Shown piece by piece: positions 1-64,000 of a stretch of DNA of 64,000 nt. Within the stretch, counting starts at the first letter, position 1, and each line of letters begins with the position of its first letter. This DNA is from an uncultured Acidobacteriota bacterium. GTDB taxonomy: Bacteria; Actinomycetota; Acidimicrobiia; Spongiisociales; ZC4RG35. The position numbers and the translations under genes were made by a program. Below the pieces are notes generated by a model. That model saw only the letters and a list, made by a program, of their open reading frames with translations. It was not told the origin of the DNA and did not search any database. Where the stretch lies: assembly GCA_963828465.1 (NCBI GenBank), contig CAWHEU010000018.1:224001-288000 (forward strand). The letters are read 5' to 3'.

Positions 1-875
1 TCCTCGATCGTCTTGGGCCAGTCGTCCTTGAGGAGACGGGAGAGGGAGCGGTCGGCGAGCAACTTGCCCCCGGTCTGACAGGTGGCGCAATAGTTGGACT
101 CGTTGGCGGCATGGACGATGCGCTGCACCTTCGACCCGCAGCGTGGACAGGGCTGGCCGAACTTGCCGTGCACCGCCATGTCGTCACGGAAAGCGGTCAC
201 CTTGGTCGGCCAATCCTCGCCCACCTCGTCCCGGAGCCGCTCGGTCCATTCGGTCAACGACTCGACCACAGCCTGCCGTAACTGCTCGACCTCATCGTCG
301 GTCAGCTGGGAGGTCCGCTTCACAGGTGACATCCGGGCCTGCCAGAGGATCTCGTCCGAATAGGAGTTGCCAATGCCCGAGAAGATGCGGGGATCCGTGA
401 GGGCCCGCTTCAAGGTCCGGTTTTCCTTCTTGAGGGCGGCGCCGAACTCTTCGGCATCGGCGTCCAGTGGTTCGACCCCGCCCCGGTCGAGCTCTGCCAC
501 GCCTTCGAACCCCCGACTCAGCCAGATCCCGGCCCGTTTGTGGGTTCCCTGCTCTGTGAGGATCAAGGTGCCCGGGTCGAAGTCGATTGCGGCCAGGCCG
601 ACCTTCTTCGGGATCGGCTTTCTCGGCGGCTCCCAGCGGAGACGGCCCGCCACCATCAGATGGATGACGAGGTAGAGATCGTCCTCCATGCCGAAGACGA
701 TCCGTTTCCCGACACGTTGCAGTGTCTTCACCTCGAGCCCCACTGGAGCGTCGTAAGGAGGGTCGTAGGTGCGCAACACCGACGGGGAGGCGACGCGAAC
801 GCCACGTACCACCTCGCCGAGAACGCGCCGCTCGAGCGCCTCCAGATAGACCACGATGTCGGGCAGCTCCGGCAC
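1..875 (-). CDS. Fpg/Nei family DNA glycosylase (3' end runs off the window)
   Basis: Manual translation from GTG at 875 gives MPELPDIVVYLEALERR, HLMVAGRLRW, FSGIGNSYSDEIL and a C-terminal zinc finger CPRCG...CATCQ. Not in the ORF track because the stop lies outside the window. Confidence 0.9.
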   Translation of the reverse strand, partial: MPELPDIVVYLEALERRVLGEVVRGVRVASPSVLRTYDPPYDAPVGLEVKTLQRVGKRIVFGMEDDLYLVIHLMVAGRLRWEPPRKPIPKKVGLAAIDFDPGTLILTEQGTHKRAGIWLSRGFEGVAELDRGGVEPLDADAEEFGAALKKENRTLKRALTDPRIFSGIGNSYSDEILWQARMSPVKRTSQLTDDEVEQLRQAVVESLTEWTERLRDEVGEDWPTKVTAFRDDMAVHGKFGQPCPRCGSKVQRIVHAANESNYCATCQTGGKLLADRSLSRLLKDDWPKTIE

Positions 876-988
876 GAGGCGGAAGCTACCGATGGGTGCC
901 AGCTACTCCGGCTCCCCGAATGACCCGCAGCCACGATAGCGATCTCTCCGATGAGCTCATCACGGTGCAGAAGCCAGACAAACGAGAC

Positions 989-1018
989 AAAAAAGGGACG
1001 GGCAATGCCCGTCCCTTT
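989..1018 (-). terminator. Intrinsic terminator after pnp
   Basis: Stem GGGACGGGC-ATT-GCCCGTCCC followed by a T-run on the minus strand, about 20 nt after the pnp stop. Confidence 0.85.
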
Positions 1019-1038
1019 CAATCCTGGATCAGCGAGAT

Positions 1039-3453
1039 CTAGCCCTCGCTGATCTCCTCGAACACTTCGTCGAAGCTCTGGGCGGCACGACGCCGCTCTG
1101 CGCCCGACTCAGCCGGCACCGGCTGGGGGGTCTCGACGCTGCTGGGGCTGGGATCACGGTCCCGACTCCCACGGTCACGATCGCGTCCGCCACGATCGCC
1201 GCCACGATCACGGCCCCGTCCTCCACGGTCACGATCACGGTCGCGCCCGCCACGATCGCCGCCATCCTGACGGGGAGCCTCGGGCTCGGGAAGGGTTGCC
1301 CCCTCCAGGGCCTCGACCAGCTCGAGACTGACCTTGCCTCGATCGATCTCGCGGACCCTGACCTTCAACTCTTGGCCGTCGACCAGATAGTCCTCGACTC
1401 GCTCCACCCGCTTCGACCCGTCGAGACGGGAGATGTGAAGCAGCCCGTCACGCCCGGGGAGGATGTTGACGAATGCGCCGAACTTGGTGATGTTCACCAC
1501 CTTGCCGTCGTACTCGGTGCCCAACTCCACCTCCGGCGGGAAGGCGATCTGCATCACCTTCTCCTTGGCGGCGGCCAGAGCCGAACCGTCGTTGGAGGCG
1601 ATCCTCACGATGCCTTTGCCATCGGTCTCTTCGATCTCGATGGCGGCTCCGGTCACTTCCTCGAGCTCGCGAATCACAGCGCCCTTGGGACCGATGACCT
1701 CACCGATCTTGTCCTTGGGGATCTCGATCGACTCGATACGAGGCGCGAATTCGTTCATCTCCGCACGAGGCTCGGCAATGGCTTCTGCCATCTTGTCCAG
1801 GATGAACAAGCGGGCGACCTTGGCCTGATCGAGTGCCTCTGTCAGCACCTCGGAGGGAAGGCCTTCGAGCTTGGTGTCGAGCTGCAAGGCCGTGATGACG
1901 TCCCTGGTGCCGGCCACCTTGAAGTCCATGTCACCGAGGGCGTCTTCCGCACCGAGGATGTCGGTGAGCGTCACGTACTTCCCATCACGGTGAATGAGCC
2001 CCATGGCGATACCGCCGACCGGCGCCAGGATCGGAACGGCGGCGTCCATCAGCGAGAGGGACGACGCACACACCGACGCCATGGAAGTGGACCCGTTCGA
2101 GGACAGGACCTCGGAGACGAGCCTGAGGGCGTAGGGGAATTCTTCCTCTGTGGGGATGACCGGGAGGACTGCCTTTTCGGCCAGTGCCCCGTGACCTATC
2201 TCACGACGCTTCGGGCCACGCATGAACCCGGCCTCACCGGTGGAGAATGGTGGGAAGTTGTAGTGGTGCATGTAGCGCTTGGAATCCTCGAGGGCGAGGG
2301 TGTCCAGCATCTGCTCCATCTTCATCATCCCGAGCGTGGTCAGGTTGAGAACCTGGGTCTCGCCTCGTTGGAAGAGACCGGAACCATGAGTCCTCGCCAC
2401 CACGCCGACCTCGGCGCTGATCGGCCGGATGTCGGTGGGGCCACGCCCATCGAGGCGTATGCCGTCCTCGACCACCCGCTTGCGCATGAGGTCCTTGAGG
2501 ACCGACTTGAACGCGCGCTTTGCCTGGCCACGACCCTCGTCGTCGTCCTCGGCAACACCGAGCTCTGCCACGACCGCCTCCAGGACCTCGTCCTCGGCGG
2601 TGTTGCGCTCCTGCTTATCGGCGATTGTGACCACCGAGCCGAGCTTCGGCTCTGCGATCCCTCGGACGCTCTGGTAGATCTCGTCGGAGTAGTCGGCGGC
2701 CACCGGCCACGCGACCTCTTTCTTGGTCACCTTGGAGGCCAATTCGTTCTGGAGATCGATGAACTCCCCGATGTAGACCTTGGCCTCTTCGAGACCCCTG
2801 GCGACGGTGCTCTCATCCGACGGGGCATCGCCCGCCGCGATCAGACGCAGGCCGTTGGGCGTCGAACCGGCCTCGACCATGATGACGTCGATCCCGCCCT
2901 CGGCGTTGCGACCACCGGCGACCACCAGCTCGAATACCGACTCGTCGAGATCGGCATGGGTCGGGAAGGGGATCCACTCCCCCTTCTTGAGACCGAGACG
3001 AACGGCGCCGATGGGTCCCTGGAAGGGGATCGGGCTCACGCTCAATGCAGCCGAGGCGCCATTCAAGGCAATCACGTCGAAGGGATTCTCCTGGTCCACC
3101 GCCAGCGAGGTGATCACGACGTGGGTCTCGTTGCGATAGTTGTCGGAGAATGAGGGGCGCAGCGGGCGGTCTATGAGCCGGCAGGTGAGAATCGCCTGCT
3201 CGGAGGGTCGACCCTCACGACGGAAGAACGACCCGGGGATCTTGCCCACCGAGTACATGCGCTCTTCGAAGTCGACGGTGAGAGGGAAGAAATCGACTCC
3301 CTCCCTGATTTTCCTATTTGCAGTGGCGGTTACCAACATCTCGGTACCGCCGAGTCGGGCGACCACGGCTCCGTCGGCCTGACCGGCGAGTTTGCCGGTG
3401 CTCAGGACGAACTCTTTGCCGCCGATGGTCCCCGTTACGGAGATTTCGGGCAC
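1039..3453 (-). CDS. pnp: Polyribonucleotide nucleotidyltransferase (PNPase)
   Basis: DFFPLTVDFEER, RREGRPS, RREIGHG and SNGSTSMAS motifs, KH and S1 domains; lies downstream of rpsO. Confidence 0.98.
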   Translation of the reverse strand: MPEISVTGTIGGKEFVLSTGKLAGQADGAVVARLGGTEMLVTATANRKIREGVDFFPLTVDFEERMYSVGKIPGSFFRREGRPSEQAILTCRLIDRPLRPSFSDNYRNETHVVITSLAVDQENPFDVIALNGASAALSVSPIPFQGPIGAVRLGLKKGEWIPFPTHADLDESVFELVVAGGRNAEGGIDVIMVEAGSTPNGLRLIAAGDAPSDESTVARGLEEAKVYIGEFIDLQNELASKVTKKEVAWPVAADYSDEIYQSVRGIAEPKLGSVVTIADKQERNTAEDEVLEAVVAELGVAEDDDEGRGQAKRAFKSVLKDLMRKRVVEDGIRLDGRGPTDIRPISAEVGVVARTHGSGLFQRGETQVLNLTTLGMMKMEQMLDTLALEDSKRYMHHYNFPPFSTGEAGFMRGPKRREIGHGALAEKAVLPVIPTEEEFPYALRLVSEVLSSNGSTSMASVCASSLSLMDAAVPILAPVGGIAMGLIHRDGKYVTLTDILGAEDALGDMDFKVAGTRDVITALQLDTKLEGLPSEVLTEALDQAKVARLFILDKMAEAIAEPRAEMNEFAPRIESIEIPKDKIGEVIGPKGAVIRELEEVTGAAIEIEETDGKGIVRIASNDGSALAAAKEKVMQIAFPPEVELGTEYDGKVVNITKFGAFVNILPGRDGLLHISRLDGSKRVERVEDYLVDGQELKVRVREIDRGKVSLELVEALEGATLPEPEAPRQDGGDRGGRDRDRDRGGRGRDRGGDRGGRDRDRGSRDRDPSPSSVETPQPVPAESGAERRRAAQSFDEVFEEISEG

Positions 3454-3481
3454 TAAGTGCTCCTTGTGTATGGGAGCCGCA

Positions 3482-3536
3482 CCCGTTGGCAGTAGTCATG
3501 TCTCAGGTGAACCGAGACATCGCCACTGACAACCGG
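3482..3536 (-). promoter_or_regulatory. Long stem-loop in the rpsO-pnp spacer (pnp leader; Actino-pnp or RNase III-site-like)
   Basis: Minus strand reads CCGGTTGTCAGTGGCGATGTCTCGG-TTCA-CCTGAGACATGACTACTGCCAACGGG, which folds into an extended bulged hairpin in the pnp 5' UTR. Confidence 0.65.
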
Positions 3537-3620
3537 CAAGGCTCAGTGTGTATGTCGGCCCCGGCCGTCCGGCCCGGGCCATCTCATGAGGAACGCTAAC
3601 CGCTCCTCAGGAAAGCAGTG

Positions 3621-3878
3621 TCAGCGACGCAGCCCCAACTTGGCAATCAGGGCCCTATATCGCTCCACGTCCTCCCTACGGAGGTAGTCGAGGAGACGAC
3701 GCCGCTTACCGACCATCATGAGGAGCCCGCGCCGACTGTGGTGGTCGTGCTTGTGCTCACGGAGATGCTCGGTCAAATGGTTGATTCGCTCGCTGAGCAA
3801 GGCGACCTGCACTTCTGGGGAGCCGGTATCGCTCTCGTGGGTGCCGTACTCGGCGACGATTTCAGTGGTTGTCTTCAT
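3621..3878 (-). CDS. rpsO: 30S ribosomal protein S15
   Basis: [24 protein letters not shown] and LGLRR motifs. Confidence 0.98.
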
Positions 3879-3990
3879 TACGCGTCAAACCTGGACTGTT
3901 CCGGGGGGACAGCAGAAACTCTAACAGCCCACTCGTTGGTAACCACAACCACGGACACGACAACCACGCGGCCTCCCCCCTTGTTCCCCT

Positions 3991-5230
3991 TCACCGCACC
4001 TGCCCGTCACCATAGAGCACGTACCGCTCGGACGTAAGGGACTCGAGACCCATAGGGCCTCGGACGTGGAGCTTCTGAGTCGAGTTGCCGATCTCGGCGC
4101 CGAACCCGAACTCCTCGCCGTCGGTGAAACGGGTCGACGCGTTCACCGCCACGACCGCGGTGTCGATCGCGGCGACGAAGCGGTCGGCTGCGACGCGGTC
4201 GTCGGTGACTATGGCCTCGGTGTGACCCGTCCCGTAGCGACGGACATGCTCGATGGCTGCATCGATGCCGGGCACGACACGGACCGCCATGATCAGGTCG
4301 AGGTACTCGGTAGCCCAGTCCTCTTCGGTCGCCTCCCCCATCTCAGGCACCAGCTCACGTGCGTGGTCGTCGCCTCTGAGCTCGACGTTTTCAGCCATGA
4401 GGGCGCGAGCTGCCTCACCGAGGAACTTCTCGGCCACGGCCTCGTGGACCAAGAGCGTCTCGGCGGCGTTGCAAACTCCGGGACGCTGGACCTTGGCGTT
4501 GACCACGATGCCAATCGCCTTCTCCAGATCGGCTGCGGCATCGACGTAGACATGGCAGTTCCCCGCACCGTCGATGACGGTTGGCACAGTGGCATCCGCC
4601 TGGACCGCAGCGATGAGACCCGGGCCCACCCCTTGGTACGAGCAGATCCACCCATTCGGTCGCCTGCATCAGTGCTTTGGCTCCCTCTCGGCTGGTGTCC
4701 TCGAGGAGTTGGACCCCGTCGGCAGGGAGACCGGCAGCGGTGAGCGAGCTTCGTATGGCACCCGAGATGGCCATGTTGGAGCGGAGGGCGTAGGACGAGC
4801 CGCGCAGGATCACGGCGTTGCCGGATCGGATGCAGAGCCCGGCGGCATCGGCGGTCACGTTGGGACGGGCCTCGTAAATCACGGCGACGACGCCGAGTGG
4901 GACACGGACGCGGTGGAGTTGCACCCCGTTGTACAACGACCAGCCTCCTGTCTCGCGGCCCACCGGATCGGGCAAGGAGGCAACGCTGCGAAGACCGGCG
5001 GCCATGGCGGAGATCCGCCTCTCGTCCAGACGGAGCCGGTCGATGAGAGCGCCCGTGATCCCCTCGCCTTCCGCCTGTGCCATGTCGGCCCGATTCGCCT
5101 CGAGCACTGCCGAGGCAGCCTCTTCCACCCCAGCGGCCATGCCGAGCAGGGCCTGCCGGCGTGACTCGCCGGTCGACTGACGCAGGACGTGTGAGGCCTC
5201 CCGGGCTCGGCGGCCGATCTCCTCGATCAT
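3991..5230 (-). CDS. proA: Gamma-glutamyl phosphate reductase (frameshift near 4630)
   Basis: The N-half (VPLGVVAVIYEARPNVT, LLVPRGG) and C-half (GNCHVYVD, CNAAETLL, NASTRFTDG, HVRGPMGL) lie in two frames. Confidence 0.93.
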
Positions 5231-6369
5231 TGGCCCAGGTTATCGGCGGATGGGGCTGTGGTGAGAACGACGAGGTCGTCGCGGTGGACCACCACACCAC
5301 CCACCTCCGAGCTGTGGCGGCCGATGGACGTGCGGACCTCTTCGGCCGTCATCGCCACCAACCCTTTGCCGATGACGGTCTCATCATCGCCGGTCACCTC
5401 CACAGCCGACCCGGCGTCGAACTCGCCATCCACGCCTGTTATCCCGACGGCGAGAAGCGAGCGCCCCCCGTCGAGCAGGGCAGACACCGCGCCGGGGTCG
5501 ACAGAGAGACGCCCGACCGCGGGCAGACCGAAAGCGATCCAGAGCTTGCGGGCCGGGAGCCTCGACTCGTGAGGCGTTACCCACGTCCCCACCGCCTCAC
5601 CGGACACGGCACGGGCGACCACCCCGCTCTCCCTGGCATCGGCGATCACCGTGGGGATACCTGACCAGGCGGCCATCCTCGCCGCCATCACCTTGGTTGC
5701 GGGACCACCCGAGCCGAAAGGTCCTGGCGACCCACCGGCGATGTGGTCGAGCGCGGCATCACCGGAAAAGACCGCCGAGAGCAGCTCGACGTCGTCCATG
5801 GTCCTTGGGTCTCCCGAGTAGATGCCCCCGAAGTCGGTCAGGATCACAAGGATCCCGGCAGAGACGAGGTGGGACACGATCGCCGCCAGCTCGTCGTTGC
5901 CGCCGAGCCGGAACTCGTCCACCACCACGGTGTCGTTCTCGTTGATGATCGGGACGACTCCCAGGGAGAGCATGCGCTCCAGCGTGTTACGCGCATTGAG
6001 ATATTGGGACCGGTTGGCGAGCACGTCCTTGGTCAGCAGGACCTGGCCAACCACCATCCCCCGGCTCTTGAACAAAGCGGCGTATCGCTCCATGAGGAGT
6101 CCCTGGCCCACCGCCGCCGCAGCCTGGAGACCGGGCACATCTCTGGGGCGCCCGCCAAGGCCGAGCGCCGGAATGCCGGCCGCTACAGCCCCAGATGAGA
6201 CAAGGAGGGTCGGATGACCTCCATCCCACATCCCGGCGACATGTTCGACCGCCTGCTCGAGACCCTCGGGATCGAGCTCACCGGTGGGACGCACCAAGCT
6301 CGAAGAACCGGCCTTGACCACGACCGGTCTCCCGGCATCGACAGGCCGGCGGCCGATTGAGTCCGTCAT
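5227..6369 (-). CDS. proB: Glutamate 5-kinase
   Basis: VVVKAGSSSL, VSSGAVAAG and PIINENDTV motifs; C-terminal PUA domain. Confidence 0.96.
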   Translation of the reverse strand: MTDSIGRRPVDAGRPVVVKAGSSSLVRPTGELDPEGLEQAVEHVAGMWDGGHPTLLVSSGAVAAGIPALGLGGRPRDVPGLQAAAAVGQGLLMERYAALFKSRGMVVGQVLLTKDVLANRSQYLNARNTLERMLSLGVVPIINENDTVVVDEFRLGGNDELAAIVSHLVSAGILVILTDFGGIYSGDPRTMDDVELLSAVFSGDAALDHIAGGSPGPFGSGGPATKVMAARMAAWSGIPTVIADARESGVVARAVSGEAVGTWVTPHESRLPARKLWIAFGLPAVGRLSVDPGAVSALLDGGRSLLAVGITGVDGEFDAGSAVEVTGDDETVIGKGLVAMTAEEVRTSIGRHSSEVGGVVVHRDDLVVLTTAPSADNLGQ

Positions 6370-6385
6370 GGACCTGCCACCTGTC

Positions 6386-7312
6386 TCAGGTCGGCACCGG
6401 AGCGGTCTTCAGCAGGCGGCGCACCTGCGCGACGTCGTCCCTGATCGCCGCGACGAGGGCATCGGCGTTCTCGAATTGGAGCTCGGGGCGAAGCCTTTCG
6501 ACGAATTCGAGGGTCAGAACCGATCCGTAGATCTCCCTATCGAAATCGATGATGTGCGCCTCGATGAGCAGCTCGGTGCCCCCGAAAGTGGGCCTGACCC
6601 CGACGTTCACCGCTGCGGGCAGGATCTCCCGGCCGAAGCGAGCCCAAGCCGCATAGATACCGTTCCCCGGGATCACCTTTCGTTCCGGCGGTCTGAGGTT
6701 GGCGGTGGGGAACCCGAGGCCTTTCCCCCTCTGGTCACCAGGGGACACCACGTTGGAGAGCCGGTAGAGGTTGCCGAGAAGGTCGGCCGCGTCCGACACG
6801 TCTCCGTCCTCGATCAGTCGACGGATCCGGGTCGATGAGATGACGCCGTTGGACTCGACCAGGCCGACCACCTCGACCTCGAACCCATGACGGGATCCCG
6901 CCGCGATCAGGAATTCGCAGTCACCGGCTCGATCACGGCCGAACTGGAAATCGGCACCGACCACCAGATAGCTGACTTCGAGCTTGTCCACCAGCACCTT
7001 GGAGACGAACTCCTCCGGCTCGAGATGACGGATCTCCGACAGGTCGAGCACGCCGACGGTGTCGACGCCGAGACCGGCGAGCAAGGCGATTCGCTCGTCG
7101 ATGCTGGTGATCAGACGCGGATGGGTCCCAGGTGAGAGCACTTCGGCCGGATGCGGGTCGAAGGTGAGCACCGTCGAGGGACGAGAGTTGGCCACCAGCC
7201 GGTCGAGGATCACACGGTGCCCGATATGAACCCCGTCGAACACACCCACGGTGACCGCGTTTGGCGGAGTCTGCGCCTCCCAGCGCTCCAAGGGGCCTCG
7301 AAGGATCTTCAC
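6386..7312 (-). CDS. ribF: Bifunctional riboflavin kinase/FAD synthetase
   Basis: GVFDGVHIGH, ISSTRIR and GFPTANL motifs; GTG start overlaps the truB stop. Confidence 0.95.
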   Translation of the reverse strand: MKILRGPLERWEAQTPPNAVTVGVFDGVHIGHRVILDRLVANSRPSTVLTFDPHPAEVLSPGTHPRLITSIDERIALLAGLGVDTVGVLDLSEIRHLEPEEFVSKVLVDKLEVSYLVVGADFQFGRDRAGDCEFLIAAGSRHGFEVEVVGLVESNGVISSTRIRRLIEDGDVSDAADLLGNLYRLSNVVSPGDQRGKGLGFPTANLRPPERKVIPGNGIYAAWARFGREILPAAVNVGVRPTFGGTELLIEAHIIDFDREIYGSVLTLEFVERLRPELQFENADALVAAIRDDVAQVRRLLKTAPVPT

Positions 7313-8187
7313 GAGGCGAGGACCACCTCGGGTCTCGCCTGGTCTCCATCTCGCCGGTACACGGCGATCAGGTCGCCTGCCTGGTCGAGCACGCGGATTA
7401 TCGAGTGGTCGGGGGCGGCAACCATCTCGCCACCAACAAACTGCATGCCGTGACACACCCCGCGGGCCGTCTCCTCGCTGACGGTCACGGCAGGTAGATC
7501 GCCGAGAGCCTCCGCAGGCGTGAGGAAATGAGCCTCCCATTCGCCCAGTTCACCGATCTCGACACCGTGTGTCTCCACGCCGAGAGATCCGGTACGGGTG
7601 CGGCGGAGAGCGGTGAGATGGGCCGACCCTCCGAGCGCCGCGGCCAGATCGTCGGCCAACGAGCGCACGTAGGTCCCCTTGCCGCACACAACACGGAACT
7701 CAACCTCCGGGTACGGGCCGGCGCCCACGGCCCCGATCTCCAACTCGTGGATCTCCACCGGCCGTGCCTCCCGTTCCACCACCACGCCCTGACGGGCTAA
7801 TTCGTAGAGACGCCGGCCCTGGTGCTTGAGGGCGGAGACCATCGGCGGCACCTGGAGCACCGTGCCGACGAAACGGCTGGCCACGGCTTCCAGTTCCTTC
7901 TCGGAGAACTCCATCGGCTCACGATTGAGAACTGCTCCATCCGAATCCAGGGTGTCTGTCGAAACCCCGAATTGGGCGGTCGCCAGGTATTCCTTGGGCT
8001 GTTCCTGGATGAATCGGATGAGTCTGGTCACCGGCCCGACCGCGACCACGACGACGCCGGTAGCAAGTGGATCGAGGGTGCCGGCATGACCCACCTTCTT
8101 GATCCCCGTGGCGCGCTTGACGCGGCTGACGACATCGTTTGATGTCATCCCCCCCGGCTTGTCGACCACGAGAAAACCCCGGGTCAT
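7309..8187 (-). CDS. truB: tRNA pseudouridine(55) synthase
   Basis: KVGHAGTLDPLATGV and CGKGTYVRSLA motifs. Confidence 0.97.
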   Translation of the reverse strand: MTRGFLVVDKPGGMTSNDVVSRVKRATGIKKVGHAGTLDPLATGVVVVAVGPVTRLIRFIQEQPKEYLATAQFGVSTDTLDSDGAVLNREPMEFSEKELEAVASRFVGTVLQVPPMVSALKHQGRRLYELARQGVVVEREARPVEIHELEIGAVGAGPYPEVEFRVVCGKGTYVRSLADDLAAALGGSAHLTALRRTRTGSLGVETHGVEIGELGEWEAHFLTPAEALGDLPAVTVSEETARGVCHGMQFVGGEMVAAPDHSIIRVLDQAGDLIAVYRRDGDQARPEVVLAS

Positions 8188-9155
8188 CTGTGGGCCTCGA
8201 GCCTTTTGCGCACCTCGTCGATTGCCTTCTCCGGGTCTCCGTCAAAGGTGAACCCCGAGGCGAGGCGGTGCCCGCCACCGCCGAGCTCGGCTGCGAGGGC
8301 ACCCACGTCGGTGGCACCCCGGGAGCGCAGGCTCACCTTCACATGACTGTCTTCGTTGACTTTTGCCAGCACCGCCACGTCGGCCTCCTCGGCCAGTCTC
8401 AGGGTGTTCAGCAGGTTGTCGATGTCGCCCCAATCCACACCTGCTTCGTCGAGGTCCTGGTGGGTGATGATGGTGGAGACCATCCCCTGATCGGTATCGA
8501 GTACGGCTCGGGCCAGGGCGGCGCCGGCCGCCTTCAGATACCCGAAAGGCGCTTCCTCGTAGACCTTCTGACTGATCTGCTCGGGTCGCGCCCCGGCCGC
8601 GACCAGTCGCGCAGCGACCTCCAACGTAGGGGCGGTTGTGTTGGCGTACTGGAAGCGCCCGGTGTCGGTGACCACCGCGGTGAGGAGACAGGTGGCGATC
8701 TCGGGGGTGATGGGCCATCCCAGGGCGTCGAGCAGGTCGACGACGATCACTCCGGTCGCAGCGGCGTCGGGGTCGACGAGTGGGATGTCGCCGAAGCCCT
8801 CATTGGTGACATGGTGGTCCACCACCACCAGGGTCCCTGCATTCGCTGCCGGACCGCCCAACTCGGCGAGGCGGTCGGGTGACCCGGCATCGAAGACGAC
8901 CATTGTCTCGGGATTCTTGGGGAATTCACCTGGTTCCACCAACATGTCCGTGGGGAGGAATGACAGGTTGGCGGGGACGACGAATGGCGACCCGAACCCT
9001 GCCGCCACTGCCTTCCCGGCGGCGCGGGCCGCGGTCCCGAATCCGAGCATCGAGCCGAGGGCGTCTCCATCGGGGCCGACATGACATGCCAGCGCCAACT
9101 CCTCGCTGGCGGCAATCGTCGCGGCTGCCTTTTCGATGAGCTGTCGTTCGATCAT
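8184..9155 (-). CDS. nrnA: DHH/DHHA1 phosphoesterase (NrnA-like nanoRNase/pAp phosphatase)
   Basis: HVGPDGDALGS, VDHH, TDTGRF and GGGHRLASG motifs; sits between rbfA and truB. Confidence 0.88.
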   Translation of the reverse strand: MIERQLIEKAAATIAASEELALACHVGPDGDALGSMLGFGTAARAAGKAVAAGFGSPFVVPANLSFLPTDMLVEPGEFPKNPETMVVFDAGSPDRLAELGGPAANAGTLVVVDHHVTNEGFGDIPLVDPDAAATGVIVVDLLDALGWPITPEIATCLLTAVVTDTGRFQYANTTAPTLEVAARLVAAGARPEQISQKVYEEAPFGYLKAAGAALARAVLDTDQGMVSTIITHQDLDEAGVDWGDIDNLLNTLRLAEEADVAVLAKVNEDSHVKVSLRSRGATDVGALAAELGGGGHRLASGFTFDGDPEKAIDEVRKRLEAHR

Positions 9156-9162
9156 CCGGGTC

Positions 9163-9507
9163 TCATTCCTCTTCCTGCAGGGAACGCAGGATGGCATCGA
9201 TTCTCTCGCCGCCGCTCACACCGGGGTCGACCGCAAACTCCAGGACCGGCGTGTACTTCATCCGGACCTGACGAGCTATGACCGCTTGGAGACGGTGTGA
9301 GGCGTGATCGAGGGCTGTGAGGGCGTCGGCGGGATCGGCACCGAGGAGGTCGATATAGACCACGGCATGACGAAGATTGGGACTGGTCTCGACACTTGTG
9401 ATGGACACCATCTCGAGGCGGGAATCGCTCATTCTCTCGATCTCTTCTGCAAGGACTTCGCGGAGGGTGGAGTTGACCTTCAGCATTCGGGGGCTGGCAT
9501 CTCTCAT
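9163..9507 (-). CDS. rbfA: Ribosome-binding factor A
   Basis: SPNLRHAVVY and KYTPVLEF motifs; synteny. Confidence 0.93.
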   Translation of the reverse strand: MRDASPRMLKVNSTLREVLAEEIERMSDSRLEMVSITSVETSPNLRHAVVYIDLLGADPADALTALDHASHRLQAVIARQVRMKYTPVLEFAVDPGVSGGERIDAILRSLQEEE

Positions 9508-9797
9508 TCGGGCTCCTCCAACTCGCTCATGCGCACGTCGAGGACTTCGACCTCCAGTTGCCCATCAAGGTAGCGGCGCAACTTGGAGATCTGCATGGCG
9601 AGGCTCTCGCCGTCCGGGGCGACGATGGCGACTCCGATTGCCGCCCGCTGCCACTTGTCGTGGAAGCCGACTTCGGCGACGCTGTAGGAGCCGATGCGCC
9701 GCAGACCCTCGATGACCGGCCGGAGCACGGCTCTCTTCTCTTTGAGCGACTGTGAGGCGGGCAGGTGTAGCTCGACCCTCAAGGCCGCGGCCCGCAT
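9504..9797 (-). CDS. DUF503 family protein
   Basis: SLKEKRAVLRP and SVAEVG..DKWQRAAIG motifs; canonical infB-DUF503-rbfA position. Confidence 0.88.
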   Translation of the reverse strand: MRAAALRVELHLPASQSLKEKRAVLRPVIEGLRRIGSYSVAEVGFHDKWQRAAIGVAIVAPDGESLAMQISKLRRYLDGQLEVEVLDVRMSELEEPE

Positions 9798-9810
9798 CAG
9801 GCGGCGTTTA

Positions 9811-11805
9811 TCAAGTTCGGGCCACCTCACGAATCAGGTAGGCCTCGATGTTGTCGCCTTCCTTGATGTCGTTGTAGTTCTCCAGCCCGATTCCGCACTC
9901 GAACCCGGAGGCCACTTCGCGCACGTCGTCCTTGAATCGCTTCAGCGATGAGATGACGCCGTCGTGGATGACCACCCCGTCACGGATGAGCCGGGCGCGA
10001 GCCCCGCGCTGGACGACACCCTCGATGACATAGCACCCGGCCACGGACCCGATCCGGGGTACCTTGAAAACGGCCCTGACCTCGGCGGTGCCCAATACCT
10101 GCTCGTGTTCCTCGGGGGCCAACTGACCGACGAGCAACTGCTCGACCTCGTCGAGCAGCTCGTAGATGATCCCGTAGGTACGGATCTCGACCCCGGCTTC
10201 CTCGGCTGCCTTGCGGGCCTTTGGCTCGGGGCGGACGTTGAAGCCGACGATCACTGAGTCGGTCACTTCGGCGAGTGTCACGTCGTTCTCGTTGATCCCG
10301 CCGACTGCACCGTGCAGCACCTGGATCTTGCCGCCCTCTCGCCCGATCTTCGAGATCGATTCCCGCAGGGCCTCGAGTGACCCATGCGCATCGGCCTTGA
10401 TGATGACGTTCAGAGTGGCGTCCTCGGTGCGCAGCTGGTCGAGCAGTGTCTGGAGTCGGTCGCGGGCCGAGGGCATGGCCTGGCTGACCGACCTGAGCAC
10501 CTCCTCGCGCTCGGAGGCGATGCGGCGCGCCTCCTTGTCGCTCTCGACAACTGTGAAGAAGTCGCCGGCGGTCGGGATCTCGTCCCAACCCATGATCTGG
10601 ACCGGTGTCGACGGACCTGCTTCTTTGACCTGATTTCCATTCTCATCCATCAGGGCGCGAGCGCGCCCCGAAACCGCTCCTGCCACAAACGGGTCACCAG
10701 TCCTCAATGTGCCCCGCTGGATGATGACAGAGGCGACAGCGCCCTTGCCTCGCTCGAGCTGGGCCTCGACGACGACACCGGACGCCTCGGCTTTCGGGTT
10801 CGCCTTGAACTCCTCGAGCTGAGCTATGAGGTCCACTACCTCCAGCAACTCGTCGACGCCGTCACCATTGATCGCGGAGACCTCCAAGCTGGGGACATCT
10901 CCGCCGAGCTCTTCGGTGAGGACGTCGTGCTCGGTAAGTTCGGTCCGCACACGGAGCGGGTCGGCTCCGGGAAGATCGACCTTGTTGACGGCCACGATCA
11001 TCTTCACCTCTGCCGCCTTGGCGTGTGAGATGGCTTCGATCGTCTGGGGCATGACGCCGTCATTGGCAGCCACCACGAGGATCACGATGTCGGTGATGTT
11101 CGCTCCACGTGCCCGCAGGGAGGTGAATGCCTCGTGACCCGGCGTGTCGATGAATGTGATGGGATGTCCGTTGACATCGACCTGGTAGGCGCCGATGTGT
11201 TGGGTGATCCCACCCAGCTCTCCTTCGACCACGCTGGTCTTGCGGATCGAGTCGAGAAGTGTGGTTTTTCCGTGGTCCACATGCCCCATCACGGTCACAA
11301 CAGGCGGGCGAGGGGCGAGCTCCGATTCTGAATCTTCGAAAACCGGACGCTCGGCGACCGCCGGGGGAGGCGGTGGCGCTTCGATGTCGACGATGAACCC
11401 GAACGACTCGGCCACACCCTCGATCAACTCCGGGGGCATCGTCTGGCCCGCTCCAACCGCCTGGCCAAGGGTCATGAGCTGGGCAACCACGTCCTTGGCC
11501 GGAACCCTAAGTGCGTCTGCGAACTCGGTCACTGAGGCGCCGGACGGGACGGACACGATGTCGAGCTCGGCCTCGGGCTCCGGGGCCGGCTCGGCAGCGA
11601 CCTCTTCCTCGGCTTCTGACTCTGCCTCGGGTTCTACCTCGACCACCTCTGGCTCATCGCCGGCGACGGCGAGACGCAAGAGTTCCGCCGACTCGTCATC
11701 GAGCCCGGATGAGGCGGTCTTCACTTCGATCCCCAGCTCATGGGCCTGCGCGAGCAACTCTTTCGAATCGATCCCCAGGTCCTTGGCCAGCTCGTAAACC
11801 CTCAC
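9811..11805 (-). CDS. infB: Translation initiation factor IF-2
   Basis: [25 protein letters not shown] and NKVD motifs. Confidence 0.98.
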
Positions 11806-11817
11806 GTCTAGAAACCC

Positions 11818-13008
11818 CTATTCGCTCTCGTCATCCGTGGCGTCGGTGACTGCATCCTCGGCCGTCGGGGCGTCCTCGTCGTCGGATGCGGGCACGTCGG
11901 TCTCGACTGCTTCCTCGACCGACACCTCGTCGGTGGAAGCCTCATCCGTGGTGACGGCCTCGGCCGGAGCGGCATCATCGGCCGGAGCGGCTTCTTCGGA
12001 CGGGGCGGCTTCCGGCACCGCCTCCTCGACCTCGACACCTTCCATGTCGGATCGGATGTCCACCTTGTAGCCGGAGAGCCGGGCAGCAAGCCGGGCATTC
12101 TGACCCTCCTTGCCGATCGCCAGGGAGAGCTGGTGCTCGGAAACGACCACGTCGGCGGTCTTGGTCTCTTCGTCGATATGGACTTCCTTGACCTTGGCCG
12201 GGCCCAGTGCCTCGGCGATGAACTGGCCAATGTCGTCACGCCACTGGACCACGTCTACCTTCTCGCCCCGCAGCTCGTTGACGACCTGGCGGACCCGGGA
12301 TCCTCTGGCGCCCACGCAGGCCCCCTTGGGATCCACATTGGGATCGTGTGAGATCACGGCGATCTTGGTGCGGTGGCCAGGCTCGCGGGCGATGTTGACG
12401 ATCTCGACCGTGCCATCGGTCAGCTCCGGCACCTCGAGCTCGAGCAGGCGTCGCACCAGGTCAGGGTGGCTGCGGGAGACCACGATCTGGGCGCCCTTGG
12501 CCTCGTTGCGCACCTCCAGGATGAGAGCCTTCACCCGGTTGCCACGCTCCAGACGCTCGAACGGAATCCGCTCGGAGCCGGGGAGGATCGCCTCGGCGTC
12601 GCCGAGATCGAGGATCACGGACCGGTAATCCACCTGCTGGACCAACCCGGTCACGAGGTCGCCCTCACGACCTTCGTACATCTCGAACACGTGCTCGCGC
12701 TTTGCCTCACGCAGCTTGTGCTGCATCACCTGCTTGAAGGACTGCGCGGCGATGCGGCCAAAGGCCTCCCCCTCGGGGGTGTCTTCCCACTCCTTCACGA
12801 CGTTGCCGTCCTCGTCCAATTCCTGGGCGTACACGATGACTTCACCGGAATCGGGGTCGATGGTGACCCTGGCCTCCTCCGCCGCTCCCGGGCTCCGCTT
12901 GTACGCGGCGACAAGGGCGTTGGCGAACGCGTCGAGGATGGTGTCGATGGCCACTCCCCGTTCCCGGGCGAGTACCTCGATTGCCTCCATCATCGTGTCG
13001 AGCTTCAT
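11818..13008 (-). CDS. nusA: Transcription termination/antitermination factor NusA
   Basis: FGRIAAQ, AREPGHRTKIAV and LSLAIGKEGQNARLA motifs. Confidence 0.98.
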   Translation of the reverse strand: MKLDTMMEAIEVLARERGVAIDTILDAFANALVAAYKRSPGAAEEARVTIDPDSGEVIVYAQELDEDGNVVKEWEDTPEGEAFGRIAAQSFKQVMQHKLREAKREHVFEMYEGREGDLVTGLVQQVDYRSVILDLGDAEAILPGSERIPFERLERGNRVKALILEVRNEAKGAQIVVSRSHPDLVRRLLELEVPELTDGTVEIVNIAREPGHRTKIAVISHDPNVDPKGACVGARGSRVRQVVNELRGEKVDVVQWRDDIGQFIAEALGPAKVKEVHIDEETKTADVVVSEHQLSLAIGKEGQNARLAARLSGYKVDIRSDMEGVEVEEAVPEAAPSEEAAPADDAAPAEAVTTDEASTDEVSVEEAVETDVPASDDEDAPTAEDAVTDATDDESE

Positions 13009-13017
13009 GATTCTCCT

Positions 13018-13489
13018 TCAGTGGCCCGGCTTAGGCGCCTTTTCCCACCTGAACACCGTCTTGGCGGTGAGCACGTCTTCGTAGTCGACTACCCGGCGCT
13101 CTTCATCGCTCTCCACCGTGAACGCCGAGTCACCGGCGTCGGCCAGGACTCCTCTGATGGTCGCCTTCTGGTCGCCATCGGCGATCTTGACCACGACCTC
13201 ACGACCAACCGACTTGGTGTAGTGCGACGGGCGACGAAGAGCTCTCTCCAGACCCGGCGAAGTCACCTCGAGCCGGTACGCCTCGACCAGTGCGGTTTCG
13301 TTGTCGAGCAAACCGCGACAGGCCACGCGAGACATCGGCGAGACGATCGATGTTGACGTCCTCGCCGTCGACAACGACACGGAGGAGTGTTCCCGGCCCG
13401 CGGCCGAGCAACTCGACATCGTCGAGCTCGAGCCTCTCGGCGGCGAGATAGGGCTCCACCACCGTCCAAATCTCTGCAGCAGTCGTCAA
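13018..13489 (-). CDS. rimP: Ribosome maturation factor RimP (frameshift near 13311)
   Basis: LRVVVDGEDVNIDRLADVSRGLSR continues as LLDNE..YRLEVTSPGLERAL in another frame; one extra base in a short T-run. Confidence 0.9.
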
Positions 13490-13538
13490 AATGCCTGCTC
13501 CTGGCGCCGTCCTGCCATCGCAATGACAGTTATCGCGC

Positions 13539-13573
13539 AAAAAATACAGGCGGGTGCCAAAGGCGCCCACCTG
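13539..13573 (-). promoter_or_regulatory. rimP leader attenuator-like hairpin
   Basis: CAGGTGGGCGCC-TTT-GGCACCCGCCTG followed by TATTTTTT upstream of rimP; a TATAAT -10 box lies at 13601-13606 on the minus strand. Confidence 0.7.
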
Positions 13574-13640
13574 GTTCAAAGCGTCCTGTTGTCCAGTCGC
13601 ATTATAAGCCCACCCCGGGACTCTTGCGGCGGGGTCCGGG

Positions 13641-15359
13641 TCAGGTCCCGTGACGCTGGGCGACGACCAGCTCCGCCAGCTTTTCCCCCACGTCGGCAAT
13701 CGCCACCTCTTCCATGCTCAAATCCCGACGGGCGGTCATCTCGAAAATGCCCTGTTCTACACCGCGGGGTCCGACAGTCACCCTGTATGGGATGCCGATC
13801 AGCTCGGCGTCGGCGAACTTGACGCCCGGCCGCTCCTCACGATCGTCCAGGAGGACCTCGACACCGGCTGACCCCAGTTCCGTGTAGAGCCTCTCGGCGG
13901 CATCGAGGGTGGGTTGATCATCGGCCCTCACCACGGTGATAACCGCCTCGTAGGGCGCCACTGAGACGGGCCAGATGATCCCCTTATCGTCGTGGAAGGT
14001 CTCCACGACTGCCGCCATGCCCCGTTCCACACCAATGCCATAGGAGCCCATGATGATCGGGTGGCTGTCACCCTTCTCGTCCTGGACATACACGCCGAAG
14101 GTCTCGGAGTACTTGGTCCCCAGCTTGAAGATGTGACCGACCTCGATCCCCTTCCAGAGCTCGAGTTCGCCGCCGCACAACGGGCAGGGCTCCCCCGAAT
14201 GCACCTCCCTGACATCGGCCCATTGGCTCACCTCGATGTCGCGGCCGACATCGACGCCGGAGTGATGCCAGTCGTCCTCGTTTGCGCCCGTGACCAGGTT
14301 GAACCGGCCCCGGAGCGCCTCATCGGCGATGATCCTCGGACCCTTGACACCGACGGCGCCCAGACTCCCGGGGTCCGCCCCGAGCAGCGGCCTGATCTCT
14401 TCAGGAGTGGCGGCGCGGGCTTCGACGGCGGCCGTCGCATCGAGAAGCTTCTGCTCCTGGAGATCGTGGTCACCGCGGAGCAGCACCAGCACCTGCTCGC
14501 CGTCCAGGACATAGACCAGGGTCTTGATCTGACGCTCAGGCGTTGCGACGTCGGGATGAGCCTCGGCCAGGGCCTTGATCGTCCGCAATCCGGGTGTCGG
14601 GAAGCGGTCCAAGTCAGCCGAATCACCATCGTCCACTTCCGCCACCGCGGAGATCGCCCTCTCCACATTGGCCCGGTAGTCACAATTGGAACAGGTGACG
14701 ATCCAGTCCTCTCCGGCATCGCTGCGCACCATGAACTCGACCGATTCCGAGCCACCCATTGCACCTGAGGAGGCCTCGACACCGAGGGCGTCGAGGCCCA
14801 TGCGGGCGAAGATGCGCTGGTAGGCCCCACGGTGCTTCTCGAAGCCGGCATCGAGCCCGGCACGATCGATGTCGAGGGTGTACGCGTCCTTCATGGTGAA
14901 CTCGCGGACACGGAGGAGACCGGACTTGGGGCGTGCCTCGTCCCGGAACTTGGTGTGCATCTGGTACCAGATCTGGGGCATGTCGCGATACGAGGAGAGC
15001 TCCATGGCAGTGATGGCGAAGATCTCCTCCTCTGTCATCCCCAGGACGAGATCAGCCCCCTTGCGATCGACGAGCTTGTACAGGTTTTCACCCATCAACT
15101 CGTAGCGGCCCGACTTCCGCCAGATCTCGGCGGGATGGAGCGTCGGCGGCATCATCTCCTGCCCGCCAATGGCGTTCATCTCCTCGCGGATGATGTTGGC
15201 CACTTTGAGCCGGACCCGTTGGCCGAGAGGGAGGATGGTGTAGGAGCCCGCCGCCAGCTGTCGGATGAAACCGCCCCGCACGAGGAGCACATGGCTCACG
15301 GCTTCGGCGTCCGCCGGGGCATCACGGAGAGTCGGGATGAAGGCTTCGGACCAGCGCAT
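13641..15359 (-). CDS. proS: Proline--tRNA ligase
   Basis: KFRDEARPKSGLLRVREFTMKD, editing insertion domain, GIEVGHIFKLG and MGSYGIGV motifs. Confidence 0.98.
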   Translation of the reverse strand: MRWSEAFIPTLRDAPADAEAVSHVLLVRGGFIRQLAAGSYTILPLGQRVRLKVANIIREEMNAIGGQEMMPPTLHPAEIWRKSGRYELMGENLYKLVDRKGADLVLGMTEEEIFAITAMELSSYRDMPQIWYQMHTKFRDEARPKSGLLRVREFTMKDAYTLDIDRAGLDAGFEKHRGAYQRIFARMGLDALGVEASSGAMGGSESVEFMVRSDAGEDWIVTCSNCDYRANVERAISAVAEVDDGDSADLDRFPTPGLRTIKALAEAHPDVATPERQIKTLVYVLDGEQVLVLLRGDHDLQEQKLLDATAAVEARAATPEEIRPLLGADPGSLGAVGVKGPRIIADEALRGRFNLVTGANEDDWHHSGVDVGRDIEVSQWADVREVHSGEPCPLCGGELELWKGIEVGHIFKLGTKYSETFGVYVQDEKGDSHPIIMGSYGIGVERGMAAVVETFHDDKGIIWPVSVAPYEAVITVVRADDQPTLDAAERLYTELGSAGVEVLLDDREERPGVKFADAELIGIPYRVTVGPRGVEQGIFEMTARRDLSMEEVAIADVGEKLAELVVAQRHGT

Positions 15360-15407
15360 TTGTTCAGTCAACTATCAGGTTTCGGAGCAGGCGACGGTAG
15401 TAACCAG

Positions 15408-16616
15408 TCAATCGGACTTGGCGACTTCGGCGACCTTGGCCCGACGGTCCTGGGAGCGATTGACATCGCCCTGGATCTGGATCAACTCCTCGCGGGCAGC
15501 GGCGGCCAGTTCGGCGGCGTTCGCCTCGGCGTGAGCAAGTCTGCTCTCCACGCCCTCCTCTACCAATTTCCGGGCTTCGTCGAGAAGTGCCTCGACCATC
15601 TCGGACTCGGGCACGACCCTCACCACCTGGCCTTTTATGAACAAATGGCCCCTCCCCCGGCCGGCGGCGATACCGATGTCAGCCTCCCGTGCCTCTCCCG
15701 GGCCGTTGACGACACAGCCCATGACGGCGACCTGGATCGGGAGGTTTTCCGCCTCCAGGGCGGTCTGCGCCCGGGTGGCCACATCGATGACATCGACCTC
15801 TGCTCGTCCGCAGGAGGGGCAGGCGATGAGGTCGAGGCCCTTCCGCTCGCGAAGACCGAGGTTCTCCAGAAGCTGGCGACCGGCCTTTGCCTCCTCGACC
15901 GGGTCGGCGGTGAGGGAGAAGCGAATGGTGTCACCGATCCCTTCGTTGAGCAGGGTGGCGATCCCGGCAACCGATTTGATGAGCCCGGCTGGAGGTGGTC
16001 CTGCCTCTGTCACCCCGAGGTGGAGCGGGTAATCGACTGTCTCTGAGAGGAGCCGGTAGGACTCGATCATCGACGGCACATTGGAGTGCTTGACCGAGAT
16101 CTTGATGTCTTCGAAGTCGACATCCTGGAGATAGCGGATCTCGAGGAGGGCGGAGTCGACCAAAGCCTGAGGGACCGGGCTTCCGTATTTCTCGAGGAGA
16201 TCCTTGTCCAACGAGCCGGCGTTGACCCCGACACGGATCGGCACTCCGCGGTCCTTGGCCTCGCGGGCAACAGACTTGATCTGGTCTTCCTTGCGGATGT
16301 TGCCGGGGTTGAGCCGGAGCCCCTGGACGCCCGCCTCGAGTGCGGCCAGGGCGAGCCGGTACTGGTAATGGATGTCGGCAATGATCGGGACCGGCGATCT
16401 GGGGACGATCTCGGCCAGACCCTGTGCCGCCTCCACCTCATTGCAGGTGATGCGAACGATGTCGGCGCCGGCCCCCGCCAGCGCATACACCTGGGCCAGG
16501 GTGCCGTCCACGTCGGCGGTCTTGGTGGTCGTCATCGACTGGACCGAGATGGGCGCATCGCCCCCCACGGCGACGTTTCCGACTTGGAGTTGCCGGGTCC
16601 TGTGGCGGGTGATCAT
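15408..16616 (-). CDS. ispG: 4-hydroxy-3-methylbut-2-enyl diphosphate synthase
   Basis: VQSMTTT, RLNPGNI, HLGVTEAG, CPSCGR and MGCVVNGPGE motifs. Confidence 0.97.
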   Translation of the reverse strand: MITRHRTRQLQVGNVAVGGDAPISVQSMTTTKTADVDGTLAQVYALAGAGADIVRITCNEVEAAQGLAEIVPRSPVPIIADIHYQYRLALAALEAGVQGLRLNPGNIRKEDQIKSVAREAKDRGVPIRVGVNAGSLDKDLLEKYGSPVPQALVDSALLEIRYLQDVDFEDIKISVKHSNVPSMIESYRLLSETVDYPLHLGVTEAGPPPAGLIKSVAGIATLLNEGIGDTIRFSLTADPVEEAKAGRQLLENLGLRERKGLDLIACPSCGRAEVDVIDVATRAQTALEAENLPIQVAVMGCVVNGPGEAREADIGIAAGRGRGHLFIKGQVVRVVPESEMVEALLDEARKLVEEGVESRLAHAEANAAELAAAAREELIQIQGDVNRSQDRRAKVAEVAKSD

Positions 16617-16621
16617 CCCGA

Positions 16622-17722
16622 TCAGAGACTTATCGGGTTGACGATGTCGAGGACAATCGCCACGAACCCGAGGAAAGCGAACAGCCCGATCACTGCAGCC
16701 GCCACCGGGGCCAGCTTCCGGACATTGGCCTCACGGCCGCTGACCTTTTCGTAGGCGGCGACAGCGAAATGCCCGCCGTCGAGCGGGTAGAGGGGCAGGA
16801 GGTTGATGGTGGCCAGGATCACGTTGACGAAAGCGAGGATCCCGAGAAAGGCGGCGGCCGACTCGGTCTGGGTACCGATGTTGACGATGCCGATCGGGCT
16901 CACGGGCCGGATCTCCTCGTCGACATCGGTGTCGCCCGCGAGAACTCCGAGGTATTGCGCCAGGCTGGAGGGCTTGATCATGTCACCGATCGCCTGGAAG
17001 GTGAACCCGATCCCCTCCCACACTTGGGTCCCGGCCACACCGATGGCGCCGATTATCCCCGGGTCATGCGTCGCGATGACCGGGGCGACCCCGAGGAATC
17101 CGGAACCTTCATCGCGCTCAACCAAGGTGACCTCGAGACTGCGGGGCAGGCCGTCGCGCTCGACCACGACGGTGGTAGGCCCTTCGCCGAGTGCGGTCAG
17201 GGCCTCGGGGACATCAGACCATTCGTCGATGCTGTGGTCGCCGATGGACACGATCACATCGTCAGATTCCAGCCCGCCGGCGGCGGCCGGCGTGGGGACA
17301 GTGTCCTCACCAACCAGGACAGTGGGCACCACTTCGTCGACGATCGGCTGCGGCTCAGAGACGCCGTTGGCGAGCACGATCCCGTAGAACAGAAGGAAGG
17401 CGATGAGGAAGTTCATGCCGACCCCGGCGAGCACGACCACACTCTTCTCCCAGAATTTCTTTTCCCGGTAGGTGCGGCCGATGTCGGTCGGGGAGATCTC
17501 CTCGAGGGGGTTCATGCCGATGATGCGCACATATCCCCCGAGAGGGATCGCCTTGACCCCGTACTCGGTCTCGCCGCGACGCCAAGAGAAGATACGAGGC
17601 CCGAAACCGAAGAAGAACTCGGTCACCTTCATCCCGGTTGCCTTGGCCGCAAAGAAATGGCCGGCCTCGTGGGCGGTGACAAAGAGAATGATGGCTGCGG
17701 CCGCAGCAAAGCCTCCGAGCAT
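16622..17722 (-). CDS. rseP: RIP (site-2) zinc metalloprotease, RseP/Rip1-like
   Basis: HEAGH motif, PDZ domain and NLLPLYPLDGGH; lies between dxr and ispG. Confidence 0.9.
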   Translation of the reverse strand: MLGGFAAAAAIILFVTAHEAGHFFAAKATGMKVTEFFFGFGPRIFSWRRGETEYGVKAIPLGGYVRIIGMNPLEEISPTDIGRTYREKKFWEKSVVVLAGVGMNFLIAFLLFYGIVLANGVSEPQPIVDEVVPTVLVGEDTVPTPAAAGGLESDDVIVSIGDHSIDEWSDVPEALTALGEGPTTVVVERDGLPRSLEVTLVERDEGSGFLGVAPVIATHDPGIIGAIGVAGTQVWEGIGFTFQAIGDMIKPSSLAQYLGVLAGDTDVDEEIRPVSPIGIVNIGTQTESAAAFLGILAFVNVILATINLLPLYPLDGGHFAVAAYEKVSGREANVRKLAPVAAAVIGLFAFLGFVAIVLDIVNPISL

Positions 17723-17752
17723 GCGGACACGCTACCCGCGAATCGCCGCTAG

Positions 17753-18898
17753 TCAGCAGGCTCCGGCGATAAACGAAGCTGCGATCTCCCGGCCCTCTCG
17801 GTCTGCGGTGATCACATCGTCCACGGTCTCTAGCGTCCGCCAATCCGACGTCTCGAGGGTGGACGAGACCACCTCGGCGATCCCGAGAAAGCCCAGGCGG
17901 CCATCGAGGAAGGCCGCTACTGCGACCTCATCGGCCGCGTTGAGCACCGCGGGAGAAGACCCACCTTCACGCCCTGCCTCGAAAGCCAGGTCCAGGGCTG
18001 GGAACGAGACGGGATCGGGAGCTTCGAACGTCAGGTCCATCCCGGCCAGGTCGAAGGGGCGGGCCAGGGAAGGTGCCCGCTCCGGTGAAGTCAGCGCGTA
18101 TTGGATCGGGATCCGCATGTCGGGTTGGCCCAGGTGGCCCTTCCACGAACCGTCGACGAACTCGACCGCCGAGTGGAGGATGGACTGCGGGTGGATCAGG
18201 ACGGCTATCCGGTCGTATTCGATGTCGAACAGATGATGGGCCTCGATGACCTCCAGACCTTTGTTGAAGAGCGTGGCTGAGTCGATGGTTATCCGGGGCC
18301 CCATGTCCCAGGTCGGGTGGGCCAGGGCCTCGTCTGGCGTCACCCCGGCCAGTGAGTCGGCGGATCGGCCCCGGAACGGGCCACCGGAGGCCGTCAGGAT
18401 CAGACGTGCCACCGATTCCGGCTCCTCGCCGGCGAGGCACTGAAGGAGGGCCGAATGCTCGCTGTCCACCGGGATCAGCTCGCCGCCGTGCTCGGCCAGC
18501 GCCCGCTTCACCACCGGCCCACCGGCCACGAGACTCTCCTTATTGGCCAGCGCGACCCGATTCCCGCTCTCCAGACCTGCCATCGTCGCCCTCAGCCCGG
18601 CCGCTCCGACTATCCCGTTGACAACGACGGTGCCCGGGATACGTGCCGCGTCGATGACCGCATCGGCGCCGAATTCGACGGACCGCCCCACGACACGTGT
18701 GAAATCCTCGCGCTCCTCGGAGGATCCACCCGCCACCAGAACCCGCGCCTCGGGATGGGCCGACGCCAGCTCCGCGAGCTTTGGAGAAGGCGACCTCGCG
18801 GCGAGGGCGGCGATCTCCAACCCGAGGGAGGTGGTCACCTCGATTGTCTGGGACCCGATGGACCCGGTCGCCCCCAGAACGACCACCGGGCGGGTCAC
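17753..18898 (-). CDS. dxr: 1-deoxy-D-xylulose 5-phosphate reductoisomerase
   Basis: LGATGSIG, LANKESLV, PVDSEH and TASGGPF motifs; true start is GTG at 18898 (the ORF track over-extends it). Confidence 0.96.
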   Translation of the reverse strand: MTRPVVVLGATGSIGSQTIEVTTSLGLEIAALAARSPSPKLAELASAHPEARVLVAGGSSEEREDFTRVVGRSVEFGADAVIDAARIPGTVVVNGIVGAAGLRATMAGLESGNRVALANKESLVAGGPVVKRALAEHGGELIPVDSEHSALLQCLAGEEPESVARLILTASGGPFRGRSADSLAGVTPDEALAHPTWDMGPRITIDSATLFNKGLEVIEAHHLFDIEYDRIAVLIHPQSILHSAVEFVDGSWKGHLGQPDMRIPIQYALTSPERAPSLARPFDLAGMDLTFEAPDPVSFPALDLAFEAGREGGSSPAVLNAADEVAVAAFLDGRLGFLGIAEVVSSTLETSDWRTLETVDDVITADREGREIAASFIAGAC

Positions 18899-20127
18899 AG
18901 CAAACCGAACCCGCGGAACAGGAAGTAGATGGCCGGCGCCACGAACAGGAAGCCGTCGATCCGGTCGAGCATGCCGCCATGGCCGGGGAGCACCGATCCC
19001 ATGTCCTTGACAGCAAGGGAGCGCTTGACCATCGACTCGACGGCGTCGCCCAGGGGCGCGATCACGCCCACGACGGCACCTGCAACCAGGGCCTTGGCGA
19101 TGCCGATGGTCTCCCACGCGGGGAACGTGGCGAGGATCGACGCTACGACAAGGCCGGCGACAAAGCCCCCGATGAGGCCCTCGACGGTCTTGTGAGGAGA
19201 GATCACAGGCGACAGCTTCCGACGGCCGAGGGATCGACCCACGAAATAGGCACCGGTGTCGTTGGCGGCGACCAGAAGGACTACGAACAGGATGTAGGCG
19301 ACCGGGTGGGATCCCTGAGCGATGAGGATGGCGAACGAGAGGAGGCCGACCCAGACCATCCCGCCGATCGTGACCGAGGCGTCCTCCAGGGGCTGGCGTC
19401 GGGGCGACAGAGTAAGGAAGAGGATCGTGACCACGGCAAACGCGGCAGCCCAGCCGGCTATGGCAGCGGCACCGGTCAACTGGGCGCCCACTCCCATGAA
19501 GACGACACCGAGCAGGCCGAACAGGGCAAGTGGGCGGGTCTCCTCGGATCTGACCGTGGCGTAGAACTCGCCAGTGGACACGACCATGGCCAGGATCACG
19601 AAGGCTGCGAACCACCAGCCGCCGAGCAGCAGGCTGCCGAGGAACAAACCGAAGATGACGACGGCGGAACCCACGCGCATGGCCAGATCGCTCGAGGCGG
19701 CCTGTTCGGAAGCCTCGAAGTCCTCTTCGGCGTCGGCACGGGAACCGGTGACGTCCTCGAACCCGACCAGACCGCTGTCGACACCGGGAACCGTGGCCGC
19801 GACAGCCTGCTGCTCCCATTCTTCTTCGGCCGCCCGGCTCACCTCCTCGGCCAAGCCCTGGTACTCCTGGGTGGTCGAGCCGGTGTACTGGTTGGCCTGA
19901 TAGTCATCGAGATTCTGCGGGAAGCTCATCCCCTCGTAGTCGCCCTTGGGCTCGGAGGCCGGGTCATCGTCGACGGCTTCTTCCGGAGCCGCGTCATTGG
20001 CCGACTCGTCCTCCCCCGCATCGTCGTCCTCGAGGAGAGGGGGAAGAGTGAAGACCTCGGCGTCCTCCTCGCCCTCGTCCCAGAGGCGGCTCGGCTCCTT
20101 CTCGTCTTCGGGCGTTCGCTCGCTCAC
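18895..20127 (-). CDS. cdsA: Phosphatidate cytidylyltransferase with long acidic N-terminal extension
   Basis: SPHKTVEG and KDMGSVLPGHGGMLDRID motifs. Confidence 0.93.
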   Translation of the reverse strand: MSERTPEDEKEPSRLWDEGEEDAEVFTLPPLLEDDDAGEDESANDAAPEEAVDDDPASEPKGDYEGMSFPQNLDDYQANQYTGSTTQEYQGLAEEVSRAAEEEWEQQAVAATVPGVDSGLVGFEDVTGSRADAEEDFEASEQAASSDLAMRVGSAVVIFGLFLGSLLLGGWWFAAFVILAMVVSTGEFYATVRSEETRPLALFGLLGVVFMGVGAQLTGAAAIAGWAAAFAVVTILFLTLSPRRQPLEDASVTIGGMVWVGLLSFAILIAQGSHPVAYILFVVLLVAANDTGAYFVGRSLGRRKLSPVISPHKTVEGLIGGFVAGLVVASILATFPAWETIGIAKALVAGAVVGVIAPLGDAVESMVKRSLAVKDMGSVLPGHGGMLDRIDGFLFVAPAIYFLFRGFGLL

Positions 20128-20128
20128 A

Positions 20129-20680
20129 TCAGACCTCGAGAAGCTCTTCTTCTTTGTGATTGAGGAGCCGATCGATCTGATCGACGTACCGGTCGGTCAG
20201 CTTCTGCAACTCATCCTCTCCCCGGCGGATGTCATCGTCGGAGATCTCGCCGTGCATCGCCTCCATGTCGGCCTTGGAATGACGGCGGATATTTCGCACC
20301 GCCACACGTCCCTCTTCAGCCATGTTCTTGACCACCTTGATCAGATCTTTGCGCCGCTCCTCGGTCAGCGGTGGGAAGGCGATCCGGATCACATTGCCGT
20401 CGTTGGTGGGGTTGAGGCTGAGCTCGGAGGTCTGCAACGCCCGTTCGATGTCACCCACGGTCGACTTGTCGAAGGGCTGGACGACCAGCAAGCGGGGCTC
20501 AGGCACAGAGATGGATGCGAGTTGCTGCAGGGGGGTCGGCGACCCGTAGTACTCCACGGTTATCCGCTGGAGAAGCTGGGGATTGGCCCGCCCGGTGCGA
20601 ACTGTTGAGAATTCCGAGGCCACGTGGTCGGTGGCCTGGTCCATCTTGTGCTCGGCCTCGGTCAGGAGGTCGCTGATCAC
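20129..20680 (-). CDS. frr: Ribosome recycling factor
   Basis: VRTGRANP and PPLTEERRKDL motifs. Confidence 0.98.
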   Translation of the reverse strand: MISDLLTEAEHKMDQATDHVASEFSTVRTGRANPQLLQRITVEYYGSPTPLQQLASISVPEPRLLVVQPFDKSTVGDIERALQTSELSLNPTNDGNVIRIAFPPLTEERRKDLIKVVKNMAEEGRVAVRNIRRHSKADMEAMHGEISDDDIRRGEDELQKLTDRYVDQIDRLLNHKEEELLEV

Positions 20681-20692
20681 TGTTCCTCCTCG

Positions 20693-21409
20693 TCAGTGGA
20701 TCACGGTGCCGATCTTCTCGCCGTTCACCGCCTTGACGATGTTGCCAGGTGTCGTCATGTCGAACACGACTATCGGCACACCGTGCTCCTTGCTCATCGT
20801 AACGGCGGTGGTGTCCATGACCCTGAGCTCGTCGGAGATGAAGTCCATGTAGGACAGCTCATCGAGGCGCTTGGCGTCGGGATGGGTGGCGGGGTCGGCG
20901 TCGTAGATGCCATCCACCTTGCTCGCCTTGAGGAGAGCATCGGCTCCGAGCTCGACCGCCCGGAGGGCAGCGGTGGTGTCGGTTGTGAAGAACGGGTTGC
21001 CGGTCCCTGCGGCGAAGATCACGACACGCCCCTTCTCCAGATGGCGGATTGCGCGCAGGCGGATGTAGGGCTCCGCCAGCTCCTGCATGGTGATCGCGCT
21101 CTGAACCCGGGTAGGCACGCCGGCCTTTTCCAGTGCGTCGCGAAGGGCGAGGGCATTGATGACGGTGGCCAGCATCCCCATGTAGTCGGCCGATGCCGGG
21201 TCCATGCCCTTGGCTGCCTGGCTCACCCCGCGAAAGATGTTGCCTCCGCCCACGACTACGGCGATCTGGATGTCGTCGGAGTGCCCTTCGGCGATCTCCT
21301 CAGCAACCCTGACGACAGTCAGGGGATCGATGCCGTATCCGATCCCGGGGTCGGCAAAAGCCTCGCCGGACAGTTTGAGGATGACCCTTCTCACCGGGGG
21401 ATTGGACAA
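20693..21409 (-). CDS. pyrH: UMP kinase
   Basis: [15 protein letters not shown] and GNPFFTTD motifs. Confidence 0.98.
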
Positions 21410-21417
21410 TTCGCCTC

Positions 21418-22029
21418 CTACTCGCCGACGGCGATGCGGGAAACCCTGCGCACCGAGATGTTCTCACCCATCTTGGACGCGAGGCTGCCCACCATGTCGC
21501 CGACAGTGCCGTCGAACCTTTCGGCGTTGACGAATTTCTGGTCGTAGAGGACGTTCTCGGCGAACCACGACTCGATCTTCCCGTCCACGATCCGCTCTAC
21601 GACATTCTCCGGCTTCCCCTCGGCCGCGGCCTGACGTGAGATGAGCTCGCGCTCCTTGGCCAGCGCATCCTGGTCGACTTCGTCACGGGTGACCCACGTG
21701 GGCCGCCCCCAGCTGATGTGCATGGCGATGTCGTTTGCCGTCTGGCGGAACTCGTCGCTCTTGGCGACGAAGTCGGTCTCACAGGCCAACTCCACCAGCA
21801 CCCCCATCACCGGCCGGTCGTTCTGGATGTGGATATAGCTGCCGATGGTTCCCTCGTTGGCCTCCCGTTCGGCCCGCTTGGCCATCTTTGCCTGGCCCCG
21901 CTCCCGAAGCAGCTCGAACGCCTTCTCCAGGTCGCCTCCGGCGTCAGTCAGTGCCGTCTTGGCGTCCATCATCCCGACGCCGGCATCCTGCCTCAGCTTC
22001 TGGATGTCCTTGGCGGTGAACTCAGCCAT
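21418..22029 (-). CDS. tsf: Elongation factor Ts (short, about 203 aa form)
   Basis: [13 protein letters not shown] and [10 protein letters not shown] motifs. Confidence 0.96.
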
Positions 22030-22864
22030 TTTCGACCGTTTCCGTCTTGGGCTCCGAACCGGCATCGGCTGCCACTGCGGCGGGAGCAGGCTCTTGCTCG
22101 AAGTCCGGAATCGACTCGTCGACCGTGGGCTTGAAGTCCTCGGACTCGTCATCGGGGCTATCACCCTTGGACGCCTTGGCGCCGGCCATCCTCCGCCCTT
22201 CGAGGGCGGCGTCGGCGATGGCGCCCGCGATGAGATCGGCGGCCCGTATGGCATCGTCGTTCCCGGCGATGACGTAATCCACCCGGTCGGGATCGCTGTT
22301 CGAGTCGACGAGGGCGATCACGGGCATGCCGAGACGGGCAGCCTCGGTGACTGCTGTGGCCTCTGTGTTGACGTCGACGATGAACACGGCGTCTGGCGTC
22401 TTCTGCAGATCGACCACCCCACCCAGGTTCTGCTCCAACTTGGCCAGTTCACGCCGCAGCTTCAGACGCTCCTTCTTGGGAAGGTTGTTGATCTCCCCGC
22501 TCGCCTCGAGACGTCGCAGCTCGCGCATGTAGAAGATCCGCTTTTGGATGGTCTGGAAGTTGGTGAGCATGCCGCCGAGCCAGCGATAGTTGACATATGG
22601 CATGCCGGATCGGGTGGCGTGCTCGGCCACAGCGGCCTGAGCCTGCTTCTTCGTGCCGACGAAGAGGACGACACCCCCGTCGGAGGTGAGGTTCTTGACG
22701 TAGTCGGCGGCGGCGGCGGTCTGCTCCACCGTCTGCCGCAGGTCGATGATGTGGATTCCATTGCGCTCCCCATAGATATAGGGGCGCATCTTTGGGTTCC
22801 ACCGGCGGGTCTGATGCCCGAAATGGACACCCGCCTCCAAGAGTTGCTTCATCGAGACAGCCAA
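22022..22864 (-). CDS. rpsB: 30S ribosomal protein S2
   Basis: [19 protein letters not shown] and RWLGGMLTN motifs. Confidence 0.98.
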
Positions 22865-22972
22865 AGCTGCTCCTTTCTGGTTGTTCCTCCGCCTGCCGGC
22901 GAGTGCCTATCCGATTCACGGATGACCCTCTTCGGGACGCGCCCGACCAGTGAGGGTCAGCAGACGTGTGTG
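22865..22972 (-). promoter_or_regulatory. rpsB (S2 autoregulatory) leader
   Basis: The 5' UTR begins CACACACG and ends GCGGAGG..AACC before the RBS, as typical rpsB leaders do; a TACCAT -10 box lies just upstream. Confidence 0.6.
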
Positions 22973-23034
22973 ATGGGCCGAATGGTAGGAGCGTGAAGCG
23001 CGGAACCTAAAACCTAGGGCTTAGAACCTAGAAC

Positions 23035-23814
23035 CTAACCCCAGGATGGCTCGCCGAGACGATTGCGAAGCGACATCATCGTCTTGGCGTGGATCTGGCA
23101 GACCCGTGACTCAGTGACGCCGAGAACATCACCGATCTCGGCCAGTGTCATGCCCTCGTAGTAATAGAGGGTGACCACGAGCCGCTCCCGCTGAGGAAGG
23201 CGGTTGATGGCGTCGACCAGCCCATGACGTGTCTCCTCGGCCTGGAAAGCGGTCTCTGGCGACACCCCGGTGGGATCGGCAAGCATGTCGCCCACAGACG
23301 TCGACGAGTCGGCCCCGACGAACTCATCGAGTGCTGCGATGCCCGAGCGCCCGATCTCGGCCAGGGCGCCCTGCAAATCGCCAACATCCATCTCGAGAGT
23401 GTCGGCCAGCTCCTGGTCGGTTGGGGCCCGTTGCAGTGTGTGCTCCAACTCGGTGACGGCGGTCTCGATCTGGCGGGCCCTGGAGCGCACCGAGCGTGGC
23501 ACCCAGTCGAGGGCCCGGAGCTCGTCGAGAATGGCTCCCCTGATGCGGTTGATGGCATACGTCTCGAACTTGAAGCCCCGTTCGAGCTCGAACTTGTCGA
23601 TGGCGTCGATCAATCCGAAGAGCCCGTAGCTGGCGAGATCGTTCTGGTCGACCGAGCGCGGCAGCCCGGCTCCGATCCGACCCGCGACGTACTTGACCAG
23701 GGGCGAAAAATGGAGGATCAATCGCTCACGGGCATCGGCGTCGGCCGATGCCTTGAAGCGCTCCCACAGGGCATCGACCTGTCCGGTCTCAGGCCCTCGG
23801 GTGGCTTCGGTCAT
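23035..23814 (-). CDS. whiG: FliA/WhiG family RNA polymerase sigma factor
   Basis: KFETYAINRIRGAILDELRALDWVPRSVR and GVTESRVCQIH motifs; dprA-linked position as in other actinobacteria. Confidence 0.85.
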   Translation of the reverse strand: MTEATRGPETGQVDALWERFKASADADARERLILHFSPLVKYVAGRIGAGLPRSVDQNDLASYGLFGLIDAIDKFELERGFKFETYAINRIRGAILDELRALDWVPRSVRSRARQIETAVTELEHTLQRAPTDQELADTLEMDVGDLQGALAEIGRSGIAALDEFVGADSSTSVGDMLADPTGVSPETAFQAEETRHGLVDAINRLPQRERLVVTLYYYEGMTLAEIGDVLGVTESRVCQIHAKTMMSLRNRLGEPSWG

Positions 23815-24661
23815 ATGTGCCTCTCAGGTGCTGACGGGTGACGGCAGTGTAGATCTGGGTCGTGGCCAGGTCGGTGTGACCGAGCAGGTCCTGGACCGAC
23901 CGAAGATCGGCGCCGCCTTCGAGGAGATGGGTGGCGAAGCTATGCCGGAGGGCGTGGGGGAAGGTGGCGACTCGCTTTCTGACCACCGATCGGATGCCAC
24001 GCGTGCCCAGCGGTCCGCCCCGCAGCCCCACCCAGAGCGAGTTCCCGGCGGCCGCCCCCGCCAGCTCTGGCCTCCCTTGCCCGAGATAGCGGCGCACAGA
24101 TTCCTGAGCGGGCCTGCCAATCGGGACACGACGGGTTTTCCTCCCCTTGCCGACCACGGTGACCATGTCACCGCCTACGTCGTCGACTGAAAGCGAAGCG
24201 AGCTCGGAGACCCGGAGACCGGTCGAATACAGGGTGTCGATCAGCGCACGGTCCCGTAGTCCTTCAGCGGTCGTGGGATCGATGGTCTCGATGGCATGCA
24301 CCAGGGTCCGGCTCGGTATGGCATGGGGCAGCGGCCTGTCGAGCCGGGGTCGGGAGACGCCCTCGAATGGGTTGACCGTCGCCGAGTTGCGGCGACCTGC
24401 ATCGTTGTAGAAGGAGCGAACGGCAGAAGCTTTGCGAGTCATCGACCTCTTCGAGTAACCCTGAGCGGAAAGGGAGCCGAGATAACGGCGAGCATGCTGT
24501 CGGCGCACTGCGCCAATCGAATCCACTCCTTCGTCTCCGCAGTAGGCGAAGAACTGGGCCAGGTCGCGCCGGTAGGCCTCGAGGGTGTGTGGGGAGAGCT
24601 CTCTCTGATCACGCATGCGATCGAGGTATCCGTCGACGGGCTTGGCGGCCCAATCCGGCAT
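23789..24661 (-). CDS. xerC: Tyrosine recombinase XerC-like
   Basis: YSTGLRVSEL, HALRHSFATHLL and LGH..LATTQIYT motifs; housekeeping position after dprA. Confidence 0.88.
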   Translation of the reverse strand: MPDWAAKPVDGYLDRMRDQRELSPHTLEAYRRDLAQFFAYCGDEGVDSIGAVRRQHARRYLGSLSAQGYSKRSMTRKASAVRSFYNDAGRRNSATVNPFEGVSRPRLDRPLPHAIPSRTLVHAIETIDPTTAEGLRDRALIDTLYSTGLRVSELASLSVDDVGGDMVTVVGKGRKTRRVPIGRPAQESVRRYLGQGRPELAGAAAGNSLWVGLRGGPLGTRGIRSVVRKRVATFPHALRHSFATHLLEGGADLRSVQDLLGHTDLATTQIYTAVTRQHLRGTYDRSHPRA

Positions 24662-24713
24662 CGGAGGGATCTTCACAGGCCAGATGCTATTGGCGGAGCT
24701 GACCCCGGTCGGG

Positions 24714-25544
24714 TCAACCCGAGCCGGGGAGCACCACATCACCCACCCGGCGTGCCTCTCCCGCGATCTCCATCCTGGCGAGACGGGCAAGGGCCTCGGC
24801 GGGAGTGCACTCCCAGATCGAGGGGAGATCGTCGATGGCCAGGCCTGTTGGCGGGATGATGCCCGTGAGAACGGGCGTTTGGTTGGGCGGCTTGCCGAGG
24901 ATCAGCTCGAGCTCCGCCAGGAGGTCGTCGACTCCGAGGACCGGGAGTGCGCCGTCGCGTATGAGAAGGTTGCACCCGACCGAGGCGGATCGGTCGACAT
25001 CACCAGGGACCACCAGGACCGGACGCCCCATCTCGGCGGCCAGGCGCGCCGTGATCAGCGCCCCGCCCTTCACCCCGGCCTCGACCACCACGACGGCCGA
25101 GGAAATGCCGGCAATGATCCGGTTCCGTGCCGGGAAGCGCCAGCGGTCGGGCCTGGTCCCCGGTGGATACTCGGACATGATCGCCCCGCCTTTGAGCAGG
25201 ATCGACCGATAGAGATCGGCGTTCTCGGCCGGGTAGACGACATCGACACCAGACCCCAGGACCGCCACGGCGCTGCCCTGACCCCGCAGAGTTCCGCGAT
25301 GGGCCGCAGCGTCGATGCCCCTGGCCAGACCACTCACGGTGGTCCATCCCGCCCGGGAAAGGGCGTGGCCGAAGGCCTCGGCCAGATTGAGGCCATAGCG
25401 CGTGCACTTCCTCGTGCCCACGACGGCAACGGCTGGATCGGTCGTGGTAACGCCGAGGACATAGAGAGGTGGAGGATCCTCCAGATCGTGCAGACCCACG
25501 GGGTAATCCGGTCCGTGCGGGACGATCACCCTTAGGTCATTCAT
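24714..25544 (-). CDS. dprA: DNA-processing protein DprA
   Basis: VAVVGTR, VSGLARGIDAAAH and FPARNRII motifs. Confidence 0.95.
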   Translation of the reverse strand: MNDLRVIVPHGPDYPVGLHDLEDPPPLYVLGVTTTDPAVAVVGTRKCTRYGLNLAEAFGHALSRAGWTTVSGLARGIDAAAHRGTLRGQGSAVAVLGSGVDVVYPAENADLYRSILLKGGAIMSEYPPGTRPDRWRFPARNRIIAGISSAVVVVEAGVKGGALITARLAAEMGRPVLVVPGDVDRSASVGCNLLIRDGALPVLGVDDLLAELELILGKPPNQTPVLTGIIPPTGLAIDDLPSIWECTPAEALARLARMEIAGEARRVGDVVLPGSG

Positions 25545-27009
25545 CCCGCCACTCGCCGCGGAGGCCGACGGCCTCGGCCATGTGGTGCTCCTCGACCTGG
25601 TCTGCTCCTTCCAGGTCGGCAATGGTGCGGGCTACTCGACGGACACGGTCGCCGCCTCGGGCGGTGAGCACCGCGTTTCCGACGGCCATGGCCACCAGAC
25701 GTCGTGCTGCCTTGGATTCCTGCCCATCCCCCGGCTCGAGAAACCGGTTGACCTGCCCCCGTTCCAGCTGGGCGGCCCGCGCTTGCTCGACCCGATGGGC
25801 GACCGAAGCGCTCGTCTCGCCTTTCGGCCCCGAATATTCGGTGGCCTCGACCCGGCCCAGGCGAACGATCAGGTCGAATCGATCGACCAATGGGCCGGAG
25901 ATTCGGGACCGATACCGCCCCAGGATGGCCGGGCGACAGTCACACGGCCGGCGGCCGTCGCCTAAATAGCCACATGGACACGGGTTGGTGGCGGCCAGGA
26001 GCTGAAACGAAGCCGGGAAATCGAGGGAGGAGCCCCGACGGGCGACGGACACGACACCTTCCTCCAACGGCTGGCGCAGCGTGTCGAGATGACTGCGAGG
26101 AAACTCGGCCAACTCGTCTAGAAAAAGGACACCCCTATGGGCGAGGGACGCTTCACCTGGAACGGGATTACCACTGCCGCCGCCGACGAGTGCCGCCTTG
26201 GAGGCGGTGTGATGGGGAGCACGAAAAGGTGGCGTGACGACCAAGCCCCGGCGCCGGCCCGCCGCAGCCCAAAGCATCGCCGTCTCAACCGCCTCTGCGA
26301 TCTCGAGTGGTGGGAGGATGCCAATGATCCGCCGGGCCAACATGGTCTTGCCCGATCCCGGCGGCCCATGCATCAGCAGGTGGTGGCCGCCGGCCGCCGC
26401 CACCTCGAGTGCCCGCCTCGCCATCGGCTGGCCCCTGATATCGGCGAGGTCAGGTGCCCGCTCCTCGGACGTAGGGACACCGGGTCGTGCCGGCTCGACG
26501 GTCCCCAGACCTCCCCTGAGAAGGTCCACCGCGTCCGCCAGGCTGGCGACCCCATACGCCGTGGCCCCGGGGATTGATGCCGCCTCACCGACGACGGCGG
26601 TGGCGACCAGGCACGGCACGTTCTGCCTGGCACTCAGCACGCCGGCACCGAACGCGTGGGATCCCGCTCTGACAGCGCCGTCGAGCGCAAGCTCGCCGAC
26701 GACGACAGCGTCGCGGAGCGGCGGGATCTCCTTGCTGGCAGCGAGGATGCCCAGGGCGATCGGGAGGTCGTAGTCCGTCCCTCCCTTGGGAAGGTCGGCC
26801 GGGGCGAGGTTCACCGTGACCGTCCGATTGGGAAAGCGGATCCCGGCCGAGGCGACCGCCGCCCTAACCCGATCTTTTGCCTCTCGCACCGCGGTGTCGG
26901 GGAGACCGGACAACTTGAATGCCTCGCTCTGACGCCCGACATGGGCTTCGACGCGGACAGGTCGCGCCTCTCCCCCCACGAGGGCCACCGAAGTGGCTGC
27001 CGCGTACAT
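25537..27009 (-). CDS. comM: YifB/ComM family Mg-chelatase-like AAA+ ATPase
   Basis: NLAPADLPKGG..YDLPIA, GPPGSGKT, FRAPHH and NPCPCG motifs. Confidence 0.93.
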   Translation of the reverse strand: MYAAATSVALVGGEARPVRVEAHVGRQSEAFKLSGLPDTAVREAKDRVRAAVASAGIRFPNRTVTVNLAPADLPKGGTDYDLPIALGILAASKEIPPLRDAVVVGELALDGAVRAGSHAFGAGVLSARQNVPCLVATAVVGEAASIPGATAYGVASLADAVDLLRGGLGTVEPARPGVPTSEERAPDLADIRGQPMARRALEVAAAGGHHLLMHGPPGSGKTMLARRIIGILPPLEIAEAVETAMLWAAAGRRRGLVVTPPFRAPHHTASKAALVGGGSGNPVPGEASLAHRGVLFLDELAEFPRSHLDTLRQPLEEGVVSVARRGSSLDFPASFQLLAATNPCPCGYLGDGRRPCDCRPAILGRYRSRISGPLVDRFDLIVRLGRVEATEYSGPKGETSASVAHRVEQARAAQLERGQVNRFLEPGDGQESKAARRLVAMAVGNAVLTARGGDRVRRVARTIADLEGADQVEEHHMAEAVGLRGEWRDE

Positions 27010-27119
27010 GGCCCGAACGTACGAGAGGCCTGGGGTCGTTGGAAGGGGTGCGTGCCGAAGTACGCGACTAACCGTTAGGTCAGGTTTACCGTCTTCCCGG
27101 CACGTTGGTGCCGATCGTC

Positions 27120-28121
27120 ATGAGTCACAACCCCACTACCAGGACCTCGCCTCGCCCTGCGCCGCCAAAGACCCGTCGCCGTCGCTACAGCTCTGGCCAG
27201 CGCTGGACGATTCGGATCCTCATCTTCCTGGTTCTCGCAGCTGCAACCCTGGTCGCCCTCACCTTCCTGGCCGACTTTCAGATGGAGGACGCCGGGCCAA
27301 TGCCCTCGCTGGCTGCGGGTGACGGGGTCTACCTCATCGTGGGTAGTGACAGCCGGGAGAACCTTCCCGACGACCTGGAAGGGAGCTTCGGGGACTTCAG
27401 CGGCGCCCGAGCCGACGTCATCATCCTGGCCCAGGTGGTGGATGGGCGGAGACAGCTGCTGTCGATACCCCGTGACCTCAGGGTCGAGATACCTGGCCAG
27501 GGAGTGAACAAGGTCAACGCGGCCTACGCCTTCGGTGGCCCTGATCTCCTCGTGGACACAGTCGCCAACGCCACCGGGGTGCGGCCGAACCATTATCTCG
27601 AAGTGGAGTTCGGAGGTTTTGCCGGGATCGTCGACGCATTGGGTGGCATCGAGCTCGACATCCCCTATCCGGCCCGTGATGCCAAGTCCGGGCTGGATAT
27701 CGGGGCCGGCGTGCAAACAGTCGATGGCGCGACCGCTTTGGCGTATGCCCGTTCGCGCAGTTACGAGGAACAGATAGATGGGGAATGGGTGGCTCAGGGA
27801 GGTGGCGATGTTGCTCGTGCCGCCCGGCAGCGGGAGGTCCTGACCAAGATCATGGCTGCGGCGTCGTCACCTTCAGGTCTGGTCCGCAGTCCTCTCGTGG
27901 TGACCGCCGTTGGCTCTCATCTCACCGCCGACTCCGGCCTGACCGTCTTCGATCTGGCGGGGACCGGGTGGGATATGCGCTCTGCCGGTGTCACCGAATC
28001 AATGACCCTCCCCGTCGTCGGCGCCGAAGAGGGCGGGGTGTCGTATCTGGTGCGGGACGATCCTGCCGCCACGGAAGTCCTGAACGCCTTCGCCGCCGGC
28101 CAGCCACTGCCCGCCTCCTAA
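27120..28121 (+). CDS. LCP (LytR-CpsA-Psr) family cell-wall phosphotransferase
   Basis: N-terminal TM helix; LIVGSDSR, RADVII, SIPRDL, KVNAAYAFGG and ALAYARSR motifs. Confidence 0.93.
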   Translation: MSHNPTTRTSPRPAPPKTRRRRYSSGQRWTIRILIFLVLAAATLVALTFLADFQMEDAGPMPSLAAGDGVYLIVGSDSRENLPDDLEGSFGDFSGARADVIILAQVVDGRRQLLSIPRDLRVEIPGQGVNKVNAAYAFGGPDLLVDTVANATGVRPNHYLEVEFGGFAGIVDALGGIELDIPYPARDAKSGLDIGAGVQTVDGATALAYARSRSYEEQIDGEWVAQGGGDVARAARQREVLTKIMAAASSPSGLVRSPLVVTAVGSHLTADSGLTVFDLAGTGWDMRSAGVTESMTLPVVGAEEGGVSYLVRDDPAATEVLNAFAAGQPLPAS

Positions 28122-28927
28122 CCGGGCCGCGGGGGACCGCTCCGCAGCCATGCGATCGTCTCTTCAACCGGCTCGTCGTCCAGATCAGGCCCGCTCAGAA
28201 TCCAGGTGGCACCCGCCTGCTCGAATGCCTCGACGTCGGCAGTGGGCGGCCCACCGATCACGACGTCGAAGGCCTCATCGCCCTGTCTATGGGTCATGAC
28301 ATAACCGGCGATCATCGCCACATCCGAGGGGTCCAGCGCCTGCTCGTCGCTCCGCATCGGGACCACACCGTCGAACCGTGCCGCACGACGCAGGGGTCGG
28401 AGGTTGGGCAACATCCCGGCCACCCAGATCGGGATCTTGCCAAGTGGCCGAGGGGCGAATCGGTTTTCGGTGACGGTGTAGTGCTCCCCTTCGAAGTCGA
28501 AGGCCTCGCCCGACCACACGGCCTGGATGATGGCGAGAGCCTCGTCCAGCATGTCTGCGCGTTCTCTGGCATCGGTCGGATCGCCGAAGGTGCCGAACTC
28601 GACCTCTGGCCAGTAGCCGATACCGACACCCAGGATCATTCGCCCTTCGGTCAGCCGATCCAGCGTCACAGCTCGCCGGGCCACCTCCCAGGGACGGTGC
28701 CGGGGCAGGGCGGCCACCATCGGGCCGATGCGCACTCTGCTCGTGGCCTGTCCGATCGCCCCGAGCAACACCCACGGATCGGCCACCGGCATGCCGTCAT
28801 CGACGACGATGTGGTCCCAGACGAAGAACCCGTCCCAGCCTGCCTCCTCGGCGGCGACCGCAAGGTCGACCAGCAAACCGGGCTCCGCGTACAGTCCAAA
28901 GTTCGGGAAGTTGAGGCCGAATCGCAC
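28118..28927 (-). CDS. LLM class flavin-dependent oxidoreductase
   Basis: AEEAGWDGFFVWDH and TLDRLTEGRMILGVG motifs. Confidence 0.9.
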   Translation of the reverse strand: MRFGLNFPNFGLYAEPGLLVDLAVAAEEAGWDGFFVWDHIVVDDGMPVADPWVLLGAIGQATSRVRIGPMVAALPRHRPWEVARRAVTLDRLTEGRMILGVGIGYWPEVEFGTFGDPTDARERADMLDEALAIIQAVWSGEAFDFEGEHYTVTENRFAPRPLGKIPIWVAGMLPNLRPLRRAARFDGVVPMRSDEQALDPSDVAMIAGYVMTHRQGDEAFDVVIGGPPTADVEAFEQAGATWILSGPDLDDEPVEETIAWLRSGPPRPG

Positions 28928-28964
28928 CCGCCAAGGCTATCCATTCGGCACGTAGCATCGACGT

Positions 28965-29408
28965 GTGCCCGACCCGTTCCTCGACGCAGCCATCGACGAG
29001 GCCGGCCTGGGCTTGGCGGAGGGTGGGATTCCGATCGGGTCGGTGCTCGTCCTCGACGACCGGATCGTGGGTCGGGGGCATAACCGACGGGTTCAGAAGG
29101 GCAGCCCGATCCTGCACGGCGAGATGGATGCCCTGGAGAATGCCGGCCGTCTAATCGCCTCCGAATATCGGAGATCCACGATCTACACCACGCTCTCTCC
29201 GTGCCCCATGTGCACGGGAGCGATCCTGCTCTACGGGATCCCGAGGGTCGTGATCGGGGAGAATCGAACCTTTCTCGGCGGCGAAGATCTGCTCAGAGCC
29301 AACAGCGTCGAGGTTGTCGTGGTCGACGACCAGCGATGTGTCGACATGATGACCGGGTTCATCGAAGCCCGGCCTGAACTGTGGAACGAGGACATCGGGG
29401 AGGTCTAG
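28965..29408 (+). CDS. Cytosine/nucleoside deaminase (yeast Fcy1-like)
   Basis: EGGIPIGSVL, HGE, SPCPMC and WNEDIGE motifs. Confidence 0.9.
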   Translation: MPDPFLDAAIDEAGLGLAEGGIPIGSVLVLDDRIVGRGHNRRVQKGSPILHGEMDALENAGRLIASEYRRSTIYTTLSPCPMCTGAILLYGIPRVVIGENRTFLGGEDLLRANSVEVVVVDDQRCVDMMTGFIEARPELWNEDIGEV

Positions 29409-29432
29409 GGGCTGGGACGGCTGCCCCTAGGT

Positions 29433-29562
29433 TCAGTGACCGCGCTGCACAGCGTTGTCCTCAGTTGCGCGTGATGCAGCGCAGATGACGGGAGGGGCGG
29501 GAGCTCAGTGACCGCGCTGCACAGCGTTGCTTTGTGGTCGCGCCAATGCAGCGCAGACCACG
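29433..29562. repeat. Two direct copies (72-bp period) of a palindromic REP-like unit
   Basis: TCAGTGACCGCGCTGCACAGCGTTG occurs at 29433 and 29505; each copy is followed by a variable loop and ATGCAGCGCAGA (arms GCGCTGCA...TGCAGCGC). Confidence 0.85.
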
Positions 29563-29601
29563 CCTCCATCCTTCATGCATCCAGGACGGAGAGCCGACCC
29601 C

Positions 29602-30382
29602 CTATCTCCCCTTCCATTCCGGGTCCCGCTTCTCGAGAAAGGCAAGCAATCCCTCGGCGGCATCCTCTGTGCCGAGGGCCACTGACTGAGCCTCACCCTC
29701 CCAGGAGAGGGCATCGGCCAGCCCGATCTGGAAGCTGGCGTTGAGGGTCTGCTTGGCGAACATCTGGGCCACGGGCGCCCCTGCCAGGAACCCATCGGCG
29801 ATCTCGGTGACGCGATCTTCGAGGACATCTACCGGGACGACCTCGGTGACCAGCCCGATCCGCTGCGCCTCATCGGCCTCGACGATTCGCCCCGACAGCG
29901 CCAGCTCCTTGGCCCGTTGCATGCCGACGATCCGTGGCAACAGCCAGGAGCCGCCGAAAGTCAACTGTCAGCCCCCTTCTCACGAAGATCTCGGAGAATC
30001 GGGCCCGCTCGGTGGCGACCACAACGTCACATCCGAGGGCGAGGTTCAAGCCCGCCCCGACTGCAACCCCATCGACGGCAGCGATAGCGGGCTTGGTCAA
30101 CCGGTGGAGGGCCATGGCAGCCGCCGCCACCTCCTTCATCCTCGAGTGGCGATCCTCGACGGATTGGAGCCGATCCACCCGCGATGGATCCAGGTCGGCG
30201 CCGGCGCAGAACTCCCCACCGGCGCCGGTGACCACGAGCACCCGCTGCTCAGACCCCTCGAAATCGTCGAAGGCAAACCGCAGCTCTGGCCAGCCGTCGA
30301 ACGGGATGGCGTTTTTTCGATCGGGACGGTCGATCGTGAGCCAGCGCACCAGTCCGCGATCCCCTGAGTGCAACCAGCTCAC
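29602..30382 (-). CDS. Enoyl-CoA hydratase/isomerase (frameshift near 29963)
   Basis: IDRPDRKNA, FCAGADL and AVGAGLNLALGCD, then FGGSWLLPRIVG in another frame. Confidence 0.88.
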
Positions 30383-30426
30383 CGCGATGACGGTAGACAC
30401 CGCAAGGCGTGGTTACCGTTCCAGGA

Positions 30427-30540
30427 ATGGGGTTCAACCCGTTTCGCGATCACGAAAAGAGCACCGCTGACATCGTCGCGGTGGTCGTGGCGTTCGCGGC
30501 GATATTCGCGGTCCTGGCGTGGGCGATCTTCTCGGGGTGA
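30427..30540 (+). CDS. 37-aa single-TM peptide
   Basis: MGFNPFRDHEKSTADIVAVVVAFAAIFAVLAWAIFSG; TACCGT -10 box 7 nt upstream (leaderless); stop overlaps the next GTG. Confidence 0.6.
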   Translation: MGFNPFRDHEKSTADIVAVVVAFAAIFAVLAWAIFSG

Positions 30541-30726
30541 CGGTCTCCCCGGTGCAGCCCTACGCGGCGCGCGAAGGAGTACATCTGCCCCGGCTGCTCG
30601 ACGATCATCCCTCCCGGCACGTTTCATCTGGTCGTCGTGCCCGACCACGAACCCGACTTACGCCGGCACTGGCATCACGGCTGCTGGCACAAGGAGATGC
30701 GTCGTCGGTTCGGTGCTCGGACCTAG
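30537..30726 (+). CDS. Small Cys/His protein (YxCPGC...RRHWH..CW family), 1-bp frameshift near 30572
   Basis: VTVSPVQPYAAR joins KEYICPGCSTIIPPGTFHLVVVPDHEPDLRRHWHHGCW; resembles a conserved small actinobacterial Zn-binding protein. Confidence 0.7.
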
Positions 30727-31444
30727 TGCCGAGGAGAGGCGAGGCTTTTCTGCTCATCCACAGCCCGCTGCTCGGACCATCCTGCTGGGGCCCCTTCGGG
30801 AACGGTGGCCTCCAACGCCGGCCATCCGATCGCGATCCCGGACCTGACGAGCGCCAGCACCGCGCGAACCACCAGGCTGGGAGGCTCTCGTCGAAGCCGC
30901 AGTCGCTGCCGGGGAAGATCTCGGATCGGAGCCAGTCGTGATCGGCCATTCGGGCGCTGGCGTGTTTCTCCCCGTGATCGCCCATCGACTTGGAGCAATA
31001 GCAGTGCTATTCATCGATGCCGTGGTGCCGCCCCTTCAGGGAGTGCACCGGACATCGCCGTCGCTGACACGACTGCTCGACGATCAGGTCGTCGACGGGA
31101 AGCTCCGTCGATGGATTGACTGGTGGCCGGCGGAGACGGTCGCCGACTTGCTTCCCAAACCGGAAGACCGGTCACGCTTGTCGAGTGACATGCCAATCGT
31201 GTCGAGGTCCTTCTACGACGAGGGAGTCCCCGTCCCCGAAGGTTGGTCGCACCGCAACTGCGGCTATCTCCGGCTGAGCGCGGCCTACGACGAGGAATAT
31301 GCCGAAGCTGGGAGGCGGGGCTGGGCTCGCCTGCTGTTCGATGGGGATCACCTCAGCATCTTCACGCGGTCCGCCCCCGTCCTCTCCGCTGTGGAGGAGC
31401 TGTTCACCGGCGTCGTGCGGCCCGATCAGGCGTCGCGACGGTGA
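30726..31444 (+). CDS. Alpha/beta hydrolase (frameshifted)
   Basis: N-terminal LLIHSPLLGPSCW, nucleophile elbow GHSGAG and C-terminal GDHL; the N- and C-parts are in different frames. Confidence 0.75.
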
Positions 31445-32190
31445 AGACCCCACCACGTGAGGAACAGACCGAGAGCGGTCCAGCCCAGCGTGATGGCCAC
31501 CGCGTGGGGCAGCGATAGATCTGTACCGGGGACGAACGCACCGAACCCTCCCCCGATGTCGATCTGGAACAAGGCGTTCGTGGCCGCGGACAGGGAGACG
31601 TTCTCCCATGGGCCCCAGAGGCCGAGGATCGGGTCGATGAAGTAGAGAGCCAGGGCGGCGCCGATCGCAGGCCCGACCGATCGCAGCAGCGCCACCGACC
31701 CGAGGCCAATGGCGGTCCACGCCAACTCGATCAGTCCGACTTTCCACACCAGGCTCAGCCACTCGTCGACCCCGGGACCGCCCTCTCCTGGCACTGCGAT
31801 CGCGGTCACGATCGACCACCCGGCGATGCCGGCGGCAATCGCCAGCAGCGAAGCCACCGCGAGAACCAAGAACCGGGCCGAGATCTGGCTGACCCGACGT
31901 GGATCCCTGGTCAGGGCGGTGGCCCACACCGTGCTCCCGAATTCGCTCCCCAGCATGACCACCGCCAGGATCAGGGGAAACCAGGTCTGCCCTGCCACCT
32001 GTTGGGCGCCGAAGACGTAGGCCAGGGGTTTCTCCAGGACCGGCACCCCCTCCGCCAGCTCGGGTGCGATCTGGGCGAAAATCAATAGGAAGAAGGCGAG
32101 CAACCCGACCAGGGCAGCCAGGATGATCACCATCATGTAGTAGAGCCGCCGGCGGCTCAGCTTCAGATACTCGGCATGAAGGAGACTCAT
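31426..32190 (-). CDS. ABC-2 type transporter permease
   Basis: About six hydrophobic segments, GSEFGS motif, ends in RRDA. Confidence 0.85.
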   Translation of the reverse strand: MSLLHAEYLKLSRRRLYYMMVIILAALVGLLAFFLLIFAQIAPELAEGVPVLEKPLAYVFGAQQVAGQTWFPLILAVVMLGSEFGSTVWATALTRDPRRVSQISARFLVLAVASLLAIAAGIAGWSIVTAIAVPGEGGPGVDEWLSLVWKVGLIELAWTAIGLGSVALLRSVGPAIGAALALYFIDPILGLWGPWENVSLSAATNALFQIDIGGGFGAFVPGTDLSLPHAVAITLGWTALGLFLTWWGLHRRDA

Positions 32191-33086
32191 TGGTCCACCT
32201 CACCGGTCATACCGAGGAACACAGACTCCAGGGTCGACCGAGCCGGCCTGATCTCCTTGGGATAGATGCCCGCCTCGGCCAGCACCCTGACCACCCGGCT
32301 CCCGTCGTTCTCGTCGACCATCAGCCCACCGCCGTCTTGCCTCACGGCGATGCCGGCGGCCGAAAGGGCTGCCATGGCGGCAGCCGCTCCGTCGGTGACA
32401 ACCCTTGTCGCGCCACCAGAAAGCATCTCCTCCAGAGGTCCTTCTGTGACCAGCTTCCCGCGGTTGAGGACCACCACGTAGTCGGCCAGGGCCTCGATAT
32501 CCGCCAGGTCATGGCTCGAGACGACGACGGTCTGGCCGCTGTCGGCGATCTCACGGAGTCGTGCCCGGAAAGCCATCTGCCCGGCAGGATCGAGACCGTC
32601 GAGGGGCTCATCGAGTAGCAGTAGCTGAGGATCTCCGATCAGCGCAGCGCCTAGAGCGAGACGCTGTCGCATCCCCTTCGAGTACTCGTCGATCTTGCGC
32701 CCGGCGTCTGCCTGCAGGCCGACGAATTCGAGCATCTCGTCGATGCGGTCATGGCCGAAGCCCAGTTGGTCGGCCGCCACCTGGAGGTTGACCCGCCCAG
32801 TGAGCGCCCGGATCAGACCCGGCTCCTCGATGATGGCCCCGATCTTCTTCGTCACCTCCATCAGGCCACGTGGGATCTCCTGACCGAGGACGACGATGCT
32901 CCCGGCGTCGGTCCTCGTGAGACCCAGGAGCGACCGGAAGAGGGTCGTCTTGCCCGCCCCGTTGGGCCCGAGCAGCCCCGTTATCGCTCCCGATGGAACC
33001 ACGCAACCGAAACCATCGAGCGCGGTGGTCGACTTGTAACGCTTGACCAGGCCCTCGATCTTTATCGCGGGATCGGCGAGGTTCAC
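32187..33086 (-). CDS. ABC transporter ATP-binding protein
   Basis: [16 protein letters not shown] and LLDEP motifs. Confidence 0.95.
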   Translation of the reverse strand: MNLADPAIKIEGLVKRYKSTTALDGFGCVVPSGAITGLLGPNGAGKTTLFRSLLGLTRTDAGSIVVLGQEIPRGLMEVTKKIGAIIEEPGLIRALTGRVNLQVAADQLGFGHDRIDEMLEFVGLQADAGRKIDEYSKGMRQRLALGAALIGDPQLLLLDEPLDGLDPAGQMAFRARLREIADSGQTVVVSSHDLADIEALADYVVVLNRGKLVTEGPLEEMLSGGATRVVTDGAAAAMAALSAAGIAVRQDGGGLMVDENDGSRVVRVLAEAGIYPKEIRPARSTLESVFLGMTGEVDQ

Positions 33087-33119
33087 GTGACGCGGTGATC
33101 GAGCGACATGGCCGGGCAG

Positions 33120-33432
33120 TCAACCACAGCCTGGAACCCAGTGAATCACCACGTCATCGGGCCTGATCCGCACACCGAGGAAGTCGACTCGAGAAGCACC
33201 TGCCGCCGCTGCCAGACGTGTGACGTGTCTTCGCTTGCCCGGGCCGATGGCATCGATGGGGTCTCGATCGGAGGTGATGGCCCTCACCTCGACAACAACT
33301 CGTTGTCCCCCATCCAGGGCGAGGAGGTCGAGCTCACCGCGACCGACCTTGACATTGCGGCCGACGACATCGAGCCCATGGCCGGTCAGGAATCTGGCAG
33401 GCGATTCGCTCGCCTATCGCCCCCACCACCAC
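33120..33432 (-). CDS. YraN family (UPF0102) nuclease-like protein (frameshift near 33398)
   Basis: Manual translation gives GAIGERIA, then FLTGHGLDVVGRNVKVGRGELDLLALDGGQRVVVEVR; follows DUF2469. Start is approximate. Confidence 0.8.
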
Positions 33433-33440
33433 CCGATCGG

Positions 33441-33737
33441 TCAGATCGAGATCTCTTGCTTCTCCAGCTCTTCGACGTTCACGTCGCGGAATGTCATGAC
33501 CTTGACCTGCTCCAGGAACCGGGCCGGTCGGTACATGTCCCATACCCATGCGTCTTTCATCTCGACCTCGAAGAAAACCGATCCGTTGGCCTCGCGCACT
33601 TGGAGGTCAACATGATTTGCGAGGTAGAAGCGGCGCTCGGTCTCCACGACATACCGGAACATCGGAAGGACGTCGTGATACTCCTTGTAGAGCTTGAGCT
33701 CAACCTCGGATTCGTACCGCTCCAGGTCTTCTTCCAT
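33441..33737 (-). CDS. DUF2469 family protein
   Basis: DLERYESEVEL.LYKEY, YVVETERRFYLAN and DAWVWDMYRPARF motifs. Confidence 0.92.
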   Translation of the reverse strand: MEEDLERYESEVELKLYKEYHDVLPMFRYVVETERRFYLANHVDLQVREANGSVFFEVEMKDAWVWDMYRPARFLEQVKVMTFRDVNVEELEKQEISI

Positions 33738-33816
33738 GCTCTCCTCTTCACACAGGCCGACAAAAGATCATATGCACGGCTCGTTACTTAACGGCGAATA
33801 ATCCGGTGTGACGTTT

Positions 33817-34452
33817 TCAGAGACCGCCGATGTGTGAAATAGGCCAGATGGTGACAAAGGCCTTCCCGATCAGGTCCTCGAGCGGTATGGGGCCGAATCG
33901 CCTGCTATCGAAGGACGCGTCGCGGTTGTCGCCCATCACGAATACCTCGTCGTCGGCGACGATGACGGCGGGCTCGTCGGGCATGAAGACCTCGGGCAGA
34001 TAGGGCTCGTCGAGCGGAGTCCCGTCCACCACGATCTGGTTGTTCGTCACCGCGATCGTCTCGCCGGGCAGACCGATCACCCGTTTGATCAGATCCTCGT
34101 GACCCCGCGTGCGAATGCCGACCGCCTCCAGGACGGACCGGATCACAGCTTCGGGTATCGACTCCTCGACTTCCTCTTCCCGAGGGTCACGGAAGACGAC
34201 GATGTCGCCACGCTGCGGCTCACCCCATTGATAAGCCAGCTTGTTCACCATGACCCGGTCGTTGACCTCGATGGTGGGAAGCATCGACTCCGACGGAATC
34301 CAGAACGGCTGTATCAGGAAGGTCTTGATGATGACCGCAATGGTCAGGGCGGTCAGGAGCAATCCGGGCAACTCGGCGAGGAACGAACGCCGGCGTTTCG
34401 GCGTCTCGGGAACCGTCTCCTCGTCGATGGGGCTCGTGTCGTGCGAGATCAG
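33817..34452 (-). CDS. lepB: Signal peptidase I (start uncertain)
   Basis: [19 protein letters not shown] and [12 protein letters not shown] motifs. Confidence 0.93.
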
Positions 34453-34793
34453 TCGCGAAGCTCCTTGATGCGGGCCGACTTTCCGACCCGATCGCGCAGG
34501 TAGTAGAGCTTGGAACGACGGACATCGCCACGGCGGACGACCTCGATCTTGGAGATGATCGGGGCATGAACCGGGAAAACCCGCTCGACGCCGACCCCGA
34601 AACTCAACTTGCGGACGGTGAAGGAGGCCCGTGCCCCCGCCCGGTTCCGGGCGATGACAAGGCCCTCGAAGATCTGGACGCGCTCTCTGCCCCCTTCGAC
34701 CACGCGGACGTGCACTTTGACGGTGTCGCCGGCCCGGAAATCGGGGATATCGTCGCGGACGTGCGCGCTCTCAACTACGTGAAGATCGTTCAT
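34449..34793 (-). CDS. rplS: 50S ribosomal protein L19
   Basis: [20 protein letters not shown] and KLYYLR motifs. Confidence 0.98.
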
Positions 34794-34850
34794 GGAGGAC
34801 TCCTAGAGGCGCCGGGAGTAGCTCAGTAGTCCCGGCCGGGGCGAATTGTA

Positions 34851-35534
34851 TCAGTTCTCTGAACTCTCGCCATCCGGCAGCAGGTCAGGTCGGCGCTCCC
34901 TCGTGCGCCGCACCCGTTGCTCCCTTCTCCACTCCTCGATGACAGCGTGATTGCCGGAGAGGAGCACCTCGGGCACCTCCCATCCCTTGAAGTCGGCGGG
35001 CCTGGTGTACACCGGCTCCTCGAGCAAACCATCCCGGAAAGACTCGCTTTCAGTCGAATCGGGATTGCCCACGACGCCGGGGAGCAACCGGGCAATTCCC
35101 TCGATGGCGAGCGCCGCGGCCACCTCGCCACCGGCAACGACGAAGTCGCCTAAGGAGGTCTCCTCGTCGATGTAGTTGTCGACCACCCGCTGGTCGACTC
35201 CTTCGAAGCGACCGCACACAAACGTGATCTCGGGCATCTCCGCCCAGTGGTCAAAGGTGGACTGTGTGAGCGGCTCTCCAGCCGGAGTGAACAGGACGCG
35301 GTGGGTGCCGGCCAGTGGCTCCAAGGCGGCCGCCAACGGCTCAACCATCATCACCATCCCCGGCCCGCCACCGAAAGGGGCGTCGTCCAGTTGGCGATGC
35401 CGGCCCATGCCGTGCTCGCGCAGGTCGAGCAGGACCACTTCGAGCATCCCGGCCTCGATGCCTCGGGCCACGATCGAGACGCCGAGCGGGCCTACGAAGA
35501 AGCCGGGGAACATGGTCACGACGTTGATCCGCAC
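34851..35534 (-). CDS. trmD: tRNA (guanine37-N1)-methyltransferase
   Basis: DDAPFGGGPGMV, CGRFEGVDQR and SLGDFVVAGGE motifs. Confidence 0.96.
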   Translation of the reverse strand: MRINVVTMFPGFFVGPLGVSIVARGIEAGMLEVVLLDLREHGMGRHRQLDDAPFGGGPGMVMMVEPLAAALEPLAGTHRVLFTPAGEPLTQSTFDHWAEMPEITFVCGRFEGVDQRVVDNYIDEETSLGDFVVAGGEVAAALAIEGIARLLPGVVGNPDSTESESFRDGLLEEPVYTRPADFKGWEVPEVLLSGNHAVIEEWRREQRVRRTRERRPDLLPDGESSEN

Positions 35535-35639
35535 CGCGGGAAGGCTAGAGCGGGGCAGCATGGCCGATATCCTCGGTTCCCGGCGATTCCCCCGGCTCAT
35601 CCGGAGAGTTGACATGTCCATCGACCAAGCACCGACAAC

Positions 35640-37133
35640 ATGACGCTCGATCATCTGCCGGTCGAGAGTGTCCTGCTCGTCGCGGCCGGGCTCATGGTCA
35701 TCGGAGTCCTAATAGTCGGAGCTTCCGACCGGCTCAGAGTGCCCGCCGCCCTTCTCTCGCTCGGGATCGGCATCCTCTTCGGAAGCGACGTCCTCGGGTT
35801 GGTCGAAGTCAGCGACATGGCGATGGTCAGAGACATCAGCGTCATCGCCCTCATGATCATCCTGTTCGAGGGCGGCCTCACCACCAAGCCGTCCGTCTTG
35901 CGAGAGTCGGGCGTCCCGGGTTTCGTCCTCGCCAACGTCGGCGTCCTTGTCACAGCCGGGGTGGTCGCTACGGGCTGGCAGCTTCTCTTCGACACCGGAT
36001 GGGAGACGGCCCTCATCATCGGGGCGGTCGTGGCCTCAACCGACGCGGCGGTCGTGTTCGACGTCGTGCGAAGGACGCCCATCCCGAAGCGGCTGGCCGG
36101 CATCCTCGAGATCGAGTCGGGTGTCAACGACCCCTTCGCGATCCTCCTCACCATCGGGCTCATCGAGGTCACCAGGTCGAGTCCCGGTATCGAGGACTGG
36201 CTGGTGTTCGGAGCCAGACAGCTGTTCGGGGGTATCGCCGTGGGCCTGCTTGGGGGCTGGATCGGCAGCCGGCTGCTACGGCTCCGCCTGAGGTCCTCGG
36301 GCCTCTATCCGCTGTTGGCCCTGGCCATGGCCGGGCTCACCTTCGCCGTGGCCTCCTACGTCGGAAGCTCGGGGTTCCTGGCGGTCTACATCTGCGGGCT
36401 CATGATCGGCGCCCTCGCCCCCCGCCACCGCCGGGTGGTGCGAAGCTTTCACGCCAGTCTGGCCAATGGGGCTGACATCGCCCTCTTCCTCCTGCTGGGT
36501 CTGCTCGTCTTCCCGGCCGAGCTACCGGGGGTCGCGATCCCGGCGTTGGCGGTGACTGCAATCCTGTTGCTGGTCGGGAGACCGCTATCCGTGGTCCTCG
36601 CCATGCTCCCCTTCCGGTTGTCATGGAAGGAGATGACGTTCCTCTCCTGGGCCGGTCTGCGTGGCGCACTGCCGATCGTCCTCGCCACGTTCCCGGCCAC
36701 CGCCGGGGTCGCCGCCGGTGGAACCATCTTCAACCTGGTGTTCTTCGTGGTGGTTGTGTCGGCTCTCCTCCAGGGGACGACGATTGGGCCGCTGGCCAAG
36801 CGCCTCGGTCTCGTCGTCGATCGGCCCGCTTGGCAATCCATCGCAGAGGCGGTGGAGCTGGAGGACGTGGACGTCGATCTCATCGAGATCGAGGTGACCG
36901 ACGACCTCGCCCTCGTCGGCACGAGGCTGAGCGAGAACCCGCCGCCCGAGGGGATGCTGATCACGACGATGATCCGCGATCACAAGGCGGCCATCCCCAC
37001 CCCGGACACCGTGTTCGCTTCGGGGGACGTCCTCATGGTGGCGGTGAACAGTGGGCACGACCGGGTGAGAGAGGTGACGGCGTGGGCCAGGGGAGAAACC
37101 CGAGCGCCTGACGGCACCGGATCGGCTAGTTGA
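35640..37133 (+). CDS. K+/H+ antiporter, NhaP2/CvrA-like, with TrkA-C domain
   Basis: ILFEGGL, STDAA, ESGVNDP and WAGLRGA motifs; C-terminal RCK_C domain. Confidence 0.9.
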   Translation: MTLDHLPVESVLLVAAGLMVIGVLIVGASDRLRVPAALLSLGIGILFGSDVLGLVEVSDMAMVRDISVIALMIILFEGGLTTKPSVLRESGVPGFVLANVGVLVTAGVVATGWQLLFDTGWETALIIGAVVASTDAAVVFDVVRRTPIPKRLAGILEIESGVNDPFAILLTIGLIEVTRSSPGIEDWLVFGARQLFGGIAVGLLGGWIGSRLLRLRLRSSGLYPLLALAMAGLTFAVASYVGSSGFLAVYICGLMIGALAPRHRRVVRSFHASLANGADIALFLLLGLLVFPAELPGVAIPALAVTAILLLVGRPLSVVLAMLPFRLSWKEMTFLSWAGLRGALPIVLATFPATAGVAAGGTIFNLVFFVVVVSALLQGTTIGPLAKRLGLVVDRPAWQSIAEAVELEDVDVDLIEIEVTDDLALVGTRLSENPPPEGMLITTMIRDHKAAIPTPDTVFASGDVLMVAVNSGHDRVREVTAWARGETRAPDGTGSAS

Positions 37134-38289
37134 GGCGCTCCACGATCATCGCCATCCCCTGACCGCCGCCCACACACATCGTCTCGAGGCCGATGGTCTT
37201 GTCGAGGGTCTGGAGGTCGTTGATCAAGGTCCCCATGATGCGGGCGCCGGTCATCCCGAACGGGTGGCCAAGTGCGATCGCACCACCGTGAGGGTTCAGC
37301 CGATCGATGTCGATGCCCAGCTGGTCGACGCTGGCCAGGACCTGGGCAGCGAACGCCTCGTTCATCTCTATGACGTCGATGTCCTCGAGTTCCATGGTGG
37401 CCTGTGCAAGGACGGCTCTCACCGCAGCGACCGGGCCCATCCCCATGTATTCCGGCTCGAGGCCAACGACAGACGAGGCGATGATCCGGGCCATCGGCTG
37501 CAGCCCCAACTCCGACGCCCTGTTCCCGGACAGGACCAGGACCGCCGCCGACCCGTCGTTGAGCGGGCAGGAGTTGCCTGCGGTCACCGTGCCGTCGGGC
37601 TTGAACACGGGTGGAAGCTCGCCGAGCTTCTCGATGGTGGTATTCGGGCGCGGCCCGTCGTCGGCGGCGATGGTCCGACCGTCAGGCACTTCGATCGGAG
37701 TGATCTCCCGGTCGAAGAAACCGTTCTTTTGTGCCTCGACCGCCCGATCCTGTGATCGCTTGGCGAACTCGTCCATGCGCTCCCGAGTGATCCCGTACCG
37801 CTCGGCGACGTTCTCGGCGGTGTTTCCCATGGGGATGTAGACCTGGTCGATGAAGTCGTCGCGGCTCTCGTCGGTGAAACGCGGGTTGAGGTCGTCGCTG
37901 TCGAACCCCTTTCCATAAGTTCGGGTCACCGAGTCGACGCCTCCGGCTACATAGGTGTCTCCTTCGCCCCGCTCGATGGCATGAAAGGCCATGCGGATCG
38001 TCTGCAACGACGAGGCGCAGAAACGATTGACAGTGGTGGCGGGGACACTCTCCGGCATCCCACCGAGGAGAGAGGCGGGGCGGGCCACGTTGAATCCCTG
38101 CTCGTGATGGGTGAGGGCGCACCCGACCATCACATCGGCTACCGAGGCTCGGTCCACCTCCGGAACCTTTGACATCAGGGCATCGATGGCGAAGCCCGCC
38201 AGGTCGTCGGCGCGGACGTCGATGAGTGATCCCTTGTATGCACGGCCGATCGGAGAGCGGGCGGTGGCGACGATCACTGCTTCGGACAT
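37126..38289 (-). CDS. Acetyl-CoA C-acyltransferase (thiolase)
   Basis: TVNRFCASS, NEAFAAQ, GHPFGMTG and CVGGGQG motifs. Confidence 0.95.
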   Translation of the reverse strand: MSEAVIVATARSPIGRAYKGSLIDVRADDLAGFAIDALMSKVPEVDRASVADVMVGCALTHHEQGFNVARPASLLGGMPESVPATTVNRFCASSLQTIRMAFHAIERGEGDTYVAGGVDSVTRTYGKGFDSDDLNPRFTDESRDDFIDQVYIPMGNTAENVAERYGITRERMDEFAKRSQDRAVEAQKNGFFDREITPIEVPDGRTIAADDGPRPNTTIEKLGELPPVFKPDGTVTAGNSCPLNDGSAAVLVLSGNRASELGLQPMARIIASSVVGLEPEYMGMGPVAAVRAVLAQATMELEDIDVIEMNEAFAAQVLASVDQLGIDIDRLNPHGGAIALGHPFGMTGARIMGTLINDLQTLDKTIGLETMCVGGGQGMAMIVERLN

Positions 38290-38347
38290 GGTTTCCTCCA
38301 GTCGAGGATTTTGATCACGCACTCAATTTAGTGGTCGATGGATCGTG

Positions 38348-38866
38348 TCAGCCCGGCTCGATCAACCCCGGGATCATGGTGATCTCGACACGTCGGCCGT
38401 CAATGTCGACCAGTGGGACCAACTCGTCCACGAATGGGATCTCGAACCTGGCCCCAGCCTCGGTGGCGATCACCAGCCGATCCTGCCCAGGCCCGAAGAC
38501 GACCCGCTCGATGACCCCGACCAGCTCGCCCGACTCGTCGAAGACGCTGAGACCCGTCAGGTCCTCAGGCCAGAACTCACCATCCCCGAGCGGCCGGCGC
38601 TCATCGACCGAGACAACGGAACCTCGGATCTCTTCCGCAGCCTCCCGGCTGCCGATCCCCTCGAAGGCAACCTGGAAACCGCGGTCGACGCGACGAACCG
38701 CCCGCACCATGTACGGACGGTCCTCCAAGTAGACGGTCGAACCGGGTTGGAGGCTGACGGTGTCCTCCTCGTCGACGTAGATCCCTAGATACCCATCGAG
38801 CCCGTGAGGCCGCCCCAGCCTCCCGATGACGAAGCGCTCGGGATCAGTCGAGGAACTCGACGCCAG
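38348..38866 (-). CDS. rimM: 16S rRNA processing protein RimM (start approximate)
   Basis: IGRLGRPHGLDG and EIPFVDELVP motifs; synteny. Confidence 0.92.
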   Translation of the reverse strand: MASSSSTDPERFVIGRLGRPHGLDGYLGIYVDEEDTVSLQPGSTVYLEDRPYMVRAVRRVDRGFQVAFEGIGSREAAEEIRGSVVSVDERRPLGDGEFWPEDLTGLSVFDESGELVGVIERVVFGPGQDRLVIATEAGARFEIPFVDELVPLVDIDGRRVEITMIPGLIEPG

Positions 38867-39101
38867 CGTTGATGCCCTCTTCGTCCCCTGCGGCACCGGC
38901 GGCGGCACGGATCGCCTTGGCCACCCGGCCCCTTCGTCCGATGACACGGCCCATGTCGCCCTTGGCGGTGCGAACCTCGGCCACCACCTCGTCAGGCCCT
39001 TGCTCGACCATGGTCACGGAGACCTCGTCGGGCTCCTCCACGATGCTCTTGACCACATAGGTCACCACTCGCTCGACGATCTCGCCTTTGGCCAAGATCA
39101 C
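38844..39101 (-). CDS. khpA: KH-domain RNA-binding protein KhpA
   Basis: [17 protein letters not shown]; sits between rpsP and rimM. Confidence 0.92.
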
Positions 39102-39565
39102 TCCTCCTCGTTGGACGTGTCGGCTGCTATCTCCTCGGCAACCGGCTCGTCGGCAGCCGGTGTCTCGGTGACAGCTTCGTCGGCAGGCGCCGGCGTCTCG
39201 GCGACCGGCTCATCCACCGCGACAGGAGCCGGAGCGGGCTCGGCAACTCCACTGGCGGCCTCCTCGGCCGCGGTGGGCGTGGAGCCGACGGTGTGGATCT
39301 GTCCGGTGCGGACCTTCATCGTGTTCATCGCACCGGAGATGTTGAGGAGCTTCTCGACTGCCTCGGTGGGCTGGGCGCCCTTCGAGAGCCACGAGGCGGC
39401 CTTCTCGTTGTCGATCTCGACGAGCGACGGGTCTTGCTGCGGGTCATAGCGCCCGATCTGCTCGATGTAGCGGCCATCCCGCGGCGCACGGCCGTCGACC
39501 ACCACCACGCGATACGAAGGGGTCTTCTTCTTCCCCATCCGCATCAATCTCATCTTCACGGCCAT
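39098..39565 (-). CDS. rpsP: 30S ribosomal protein S16
   Basis: [20 protein letters not shown] and GAQPTE motifs. Confidence 0.98.
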
Positions 39566-39569
39566 CGAT

Positions 39570-40904
39570 TCACCTCTTCGTTCGCTGCGCCGGGAAGAGA
39601 CCCTGCAACGAGGGAGCCCCTTTGCCGCCGGCCAGCATCTTCATCATCTTCTGCGCGTCGACGAACTGCTTGAGCACCCGATTCACGTCCTGGGGCCTGG
39701 TGCCCGAACCGGACGCGATGCGGCGCTTTCGGCTGCCACCGATGAGCTTTGGGTTCCGGCGCTCTTCTGGAGTCATCGACTGAATGATCGCCTCGACGCG
39801 ACGCAGGTCACGGTCGTCGACATCCACCTCGCGCACGAGCGAACCGGAGCCCGGGATCATAGCAAGGATGTCCTTCAGAGGCCCCATTCGCTTCATCGCT
39901 TGAAACTGGGCGAGAAAGTCTTCGAGGGTGAATTCGCCCTTCTGCAGCTTCTTCGCTGTTTTCTCTGCTTCGGCCTCGTCGAAGGTCGCCTCGGCCTTCT
40001 CGATGAGGCCCATCACGTCGCCCATGCCCAGGATCCGGGAGGCCATGCGGTCGGGATAGAACGGCTCGAGGTCGTCGAGGCCCTCGCCCACGCCGGCAAA
40101 CTTCACCGGCGCCCCGGTCACTTCGCGCACCGAGATCGCGGCCCCACCACGGGCGTCTCCGTCGAGCTTGGAGAGGACGACACCGGTGAGCCCGACACGC
40201 TCCTGGAACCCCGAAGCGACGTTGACTGCATCCTGGCCGGTCATGGCATCCACGACGAGGAGCACCTCGTCGGGGTCGGCCGCCTTGCGGACATCGTCCA
40301 ATTCGCTCATGAGTTGTTGGTCGATCTGCAGACGGCCTGCAGTGTCGACGATCACGACGTCCCTACCAGACCGCGTCGCTTCCTTCATGGCGGCCTTGAC
40401 CAGACGGGCGGGCTTGCCCTTGCGGTCGACGAAAACGGGGACGTCGATGCGGCCGCCGAGGGTCTCGAGTTGATCGATCGCCGCCGGTCGCTGCAGGTCG
40501 GCCGCCACCAGCAAGGGCTTCTTGCCCTGGCTCTGGAGGAGACGGGCCAGCTTGCCTGCGGTGGTGGTCTTTCCCGAGCCCTGGAGCCCGACCATCAGGA
40601 TGGTCAGCGGCGGGGCCGTCTTCTTCAGCGGCACCGCTTCCGACCCGAGGGTGGTGACAAGTTCCTCGTGGACGATCTTGATCACCTGTTGGCCGGGTGA
40701 CAGCGATTTGGAGACATCTTCCCCCATGGCCCGTTCCTTGACCCGAGCCAGGAAGTCCTTCACCACCTTGACGTTCACGTCCGCTTCGAGCAGGGCGAGA
40801 CGGACCTCGCGCAAAGCGGCGTCGATGTCCTTCTCGGAGAGGCGCCCTTTGCCTCGCAGCGAGGCGAAGACGTCCTCGAACCGTTGGGTCAGGCTGTCGA
40901 ACAT
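39570..40904 (-). CDS. ffh: Signal recognition particle protein
   Basis: [15 protein letters not shown] and DGDARGG motifs; M domain. Confidence 0.98.
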
Positions 40905-40934
40905 GTCCCGGGAACGGTAGGTGGCGAGTGACCG

Positions 40935-42527
40935 CTAGGTCATGTCGCGTCGGCGGAAACCGACCAGACCAGCGGCGACCAGAGCGCCGGCTACGACGAG
41001 GAGGACCGCCAGGGGCAGCACCTCGATGTCATCGCCGAACACCGGGATATGTGTGAACGGGGACAGGTTCAGACTCCACTGCGGGAAACGAAGGATCTGG
41101 CCCAGCTGACCCAGGATCAGGCACGCCACCAGCACCCCCCAGCTCAGGCCCACCCTTTTGGGAGCGAGGCCGTACAAGGCCATGGCGGTGCCGGTCAGGA
41201 TCCAGACCGCCGGGAGTTGAAGCATCGCCGCGCCGAGCACCCGCATGGCCTGGTCGGCGACATCGCCGACGATCGCCCCGTAGGTCGCACCGGCTACCAA
41301 CCCGGCGACCGCAAGGATCAGCACCGGCACTGCCAATCCGAAAATCAAATGGCTCCAGGCAAATCGAGAACGCGGTGTCGCCGTTGCGAGCACCCATTCG
41401 GCGCGCATGGCTTCCTCTTCCACATCGAGACGAAGAACGGCTCGAATGGCGTAGGCGGACGTGATGAGGGCGATGATCCCTACGACCGTGGAGAAGAAGA
41501 TGTCGGTCAGCCCCTGTGCACCACCCATTTGCTCGAAGATCTCCTGCAATTGAGGATTGCCCTCGAGCATCCCTTGAATGCTGTCTCCTGCGGTCCCATA
41601 GACCGCCCCGAGCACGGCCAGCCCGATAGTCCAGCCCATCACCGAGCCGCGGTGCAGACGCCACGCCAACCCGAGCGGGCTGCTCAATCCCGGTGCCGCA
41701 TCGGCAGGCCCGGGCCGGGGTGGGAGGGCACCGGCCCCGACGTCCCGTCTGGAGGCGACCAGTGCGGCTGTCGTGATGAAGAGAGCGGAAAGGCCTAACC
41801 AGAGCAGAAACACCCACCACGCTTCGCCGGCGAAGGGCCGCATACGGCTGAACCATCCGATCGGAGAGAGCCACGCCACCCATTCCGTCGCCTCTCCACC
41901 CGAGTCGCCTGCCATTCGGAGGAGAAAGGTGACGCCGGCGATGCCGACGCCGATCCCGCGCGCCGTCGAGGACGCCTCGGTCAGCTGTGCGGCGACGGCG
42001 CCGACCCCGGCAAAGACCGCGGCGACACCGGCGTAGCCCAGCCCGAAGGCGAATGATCCGGCCAGTGGAAGCCCCACTCCGGCCAATCCTGCAGTGAGCA
42101 GCCCCGCCACCAGAAGACCCGCACCGATGGTCACAGCCAACGCAGCCACCAACGGAGCGTGACGTCCGACCACGGTGGCCCCCAGCAACTCACGCCTGCC
42201 GGTCTCCTCCTCCTCCCGGGTGTGCCGGATCATGGTCAGGATCGCCATCAGTGCCACGAAGAACGCACCCAGGGTGCCGGCACGCCAGGCGGTGAGGCCC
42301 CCGATGCTCGAGTCGTACAGCGGTCCGAGAAGTGCCGTCAGTGCCGGGCTGGACGCAACTGTCGCCGCCAGCGACTCGCGTGAGGCCAGGTCGGGGTACA
42401 GGTCGATGAATGCAGTTGCCGTAAAGACGGGGACGATTACGAGGACTACCACCCAGATGCCGAGGCGGAGTCGCTCCCGGCGGAGGATGAGCCGGATGAG
42501 CTTCCCCGTCCCTGCCAGGGTGGTCAC
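40935..42527 (-). CDS. ABC exporter permease (12-TM, actinobacterial antibiotic-exporter type)
   Basis: Duplicated six-TM halves, [13 protein letters not shown] motif, ends in RRRDMT. Confidence 0.85.
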
Positions 42528-43417
42528 GCCGGGTCCTCTTCGTCCTCGTAGTGCCGGAGGAACAACTCCTCCAGAGTCGGCGGATGGCTCACAAGGCTCC
42601 GAACGCCGAGCGGGGCGAGGGTCCGGACAACTTCATCGAGGCGATCGGAGTCCACTTCGAACTCCACCTTGTGATCGTGGAGACGGAGGTCGTGAACACC
42701 GGACAGCCCGGCCACGGGAGAAGGGTCAGAGCTCAACTCGGCGCTGATGGTCGTGCGGGTCAGATGCCGCAGGTCCGAAAGCGTGCCACTCTCCACGGTC
42801 TTTCCCTTGCGAATGATGCTGACCCGGTCACAGAGGGCCTCGACCTCGGCGAGGATGTGACTGGCCAACAGCACAGTGCGCCCGGTGACTCGGTCTTCCT
42901 CGATGCATTTGCGGAACTGTTCCTCCATGAGCGGATCCAGGCCCGCAGTCGGCTCGTCGAGGATGAGGAGCTCGACATCCGAAGCCAATGCTGCGATCAG
43001 CGCCACCTTCTGACGGTTGCCCTTGGAGTACGTGCGGCCCTTCTTGGTGGGGTCGAGGTCGAATCGCTCCAGCAGCATCGCCTTCCTCGACTCGTCGAGG
43101 CCTCCCCGAAGCCGCCCGAGAAGATCGATCACCTCACCACCGGTGAGCTTGGGCCAGAGCGTCACATCCCCGGGGACATAGGCCAGCCGCCGGTGCAACT
43201 CGGTGGCGTCGGACCAGGGGTCACTTCCAAGCAGGGTTGCTGTGCCGGCATCGTGGCGGATGAGACCAAGCAGGACGCGGATGGTCGTGGTCTTGCCCGC
43301 CCCGTTGGGACCGAGGAAGCCGTGAACCTCGCCGGGGGCGACCTCCAGGTCGAGCCCGTCGAGGGCCCGGACATTCCCGAAGTTCTTGACGAGGCCGGAG
43401 ACAGCGATTGCAGACAT
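42524..43417 (-). CDS. ABC transporter ATP-binding protein
   Basis: [17 protein letters not shown] and LDEPT motifs. Confidence 0.95.
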
Positions 43418-43457
43418 GTTGTTGAGAATACAGGGATTTCACACTATTGTAAATGTT

Positions 43458-43982
43458 ATGAACGCGTCAAGACAAAGGGTCGAGGACCTCGCGGACACGA
43501 GGGACTTACTGGCATTCGTGGAGGAGTTCGCCCTGATCCTGGCGGAGACGGGCATGCCCCGGATGCCGGCCCGTGTCTTCGCCTATGCCCTCGCCGAGGA
43601 TGCAGATCGATACTCCGCGCGGGAGCTGGCCGAAGGATTGGGGGTGAGCCCGGCTGCCATTTCAGGCGCCGTCCGCTACTTGACCCACGCCGGGATGCTG
43701 GGCAAGGAACGAGTGCCCGGCTCACGCAGCGACACCTATCGCATCTATGACGACGACGTCTGGCTTGCCATCACGAGCCAGCGCACCCCGCTGCTGAGAC
43801 GATGGAAGGAGGTGCTGGAATCCGGTGTCTCTACGATCGGCCTCGATCGCCCGGGTGGGCGACGCCTGAGCGAGACGATCGCCTTCCTCGACTTCATGGA
43901 GCGAGAGCTCCCCTCGTTGATGGAGAAATGGCATCGCGAGCGCCAGTCGCTCATCGAGGTCGATGGAGCATCTCGCCTCTGA
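43458..43982 (+). CDS. GbsR/MarR family transcriptional regulator
   Basis: GMPRMPARVF and ELAEGLGVSPAAISGAVRYL (HTH); divergent from the ABC exporter. Confidence 0.88.
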   Translation: MNASRQRVEDLADTRDLLAFVEEFALILAETGMPRMPARVFAYALAEDADRYSARELAEGLGVSPAAISGAVRYLTHAGMLGKERVPGSRSDTYRIYDDDVWLAITSQRTPLLRRWKEVLESGVSTIGLDRPGGRRLSETIAFLDFMERELPSLMEKWHRERQSLIEVDGASRL

Positions 43983-44154
43983 CCGGGAACCGGATCAGAG
44001 CCCGCAACGTAATGGCCGAGAAGGCCGACGCGACGGTCGCCGATTGCGTAAGGTTCCGGCGGGCAGGATTCCGGTGGCACCGGAATCCTTTGTGCAATGG
44101 GAGGTCCGGCCGTTGGTTTGCAAACGGTTGGCCCACGAGACCGGGAGGTGAACC

Positions 44155-44430
44155 TTGGCAGTCGAGACGTCCGGTCACAGCCGGGGTAATCCCCGTCTGT
44201 ACGAGTTGATCGAGCACGCCCCCAAGGAGGGCGAGAGCCCAACGATCTGGGCGTGGCCGGAGATCGTCGACTACTTCAAGGTCGCCGGTCAGCCGGTCCA
44301 GGGGCCATGGCCTCCTCATCAGCAGCCGAGACCCGATCCGGCGGCCGAGTCCCTGCCCGTAGCCGTGCCCGACCCACAATCTTCCCCTCGTCAGCCCGAG
44401 CCCTCAGGAGAATCCGGGCCGCAGGCCTGA
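44155..44430 (+). CDS. Hypothetical protein; first ORF of the cox operon
   Basis: GGAGGTGAACC RBS before TTG; stop lies 20 nt before the coxM start; Trp/Pro-rich. Confidence 0.6.
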   Translation: MAVETSGHSRGNPRLYELIEHAPKEGESPTIWAWPEIVDYFKVAGQPVQGPWPPHQQPRPDPAAESLPVAVPDPQSSPRQPEPSGESGPQA

Positions 44431-44450
44431 AGCAAAGCAAGGAGGCAGAC

Positions 44451-45329
44451 ATCTACCCCTCTCGATTCCGCTACGAGGCACCGAGGTCGGTCGAGGAGGC
44501 CTCCGCGCTCCTGGCCGACGGCGGCGGCGAGGCCAAGATCCTGGCCGGGGGCCAGAGCCTGGTCCCGATGATCAAGCTCCGGTTCGCCTCGCCGGAGATG
44601 CTGGTCGACATCAACGAGATCCCCGACCTGGACTATCACCGTATCGACGCCGGACGGCTCCGATACACGTCGGTGCGTTGTGCCGTCACGCCGACCTGGA
44701 GCGCTCCTCTCTGCTTGCCGACTCGCCAGCCGACGATGGCTGCGGCCGCCCCCCTGGTGGCCGATCCGATCGTGCGGAATCGAGGCACGCTGGTCGGCTC
44801 GTTGTGTCACGCCGACCCTCAAGGTGATTGGGCCTCGGTGATGGTCTCCCTGGACGGTCTGGTGGTGGCACAGGGCCCCCGCGGCCGGCGCACGATCGCG
44901 GTCAAGGAGCTGGTGCACGGCCCGTTCCAGACGACCCTCGCCTATGACGAGATCGTCGTGGAAGCGATCGCCCCCGCCCCCAAGGGCACACCCGCCGGCG
45001 GCTACCTCAAGCTGGAGCGCCGCGTCGGCGATTTCGCCACCGTTGGCGTCGCAGTATCCGTCGACCGAACCGGTGACGAAGTCTCCCGGGCAGGGATCGG
45101 CCTGACCGGCGTGGGTGCCTCCACCATCTCGGCGGACGATGCCGCCCAAGTGCTGGTGGGTGGCCCACTCACAGCCGATGCGATCGCCGAAGCCGCCGCC
45201 CTTGCGGCCCAGGCAGCCCAGCCCCGCACTGATCACAGAGGGAGCGCCTCCTACAAGCGGCACCTGGTCAGCGTCTTCACCAGCAGGATCCTGACCGGGT
45301 TGATTCGATCGGAAGAGGAGGCAGCCTGA
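44451..45329 (+). CDS. coxM: Aerobic CO dehydrogenase medium (FAD) subunit
   Basis: [34 protein letters not shown] and [12 protein letters not shown] motifs; AAGGAGG RBS precedes ATC; internal compensating indels at about 44650-44727. Confidence 0.93.
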
Positions 45330-45330
45330 G

Positions 45331-45855
45331 ATGACCAGCTTGTTTCAGGAGGTCAGCCCGGGGGCGGCCGAGGAGACCCCGACCAGACAGATCACCGTGA
45401 CGGTCAACGGCGAGAGCCGAACCGCTGTAGTCGAGCCACGCCTGGTCCTCGCCCATCTGCTCCGCAATGGGTTCAACATGACCGGCACCCACACCGGGTG
45501 CGACACCTCCAACTGCGGGGCCTGTACCGTCCTCTTCGACGGCAAGCCGGTGAAGAGTTGCACCATGTTCGCCGTCCAGGCCGACGGCCACGAGGTGATG
45601 ACCGTCGAAGGACTGGCCGGCCCCAGTGAGCTGCACGCCATCCAAGAGGGGTTCAAGGAGGAGCACGGGCTCCAGTGTGGGTTCTGCACCCCCGGGATGA
45701 TGATGGCCTCCAAGGCACTGCTCGATGAGAACCCCAACCCGACCGAGGACGAGATCCGTTGGGCGTTGAGCGGCAACCTCTGCCGGTGCACCGGTTATCA
45801 GAACATCGTGAAGGCGGTCATGTGGGCGGCCCGGAAGCTGGAGGATCAGGCATGA
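45331..45855 (+). CDS. coxS: Aerobic CO dehydrogenase small (2Fe-2S) subunit
   Basis: [19 protein letters not shown] and NLCRCTGY motifs. Confidence 0.96.
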
Positions 45856-48240
45856 CGGCGGTCGACGAGATCAAGATCGGCGGCATGGGCGCCAGCAGGC
45901 GCCGTGTCGAGGACAACCGCTTCATCCGGGGCAAGGGCAACTACGTCGACGACATCGTCCTGCCCGGGATGCTGCACATGGAAATCCTGCGCAGCCCTTT
46001 GGCCCACGCCCGGATCAAGTCGATCGACGCATCGAAGGCCTGGGCCATGCCCGGCGTCCGTCTCGTCCTGACCGGCGAGACGATGGCTGCCCGCAACCTG
46101 GCCTGGATGCCGACGTTGTCGTACGACACCCAAGCCGTGCTGGCCACCGACAAGGTGCGCTTCCAGGGTCAGGAGGTCGCCTGCGTCATCGCCGACGATC
46201 CCTACATCGCCAAGGATGCTTGTGAGGCGATCGTGGTGGACTACGAGCCGCTCCCGGTGATCGTCAACCCCACCCAGTCTCTCGCCGAGGGAGCACCACT
46301 GATCCGGGACGACAAGGAGAACCAGTCGAGCAACGTGATCTACGACTGGGAGGTAGGTGACAAGGACGGAACCGACCAGGTCTTCGACCAGGCCGATGTC
46401 ATCTCCACGATCGAGCTCCACTACCCGAGATCACATCCTGCCCCGATCGAGTGCTGCGGGTCGATCGCCGATTTCAACCGGGCTACATCGAAGCTGACCG
46501 TCTACATGACGACCCAGGCGCCCCACATCATCCGGGCTGCAGTCGCCCTGGTCGCCGAGCTGCCCGAGCAGATGATCCGGATCGTCTCCCCGGACATCGG
46601 GGGCGGGTTCGGCAACAAGGTGCCGGTGTACCCGGGGTATGTGGCATCGATATTGGCGTCGATCCTCCTCGAGCGCCCGGTGAAGTGGATCGAGGACCGG
46701 ACCGGCAACCTGATCTCGACCGGCTTCGCCCGTGACATCTATCTCCACGGCGAGCTGGCGTTGCGCAAGGACGGGCGGATCCTTGGAGTGCGGATGAAGG
46801 CGACGGCGGACCACGGAGCCTTTTTCTCCGATGCCCAGCCGTCGAAGTTCAAGATCGGGTTGATGCACTCGGCGTTCGCCTGTTACGACATCCCCAACGC
46901 CCATCTCCAGGCGCGGGGGGTCTACACCAACAAGGCGCCGGGCGGTGTGGCCTACCGATGCTCTTTCCGGGTGACCGAGGCGATGTTCTTCCAGGAGCGG
47001 ATGGTCCAGGCGGCTGCCGACGACCTGGGCATGGACCAGGCCGAGTTCCGCCGCATCAACTTCGTGCGCGACGACGACTTTCCCCATCGGACCCCTTGGG
47101 GCTTCCTCACCGACTCGGGCCAGTACGGCAAGTGCCTCGATGTCGGTCTCGAAGCGATCGGCTACCAGGACTTCCTCAAGGAGAAGGAAGAGGCGGCGAA
47201 GCGGGGGCGACTCCTCGGGATCGGGATCTCCACGATGACCGAGCCGCTAGGGGCAGGCAACAGCCGTGAGTACGACATCCTGGGTATCAAGATGTTCGAC
47301 TCCGCCGAGCTCAAGATCCATATGACCGGCAAGGCGCTCCTGCGCACCGGGGCCAAGACCCAGGGTCAGGGTCACGAGACGACATGGGCTCAGATCGTGG
47401 CCCACGAGCTAGGCCTTCCCGCCGAGGACATCCTCGTGGAGGAAGGGGACACCGACACCGCGCCGTTCGGGATGGGGACCTACGCCTCCAGGAGCACGCC
47501 GGTGGCCGGCGCAGCGGTGGCCATGGTCTCACGCAAGATCCGCGCCAAGGCCCGGAAGATCGCGGCGCACCTCCTCGAGATATCCGAGGAGGACGTCGAG
47601 TGGGAGTTGGGGCGTTTCTACGTCCGCAGCCAGCCCGACCGCGGGGTCACCATCCAGGAATGTGCCATGGCGGCGTACTCCAACATGCCCGACGGGATGG
47701 AGCCCGGGTCTGGAGAATGTGGCGTATTACGACCCGCCCAACCTCACCTGGCCGTTCGCCTGCTACATCGTCACCGTGGAAGTCGACCCCGAAACCGGGG
47801 TGTGGGACGTGTTGAGGCTCGTTGCGGTCGACGATTGCGGCGTGCGGATCAACCCGATGATCGTCGAAGGCCAGATCATGGGTGGGCTCACCGAGGCCTA
47901 CGCCATGGCCAACATGCAGTTCATCACCTTCGACGAACACGGCAACTGCATCGGCTCCAACTTCACCGACTACTTGCTCCCGACCGCCTGGGAGACGCCG
48001 GGCTTCGAGCTGCACGAGGTGGTCACGCCCTGCCCCCACCACCCGATAGGCGCCAAGGGCATCGGCGAATGCGCCGCCGTTGGCGGTCCTGCCGCGTTCG
48101 TCAATGCAGTGATCGACGCCCTCAAGGGCACCGGGGTTCGCAACATCGACATGCCGTTGTTTCCCGACCGGGTCTATCAGGCGCTGCAGACTGGCCTGGA
48201 CGTGAGCGGAGCGCCGCCGGTGAGGACCGACGAGACATGA
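45852..48240 (+). CDS. coxL: Aerobic CO dehydrogenase large (Mo-Cu) subunit, form I; +1 frameshift near 47708
   Basis: Active-site loop [10 protein letters not shown], plus GGGFGNK and QGHETT; the C-terminal third ([11 protein letters not shown]...GAKGIGE) is in the next frame. Confidence 0.95.
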
Positions 48241-49226
48241 ACTCCCAGCCGGCCGACGGGTGGAGGATGATCGAGATGGCGAGCGATCTCGCCCGACAGG
48301 GCGTCGAGTTCGCTCTCGCCACCGTCGTCTGGCGCCAGGCGCCCTCCTCGGGGCATCAGGGTGCGAGGGCCATCATCACGGCCGACGGCCAGATGCACGG
48401 CTGGATCGGGGGAGCTTGTGCCGAGCCGGTGGTGATACGGGAGGCGCAGCGGGCCATGGAGGACCGCGTCCCACGGCTCATCCTCTTGGGCAACCCGGAC
48501 CAATTCGGCGAGATCCCTGACGGAATGACGTTCGTCCAGATGTCGTGCCAATCCGAAGGCGCCCTGCAGCTGTACGTCGAGCCGGTGCTCCCCAGTCCGC
48601 ACCTGGTCGTGCTGGGCCGGTCGCCGATGGCGGCCACCCTGGCCGAGCTGGCAGCCGGTGTCGGATGGCGGGCAGACCTGGTCGATGTCCCCGACTTCAA
48701 GACCGCCCACGTCGGCAACAGATCCGTCGTGGTCGTCGCCACCCAGGGGCACGGTGACGAAGAGGCGGTGGAGCAGGCGGTCACGGCCCGACCCGCCTTC
48801 GTCGGACTGGTCGCCTCACGCAAGCGGGGCGAGGCGATCCTCGGATACCTCGCCGACCGCGGCGTCCCCCAAGAGCTCTTGGATCAGGTGCGAGTCCCGG
48901 TCGGCATCGACCTCGGCCACACCTCACATCCCGAGATAGCTGTATCCGTACTGGCCGAGCTGGTCGAGCTACGAGCCAAGGGCGTCCTCGACCCCGAACC
49001 TCGGGCGGAATCTCAGGCGGCGCCAGTACAGCAGCACCATGCCGGTCATGATCACGATCACTCGGCGGCAGTCACAGCCGTCGACCTGGTTTGCGGGATG
49101 ACCGTGCCGGCCGACGAGACCAGCCGCCCCCTCGAATACGAGGGACATACCTACTACTTCTGCTGCCCGGGATGCCGGACGGCGTTCGAGAAGGAGCCCA
49201 CTGCCTACCTGACTGTTAGAGGATGA
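48237..49226 (+). CDS. CoxF/XdhC family maturation factor with His-rich linker and C-terminal YHS/TRASH domain
   Basis: GWIGGACAE, MSCQSEG and VPVGIDLG..HPEIAVS motifs; then HHAGHDHDH and DLVCGM...YYFCCPGC. Confidence 0.88.
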   Translation: MNSQPADGWRMIEMASDLARQGVEFALATVVWRQAPSSGHQGARAIITADGQMHGWIGGACAEPVVIREAQRAMEDRVPRLILLGNPDQFGEIPDGMTFVQMSCQSEGALQLYVEPVLPSPHLVVLGRSPMAATLAELAAGVGWRADLVDVPDFKTAHVGNRSVVVVATQGHGDEEAVEQAVTARPAFVGLVASRKRGEAILGYLADRGVPQELLDQVRVPVGIDLGHTSHPEIAVSVLAELVELRAKGVLDPEPRAESQAAPVQQHHAGHDHDHSAAVTAVDLVCGMTVPADETSRPLEYEGHTYYFCCPGCRTAFEKEPTAYLTVRG

Positions 49227-49227
49227 A

Positions 49228-49809
49228 ATGCTGATCAAGCACGACTTCGAGGTACCGGTTGACGTAGACAAGGTGTGGGAGTTCTGTCAGGACATCCCCC
49301 AGGTGGCCGCCTGCCTCCCGGGAGCCTCCCTCACGGACGAGATCGGCCCCGACCAGTACGCCGGGAATGTCGGGATCCGCCTCGGACCGGTCCAGATGCA
49401 ATTCGCCGGCCAGGCCGCGGTCATGGAACGCGATCACGCCAACAGGACCATCGTCGTCGACGCCTCGGGTGCCGACGAGAAGGGCCGGGGTCAGGCCAAT
49501 CTCGGCCTGACTGCCCGCCTGGTCCCCACCGCCAACGGAACGCGGGTGGAGGTCGAGCAGGACCTGCAGTTGTCGGGAGCGGCGGCGCAGTACGGAAGGG
49601 GCATGATCAGCGACGTGAGCGCAGTGATGATGCGGGATTTCGCCACCAACATGCAGACGCGGATCGATGCCTACGACCGAGGCGTGTCACCCGACCAGAT
49701 CGAGACGAAATCTGCCGGCGGCTTCGGAATCGCTATCGCGGCAGCATGGATGGCCCTCAAACGTGTGGGGCGCCGGTTCTTTCTCCCCTACGAGCCCAAC
49801 CGGATCTGA
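49228..49809 (+). CDS. coxG: CoxG (SRPBCC) protein with C-terminal membrane-associating helix
   Basis: VAACLPGA, LGPVQMQFAG and AQYGRGMI motifs; C-terminal GFGIAIAAAWMALKRVGRRFF. Confidence 0.88.
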   Translation: MLIKHDFEVPVDVDKVWEFCQDIPQVAACLPGASLTDEIGPDQYAGNVGIRLGPVQMQFAGQAAVMERDHANRTIVVDASGADEKGRGQANLGLTARLVPTANGTRVEVEQDLQLSGAAAQYGRGMISDVSAVMMRDFATNMQTRIDAYDRGVSPDQIETKSAGGFGIAIAAAWMALKRVGRRFFLPYEPNRI

Positions 49810-49819
49810 GGAGGCGCTG

Positions 49820-50074
49820 ATGACTTGGTGGTGGATTGGAAACGCGGTGCTCCTCTTGGTGGTGGTACCTGTGCTGGTCGCCCTGCTCAACAGGGTGTTG
49901 GCGGCCGTAGAGCGAATCAGAGGCGCCGCCGACAACATCCTCGCCGGGGGGGTAGCCCTAATCGGCGAGGTGGACAGGGTGCCAGAGCTCTTGGGGGTCA
50001 CCGATCAGACGATCGAAGACGTATCCACGGGCGCCGTCCGCTACGCCGGGTCCGTCGCGAAGTTGCTGGGTTGA
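49820..50074 (+). CDS. Small single-TM coiled-coil protein 1 (84 aa)
   Basis: GAGGAGG RBS; MTWWWIGNAVLLLVVVPVLVALLNRV followed by a heptad helix. Confidence 0.82.
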   Translation: MTWWWIGNAVLLLVVVPVLVALLNRVLAAVERIRGAADNILAGGVALIGEVDRVPELLGVTDQTIEDVSTGAVRYAGSVAKLLG

Positions 50075-50088
50075 GGGAGGTGTAGCCA

Positions 50089-50316
50089 ATGCCTGCTGTA
50101 GCAATCGTCACCTTGGTCCTGGCGACGCTGATCATCGCCGCCGCCGCCGTGGGTCTGATCAGGGTCATCGAGCACCTGAATGCCGCACTGAGATCCCTGC
50201 GAGCAGTCACCGGAGGTGTCGGCGTGATTGCGGACAAGACCAGCACCGTGCCGGCAGTGGTGGGCTCGGTCAACGCGAATCTCAAGCCCGTCAGCGACTT
50301 CTGCGAATCGATATAG
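50089..50316 (+). CDS. Small single-TM coiled-coil protein 2 (75 aa)
   Basis: GGAGGTG RBS; MPAVAIVTLVLATLIIAAAAVGLIRV followed by a heptad helix. Confidence 0.82.
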   Translation: MPAVAIVTLVLATLIIAAAAVGLIRVIEHLNAALRSLRAVTGGVGVIADKTSTVPAVVGSVNANLKPVSDFCESI

Positions 50317-50323
50317 GAACGAC

Positions 50324-50584
50324 ATGAGCGAACTCTTCGAAGGAAACACCGGTTGGCTGGTCGGGTACATCATCGGGATCGTCGTCGTCCTGGTGGTGGT
50401 CGCCTTGGTCGTGCCCATCCTGGTCCTGGCCAGCAAGATCGGGAGCGAGGCTCAGCTGATCGACGAGAGTCTCCAGAAGTCGGTGCAGAACACAGCGGCG
50501 TTGGCAGAACTGGGTTCCACGAACCAGATGGCGGTGAACGTCATACAAGGGCTCGAGCGGGGCCGGAAGCGACTCGGAGGATGA
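50324..50584 (+). CDS. Small single-TM coiled-coil protein 3 (86 aa)
   Basis: AGGA RBS; WLVGYIIGIVVVLVVVALVVPILVLA followed by a heptad helix; ATGA overlap with the next gene. Confidence 0.82.
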   Translation: MSELFEGNTGWLVGYIIGIVVVLVVVALVVPILVLASKIGSEAQLIDESLQKSVQNTAALAELGSTNQMAVNVIQGLERGRKRLGG

Positions 50585-50874
50585 CCATGGTCTTTGCCCT
50601 CACCGAGAACCAGGAGACCCTGTGGCAGATCGCCAACTGGGCCGGGCTCGCCGTCGTGGTTGCGGTGGCGCTCTTGCTCACCATCCTCGTGCTCCTGGTC
50701 CACAGAATCGACAAAAGGGTCAAGAACATCAAAGCGACGCTGACCCAAGCCGAGGCCAACACCGCTGATGCCGAGTTGCTGAACACCACCGCTGCCGGCG
50801 TCGACCTGGTCCTCGCCGAAGGTCTCGAGCATCATCTCTTCCTGGGCCGGGTGCTGGGGAAGGTGCGCTCATGA
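50581..50874 (+). CDS. Small single-TM coiled-coil protein 4 (97 aa)
   Basis: WAGLAVVVAVALLLTILVLLV followed by a heptad helix; ATGA overlaps on both sides. Confidence 0.82.
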   Translation: MTMVFALTENQETLWQIANWAGLAVVVAVALLLTILVLLVHRIDKRVKNIKATLTQAEANTADAELLNTTAAGVDLVLAEGLEHHLFLGRVLGKVRS

Positions 50875-51281
50875 GCAATCTGGTCCTCTTCACAGTCGTC
50901 GACATCGTCCTGCTCATCGCCGGGCTGGCGATCTATCTCTGGATCGTCGGCGGGCAGCTCACCCGGATCGCCACCAACCTCGAGGAGTGCGACGACCTGG
51001 TGCTGAAGATCGGCGGCAACGCCGCTTCGATCGAAGGCAACCTCGAACACGTGAACCGCACGGGAGGCGTCGTCGCCGGCGCGCTCCCCCTGCTTTATGG
51101 GATGGCCGAGAAGATCGTGGTCGGCGCCACCTACGACCCGGAGACGGTGCCGGAGCGAGGTCCGGCGGTACCCGCATCGGGTCGCCGCCGCTCACGTCTG
51201 CATGACGCCATCGGCTACATGCCGGACGGCCCGGGGAGCAGGGCCCACGCCCCCTTGGCCGATACGACCGAGCCTTCGTAG
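50871..51281 (+). CDS. Small single-TM coiled-coil protein 5 (136 aa, with basic/Pro-rich tail)
   Basis: LVLFTVVDIVLLIAGLAIYLWIV followed by a heptad helix; last gene before the terminator. Confidence 0.82.
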   Translation: MSNLVLFTVVDIVLLIAGLAIYLWIVGGQLTRIATNLEECDDLVLKIGGNAASIEGNLEHVNRTGGVVAGALPLLYGMAEKIVVGATYDPETVPERGPAVPASGRRRSRLHDAIGYMPDGPGSRAHAPLADTTEPS

Positions 51282-51310
51282 GTCGACGCATCCTCATCCG
51301 TACCCTTAGC

Positions 51311-51344
51311 GAGATGGGCCGGGGCCGACCCGGCCCATCTCTTT
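51311..51344 (+). terminator. Terminator-like hairpin ending the cox structural operon
   Basis: Perfect 13-bp stem GAGATGGGCCGGG-GCCGA-CCCGGCCCATCTC followed by TTT. Confidence 0.8.
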
Positions 51345-51425
51345 CCCCTCCGGATCACCTGACCGGTGTTCCGGCAACCCGTTTGTGTCCGCTTGACCCG
51401 CGACCCATGACATGAGATTTCGGCA

Positions 51426-51458
51426 AGAATCTCGTCAGCGATCCACCACGGGCGGACA
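51426..51458 (+). promoter_or_regulatory. Candidate ECF promoter, copy 1
   Basis: AGAATC-NN-GTCA-N15-CGGACA, ending 10 nt before the sigma ATG; the same motif and spacing precede the second sigma. Confidence 0.55.
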
Positions 51459-51468
51459 CTAAGGGGCA

Positions 51469-52029
51469 ATGACAACGCAGGGAGACCAGAGGTCGCGCTT
51501 CGAGGCGATCTGGCGCGAGCACCGGCATCGGGTGCTGGCCTATTGCCTGCGACGCGCTTCGTCGGCCGATGCGGAGGACGCTTGCGCCGAGACCTTTCTC
51601 GTCGTGTGGAGACGAATCGACGAGATACCGCCGGCCCCCAAGACCCTTCCTTGTCTCTATGGGATCGCCCGCAAATCGCTGTCGAATCAGACACGAGCCT
51701 TCTATCGAAGGGGGCGACTCCACACCAAGCTCACCAACCTCGGGATGGCGCCCACCGCCGACCCGATGCTTGTCGTCGTGCAGCGCGCCGACGACAAGGT
51801 CGTGACAGACGCGGTCCGACGGCTCAAGCCAGTCGACCGGGAGATAGTGATGCTCGACGTCTGGGAGGACCTGTCAAGGGCCGAGATCGCCGAGGTGCTG
51901 GGCATGACCAGAGCCGCCGTCGATCAGCGGATCCACCGCGCTTACCAAAAGCTCTCCCGGGCCTTGGAGCCCGTCCTGGAGATCAGTCCACTGAATTCCC
52001 CTCCGATCGCCGAGGAAGGAGTGACATGA
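51469..52029 (+). CDS. ECF (sigma-70 group 4) RNA polymerase sigma factor, copy 1
   Basis: DAEDACAETFLVVWRR (region 2) and LSRAEIAEVLGMT..AV..RIHRA (region 4). Confidence 0.92.
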   Translation: MTTQGDQRSRFEAIWREHRHRVLAYCLRRASSADAEDACAETFLVVWRRIDEIPPAPKTLPCLYGIARKSLSNQTRAFYRRGRLHTKLTNLGMAPTADPMLVVVQRADDKVVTDAVRRLKPVDREIVMLDVWEDLSRAEIAEVLGMTRAAVDQRIHRAYQKLSRALEPVLEISPLNSPPIAEEGVT

Positions 52030-52869
52030 CACACGATCAGATCCGCGAGATGGTCCGCCGGGTGAACCCGATCCCGGACCCGAGAACGCTCGTGGTCGAC
52101 GATGTGCCTGTCCTCACGACCCCTCTGGAGAGGAGGATGGACATGCAGACAGACAGTCGAGTGACCGACGGAGGGCTCTGGGCCGAATCGCCGGCGTGGT
52201 CCCCTGGTCGGGATCGCAACAGCGGCGGTGATCCTGATCGCAGGGCTGGTCTTTTTCCTGACCAGGGACAACACCCCGGTCGCCGAGCCGGCCCCGAATG
52301 CGACCCAGTTTCCCGCTGATGATTTGGACGCGCCACTTGCGCCCGGCGCCTACTTCGTGGACACCGACGGAAGCGAAGAGTCGTCGCTCGGAGGAACCTT
52401 CGTGATCGAAGGCGCGGGATGGTCATCGATGGGTGCAGGGCCAAAAAAGGCATTTGGCGAGGGCTATGTGGCGCTTTTGATCGTCGAGGTGGACCAGGTG
52501 TGGTCATCGGCGTGTGAGGCACCAGCGCCGATAGCAGCCGGGACGACTGCGGAGGATCTGGCAAACCAGTTCGCCGCGGCCGGCTTCACCATCCAAGAGG
52601 CCGTTTCTCCGGTGAGTGCCTTTGGCCAGTCGGGATACCACTTAGTGGTCGATGTCCCCGCCGAGTGCACTGGTACCGCCAACTTGGTCTGGGAAGGCCC
52701 CACGTTCGGGCGCTTCTACCACGACCCCGAAGGCCACGTCGTGGAGTACTGGTTCCTCGATGTGGATGACACCCCGGTCATGGTCGAGGCGAGCTGGGCC
52801 CCTTCGTCGTCCGAAGAGGAGGTGGCCGAGCTGCAGGACGTGCTCGACACCCTGGTGATCACTCCCTAG
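52026..52869 (+). CDS. Putative single-pass anti-sigma/sensor protein, copy 1 (frameshift near 52180)
   Basis: MTHDQIREMVRRVNP start, TM helix and extracellular domain ending DVLDTLVITP; full-length paralog at 53572. Confidence 0.75.
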
Positions 52870-52970
52870 TCGGGCAACACCAATTGATCTAGCCACGGAA
52901 CGGGTCGGCACACGCCGACCCGTTCCTCGTTGAAATCCCGCACACAAGGCATAGGGGTGAAGATTCGAAC

Positions 52971-53003
52971 AGAATCCTGTCAACGGGGTGTCGTATCCGG
53001 ACA
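52971..53003 (+). promoter_or_regulatory. Candidate ECF promoter, copy 2
   Basis: AGAATC-NN-GTCA-N15-CGGACA just upstream of the second sigma start. Confidence 0.55.
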
Positions 53004-53014
53004 GGAACTGATTG

Positions 53015-53575
53015 ATGACGACGACGGTGGACATGGAGCGGAGGGCTCGCTTCGAAGCGATTTGGGCCGAGCACTCGCTGAAAGTGCGCGCCTACTGCAT
53101 TCGAAGAGTCGCATCACACGACGCCGACGACGTCGCTGCCGAGATATTCCTGGTGGTATGGCGACGCATCGACGAGATTCCGCCGCCGCCCAAGACCCTC
53201 CTCTACATCTACGGCATCGCGGGCAAGGTGGTCTCCAATCACACCCGATCTTTTCGTCGTAGATCACGTCTCGACGAGAAGCTGCGCAACCTGGGCGTTG
53301 CTCCCCCCGTCGACCCGGCGTTCCTCGTCGTCCAGAGCTCCGACGACGCCGAAGTCGCAGCGGCAGTTCGGAACCTGAGCCGACGAGACCGCGAGATCGT
53401 GATGCTCTACGCCTGGGAGGATCTGCCGCGGAACGACATCGCCGAGATCATGGGCATGAGCAGGTCCGCGGTCGACCAGAGAATCCACCGTTCCTATCAG
53501 AGACTCGCTCGGGCTCTCCAGCCCCTCATCAATCCGACCCCTTCCCCTCCGGTCGCCGAGGAAGGAGCGACATGA
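53015..53575 (+). CDS. ECF sigma factor, copy 2
   Basis: DADDVAAEIFLVVWRR and IAEIMGMSRSAVDQRIHRS motifs; clear paralog of copy 1. Confidence 0.92.
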   Translation: MTTTVDMERRARFEAIWAEHSLKVRAYCIRRVASHDADDVAAEIFLVVWRRIDEIPPPPKTLLYIYGIAGKVVSNHTRSFRRRSRLDEKLRNLGVAPPVDPAFLVVQSSDDAEVAAAVRNLSRRDREIVMLYAWEDLPRNDIAEIMGMSRSAVDQRIHRSYQRLARALQPLINPTPSPPVAEEGAT

Positions 53576-54420
53576 CACACGATCAGATCGATCGCATCGT
53601 CCGCAGGGCAAATCCGCTGTCGGACCCGACTGCCCTCGAGCCGGTGGATGTGCCTGTCCTCACGACACCTCTCGAGAGGGGGCTGGAAATGCAGATCGAT
53701 GACAGACCCGGGACTGAGGTCCCAGCGGACCGGAATCGCCGGCGTGGTCCCCTGGTCGGGATCGCGACGGCGGCAGTGATCCTGATCGCAGGGCTCGTCT
53801 TGTTCCTAACCCGGGACAACACCCCCGTGGCCGAGCCGGCCCCGAATGCCACTGAACTGACGAGCGAGTTTCAGCCCCTCGCCCCAGGCGCCTACTACGC
53901 CGATACCGACGGCAACGAGGAGACGGCGACTCGTGGCACCTTCGTCATCGAAGGTGACGGGTGGACGGACGTGTTTTCATCCGGGGCGCTAAAGGAGGGT
54001 GGCGGCGAGCACGTTGTTGCGCTTTTGGTCGTCGAGGTCGACGACGTGTGGTCATCGGTATGTGAGTCGACCGCTCCGGTGGCGGCGGGGACGACGGCGG
54101 CCGATCTGGCCAACCAGTTCACCACCAATGGATTGACGGTCCGGGAGGCGTTGGCGCCGGTCAATGCCTTCGGCCACAACGGGTACCACCTGGTCGGAGA
54201 GGTGCCTGCCGGGTGCGGCGGTTCCGGCAAACCGGTCTGGACGGGCCCCGTTTTCGCCCACGAGCGTACGTACGACTCAGGCGATATGGTGGAATACTGG
54301 TTCCTCGATGTGGAGGGCACCCCGGTCATGATCGAGGTGAGTTGGGCGCCTGGATCGTCACCGGAGGAGGACGTGATCGAGTTGCAGGACGTTCTCGACA
54401 CCCTGGTGATCACTCCCTAG
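53572..54420 (+). CDS. Putative single-pass anti-sigma/sensor protein, copy 2
   Basis: ATGA overlap with the sigma gene; short cytoplasmic N-terminus, RRR plus TM helix, extracellular domain with two Cys. Confidence 0.8.
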   Translation: MTHDQIDRIVRRANPLSDPTALEPVDVPVLTTPLERGLEMQIDDRPGTEVPADRNRRRGPLVGIATAAVILIAGLVLFLTRDNTPVAEPAPNATELTSEFQPLAPGAYYADTDGNEETATRGTFVIEGDGWTDVFSSGALKEGGGEHVVALLVVEVDDVWSSVCESTAPVAAGTTAADLANQFTTNGLTVREALAPVNAFGHNGYHLVGEVPAGCGGSGKPVWTGPVFAHERTYDSGDMVEYWFLDVEGTPVMIEVSWAPGSSPEEDVIELQDVLDTLVITP

Positions 54421-54429
54421 TCGGTATCT

Positions 54430-54879
54430 TCAGCCACCGGCCCCGGGCGGCTCTCGTCGAGTCGTCAGCGGGCCGGTGGTGCCCGGGGTCTCGTAGTCCC
54501 CTATCCAGTGCTCCTCCCACGCCTGGTCGTATTGATCCCCGTTACACCCGGGGTGATAGACGGCGACTAGCTCTCGGGTGATCTGCTCCCGATGGCGGGC
54601 ATTGGCGCCGGGGGCCTCGTAGGTGCCGATGTAGAGATCGAACCGCTTGTTGTCGACCCGGCTCAACCAGCATGACGCCGCCGAATGATCGAAGGGGAGC
54701 CGTTCCGCAGAGAGATCGTCGGAATGGCCCACGAACAGCACCGCATATTCTTCCGGCTTGGTGCCGGGGTCGGGCTTGTACATCACCGCGAAAACGGCGG
54801 CTCGCTGAGGTGGGGTCCATCCCGCCAGCAGTCTCGGGCCCTCGAAGGGATACCCGGCGAGCGATCCGAGGCGGATCAC
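54430..54879 (-). CDS. Hypothetical protein, degenerate GIY-YIG-like
   Basis: Spacing of AVFAVMY...LFVGHSDDL..R...H and ELVAVYHPGCN resembles GIY-YIG; last gene of the cox accessory operon. Confidence 0.6.
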   Translation of the reverse strand: MIRLGSLAGYPFEGPRLLAGWTPPQRAAVFAVMYKPDPGTKPEEYAVLFVGHSDDLSAERLPFDHSAASCWLSRVDNKRFDLYIGTYEAPGANARHREQITRELVAVYHPGCNGDQYDQAWEEHWIGDYETPGTTGPLTTRREPPGAGG

Positions 54880-55169
54880 TCCTCGACCATGTCGTAGAAC
54901 ATCTCTTCGTCCTCGGCGATGGTCTCCACGTTCACCACCGGCCAGGACGGGAGGCCCGACTTTTCCACGGCCTTGGCCAGCACCGCCATCGCCAGCTCCA
55001 CGGCGCGATCGCTGTGTTCGGCTTCCACCACGACCTGGACCCCGTATCCGTAGGTACCCATTCCCGAAGCGATCCCTTCGCTGGTGGCCACTGCGTCTGC
55101 GAGCTCGACAACCTCGTCTAGCTCGATCACACGGTCACCCTCGGTCTGGAGGGAGACACTCCACCTCAA
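54876..55169 (-). CDS. Hypothetical acidic protein (possible ferredoxin-like fold)
   Basis: Lies directly after coxE and overlaps the next gene by 4 nt; alternating strand/helix pattern. Confidence 0.7.
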   Translation of the reverse strand: MRWSVSLQTEGDRVIELDEVVELADAVATSEGIASGMGTYGYGVQVVVEAEHSDRAVELAMAVLAKAVEKSGLPSWPVVNVETIAEDEEMFYDMVEE

Positions 55170-55173
55170 GGGC

Positions 55174-56341
55174 TCACCTCAGCTCCGGCAGCCGCTCGGC
55201 CAGCTCTTCGAGGCTGGCGAGATCGTGGCCGGAAAGGATCAAGTCGACGAAAGGAGCGGCCACCATCATTCCGAGTGTCGTCGGTATGAACTCCGGGTCG
55301 TCGCCCTTGTGCGGGTTCATCCACACCACCTTGTGGCAGAGCCGGGAAAGCCGCTCCATCGCGGCGGCCAGCAAGGCCGGGTCACCGCGATCGAGGCCGT
55401 CCGAGCAGATGACGACGATCGCGCCCCGGCTCATCCCCCGGCGACCCCATTGGCGGACGAACGTGTCGATGGCATGCCCGATGCGAGTGCCACCCTCCCA
55501 GTCGAAGACCGATCTCGCCGCTTCGTCCAGAGCGTCGTCGGGGCGTCGGCGCTCCAGGGCCCGAGTGATCCGTGTGAGTCGTGTGCCGAAGCAGAACACC
55601 TCCACCCTGGTGGCCGCTCGCCGGGTCGAATAGGCGAACTGGAGGAGATTGCGGGAGTAGTCGGCCATCGAGCCCGAGACGTCGAGGATGAGGACGAGCG
55701 GGCGCATCTTGAGTCGCCGCTGCCGCCAGAACAGCTCCGAAGGCTCGCCGTGGGTCCGCATCGTGGTCCGGACGGTGCGGCGCAGATCGGGTCGGCTCCC
55801 TGCCCGTGACTGTGCCGTGCGCCGAGAACGGCGGCGGGGAGGGATCACCTTCACCTGATTGCATGATGCGGCGCAAGGCGGCGAGCTCTTCGTCGGTACA
55901 GGCCGAAAACGCTTTGTTCCGCCAGATCTCCATGTCGGAGGCCATCAACCCGAGGCGCGCCTCCTCTTCCTTCCCGGGCTGCGCCGGCTCTGCAAACGGA
56001 ACCTCGATCACCGACTGGTTCTCGATCTGAGACTGCTTCAGGACCGCTCGCGTTGGCTCCTGCAGGTCGTCGGGATAGTCGAGGAAGTAGGTGCGGAACA
56101 CCCGGTCATAAATGGGGATGTGATCGTGCCGCGCCACCAGCGAGGTTCGGCCGGCCCAATAGAGGTCGAGCACGTCGCCCGGGTCGAGTAATGCCATCGC
56201 GGCGCAATAGGTCATCAGATCCCCTGATCCGATCGGGACACCGGCAGCACGAAGCTGATCCCCGAAGCCGACGAGCATCCCGATGAATGATGTCCGGTCG
56301 GTCGGGCCGGCCTCATCGACCCCGATCGAGCCGTCAGCCAT
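55174..56341 (-). CDS. coxE: CoxE-like VWA domain protein (frameshift near 55857)
   Basis: DLRRTVR, LILDVSGSM, GGTRIG, ICSDGLD and WMNPH motifs. Confidence 0.88.
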
Positions 56342-57221
56342 CGGCGACGAGCTCCTCGACATGGTCGAGGACCGTTTCCAGGTCATCGCGCTCCTTGACC
56401 ACGGCGCCGAGGGTGTCTTGCACCGTTTCGGCATCGAGGTCTTCCGCGCCAAGCACATTCAGCGTTGCGACCCAGTCGAGGGTCTCCGCGACACCCGGCG
56501 GCTTGGCCAGATCCAGCTGGCGGAGACGCCCCACCGCCGCCACGACCTTGCGCGCCAGCGTTTCGGTGGCTCCCGGGGCCCGGACCAGGATGATCTCCAC
56601 CTCCCGCTCGGCGCTCGGGTACCCGACCCAGTGGTAGAGACACCGTCTCTTCAATGCATCGTGAAGCTCACGGGTGCGATTCGAGGTGAGGATGACGAGT
56701 GGCGGGGCCACTGCGGAGATGGTGCCGATCTCGGGGATGGTGATCTGATAGTCGGACAGCAGCTCGAGGAGGAAGGCCTCGAACTCGTCGTCGGCCCGAT
56801 CGATCTCGTCGATGAGGAGGACCGCCCGATCACCTTCCTTGACCGCCGTCAGCAACGGGCGCTCGAGCAGGAACTTGGGGCCGAAGAGCTTGTCGACGTG
56901 GTCTTCGTCGGCGAGGTCGCGCTCCGACAGGGCCCTGATCTGGAGCATTTGACGGGCGTAGTCCCACTCGTAGAGAGCCTGATTGGTGTCTATCCCCTCG
57001 TAGCACTGAAGTCGGATCAATCGGCGCTGGAGAACTGTTGCGAGGACCTTGGCCAACTCCGTCTTGCCCACCCCAACCTCACCTTCGAGGAGGAGCGGAC
57101 GACCCAGAGTCAATGCGACGTAGACGGCGGTCCCTAATCCTCGATCTGCCAGGTAGAGACCTTCGCCGAGACGTGCGATCACCTCATCGACGCTGCCGGG
57201 AGGTGTCGGGCTATTGCTCAC
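56334..57221 (-). CDS. coxD: CoxD-like MoxR AAA+ ATPase
   Basis: LEGEVGVGKT, RLQCYEG, LIDEIDRADDEFEA and SNRTRELHDALKRRC motifs. Confidence 0.92.
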   Translation of the reverse strand: MSNSPTPPGSVDEVIARLGEGLYLADRGLGTAVYVALTLGRPLLLEGEVGVGKTELAKVLATVLQRRLIRLQCYEGIDTNQALYEWDYARQMLQIRALSERDLADEDHVDKLFGPKFLLERPLLTAVKEGDRAVLLIDEIDRADDEFEAFLLELLSDYQITIPEIGTISAVAPPLVILTSNRTRELHDALKRRCLYHWVGYPSAEREVEIILVRAPGATETLARKVVAAVGRLRQLDLAKPPGVAETLDWVATLNVLGAEDLDAETVQDTLGAVVKERDDLETVLDHVEELVADG

Positions 57222-57264
57222 GATGTGACCCCGTGTGCGTGGGTGGTCGTCGATGCGCCCAGGG

Positions 57265-57516
57265 CTATTCGCCCTTACCGAGGATCAAGTCCCGGACACT
57301 CGCCCCGGATGTCGACAACTTCCCCTCCCGCGCCAGCTTGGCCCTCCAGGCGGCGCCCAGGTCCGTGCCAGGCTCGGCGTAGCCGTCGAAGGTCACGTCT
57401 TTCATGTTGCGACAGGCCTTGGTCGGGCTGCAGTCCTCGTCGAGCGGGTCATGGTCGTGACTGCTGATCCAGATCGACTTCAAGGCGTCTGCAGTGGTCT
57501 CGTGCTGGGCGGTCAT
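57265..57516 (-). CDS. Small hypothetical protein with HDHD and CxxxxxC
   Basis: ATG with an upstream GGGAGA; lies between the xdhC-like gene and coxD on the same strand. Confidence 0.55.
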   Translation of the reverse strand: MTAQHETTADALKSIWISSHDHDPLDEDCSPTKACRNMKDVTFDGYAEPGTDLGAAWRAKLAREGKLSTSGASVRDLILGKGE

Positions 57517-57591
57517 CCAGTTCTCCCGGGAGGTTCTCGCCTGTGATCGTGAACCATCGAGTGTAGTGGAGGCCCTCCGGGTAGCCGAGGG

Positions 57592-58515
57592 CTAACCGCC
57601 CGAAACGGCATGGTCACCGGCATTTTCGGCGATTGCCTCAGCCAGGATCGAGACCGCTATCTCGGCCGGTGTGTCGGCGCCGATGTCGAGGCCGGCCGGG
57701 CCATGGATTCGGGTGAGATCCGTCACGCCCCGATAGGCGAGCCAGTCGGCCCTGTTCTCCTGCATTCGGCGCGCGCCGAGCGCCCCGATGTAGCCCACGT
57801 CGCTCTCCAGTGCAGCCATGAGTGCGGTCCCCGCGAGCTCCAGGTCATGCGCGGCCACGACAACCTTGTCCTGGCCGGACAGCGTGGCGATCATCCCGGT
57901 CGCCGAGCCGGCATCGGCGGCAACCCGGGCATTCCAGCCGATCCGCGACGCGAGCTCGACCAGGGCTCCGGCCACGTCGGTATCCCCCACCACGACCAGC
58001 TGTGGCACGGCCCTGAACACCGAGACCACCTGATCTTCAGTGACTTCCGACCCGCTCTCTCCGGCGGCGAAGAGACGCTCGACGGTCTCCCCGCCGTCCG
58101 CGGCGGTGCCCGTCGTATAGAGGCTGACGTGGGCCACATCATCGCCGTCGATTGTGCACACGAGACCGATCGGCTCCCTGGCGACCGCCAGATCCCAGAG
58201 CCCTTCGGGAAGAGTGTCGGCCGGCACGAGGAGGCATCTCGCGGAGCCGGAGGCGGGCAAGCCCGCAATCAAGGCGTCGATCTCGCTGACCTCGATGTCC
58301 ATCAACCGACCGACGTCCCGACGACCCGCCTGGTCGGCCAGCTGCCCGTCGAGGGCGCCGCCCGCCATTGACCCGATTCGGCCACCGCCGGGGGTGAACA
58401 CGACGGCGTCGGACCAATCCGCGACAGGCAATCCGTCGGCTTGGACGAGCCACGCCACGTCGGCGCGGGTTCCCGAGCGCAAACAAGCGAGAACCGTGAG
58501 CGCCACCCCGTACAC
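57592..58515 (-). CDS. XdhC/CoxI family protein
   Basis: YIGALGARR and IHGPAGLDIGADTPAEIAVSILAE motifs. Confidence 0.88.
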   Translation of the reverse strand: MYGVALTVLACLRSGTRADVAWLVQADGLPVADWSDAVVFTPGGGRIGSMAGGALDGQLADQAGRRDVGRLMDIEVSEIDALIAGLPASGSARCLLVPADTLPEGLWDLAVAREPIGLVCTIDGDDVAHVSLYTTGTAADGGETVERLFAAGESGSEVTEDQVVSVFRAVPQLVVVGDTDVAGALVELASRIGWNARVAADAGSATGMIATLSGQDKVVVAAHDLELAGTALMAALESDVGYIGALGARRMQENRADWLAYRGVTDLTRIHGPAGLDIGADTPAEIAVSILAEAIAENAGDHAVSGG

Positions 58516-58550
58516 AAACCGATTGTACGGCGCCGTTTAGGCTTCCTCCT
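58516..58550. promoter_or_regulatory. Back-to-back leaderless promoters
   Basis: 35-bp divergent spacer with TACAAT (minus strand) 6 nt before GTG 58515 and TAGGCT (plus strand) 7 nt before GTG 58551; no RBS. Confidence 0.6.
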
Positions 58551-59429
58551 GTGATCCCGGCCACCATCGGCGAGCTCGAGAAGCGTCTCGACGACCAGGA
58601 CTACTTCGCCGATGAGAGCCTCGTCGTCGCCATCCACCTCGCCGTACAACTGGGGAAACCGCTCTTCCTCGAGGGGGAAGCGGGAGTCGGCAAGACGGAG
58701 GTGGCCAAGGTGCTGGCGGCAATGGGAGAGGCGGAGCTCATCCGGCTCCAGTGCTACGAGGGACTCGACGTGGGACAGGCCCTCTATGAGTGGGACTACG
58801 CCCGCCAGATGATGGCGATCCGCCTGCTGGAGGCAAGGGGTGAGGGTGCCAATGCCACGCCCAACGACATCATGAGTCGGGACTATCTCATCGCCCGGCC
58901 CCTGCTGCAGGCAATCGAGGCCAGCACCGATGGGCACCGGCCGGTGCTGCTGATCGACGAACTGGATCGGGCGGACGAGGAGTTCGAGGCATTCCTCCTC
59001 GAGTTGCTTTCCGATTTTCAGATAACGATCCCCGAGATCGGAACCATCAAGGCGTCGAACAGGCCGATCGTGATACTCACCTCGAACCGGACGAGGGAGA
59101 TCCACGACGCACTGAAACGTCGCTGTGTCTATCACTGGATCGACTATCCGACCCCTGCCAAAGAGGCCGAGATCATCATGCGCAAGGTGCCCGAGCTCGA
59201 AGGCCATCTGGCGGCATCCCTGGCCGAAGCGATGAGAAGGCTGAGGGAGATGGAGCTGTTCAAGCCGCCGGGAGTCGCCGAGACGCTCGACTGGGCAGAG
59301 TCGCTTCGTTTGTTACAGGCAGGCGAACTGTCACCAGCGACGATCGAGAGCACCATCGGCGTCGTGCTCAAGTACAAGGACGACATCGATATGGTCCGAT
59401 CCGCCGGAGTCGACAGCCTGGTGGGATGA
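58551..59429 (+). CDS. coxD: Second CoxD-like MoxR AAA+ ATPase
   Basis: LEGEAGVGKT, RLQCYEGLD, DELDRADEEFEA and HDALKRRC motifs. Confidence 0.92.
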   Translation: MIPATIGELEKRLDDQDYFADESLVVAIHLAVQLGKPLFLEGEAGVGKTEVAKVLAAMGEAELIRLQCYEGLDVGQALYEWDYARQMMAIRLLEARGEGANATPNDIMSRDYLIARPLLQAIEASTDGHRPVLLIDELDRADEEFEAFLLELLSDFQITIPEIGTIKASNRPIVILTSNRTREIHDALKRRCVYHWIDYPTPAKEAEIIMRKVPELEGHLAASLAEAMRRLREMELFKPPGVAETLDWAESLRLLQAGELSPATIESTIGVVLKYKDDIDMVRSAGVDSLVG

Positions 59430-60541
59430 GCCGGCCCGGACTGATCGATCAGCTGAGCCTTTTCTCAGCAGCCTTGCGCAACCGGGGCCTCACGGTCACC
59501 GCGGATCAGACCACCGACATGGCCCGCGCCCTCTCCATGGTCGATCTCAGTCGCCGGTCCCAGGCAGAGGCGGCATTGCGGTCCCTCACGGTCACCGACC
59601 CCGATCAGATCCCGCTGTTCGACCAAGAGTTCGAGATCTTCTTCGGCCGCTTCCCTCCTCCGGAATGGGTCGATCGAGGCAACAGCGAGCCCGAAGCGGA
59701 CGACGCCAGCTATGCAATCCACGGCCTGGCCGGTTCGACAGTGGCTGATGTCAAAGGACAGGGGGGTGCCTCGGCGGTAGAGAGGATCTCCAGTCGCGAC
59801 TTCGCCGATCTCGACGACGACGACCTCCAGGAGGCGCGGCGTCTAGTTATGACGATGATGTGGCACCCCACCGACTACAAGACCCGGCGGTGGGCGCCAG
59901 GCGACGGCAGCAGGCCCGACCTGCGACGGACCCTGCGCGAAGCAGTGGGCCCGACCGGGGACATGATGGCGATGAGCTGGAAGCGACGCCGGAGAAAGGA
60001 GCGTCCTCTCATCATCATCGCCGACATCTCCGGGTCGATGGAGAAGTACGCCGACATCTTCCTCGTCTTCGCCCATGCCGCCCAGCGACGCTTGCGCGAG
60101 GTCGAGATCTTCACCTTCTCGACCCACCTCAGCCGCATCACCGAGGACATGCGGCGCCGGGACACCAAGACCGCGCTCGCCCGGGTCGCCGATCGCGTGA
60201 CGGACTGGTCGGGAGGCACCCAGATCGGGGATGCCCTCGCCGAGTGGAATCGCCGGTGGAGCCGGCGGCTGGCCAGGGGGGGACCGGTCGTGATGATCCT
60301 CTCCGACGGATGGGATTGCGGCGACCCTGATGTTCTCTCGACAGAGATGGCCCGTCTGGCCCGATCAGTGCATCAGGTGATATGGCTCAACCCGCTGGCT
60401 GCCCGGGCTTCGTATCAGCCGCTGACACGGGGCATGCAGGCGGTCATGCCGAACGTCGATCAGCTGTTGCCGGCCGCTAGCGTCAGCGACTTCCGCGGGG
60501 TGGTCAAGGTGCTCGATTCAGTGGCTGGAGCCAGGCAATGA
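59426..60541 (+). CDS. coxE: Second CoxE-like VWA protein
   Basis: [20 protein letters not shown] and WLNPL motifs. Confidence 0.9.
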
Positions 60542-60846
60542 GAAACCAGATCGAAGTTCGCAACCGGTGGGCAGGAGAGGGGAAGAAGGTTGCCGTCGCT
60601 ACCGTGATCCGCGTCCATGGCAGCGCCCCAAGGCCGGAGGGATCCAAGTTCCTCGTCTCGGACGCCGGAGACATGGAGGGATCAGTCAGCGGAGGGTGCG
60701 TCGAGAACGACGTGTTCCTCCATGCCCAGGAAGTGATCGAGACAGGAAAACCAAAGACAGTCACCTACGGGATCGCCGACGACGATGCCTTCGAGGTCGG
60801 CATGGCCTGCGGCGGCACCATCGACGTCTTCATCGAACCGTGGTGA
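60538..60846 (+). CDS. XdhC/CoxI N-terminal domain protein
   Basis: [17 protein letters not shown] and VGMACGGTI motifs. Confidence 0.9.
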
Positions 60847-61613
60847 GCCCGCTCGAGGCGGTTCAGGGCATCCTCGATCGCGAGGAGTACGGGTCGGTGA
60901 TCACCTTCGTCGACGGGCCTGACCTCGGTGCCAAAGTCGTCCTCGACTCAGCCGGGGAGGCCGTGGCCGGCTCCCTGCCGACCGACGTCGCGGCAGATGT
61001 GACCGCAGACGCCCTGGTGCTGATGGACCACGAGCAGCACCGTGCCATGGAGTACCCGCCCCATGAGGTGTTCATCGAGTCGCTGGCGCCGCCCCAGGAG
61101 ATGCTCATCGTCGGCGCGGTTCACATCGGTCAGGCGTTGGCCAGCTTCGCCGGCCAGATGGGGTACAGGGTGACGGTGATCGACTCCAGGGGCGCCTTTG
61201 CCACGCCAGAGCGTTTCCCCACGGCGCGAGTCCTCGTCGGATGGCCGGAGAACGTCATCGACCAAGTCGGCCTCGATCGGCGAACGTGGGTGGTGATCCT
61301 CTCCCACGACCAGCGTCATGAGGACCCGATACTGGAAGCTGCCCTGAAAAGCCCGGTGCGTTATATCGGGTGCATGGGGAGCCGACGAACCCAGGATCTA
61401 AGAGTCGGGAGGTTGCGGGAGATGGGATTCTCCGACGACGATATCGCCCGGGTACGGGGCCCGGTAGGACTCGACATCGGCGCCGAGAGCCCGCAGGAAG
61501 TGGCGGTCTCCATCCTGGCCGAGATGACCATGGTTCGCTACGGGCATGGCTCCGGTCTCTCGCTGCATGGGATCCAGGGAAGGGTCCACAAGCAGCGTCC
61601 CGAGGACGATTAG
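60843..61613 (+). CDS. XdhC C-terminal (Rossmann) domain protein
   Basis: [17 protein letters not shown] and [19 protein letters not shown] motifs; GTGA overlap with the preceding gene. Confidence 0.9.
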
Positions 61614-61654
61614 GCCGACTGGAGCCGTCCTTTCGCCGAATACCCTGTGCCTCT

Positions 61655-64000
61655 GTGACAGCGACCTCCGACGAGGCCCTACGGGCGGACATCAGACGCC
61701 TCGGCAACCAGCTCGGCGACGCCCTGGTCCGCCAGCATGGCCCCGAGCTCCTCGATCTGGTCGAAGAGGTGAGAGCTCTCGGCAAGTCATCCCGCCGGGG
61801 TGGTAGCACCGAGGCGGCGGGCCAACTCGACAACCGGCTCGCAGATCTGGAAATCGACGAGGTGATCCCGCTGGTCAGGGCGTTCACCACCTATTTCTAC
61901 CTGGCCAACGTCGCCGAGCAGGTCCACCGGATCGACCAATTGGCCATCGCCGAGCTTGGCTTGGCCGCCACCGTCGACCGCGTCCTCGAGGCGGGCGTGG
62001 AGCCCGATGTGCTGACAGAGGTCCTGCAACGCCTCGAGATGAGGCCGGTGTTCACTGCACATCCCACTGAGGCGGCTCGACGTTCGATTCTGACCAAGAC
62101 CGCCCGTCTAGCCGAGCTCATCGGGCAACGGCTGACCGCCGGAGACTCCGATCTGGCCCTCATCGATCGCCGCACCGCGGAACTGATCGATCAGATATGG
62201 CAAACCGACGAGTTGCGGCTCGAGAAGCCCAACCCGGTGGAGGAGGCGCGCTCGGCCCTTTACTACCTGGTCCAGATCGCCGTCCGAGGTCATGCCCGCT
62301 CTCAGCGAGAGGGTAGAGCTCGAGATCTCTCGGCTCGGAGTCGTTCCCGACAGGAGCCCGATACGGTTCGGGTCATGGGTCGGCGGCGACCGCGATGGGA
62401 ACCCCGGCGTGAAACCGGACACCACGTTGGAGACCCTTCTCCTCCAGCACGATCGCGGGATCCGCCACCTGATCGGTCTGATCGAAGGTCTCGCCGACGA
62501 GCTTTCTGTGTCCGAGCGTCTGGCGCCGATGAGCGACGAGTTGGAGGCGTCGCTGGCATCTGACCGCGAGATGCTGCCCGAGGTCTGGCAGCGCGAAGGG
62601 AGACGCACGGCCGCCGAGCCATATCGTCTCAAGTGCTCCTACATCCGGGCCCGACTTGTCAACACCAACCGGCGCCTACAGCAGGGCCTCCCCCATATCG
62701 AAGGCATCGACTACGCCCATCCCGACGATCTCGTCGCCGACCTCGACCTCATGGCCTCCTCCCTCTCCCACGCTCGCGGCGAGCTGATCGCCCACGGCGC
62801 CGTAGCGCGAATGCGCAGGGCGGCTGAGACGTTCGGCTTTCAGATGGCCACCCTCGATGTGCGTGAGCACGCGAGCAAACATCACGAGGCACTCGCCGAA
62901 TTGTTCGGCCTGGTCGGTGTCGACTACCGGGCAATGTCGCACGATCAGCGCTCAGAAGTGCTGTCAGCCGAGCTCGAAGGCACCCGTCCCCTGAGCGGTC
63001 TGACCACGACTCTCAGCCCAGAGGCAGACCTAACCCTCGGCGCGTTCCGTTCTATCCGGGAGGCCCAGGACCTCTATGGAGATCAGGTCATCGAGTCGTA
63101 CATCATCTCGATGACCGAGAGCCCGGCCGACGTCCTCGAGACGGCAGTTCTGGCCCGGGAGGCCGGTCTGATCGACCTACGTCGAGGCATCGCCCGCATA
63201 GGTCTGGTGCCCCTGGTAGAGACGATCGACGACCTCCGCAACGCCGGCGGGCTCCTGGAGGCTCTTTTCAACGATCCCCCGTACCGACAGATCCTCGAGC
63301 TCCGGGAGAACAGCCAGGAGGTAGTGCTCGGCTACTCCGATTCCAACAAGGAGGGCGGGATAACCACCTCGCAGTGGGAGATCTACAAGGCCCAGAGGTC
63401 GATGCGGAACGCCGCCGAGCGACACGGAGTACATCTGCGGCTGTTCCATGGCCGGGGCGGCACCATCGGCCGCGGAGGTGGGCCTACCCACGCTGCCATC
63501 CTCGCCCAGCCTTTCGGCACCGTGGACGGTGAATTGAAGGTCACCGAGCAAGGCGAGGTGATCTCGGAGAAGTATGGACACCCGGCCATCGCTGCCCGCA
63601 ACCTGGAGCTGGCACTCTCCGCGGTCCTGGAGTCGTCCCTGCTCCATCGGCGCTCACGCAAGCCCAAGGAGACCCTCGACCGGTGGACCGAGGCGATGGA
63701 CTTCTTCTCCGCCGAGGCCTACTCGTCCTACCGCGAGTTCGTCCAACATCCCAGCCTGGTCCCCTACTTTCTCAGCTCCACCCCCGTGGAGGAGCTGGGC
63801 CGCCTCAACTTGGGGAGCCGACCCTCCCGCCGTCCTGGTGGGGTCGGGGGGATAGAGGATCTTCGGGCCATCCCCTGGGTGTTCGGCTGGACGCAGACCC
63901 GTCAGATCGTCCCGGGTTGGTTTGGGGTCGGGACGGGGATCCGGGCAGCGAGAAAGGCCGGATTCGGCGATGTCCTGGACGAGATGGCACGGGAGTGGGG
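61655..64000 (+). CDS. ppc: Phosphoenolpyruvate carboxylase (partial; frameshift near 62282)
   Basis: VFTAHPTE, FGSWVGGDRDGNP, LGYSDSNKEGG, FHGRGGTIGRGG and LRAIPWVFGWTQ motifs. Confidence 0.96.

What the first reader, a model, noticed from the sequence alone, without database searches (positions are those of the whole stretch)
49820..51281. Five paralogous single-TM coiled-coil mini-proteins inside a form I CO dehydrogenase operon: candidate membrane stalk or quinone conduit
Seen in sequence: five ORFs (84, 75, 86, 97 and 136 aa) follow coxG. Each has an RBS or an ATGA overlap, and all lie before a 13-bp terminator hairpin, so they appear co-transcribed with coxMSL. Each has one N-terminal TM helix and then a soluble helix. 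These helices align without gaps, with small or hydrophobic residues at positions 2, 6, 9, 13, 16, 20 and 23: RIRGAADNILAGGVALIGEVDRV / AALRSLRAVTGGVGVIADKTSTV / KIGSEAQLIDESLQKSVQNTAAL / RIDKRVKNIKATLTQAEANTADA / RIATNLEECDDLVLKIGGNAASI. They therefore look like diverged paralogs in one heptad register. Established knowledge: they are not among the classical Cox accessory proteins (CoxB-K). The mycobacterial Huc hydrogenase uses a coiled-coil stalk (HucM) to carry menaquinone from the membrane, and CoxG is a quinone-binding shuttle. From memory (to be verified), group 1l [NiFe]-hydrogenase operons also carry about five short uncharacterised TM ORFs. Inference: the five proteins form a hetero-oligomeric, possibly pentameric, membrane-anchored coiled-coil tube that docks CODH/CoxG and links CO oxidation to the quinone pool. 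This module may be shared among trace-gas oxidising enzymes.
Basis: partly seen in the sequence, partly recalled or inferred. Interest (0 to 1): 0.9.

Follow-up and report, generated by a model that had tools for sequence, protein, structure and literature searches.

The report
Hydrogenase-type membrane stalk genes in CO-dehydrogenase operon
Five small single-pass membrane proteins encoded after coxG are relatives of the five 'HylTM' proteins known only from atmospheric-hydrogen hydrogenase gene clusters, which suggests that two unrelated trace-gas enzymes use the same membrane-docking module.

Summary
Five real, conserved genes (84, 75, 86, 97 and 136 aa) follow coxG in a form I coxMSL-xdhC-coxG operon and end at a 13-bp hairpin. 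Each encodes an N-terminal transmembrane helix that continues into a long cytoplasmic helix with heptad-like periodicity. None matches a Pfam or NCBIfam family.

New result: profiles built only from these cox-linked proteins find the small ORFs of [NiFe]-hydrogenase gene clusters in many phyla. These include the ORFs between the small and large subunit genes, the published group 1l HylS-HylTM1-5-HylL layout. The five are ancient paralogs of five conserved types: S3, S4, S5, S1, S2 correspond to positions 1-5. In a 400-genome phylum sample, arrays lay beside hydrogenase genes in 18 genomes and beside coxMSL in 8, in two architectures. This genome has no such hydrogenase.

Assembly into a pentameric stalk, docking to CODH/CoxG and a role in quinone transfer remain inference; the one complex prediction gave no verdict. 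My literature searches found no description of these proteins in CODH operons. Verdict: new variant of a known kind, of considerable interest.

The parts
44451..45329 (+). coxM (FAD-binding medium subunit); the start is uncertain (RBS AAGGAGG, then an ATC codon; the longest ORF begins at 44253)
   Evidence: Pfam FAD_binding_5 8.7e-34 and CO_deh_flav_C 1.7e-22; ORF
45331..45855 (+). coxS ([2Fe-2S] small subunit)
   Evidence: Pfam Fer2_2 5.6e-34 and Fer2
45852..48240 (+). coxL (form I Mo-Cu CODH large subunit, AYRCSFR loop). It is read in two frames because of a 1-nt insertion near 47,700-47,711
   Evidence: Pfam Ald_Xan_dh_C, MoCoBD_1 and MoCoBD_2 on the first piece, and the rest of MoCoBD_2 on the second; single-base gap against G015 and G023
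48237..49226 (+). xdhC/coxI-like maturation protein fused to a C-terminal YHS/TRASH metal-binding domain
   Evidence: Pfam XdhC_CoxI 1.3e-16, XdhC_C 1.9e-22, YHS 5.5e-13
49228..49809 (+). coxG (SRPBCC quinone-binding protein) with a C-terminal Arg-rich amphipathic helix
   Evidence: Pfam COXG 1.4e-15; C-terminus compared
49820..50074 (+). S1, 84 aa, single-pass membrane protein. It is the type found at position 4 of hydrogenase-linked arrays
   Evidence: (TM4 profile 6.1e-8)
50089..50316 (+). S2, 75 aa, type of position 5; subfamily B together with S5
   Evidence: (TM5 profile 5.3e-6)
50324..50584 (+). S3, 86 aa, type of position 1. It is the best conserved type (motifs around the invariant Thr57 and around Asn67)
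   Evidence: (TM1 profile 3.2e-9)
50581..50874 (+). S4, 97 aa, type of position 2; ATGA overlap with S3
   Evidence: (TM2 profile 5.4e-5)
50871..51281 (+). S5, 136 aa, type of position 3; ATGA overlap with S4. It carries a C-terminal extension with a conserved basic motif, found only in cox-linked arrays of this architecture
51311..51341 (+). 13-bp GC-rich hairpin followed by UUUCCCC; the likely operon terminator
   Evidence: fold -30.6 kcal/mol, z -4.24; core stem also found by the scan

Best explanation
The five genes are a CO-dehydrogenase-linked copy of the HylTM1-5 set, which so far has been described only in group 1l [NiFe]-hydrogenase gene clusters.

Shown: they are five ancient paralogs, one of each of five conserved types. 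Each is an N-out/C-in single-pass membrane protein whose membrane helix runs on into a 50-60-residue cytoplasmic helix with heptad-like periodicity. They are arranged as part of the coxMSL-xdhC-coxG operon, and their nearest relatives sit in hydrogenase or cox clusters of many genomes.

Inferred: one copy of each assembles into a five-helix bundle or tube that is rooted in the membrane and projects about 7-9 nm into the cytoplasm. This stalk holds the soluble CoxMSL enzyme, alone or through CoxG, at the membrane, so that electrons from CO reach menaquinone. It may do so by giving the quinone a hydrophobic path out of the bilayer.

The cox-specific C-terminal tail of S5 and the Arg-rich C-terminal helix of CoxG are candidate adaptors between the stalk and the enzyme. 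This last point is speculation.
For: Real genes in one operon: (gaps of 7-14 nt or ATGA overlaps, then a hairpin). dN/dS is 0.11-0.27. Of the 17 genus genomes with a CoxL at least 93% identical, 14 carry all five genes; G030 has S1 plus S2 cut off by its contig end; G016 and G017 are cut before the array.

Homology with hydrogenase-cluster ORFs:
- HMMs built only from the genus's cox-linked S1-S5 hit small ORFs in 68 of 80 hydrogenase loci from many phyla (Z = 100,000, E <= 0.01), mostly between HydS and HydL and in the order S3, S4, (S5), S1, S2.
- Profiles defined by position matched back: TM1-S3 3.2e-9, TM2-S4 5.4e-5 (and S3 8.8e-6), TM4-S1 6.1e-8, TM5-S2 5.3e-6.
- The S3-type alignment is gap-free through the membrane and cytoplasmic helices, with invariant and nearly invariant columns.

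Specificity: the iterated profiles hit only the five array ORFs among all 24,532 six-frame ORFs of this genome.

Five types, one each: after type-restricted iteration there are 105-121 members per type. The order 34512 occurs in 26 loci and 12345 in 5. All 10 profile pairs score 90.5-99.7% probability.

Context in an unbiased phylum sample: 36 of 400 other genomes have the family. Of the 31 examined, 18 are hydrogenase-linked, 8 cox-linked in two different gene orders, and 5 neither. This genome has no HydS/HydL.

Shape: single long helices; period 3.4-3.55 with 0-1 of 1000 shuffles reaching the observed power; positive-inside flanks.

Published AlphaFold model of the hydrogenase homologs: the five helices intertwine into a tube-like scaffold that anchors the enzyme to the membrane (PMC13554262, passages read).

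CoxG in the second cox architecture is 143-146 aa and has no C-terminal extension of its own.
Against: No experiment or confident model shows that S1-S5 bind each other or CODH.

Only 8 of the 83 other genomes with a form-I-like CoxL (E <= 1e-170) have an array near cox, so the module is dispensable for most CODHs. CoxG alone suffices in Mycobacterium smegmatis (PMC12202499, passages read).

Five of the 31 examined genomes, and three further loci of G216, have arrays with neither enzyme within about 9 kb, and their neighbours are uninformative. One genome (G309) has its form-I-like CoxL on a different contig from its array.

S5 did not match the position-3 profile directly; that link is transitive or through iterated profiles.

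No direct comparison was made with the named Hymenobacter roseosalivarius HylTM1-5 proteins, and the hydrogenases were not classified with HydDB.

coxL is frameshifted in this assembly, so in this particular genome the enzyme may be broken, unless the insertion is an assembly error.
Confidence: 0.6

Rival explanations
1. The five proteins do form a membrane complex tied to the enzyme, but they act in assembly, maturation or localisation. For example, they might hold the apo-enzyme at the membrane while cofactors or metals are inserted. They would not be a permanent stalk or a quinone or electron path.
For: They follow the maturation gene xdhC/coxI-YHS in the operon. The hydrogenase clusters that hold relatives also carry maturation genes, according to the papers. 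Most form I CODH operons work without them: only 8 of 83 are array-linked.
Against: The five types are conserved in equal numbers and a fixed order across phyla, and each has a long amphipathic helix. Both look like a stoichiometric structural assembly. In group 1l clusters they sit between the two structural subunit genes. The cofactors of a Mo-Cu enzyme and a Ni-Fe enzyme are unrelated, so a shared maturation role is hard to picture.
Confidence: 0.15
2. The array is an independent small-membrane-protein module, for example for membrane organisation or stress. It merely travels with trace-gas oxidation islands and has no direct role in CO oxidation.
For: Arrays with neither enzyme within about 9 kb occur in 5 of 31 examined genomes and at three extra loci of G216. 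The cox operon that carries the array seems to move horizontally as a block: CoxL is 85-89% identical in other classes but about 64% in 8 same-genus genomes that lack the array.
Against: Association arose in at least two different cox gene orders and in two hydrogenase layouts. The genes overlap or abut the enzyme genes on the same strand with no terminator between them. 26 of 31 examined genomes are enzyme-linked.
Confidence: 0.12
3. They are regulatory single-pass proteins, either anti-sigma-like or sensors, connected to the ECF sigma factor genes just downstream.
For: An ECF sigma factor gene starts 188 nt after S5. S4 gave a sub-threshold NCBIfam 'anti-sigma factor' match (E 0.11, 12.5 bits against a cut-off of 100).
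Against: The hairpin separates the two units. Each of the two tandem sigma genes has its own downstream partner ORF. No sigma factor gene stood out beside the arrays of other genomes, but I did not search for one: the scripts sought only Cox, hydrogenase and S-type proteins. No anti-sigma domain was found.
Confidence: 0.03

Closest known systems
[quoted passage not shown]
   Same: Both are sets of five small proteins, each with one membrane helix, encoded in tandem. The sequence profiles are mutually recognisable with the ORFs that lie between the hydrogenase small and large subunit genes. There are five conserved types, one per array. The published prediction is a tube-like five-helix scaffold that ties a cytoplasmic trace-gas enzyme to the membrane.
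   Different: Here the set sits in a Mo-Cu CO dehydrogenase operon after coxG, in a genome with no such hydrogenase. The gene order is circularly permuted: types 4, 5, 1, 2, 3. S5 lacks the insertion seen in the hydrogenase type and has a cox-specific C-terminal tail. Identity to hydrogenase-linked members is only about 14-35%.
The two small single-TM proteins (82-92 aa) of group 1m [NiFe]-hydrogenase clusters (Ray et al. 2022, PMC9561532, passages read)
   Same: In actinobacterial loci where the HydS and HydL genes are adjacent, an S1-S2 pair (about 83-87 aa) lies a few kb away and an S3-S4-S5 trio is divergent from hydS. This fits that description. In the tree these arrays are the nearest relatives of the cox-linked ones.
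   Different: The paper reports two such proteins, not five, and no link to CODH. I did not test whether these loci are group 1m.
HucM of the Huc hydrogenase and its homolog Ncp (DUF1641)
   Same: Working analogy: alpha-helical proteins that bundle into a hydrophobic-lined tube. The tube joins a soluble respiratory enzyme to the membrane and admits menaquinone (PMC10017518 and PMC13524794, passages read).
   Different: HucM and Ncp are homo-tetramers with no membrane-spanning helix and attach peripherally. S1-S5 have no DUF1641 or other Pfam match, are five different chains, and each has a true membrane helix.
CoxG (SRPBCC quinone shuttle of Mo-CODH; Kropp et al. 2025, PMC12202499)
   Same: It is encoded in the same operon, directly upstream, and its established role is to bring menaquinone from the membrane to CoxM.
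   Different: The fold and family are unrelated. Here CoxG is present as well, so the array adds to or adapts CoxG and does not replace it.
De novo designed coiled-coil bundles and barrels (PDB 8a3k, 8qae, 8qkd and others)
   Same: The S5-type profile matches their heptad pattern (E 2.9e-9 to 8e-4). This is consistent with coiled-coil packing.
   Different: These are designed sequences, so the match is to a pattern and is not homology. No natural solved structure matched.

Membership tests
HylTM1-5 family (small TM proteins of group 1l [NiFe]-hydrogenase clusters) | Small protein (about 80-120 aa) with a single predicted transmembrane helix | tested here: met
   One hydrophobic window per protein; single long helix in the AF2 models of S3 and S5
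HylTM1-5 family (small TM proteins of group 1l [NiFe]-hydrogenase clusters) | Five such genes in tandem | tested here: met
   S1-S5 are contiguous with gaps of 7-14 nt or ATGA overlaps; the set is conserved in 14 genus genomes and in 3 genomes of other families or classes
HylTM1-5 family (small TM proteins of group 1l [NiFe]-hydrogenase clusters) | Sequence homology to the ORFs that lie between the hydrogenase small and large subunit genes | tested here: met
   Genus-only HMMs hit 68 of 80 hydrogenase loci. Reciprocal position profiles matched. Deep profile pairs score 90.5-99.7%. The whole-genome control hit only the five ORFs.
HylTM1-5 family (small TM proteins of group 1l [NiFe]-hydrogenase clusters) | Direct match to the named reference proteins of Hymenobacter roseosalivarius | not tested
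   That genome was not among the 80 loci returned and no other tool reached it.
HylTM1-5 family (small TM proteins of group 1l [NiFe]-hydrogenase clusters) | Encoded inside a group 1l hydrogenase gene cluster | tested here: not met
   The genes lie in a coxMSL-xdhC-coxG operon, and tblastn found no HydS/HydL in this 92%-complete genome. This is the respect in which the set is a new variant.
HucM / Ncp (DUF1641) stalk proteins | DUF1641 domain; no membrane-spanning helix; homo-tetramer | tested here: not met
   No Pfam match at E <= 1 to DUF1641 for any of the five, and each has a hydrophobic membrane helix. Oligomeric state cannot be tested here.
Form I Mo-Cu CO dehydrogenase operon | CoxL with the AYXCSFR active-site loop, plus coxM, coxS and coxG | tested here: met
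   AYRCSFR is in the CoxL translation; that the motif defines form I is recalled. The Pfam domains of CoxM, CoxS, CoxL and CoxG are all found. Caveat: a 1-nt frameshift in coxL.
Classical membrane Cox accessory proteins (CoxB, CoxC, CoxH, CoxK of Oligotropha) | Sequence similarity to those proteins | tested here: inconclusive
   No Pfam or NCBIfam model of any kind reached its cut-off. No direct comparison with the Oligotropha proteins was possible.
Anti-sigma factors of ECF sigma factors | Anti-sigma domain, and pairing with a sigma gene in the same operon | tested here: not met
   The best match was S4 to NF052375 at E 0.11 and 12.5 bits against a cut-off of 100. The hairpin lies between S5 and the sigma gene.

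The most novel reading that the evidence does not exclude
S1-S5/HylTM is an enzyme-agnostic, plug-in quinone conduit. It would be a hetero-pentameric alpha-helical barrel rooted in the membrane, whose hydrophobic lumen lifts menaquinone several nanometres into the cytoplasm. It has been recruited independently by at least two unrelated atmospheric-gas oxidoreductases (Ni-Fe hydrogenases of the 1l/1m kind, and Mo-Cu CODH in two gene orders) and possibly by other, unidentified partners at the orphan loci. [quoted passage not shown] The module would be the membrane-embedded counterpart of the peripheral HucM/Ncp tubes, pointing to convergent evolution of 'quinone chimneys' for high-affinity trace-gas respiration.
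Probability: 0.3. Interest if true: 0.85.

Novelty: new variant of a known kind. Interest (0 to 1): 0.72.

Why it matters
A central open question in aerotrophy is how soluble, cytoplasmic trace-gas enzymes pass electrons to membrane quinones. Three answers are known or proposed. Huc uses the HucM tube. Mo-CODH uses the CoxG shuttle. For the very widespread group 1l hydrogenase, a five-helix HylTM scaffold is predicted but untested.

The same five-paralog set is encoded inside a subset of form I CO dehydrogenase operons, in two independent gene orders and in a genome without the hydrogenase. This implies that the set is a transferable docking or quinone-access device and is not a hydrogenase-specific subunit.

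That makes the device testable in a second enzyme system, one where the electron exit site (FAD in CoxM) and the CoxG partner are already understood structurally.

It also gives a name and a context to a large unannotated protein family: at least 2009 protein clusters for one of the five types, all called hypothetical where a name is shown.

Finally, it suggests that CODH operons fall into classes with different membrane-coupling hardware, which may matter for affinity, regulation and ecology.

Tried and rejected
1. Complex prediction with S3 + S4 + S5(1-100) + S1, each chain given as an alignment and S1 as the partner, gave no verdict (ipSAE 0.18 and 0.24, mark 0.32; controls not run). The tool takes at most four different chains, so the full five-chain set, with or without CoxG or CoxMSL, could not be folded. 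This is neither evidence for nor against binding.

2. Within-genome BLASTP and shallow genus-level profile comparison showed only S3-S4 as related (88%, E 3e-6). The other nine pairs scored under 5%. Paralogy of all five emerged only once homologs from other genomes were added.

3. My first two heuristics for calling the five ORFs between HydS and HydL were poor. They picked spurious high-GC frames or used a hydrophobicity threshold that was too strict. The relaxed version gave five ORFs in only 14 of 44 loci, so the position profiles rest on those 14. The position-3 profile did not hit S5.

4. Pfam scans of neighbours at the orphan arrays (L070, L072, L078, L084, L086) found no candidate partner oxidoreductase.

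5. PDB profile searches found no natural homolog. Rfam found nothing in 43000-52500. The ESM Atlas returned only unannotated actinobacterial clusters.

A second call failed on a formal error and was not repeated.

7. RNA evidence is weak. I laid contigs from 4 metatranscriptome runs (3 studies) at 90-99% likeness. They cover parts of all five ORFs and bridge coxG-S1, S1-S2, S2-S3, S3-S4 and S4-S5 with at least 31 letters on each side. These are contigs of relatives, RNA libraries can hold DNA, and a contig across two genes does not show one transcript. I take this only as consistent with expression.

8. The anti-sigma reading was rejected (see rivals).

9. Hydrogenase class (1l versus 1m versus 1h) was not settled. 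The best solved match is the group 1h enzyme 5AA5 (E 2.6e-141 and 3.7e-154), and no HydDB classification was available.
Full report
OBSERVATION. The window is G000:C18:224001-288000 of a 3.07-Mb, 29-contig genome that is 92% complete. On the + strand it carries, in order:
- coxM (about 44451-45329)
- coxS (45331-45855)
- coxL (45852-48240)
- an xdhC/coxI-like gene fused to a YHS domain (48237-49226)
- coxG (49228-49809)

CoxL has the AYRCSFR loop; that this loop marks form I is recalled. The gaps are 10, 14 and 7 nt, followed by two ATGA overlaps. A 13-bp hairpin at 51311-51341 (-30.6 kcal/mol, z -4.24) closes the unit. None of the five reaches any Pfam or NCBIfam cut-off.

THEY ARE REAL GENES. 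A search with S4 in 60 relatives found it in 14 of 30 genomes of the same genus and in 2 of 30 genomes of other genera. In those 14, all five genes are present in the same order. dN/dS against the orthologs of G007 is 0.11-0.27. The genus splits by CoxL type. Seventeen of 30 genomes have a CoxL at least 93% identical to this one. Eight have a CoxL about 64% identical; the other five have only weaker matches (E 4.8e-73 to 2.3e-105), whose identities were not all listed. None of these 13 matched S4. Of the 17, 14 carry the array. G030 has S1 and an S2 cut by its contig end. G016 and G017 end before the array could begin. Every assessable genome with this CoxL type therefore has the array (15 of 15).

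SHAPE. Each protein has one strongly hydrophobic window near the N-terminus. None has K/R before it, and each has 1-5 K/R in the 15 residues after it. This predicts that the C-terminal part lies in the cytoplasm, where CODH is. AlphaFold2 with my alignments gives a single unbroken helix: residues 9-83 in S3 (pLDDT 77.6), and residues 2-86 in S5, followed by a low-confidence tail (pLDDT 77.2). Across the deep alignments, the mean hydrophobicity per column of the cytoplasmic helix has a period of 3.4-3.55 in all five types, and 0 or 1 of 1000 column shuffles reach the observed power.

WHERE THE RELATIVES ARE. The two non-genus hits (G031, and the unpublished G050) were three-gene arrays of S3-, S4- and S5-like genes. 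They lay divergent from the small and large subunit genes of a [NiFe]-hydrogenase.

I then searched 400 genomes spread over the phylum with a six-row S3 profile (A1, which contains one row from the unpublished G050). It matched 36 of them. I fetched up to about 9 kb on each side for 31 of the 36; the five left out had only weak hits (E >= 1.5e-4). I mapped Cox, hydrogenase and S-type ORFs with my own scripts. The result by genome:
- Hydrogenase-linked: 18 (G077, G258, G179*, G311, G108*, G426, G406, G206*, G395, G248, G450, G281, G397, G341, G264, G302, G173, G328; * marks unpublished genomes).
- cox-linked: 8.
- Neither enzyme in the stretch held: 5 (G271 on a 4.5-kb contig, G219, G309, G351, G412).

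G216 has three further orphan loci. Pfam scans of the orphans' neighbours gave no candidate partner enzyme.

The cox-linked arrays come in two architectures. G270, G436 and G439 have coxMSL-xdhC-coxG-S1-S2-S3-S4-S5, as here. G294, G445, G203, G268 and G216 have S3-S4-S5-S1-S2 near coxMSL. The array lies directly upstream in G294, G445 and G203 (preceded by coxG in G294). In G216 and G268 it lies about 5-6 kb from coxM.

IDENTITY WITH THE PUBLISHED HylTM GENES. [quoted passage not shown] Ray et al. repeat this, and add that group 1m clusters have adjacent subunit genes plus two small single-TM proteins of 82-92 aa (passages read). [quoted passage not shown]

In the phylum sample, several loci (G173, G328, G264, G302, G397, G341) show exactly this HydS-small ORFs-HydL layout with S-type ORFs.

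To reach other phyla, I used an alignment of the hydrogenase large subunits (A2) to fetch the best 80 loci from species-representative genomes. By record title they include Rubrobacteraceae, Chloroflexota, Acidobacteriota, Gemmatimonadota, Methylomirabilota, Verrucomicrobiota, Planctomycetota and Armatimonadota. HMMs built only from the genus's cox-linked S1-S5 (Z = 100,000, E <= 0.01) hit small ORFs in 68 of the 80. Most of the 12 loci without a hit are short contigs that lack the upstream region. Forty-four loci have a 1.0-2.2-kb gap between HydS and HydL. In the 14 where my heuristic called five TM ORFs, profiles defined by position matched the window proteins as follows:
- position 1 with S3 (3.2e-9)
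- position 2 with S3 and S4 (8.8e-6 and 5.4e-5)
- position 4 with S1 (6.1e-8)
- position 5 with S2 (5.3e-6)
- position 3 with nothing

S5 is tied to position 3 indirectly. It hits the third gene of the G031 and G050 trios (7.6e-6 and 6.5e-6), and type-restricted iteration places the position-3 ORFs with S5.

ONE SUPERFAMILY, FIVE TYPES. Iterated searches on the pooled ORFs link S1, S3 and S4 to each other (E <= 1e-14). They link S2 with S5 (E <= 1e-13), and S2 is also found by the S3 and S4 profiles. As a control against drift on hydrophobic segments, I ran the final profiles against all 24,532 six-frame ORFs of this genome. They hit only the five array ORFs. Iteration that kept the five types apart gave 105-121 members per type. 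The commonest gene order was 34512 (26 loci), and 12345 occurred in 5 loci. Profile-profile comparison of the five deep alignments gave 90.5-99.7% probability for all 10 pairs. Some over-extended ORFs in these alignments may inflate the scores. The S3-type alignment (36 rows) has no gaps through the membrane and cytoplasmic helices, with invariant Ala36 and Thr57 and nearly invariant Trp11, Ile39, Asn67 and Ala70. A profile search of 5.8 billion proteins with this alignment returned 2009 proteins at E <= 1e-5 among the 8000 candidates scored. The best had E about 1e-30. None of the 120 listed carries a Pfam domain. The few with a source name are called 'hypothetical protein', apart from one JGI label, 'Tfp pilus assembly protein PilN'.

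EVOLUTION. I built a quick maximum-likelihood tree of the concatenated types from 83 loci with at least four types (it may include rows from the unpublished G108 and G206). The window and the three arrays of the same architecture form one clade (SH-aLRT 100). The second cox architecture, plus one orphan locus of G216, forms another clade (100). Both lie in an 18-row clade (97) together with the actinobacterial arrays whose hydrogenase subunit genes are adjacent. That clade is separate from the 63 arrays of the 'between-subunits' kind. The program flagged the join of the two cox clades as a meeting of long branches, and the tree is unrooted. One recruitment or two, and its direction, therefore stay open. 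The far wider spread of the hydrogenase context makes it the likelier source (inference).

The cox operon with the array looks mobile. CoxL is 85-89% identical in G436, G270 (another family) and G439 (another class), against about 64% in 8 genomes of the same genus that lack the array. Among the 400 phylum genomes, 83 have a CoxL match at E <= 1e-170, and 8 of these have an array near cox. The module is therefore an option that most form I operons lack.

THIS GENOME. tblastn with HydS and HydL found nothing, whereas the Cox queries found this operon and several paralogs. Here the array can serve only CODH or something unknown. coxL has one extra base near 47,700-47,711 relative to G015 and G023. 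This is either an assembly error or a recent break.

MECHANISM (inference). Several features fit a 1:1:1:1:1 helical bundle rooted in the membrane and reaching into the cytoplasm:
- five different chains, kept in equal numbers and fixed order
- each chain a membrane helix prolonged by 50-60 residues of heptad-patterned helix
- genes translationally coupled to one another and to coxG

This is also what was predicted for the hydrogenase homologs. The HucM and Ncp tubes offer a precedent: they join soluble respiratory enzymes to the membrane and admit menaquinone. CoxG extracts menaquinone for Mo-CODH. On that basis, the most likely role is to dock CoxMSL and/or CoxG at the membrane and ease quinone access.

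Two details point to adaptors. First, cox-linked S5 of this architecture carries a conserved C-terminal extension with a basic motif that hydrogenase-linked position-3 proteins lack. Second, CoxG of these operons ends in an Arg-rich amphipathic helix rather than a plainly hydrophobic anchor, and CoxG of the second architecture (143-146 aa) has no extension at all.

None of this has been shown.

IS IT IN PRINT? The string 'HylTM' occurs in three relevant works, all about hydrogenases. The searches were:
- 'carbon monoxide dehydrogenase' + 'small transmembrane proteins' + 'hydrogenase'
- CoxG + menaquinone + membrane
- 'CO dehydrogenase' / coxG / single-pass / gene cluster
- coxL + coxG + transmembrane + hypothetical proteins + downstream

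None returned a description of such proteins in CODH operons. The passages I read in the CoxG paper do not mention them. Supplements were closed, and subscription journals are not in the library.

CLAIMS THAT REST PARTLY ON UNPUBLISHED GENOMES. G050 is one of the two first distant arrays and contributes one row of query A1. G108, G179 and G206 are 3 of the 18 hydrogenase-linked genomes; without them the count is 15 hydrogenase-linked, 8 cox-linked and 5 neither, of 28. The tallies include G018, G027, G028, G039 and G050, and G078, G148, G179, G296 and G325. The main conclusions also stand on named public records and on other handles.

VERDICT. The shared-module interpretation is confirmed at the level of homology and gene context. 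The stalk or conduit mechanism is plausible but unproven. Novelty: a new variant of a known kind, namely HylTM-type proteins serving a Mo-Cu CO dehydrogenase.

Noticed in passing
window 47700-47711 (inside coxL, 45852-48240): One extra base relative to the orthologs in G015 and G023 shifts the coxL frame. The C-terminal 190 residues are read in another frame (47662-48240), and the first frame runs on open into xdhC. This is either an assembly error or a recently broken gene.
   Followed up: partly
window 48237-49226: The XdhC/CoxI-like maturation protein carries a C-terminal YHS/TRASH metal-binding domain, a possible copper-handling add-on for the Mo-Cu site. No coxD/E/F-like genes lie in this operon.
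   Followed up: no
window 49228-49809 (CoxG C-terminus); L055, L056, L057, L073, L076: CoxG of array-bearing operons of this architecture ends in a conserved Arg-rich amphipathic helix with an RRFF-(L/M)-PY ending rather than a clearly hydrophobic anchor. CoxG of the second cox architecture is only 143-146 aa and has no extension.
   Followed up: partly
window 51469-52869 and 53012-54420: A tandem duplicate of an ECF sigma factor gene. Each copy is followed by a 213-282-aa ORF with no Pfam match; the two downstream ORFs share long identical stretches.
   Followed up: no
G436, G270, G439 (L055-L057) versus same-genus genomes: The whole coxMSL-xdhC-coxG-S1-5 block appears horizontally mobile. 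CoxL is 85-89% identical in other families and classes, but about 64% identical in 8 genomes of the same genus that lack the array.
   Followed up: partly
G000:C18:364066-364590 (outside the window): A second CoxG paralog (32% identity) lies elsewhere on the same contig. Other CoxL/M/S-like sets lie on contigs C22, C1, C20, C25 and C26.
   Followed up: no
L066, L067, L069, L071, L079, L080: Longer ORFs (about 200-270 aa) next to some arrays also score with the S1- and S5-type profiles. They may be larger family members, fusions or over-called ORFs.
   Followed up: no
G216 (L078, L080, L084, L086): One genome holds four separate arrays. Only one of them is near cox genes, and no partner enzyme was recognised at the other three.
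   Followed up: partly
window 43386-43982: A MarR-family regulator gene lies upstream of coxM on the same strand, with promoter-like sites around 43422-43475. It is a possible regulator of the operon.
   Followed up: no
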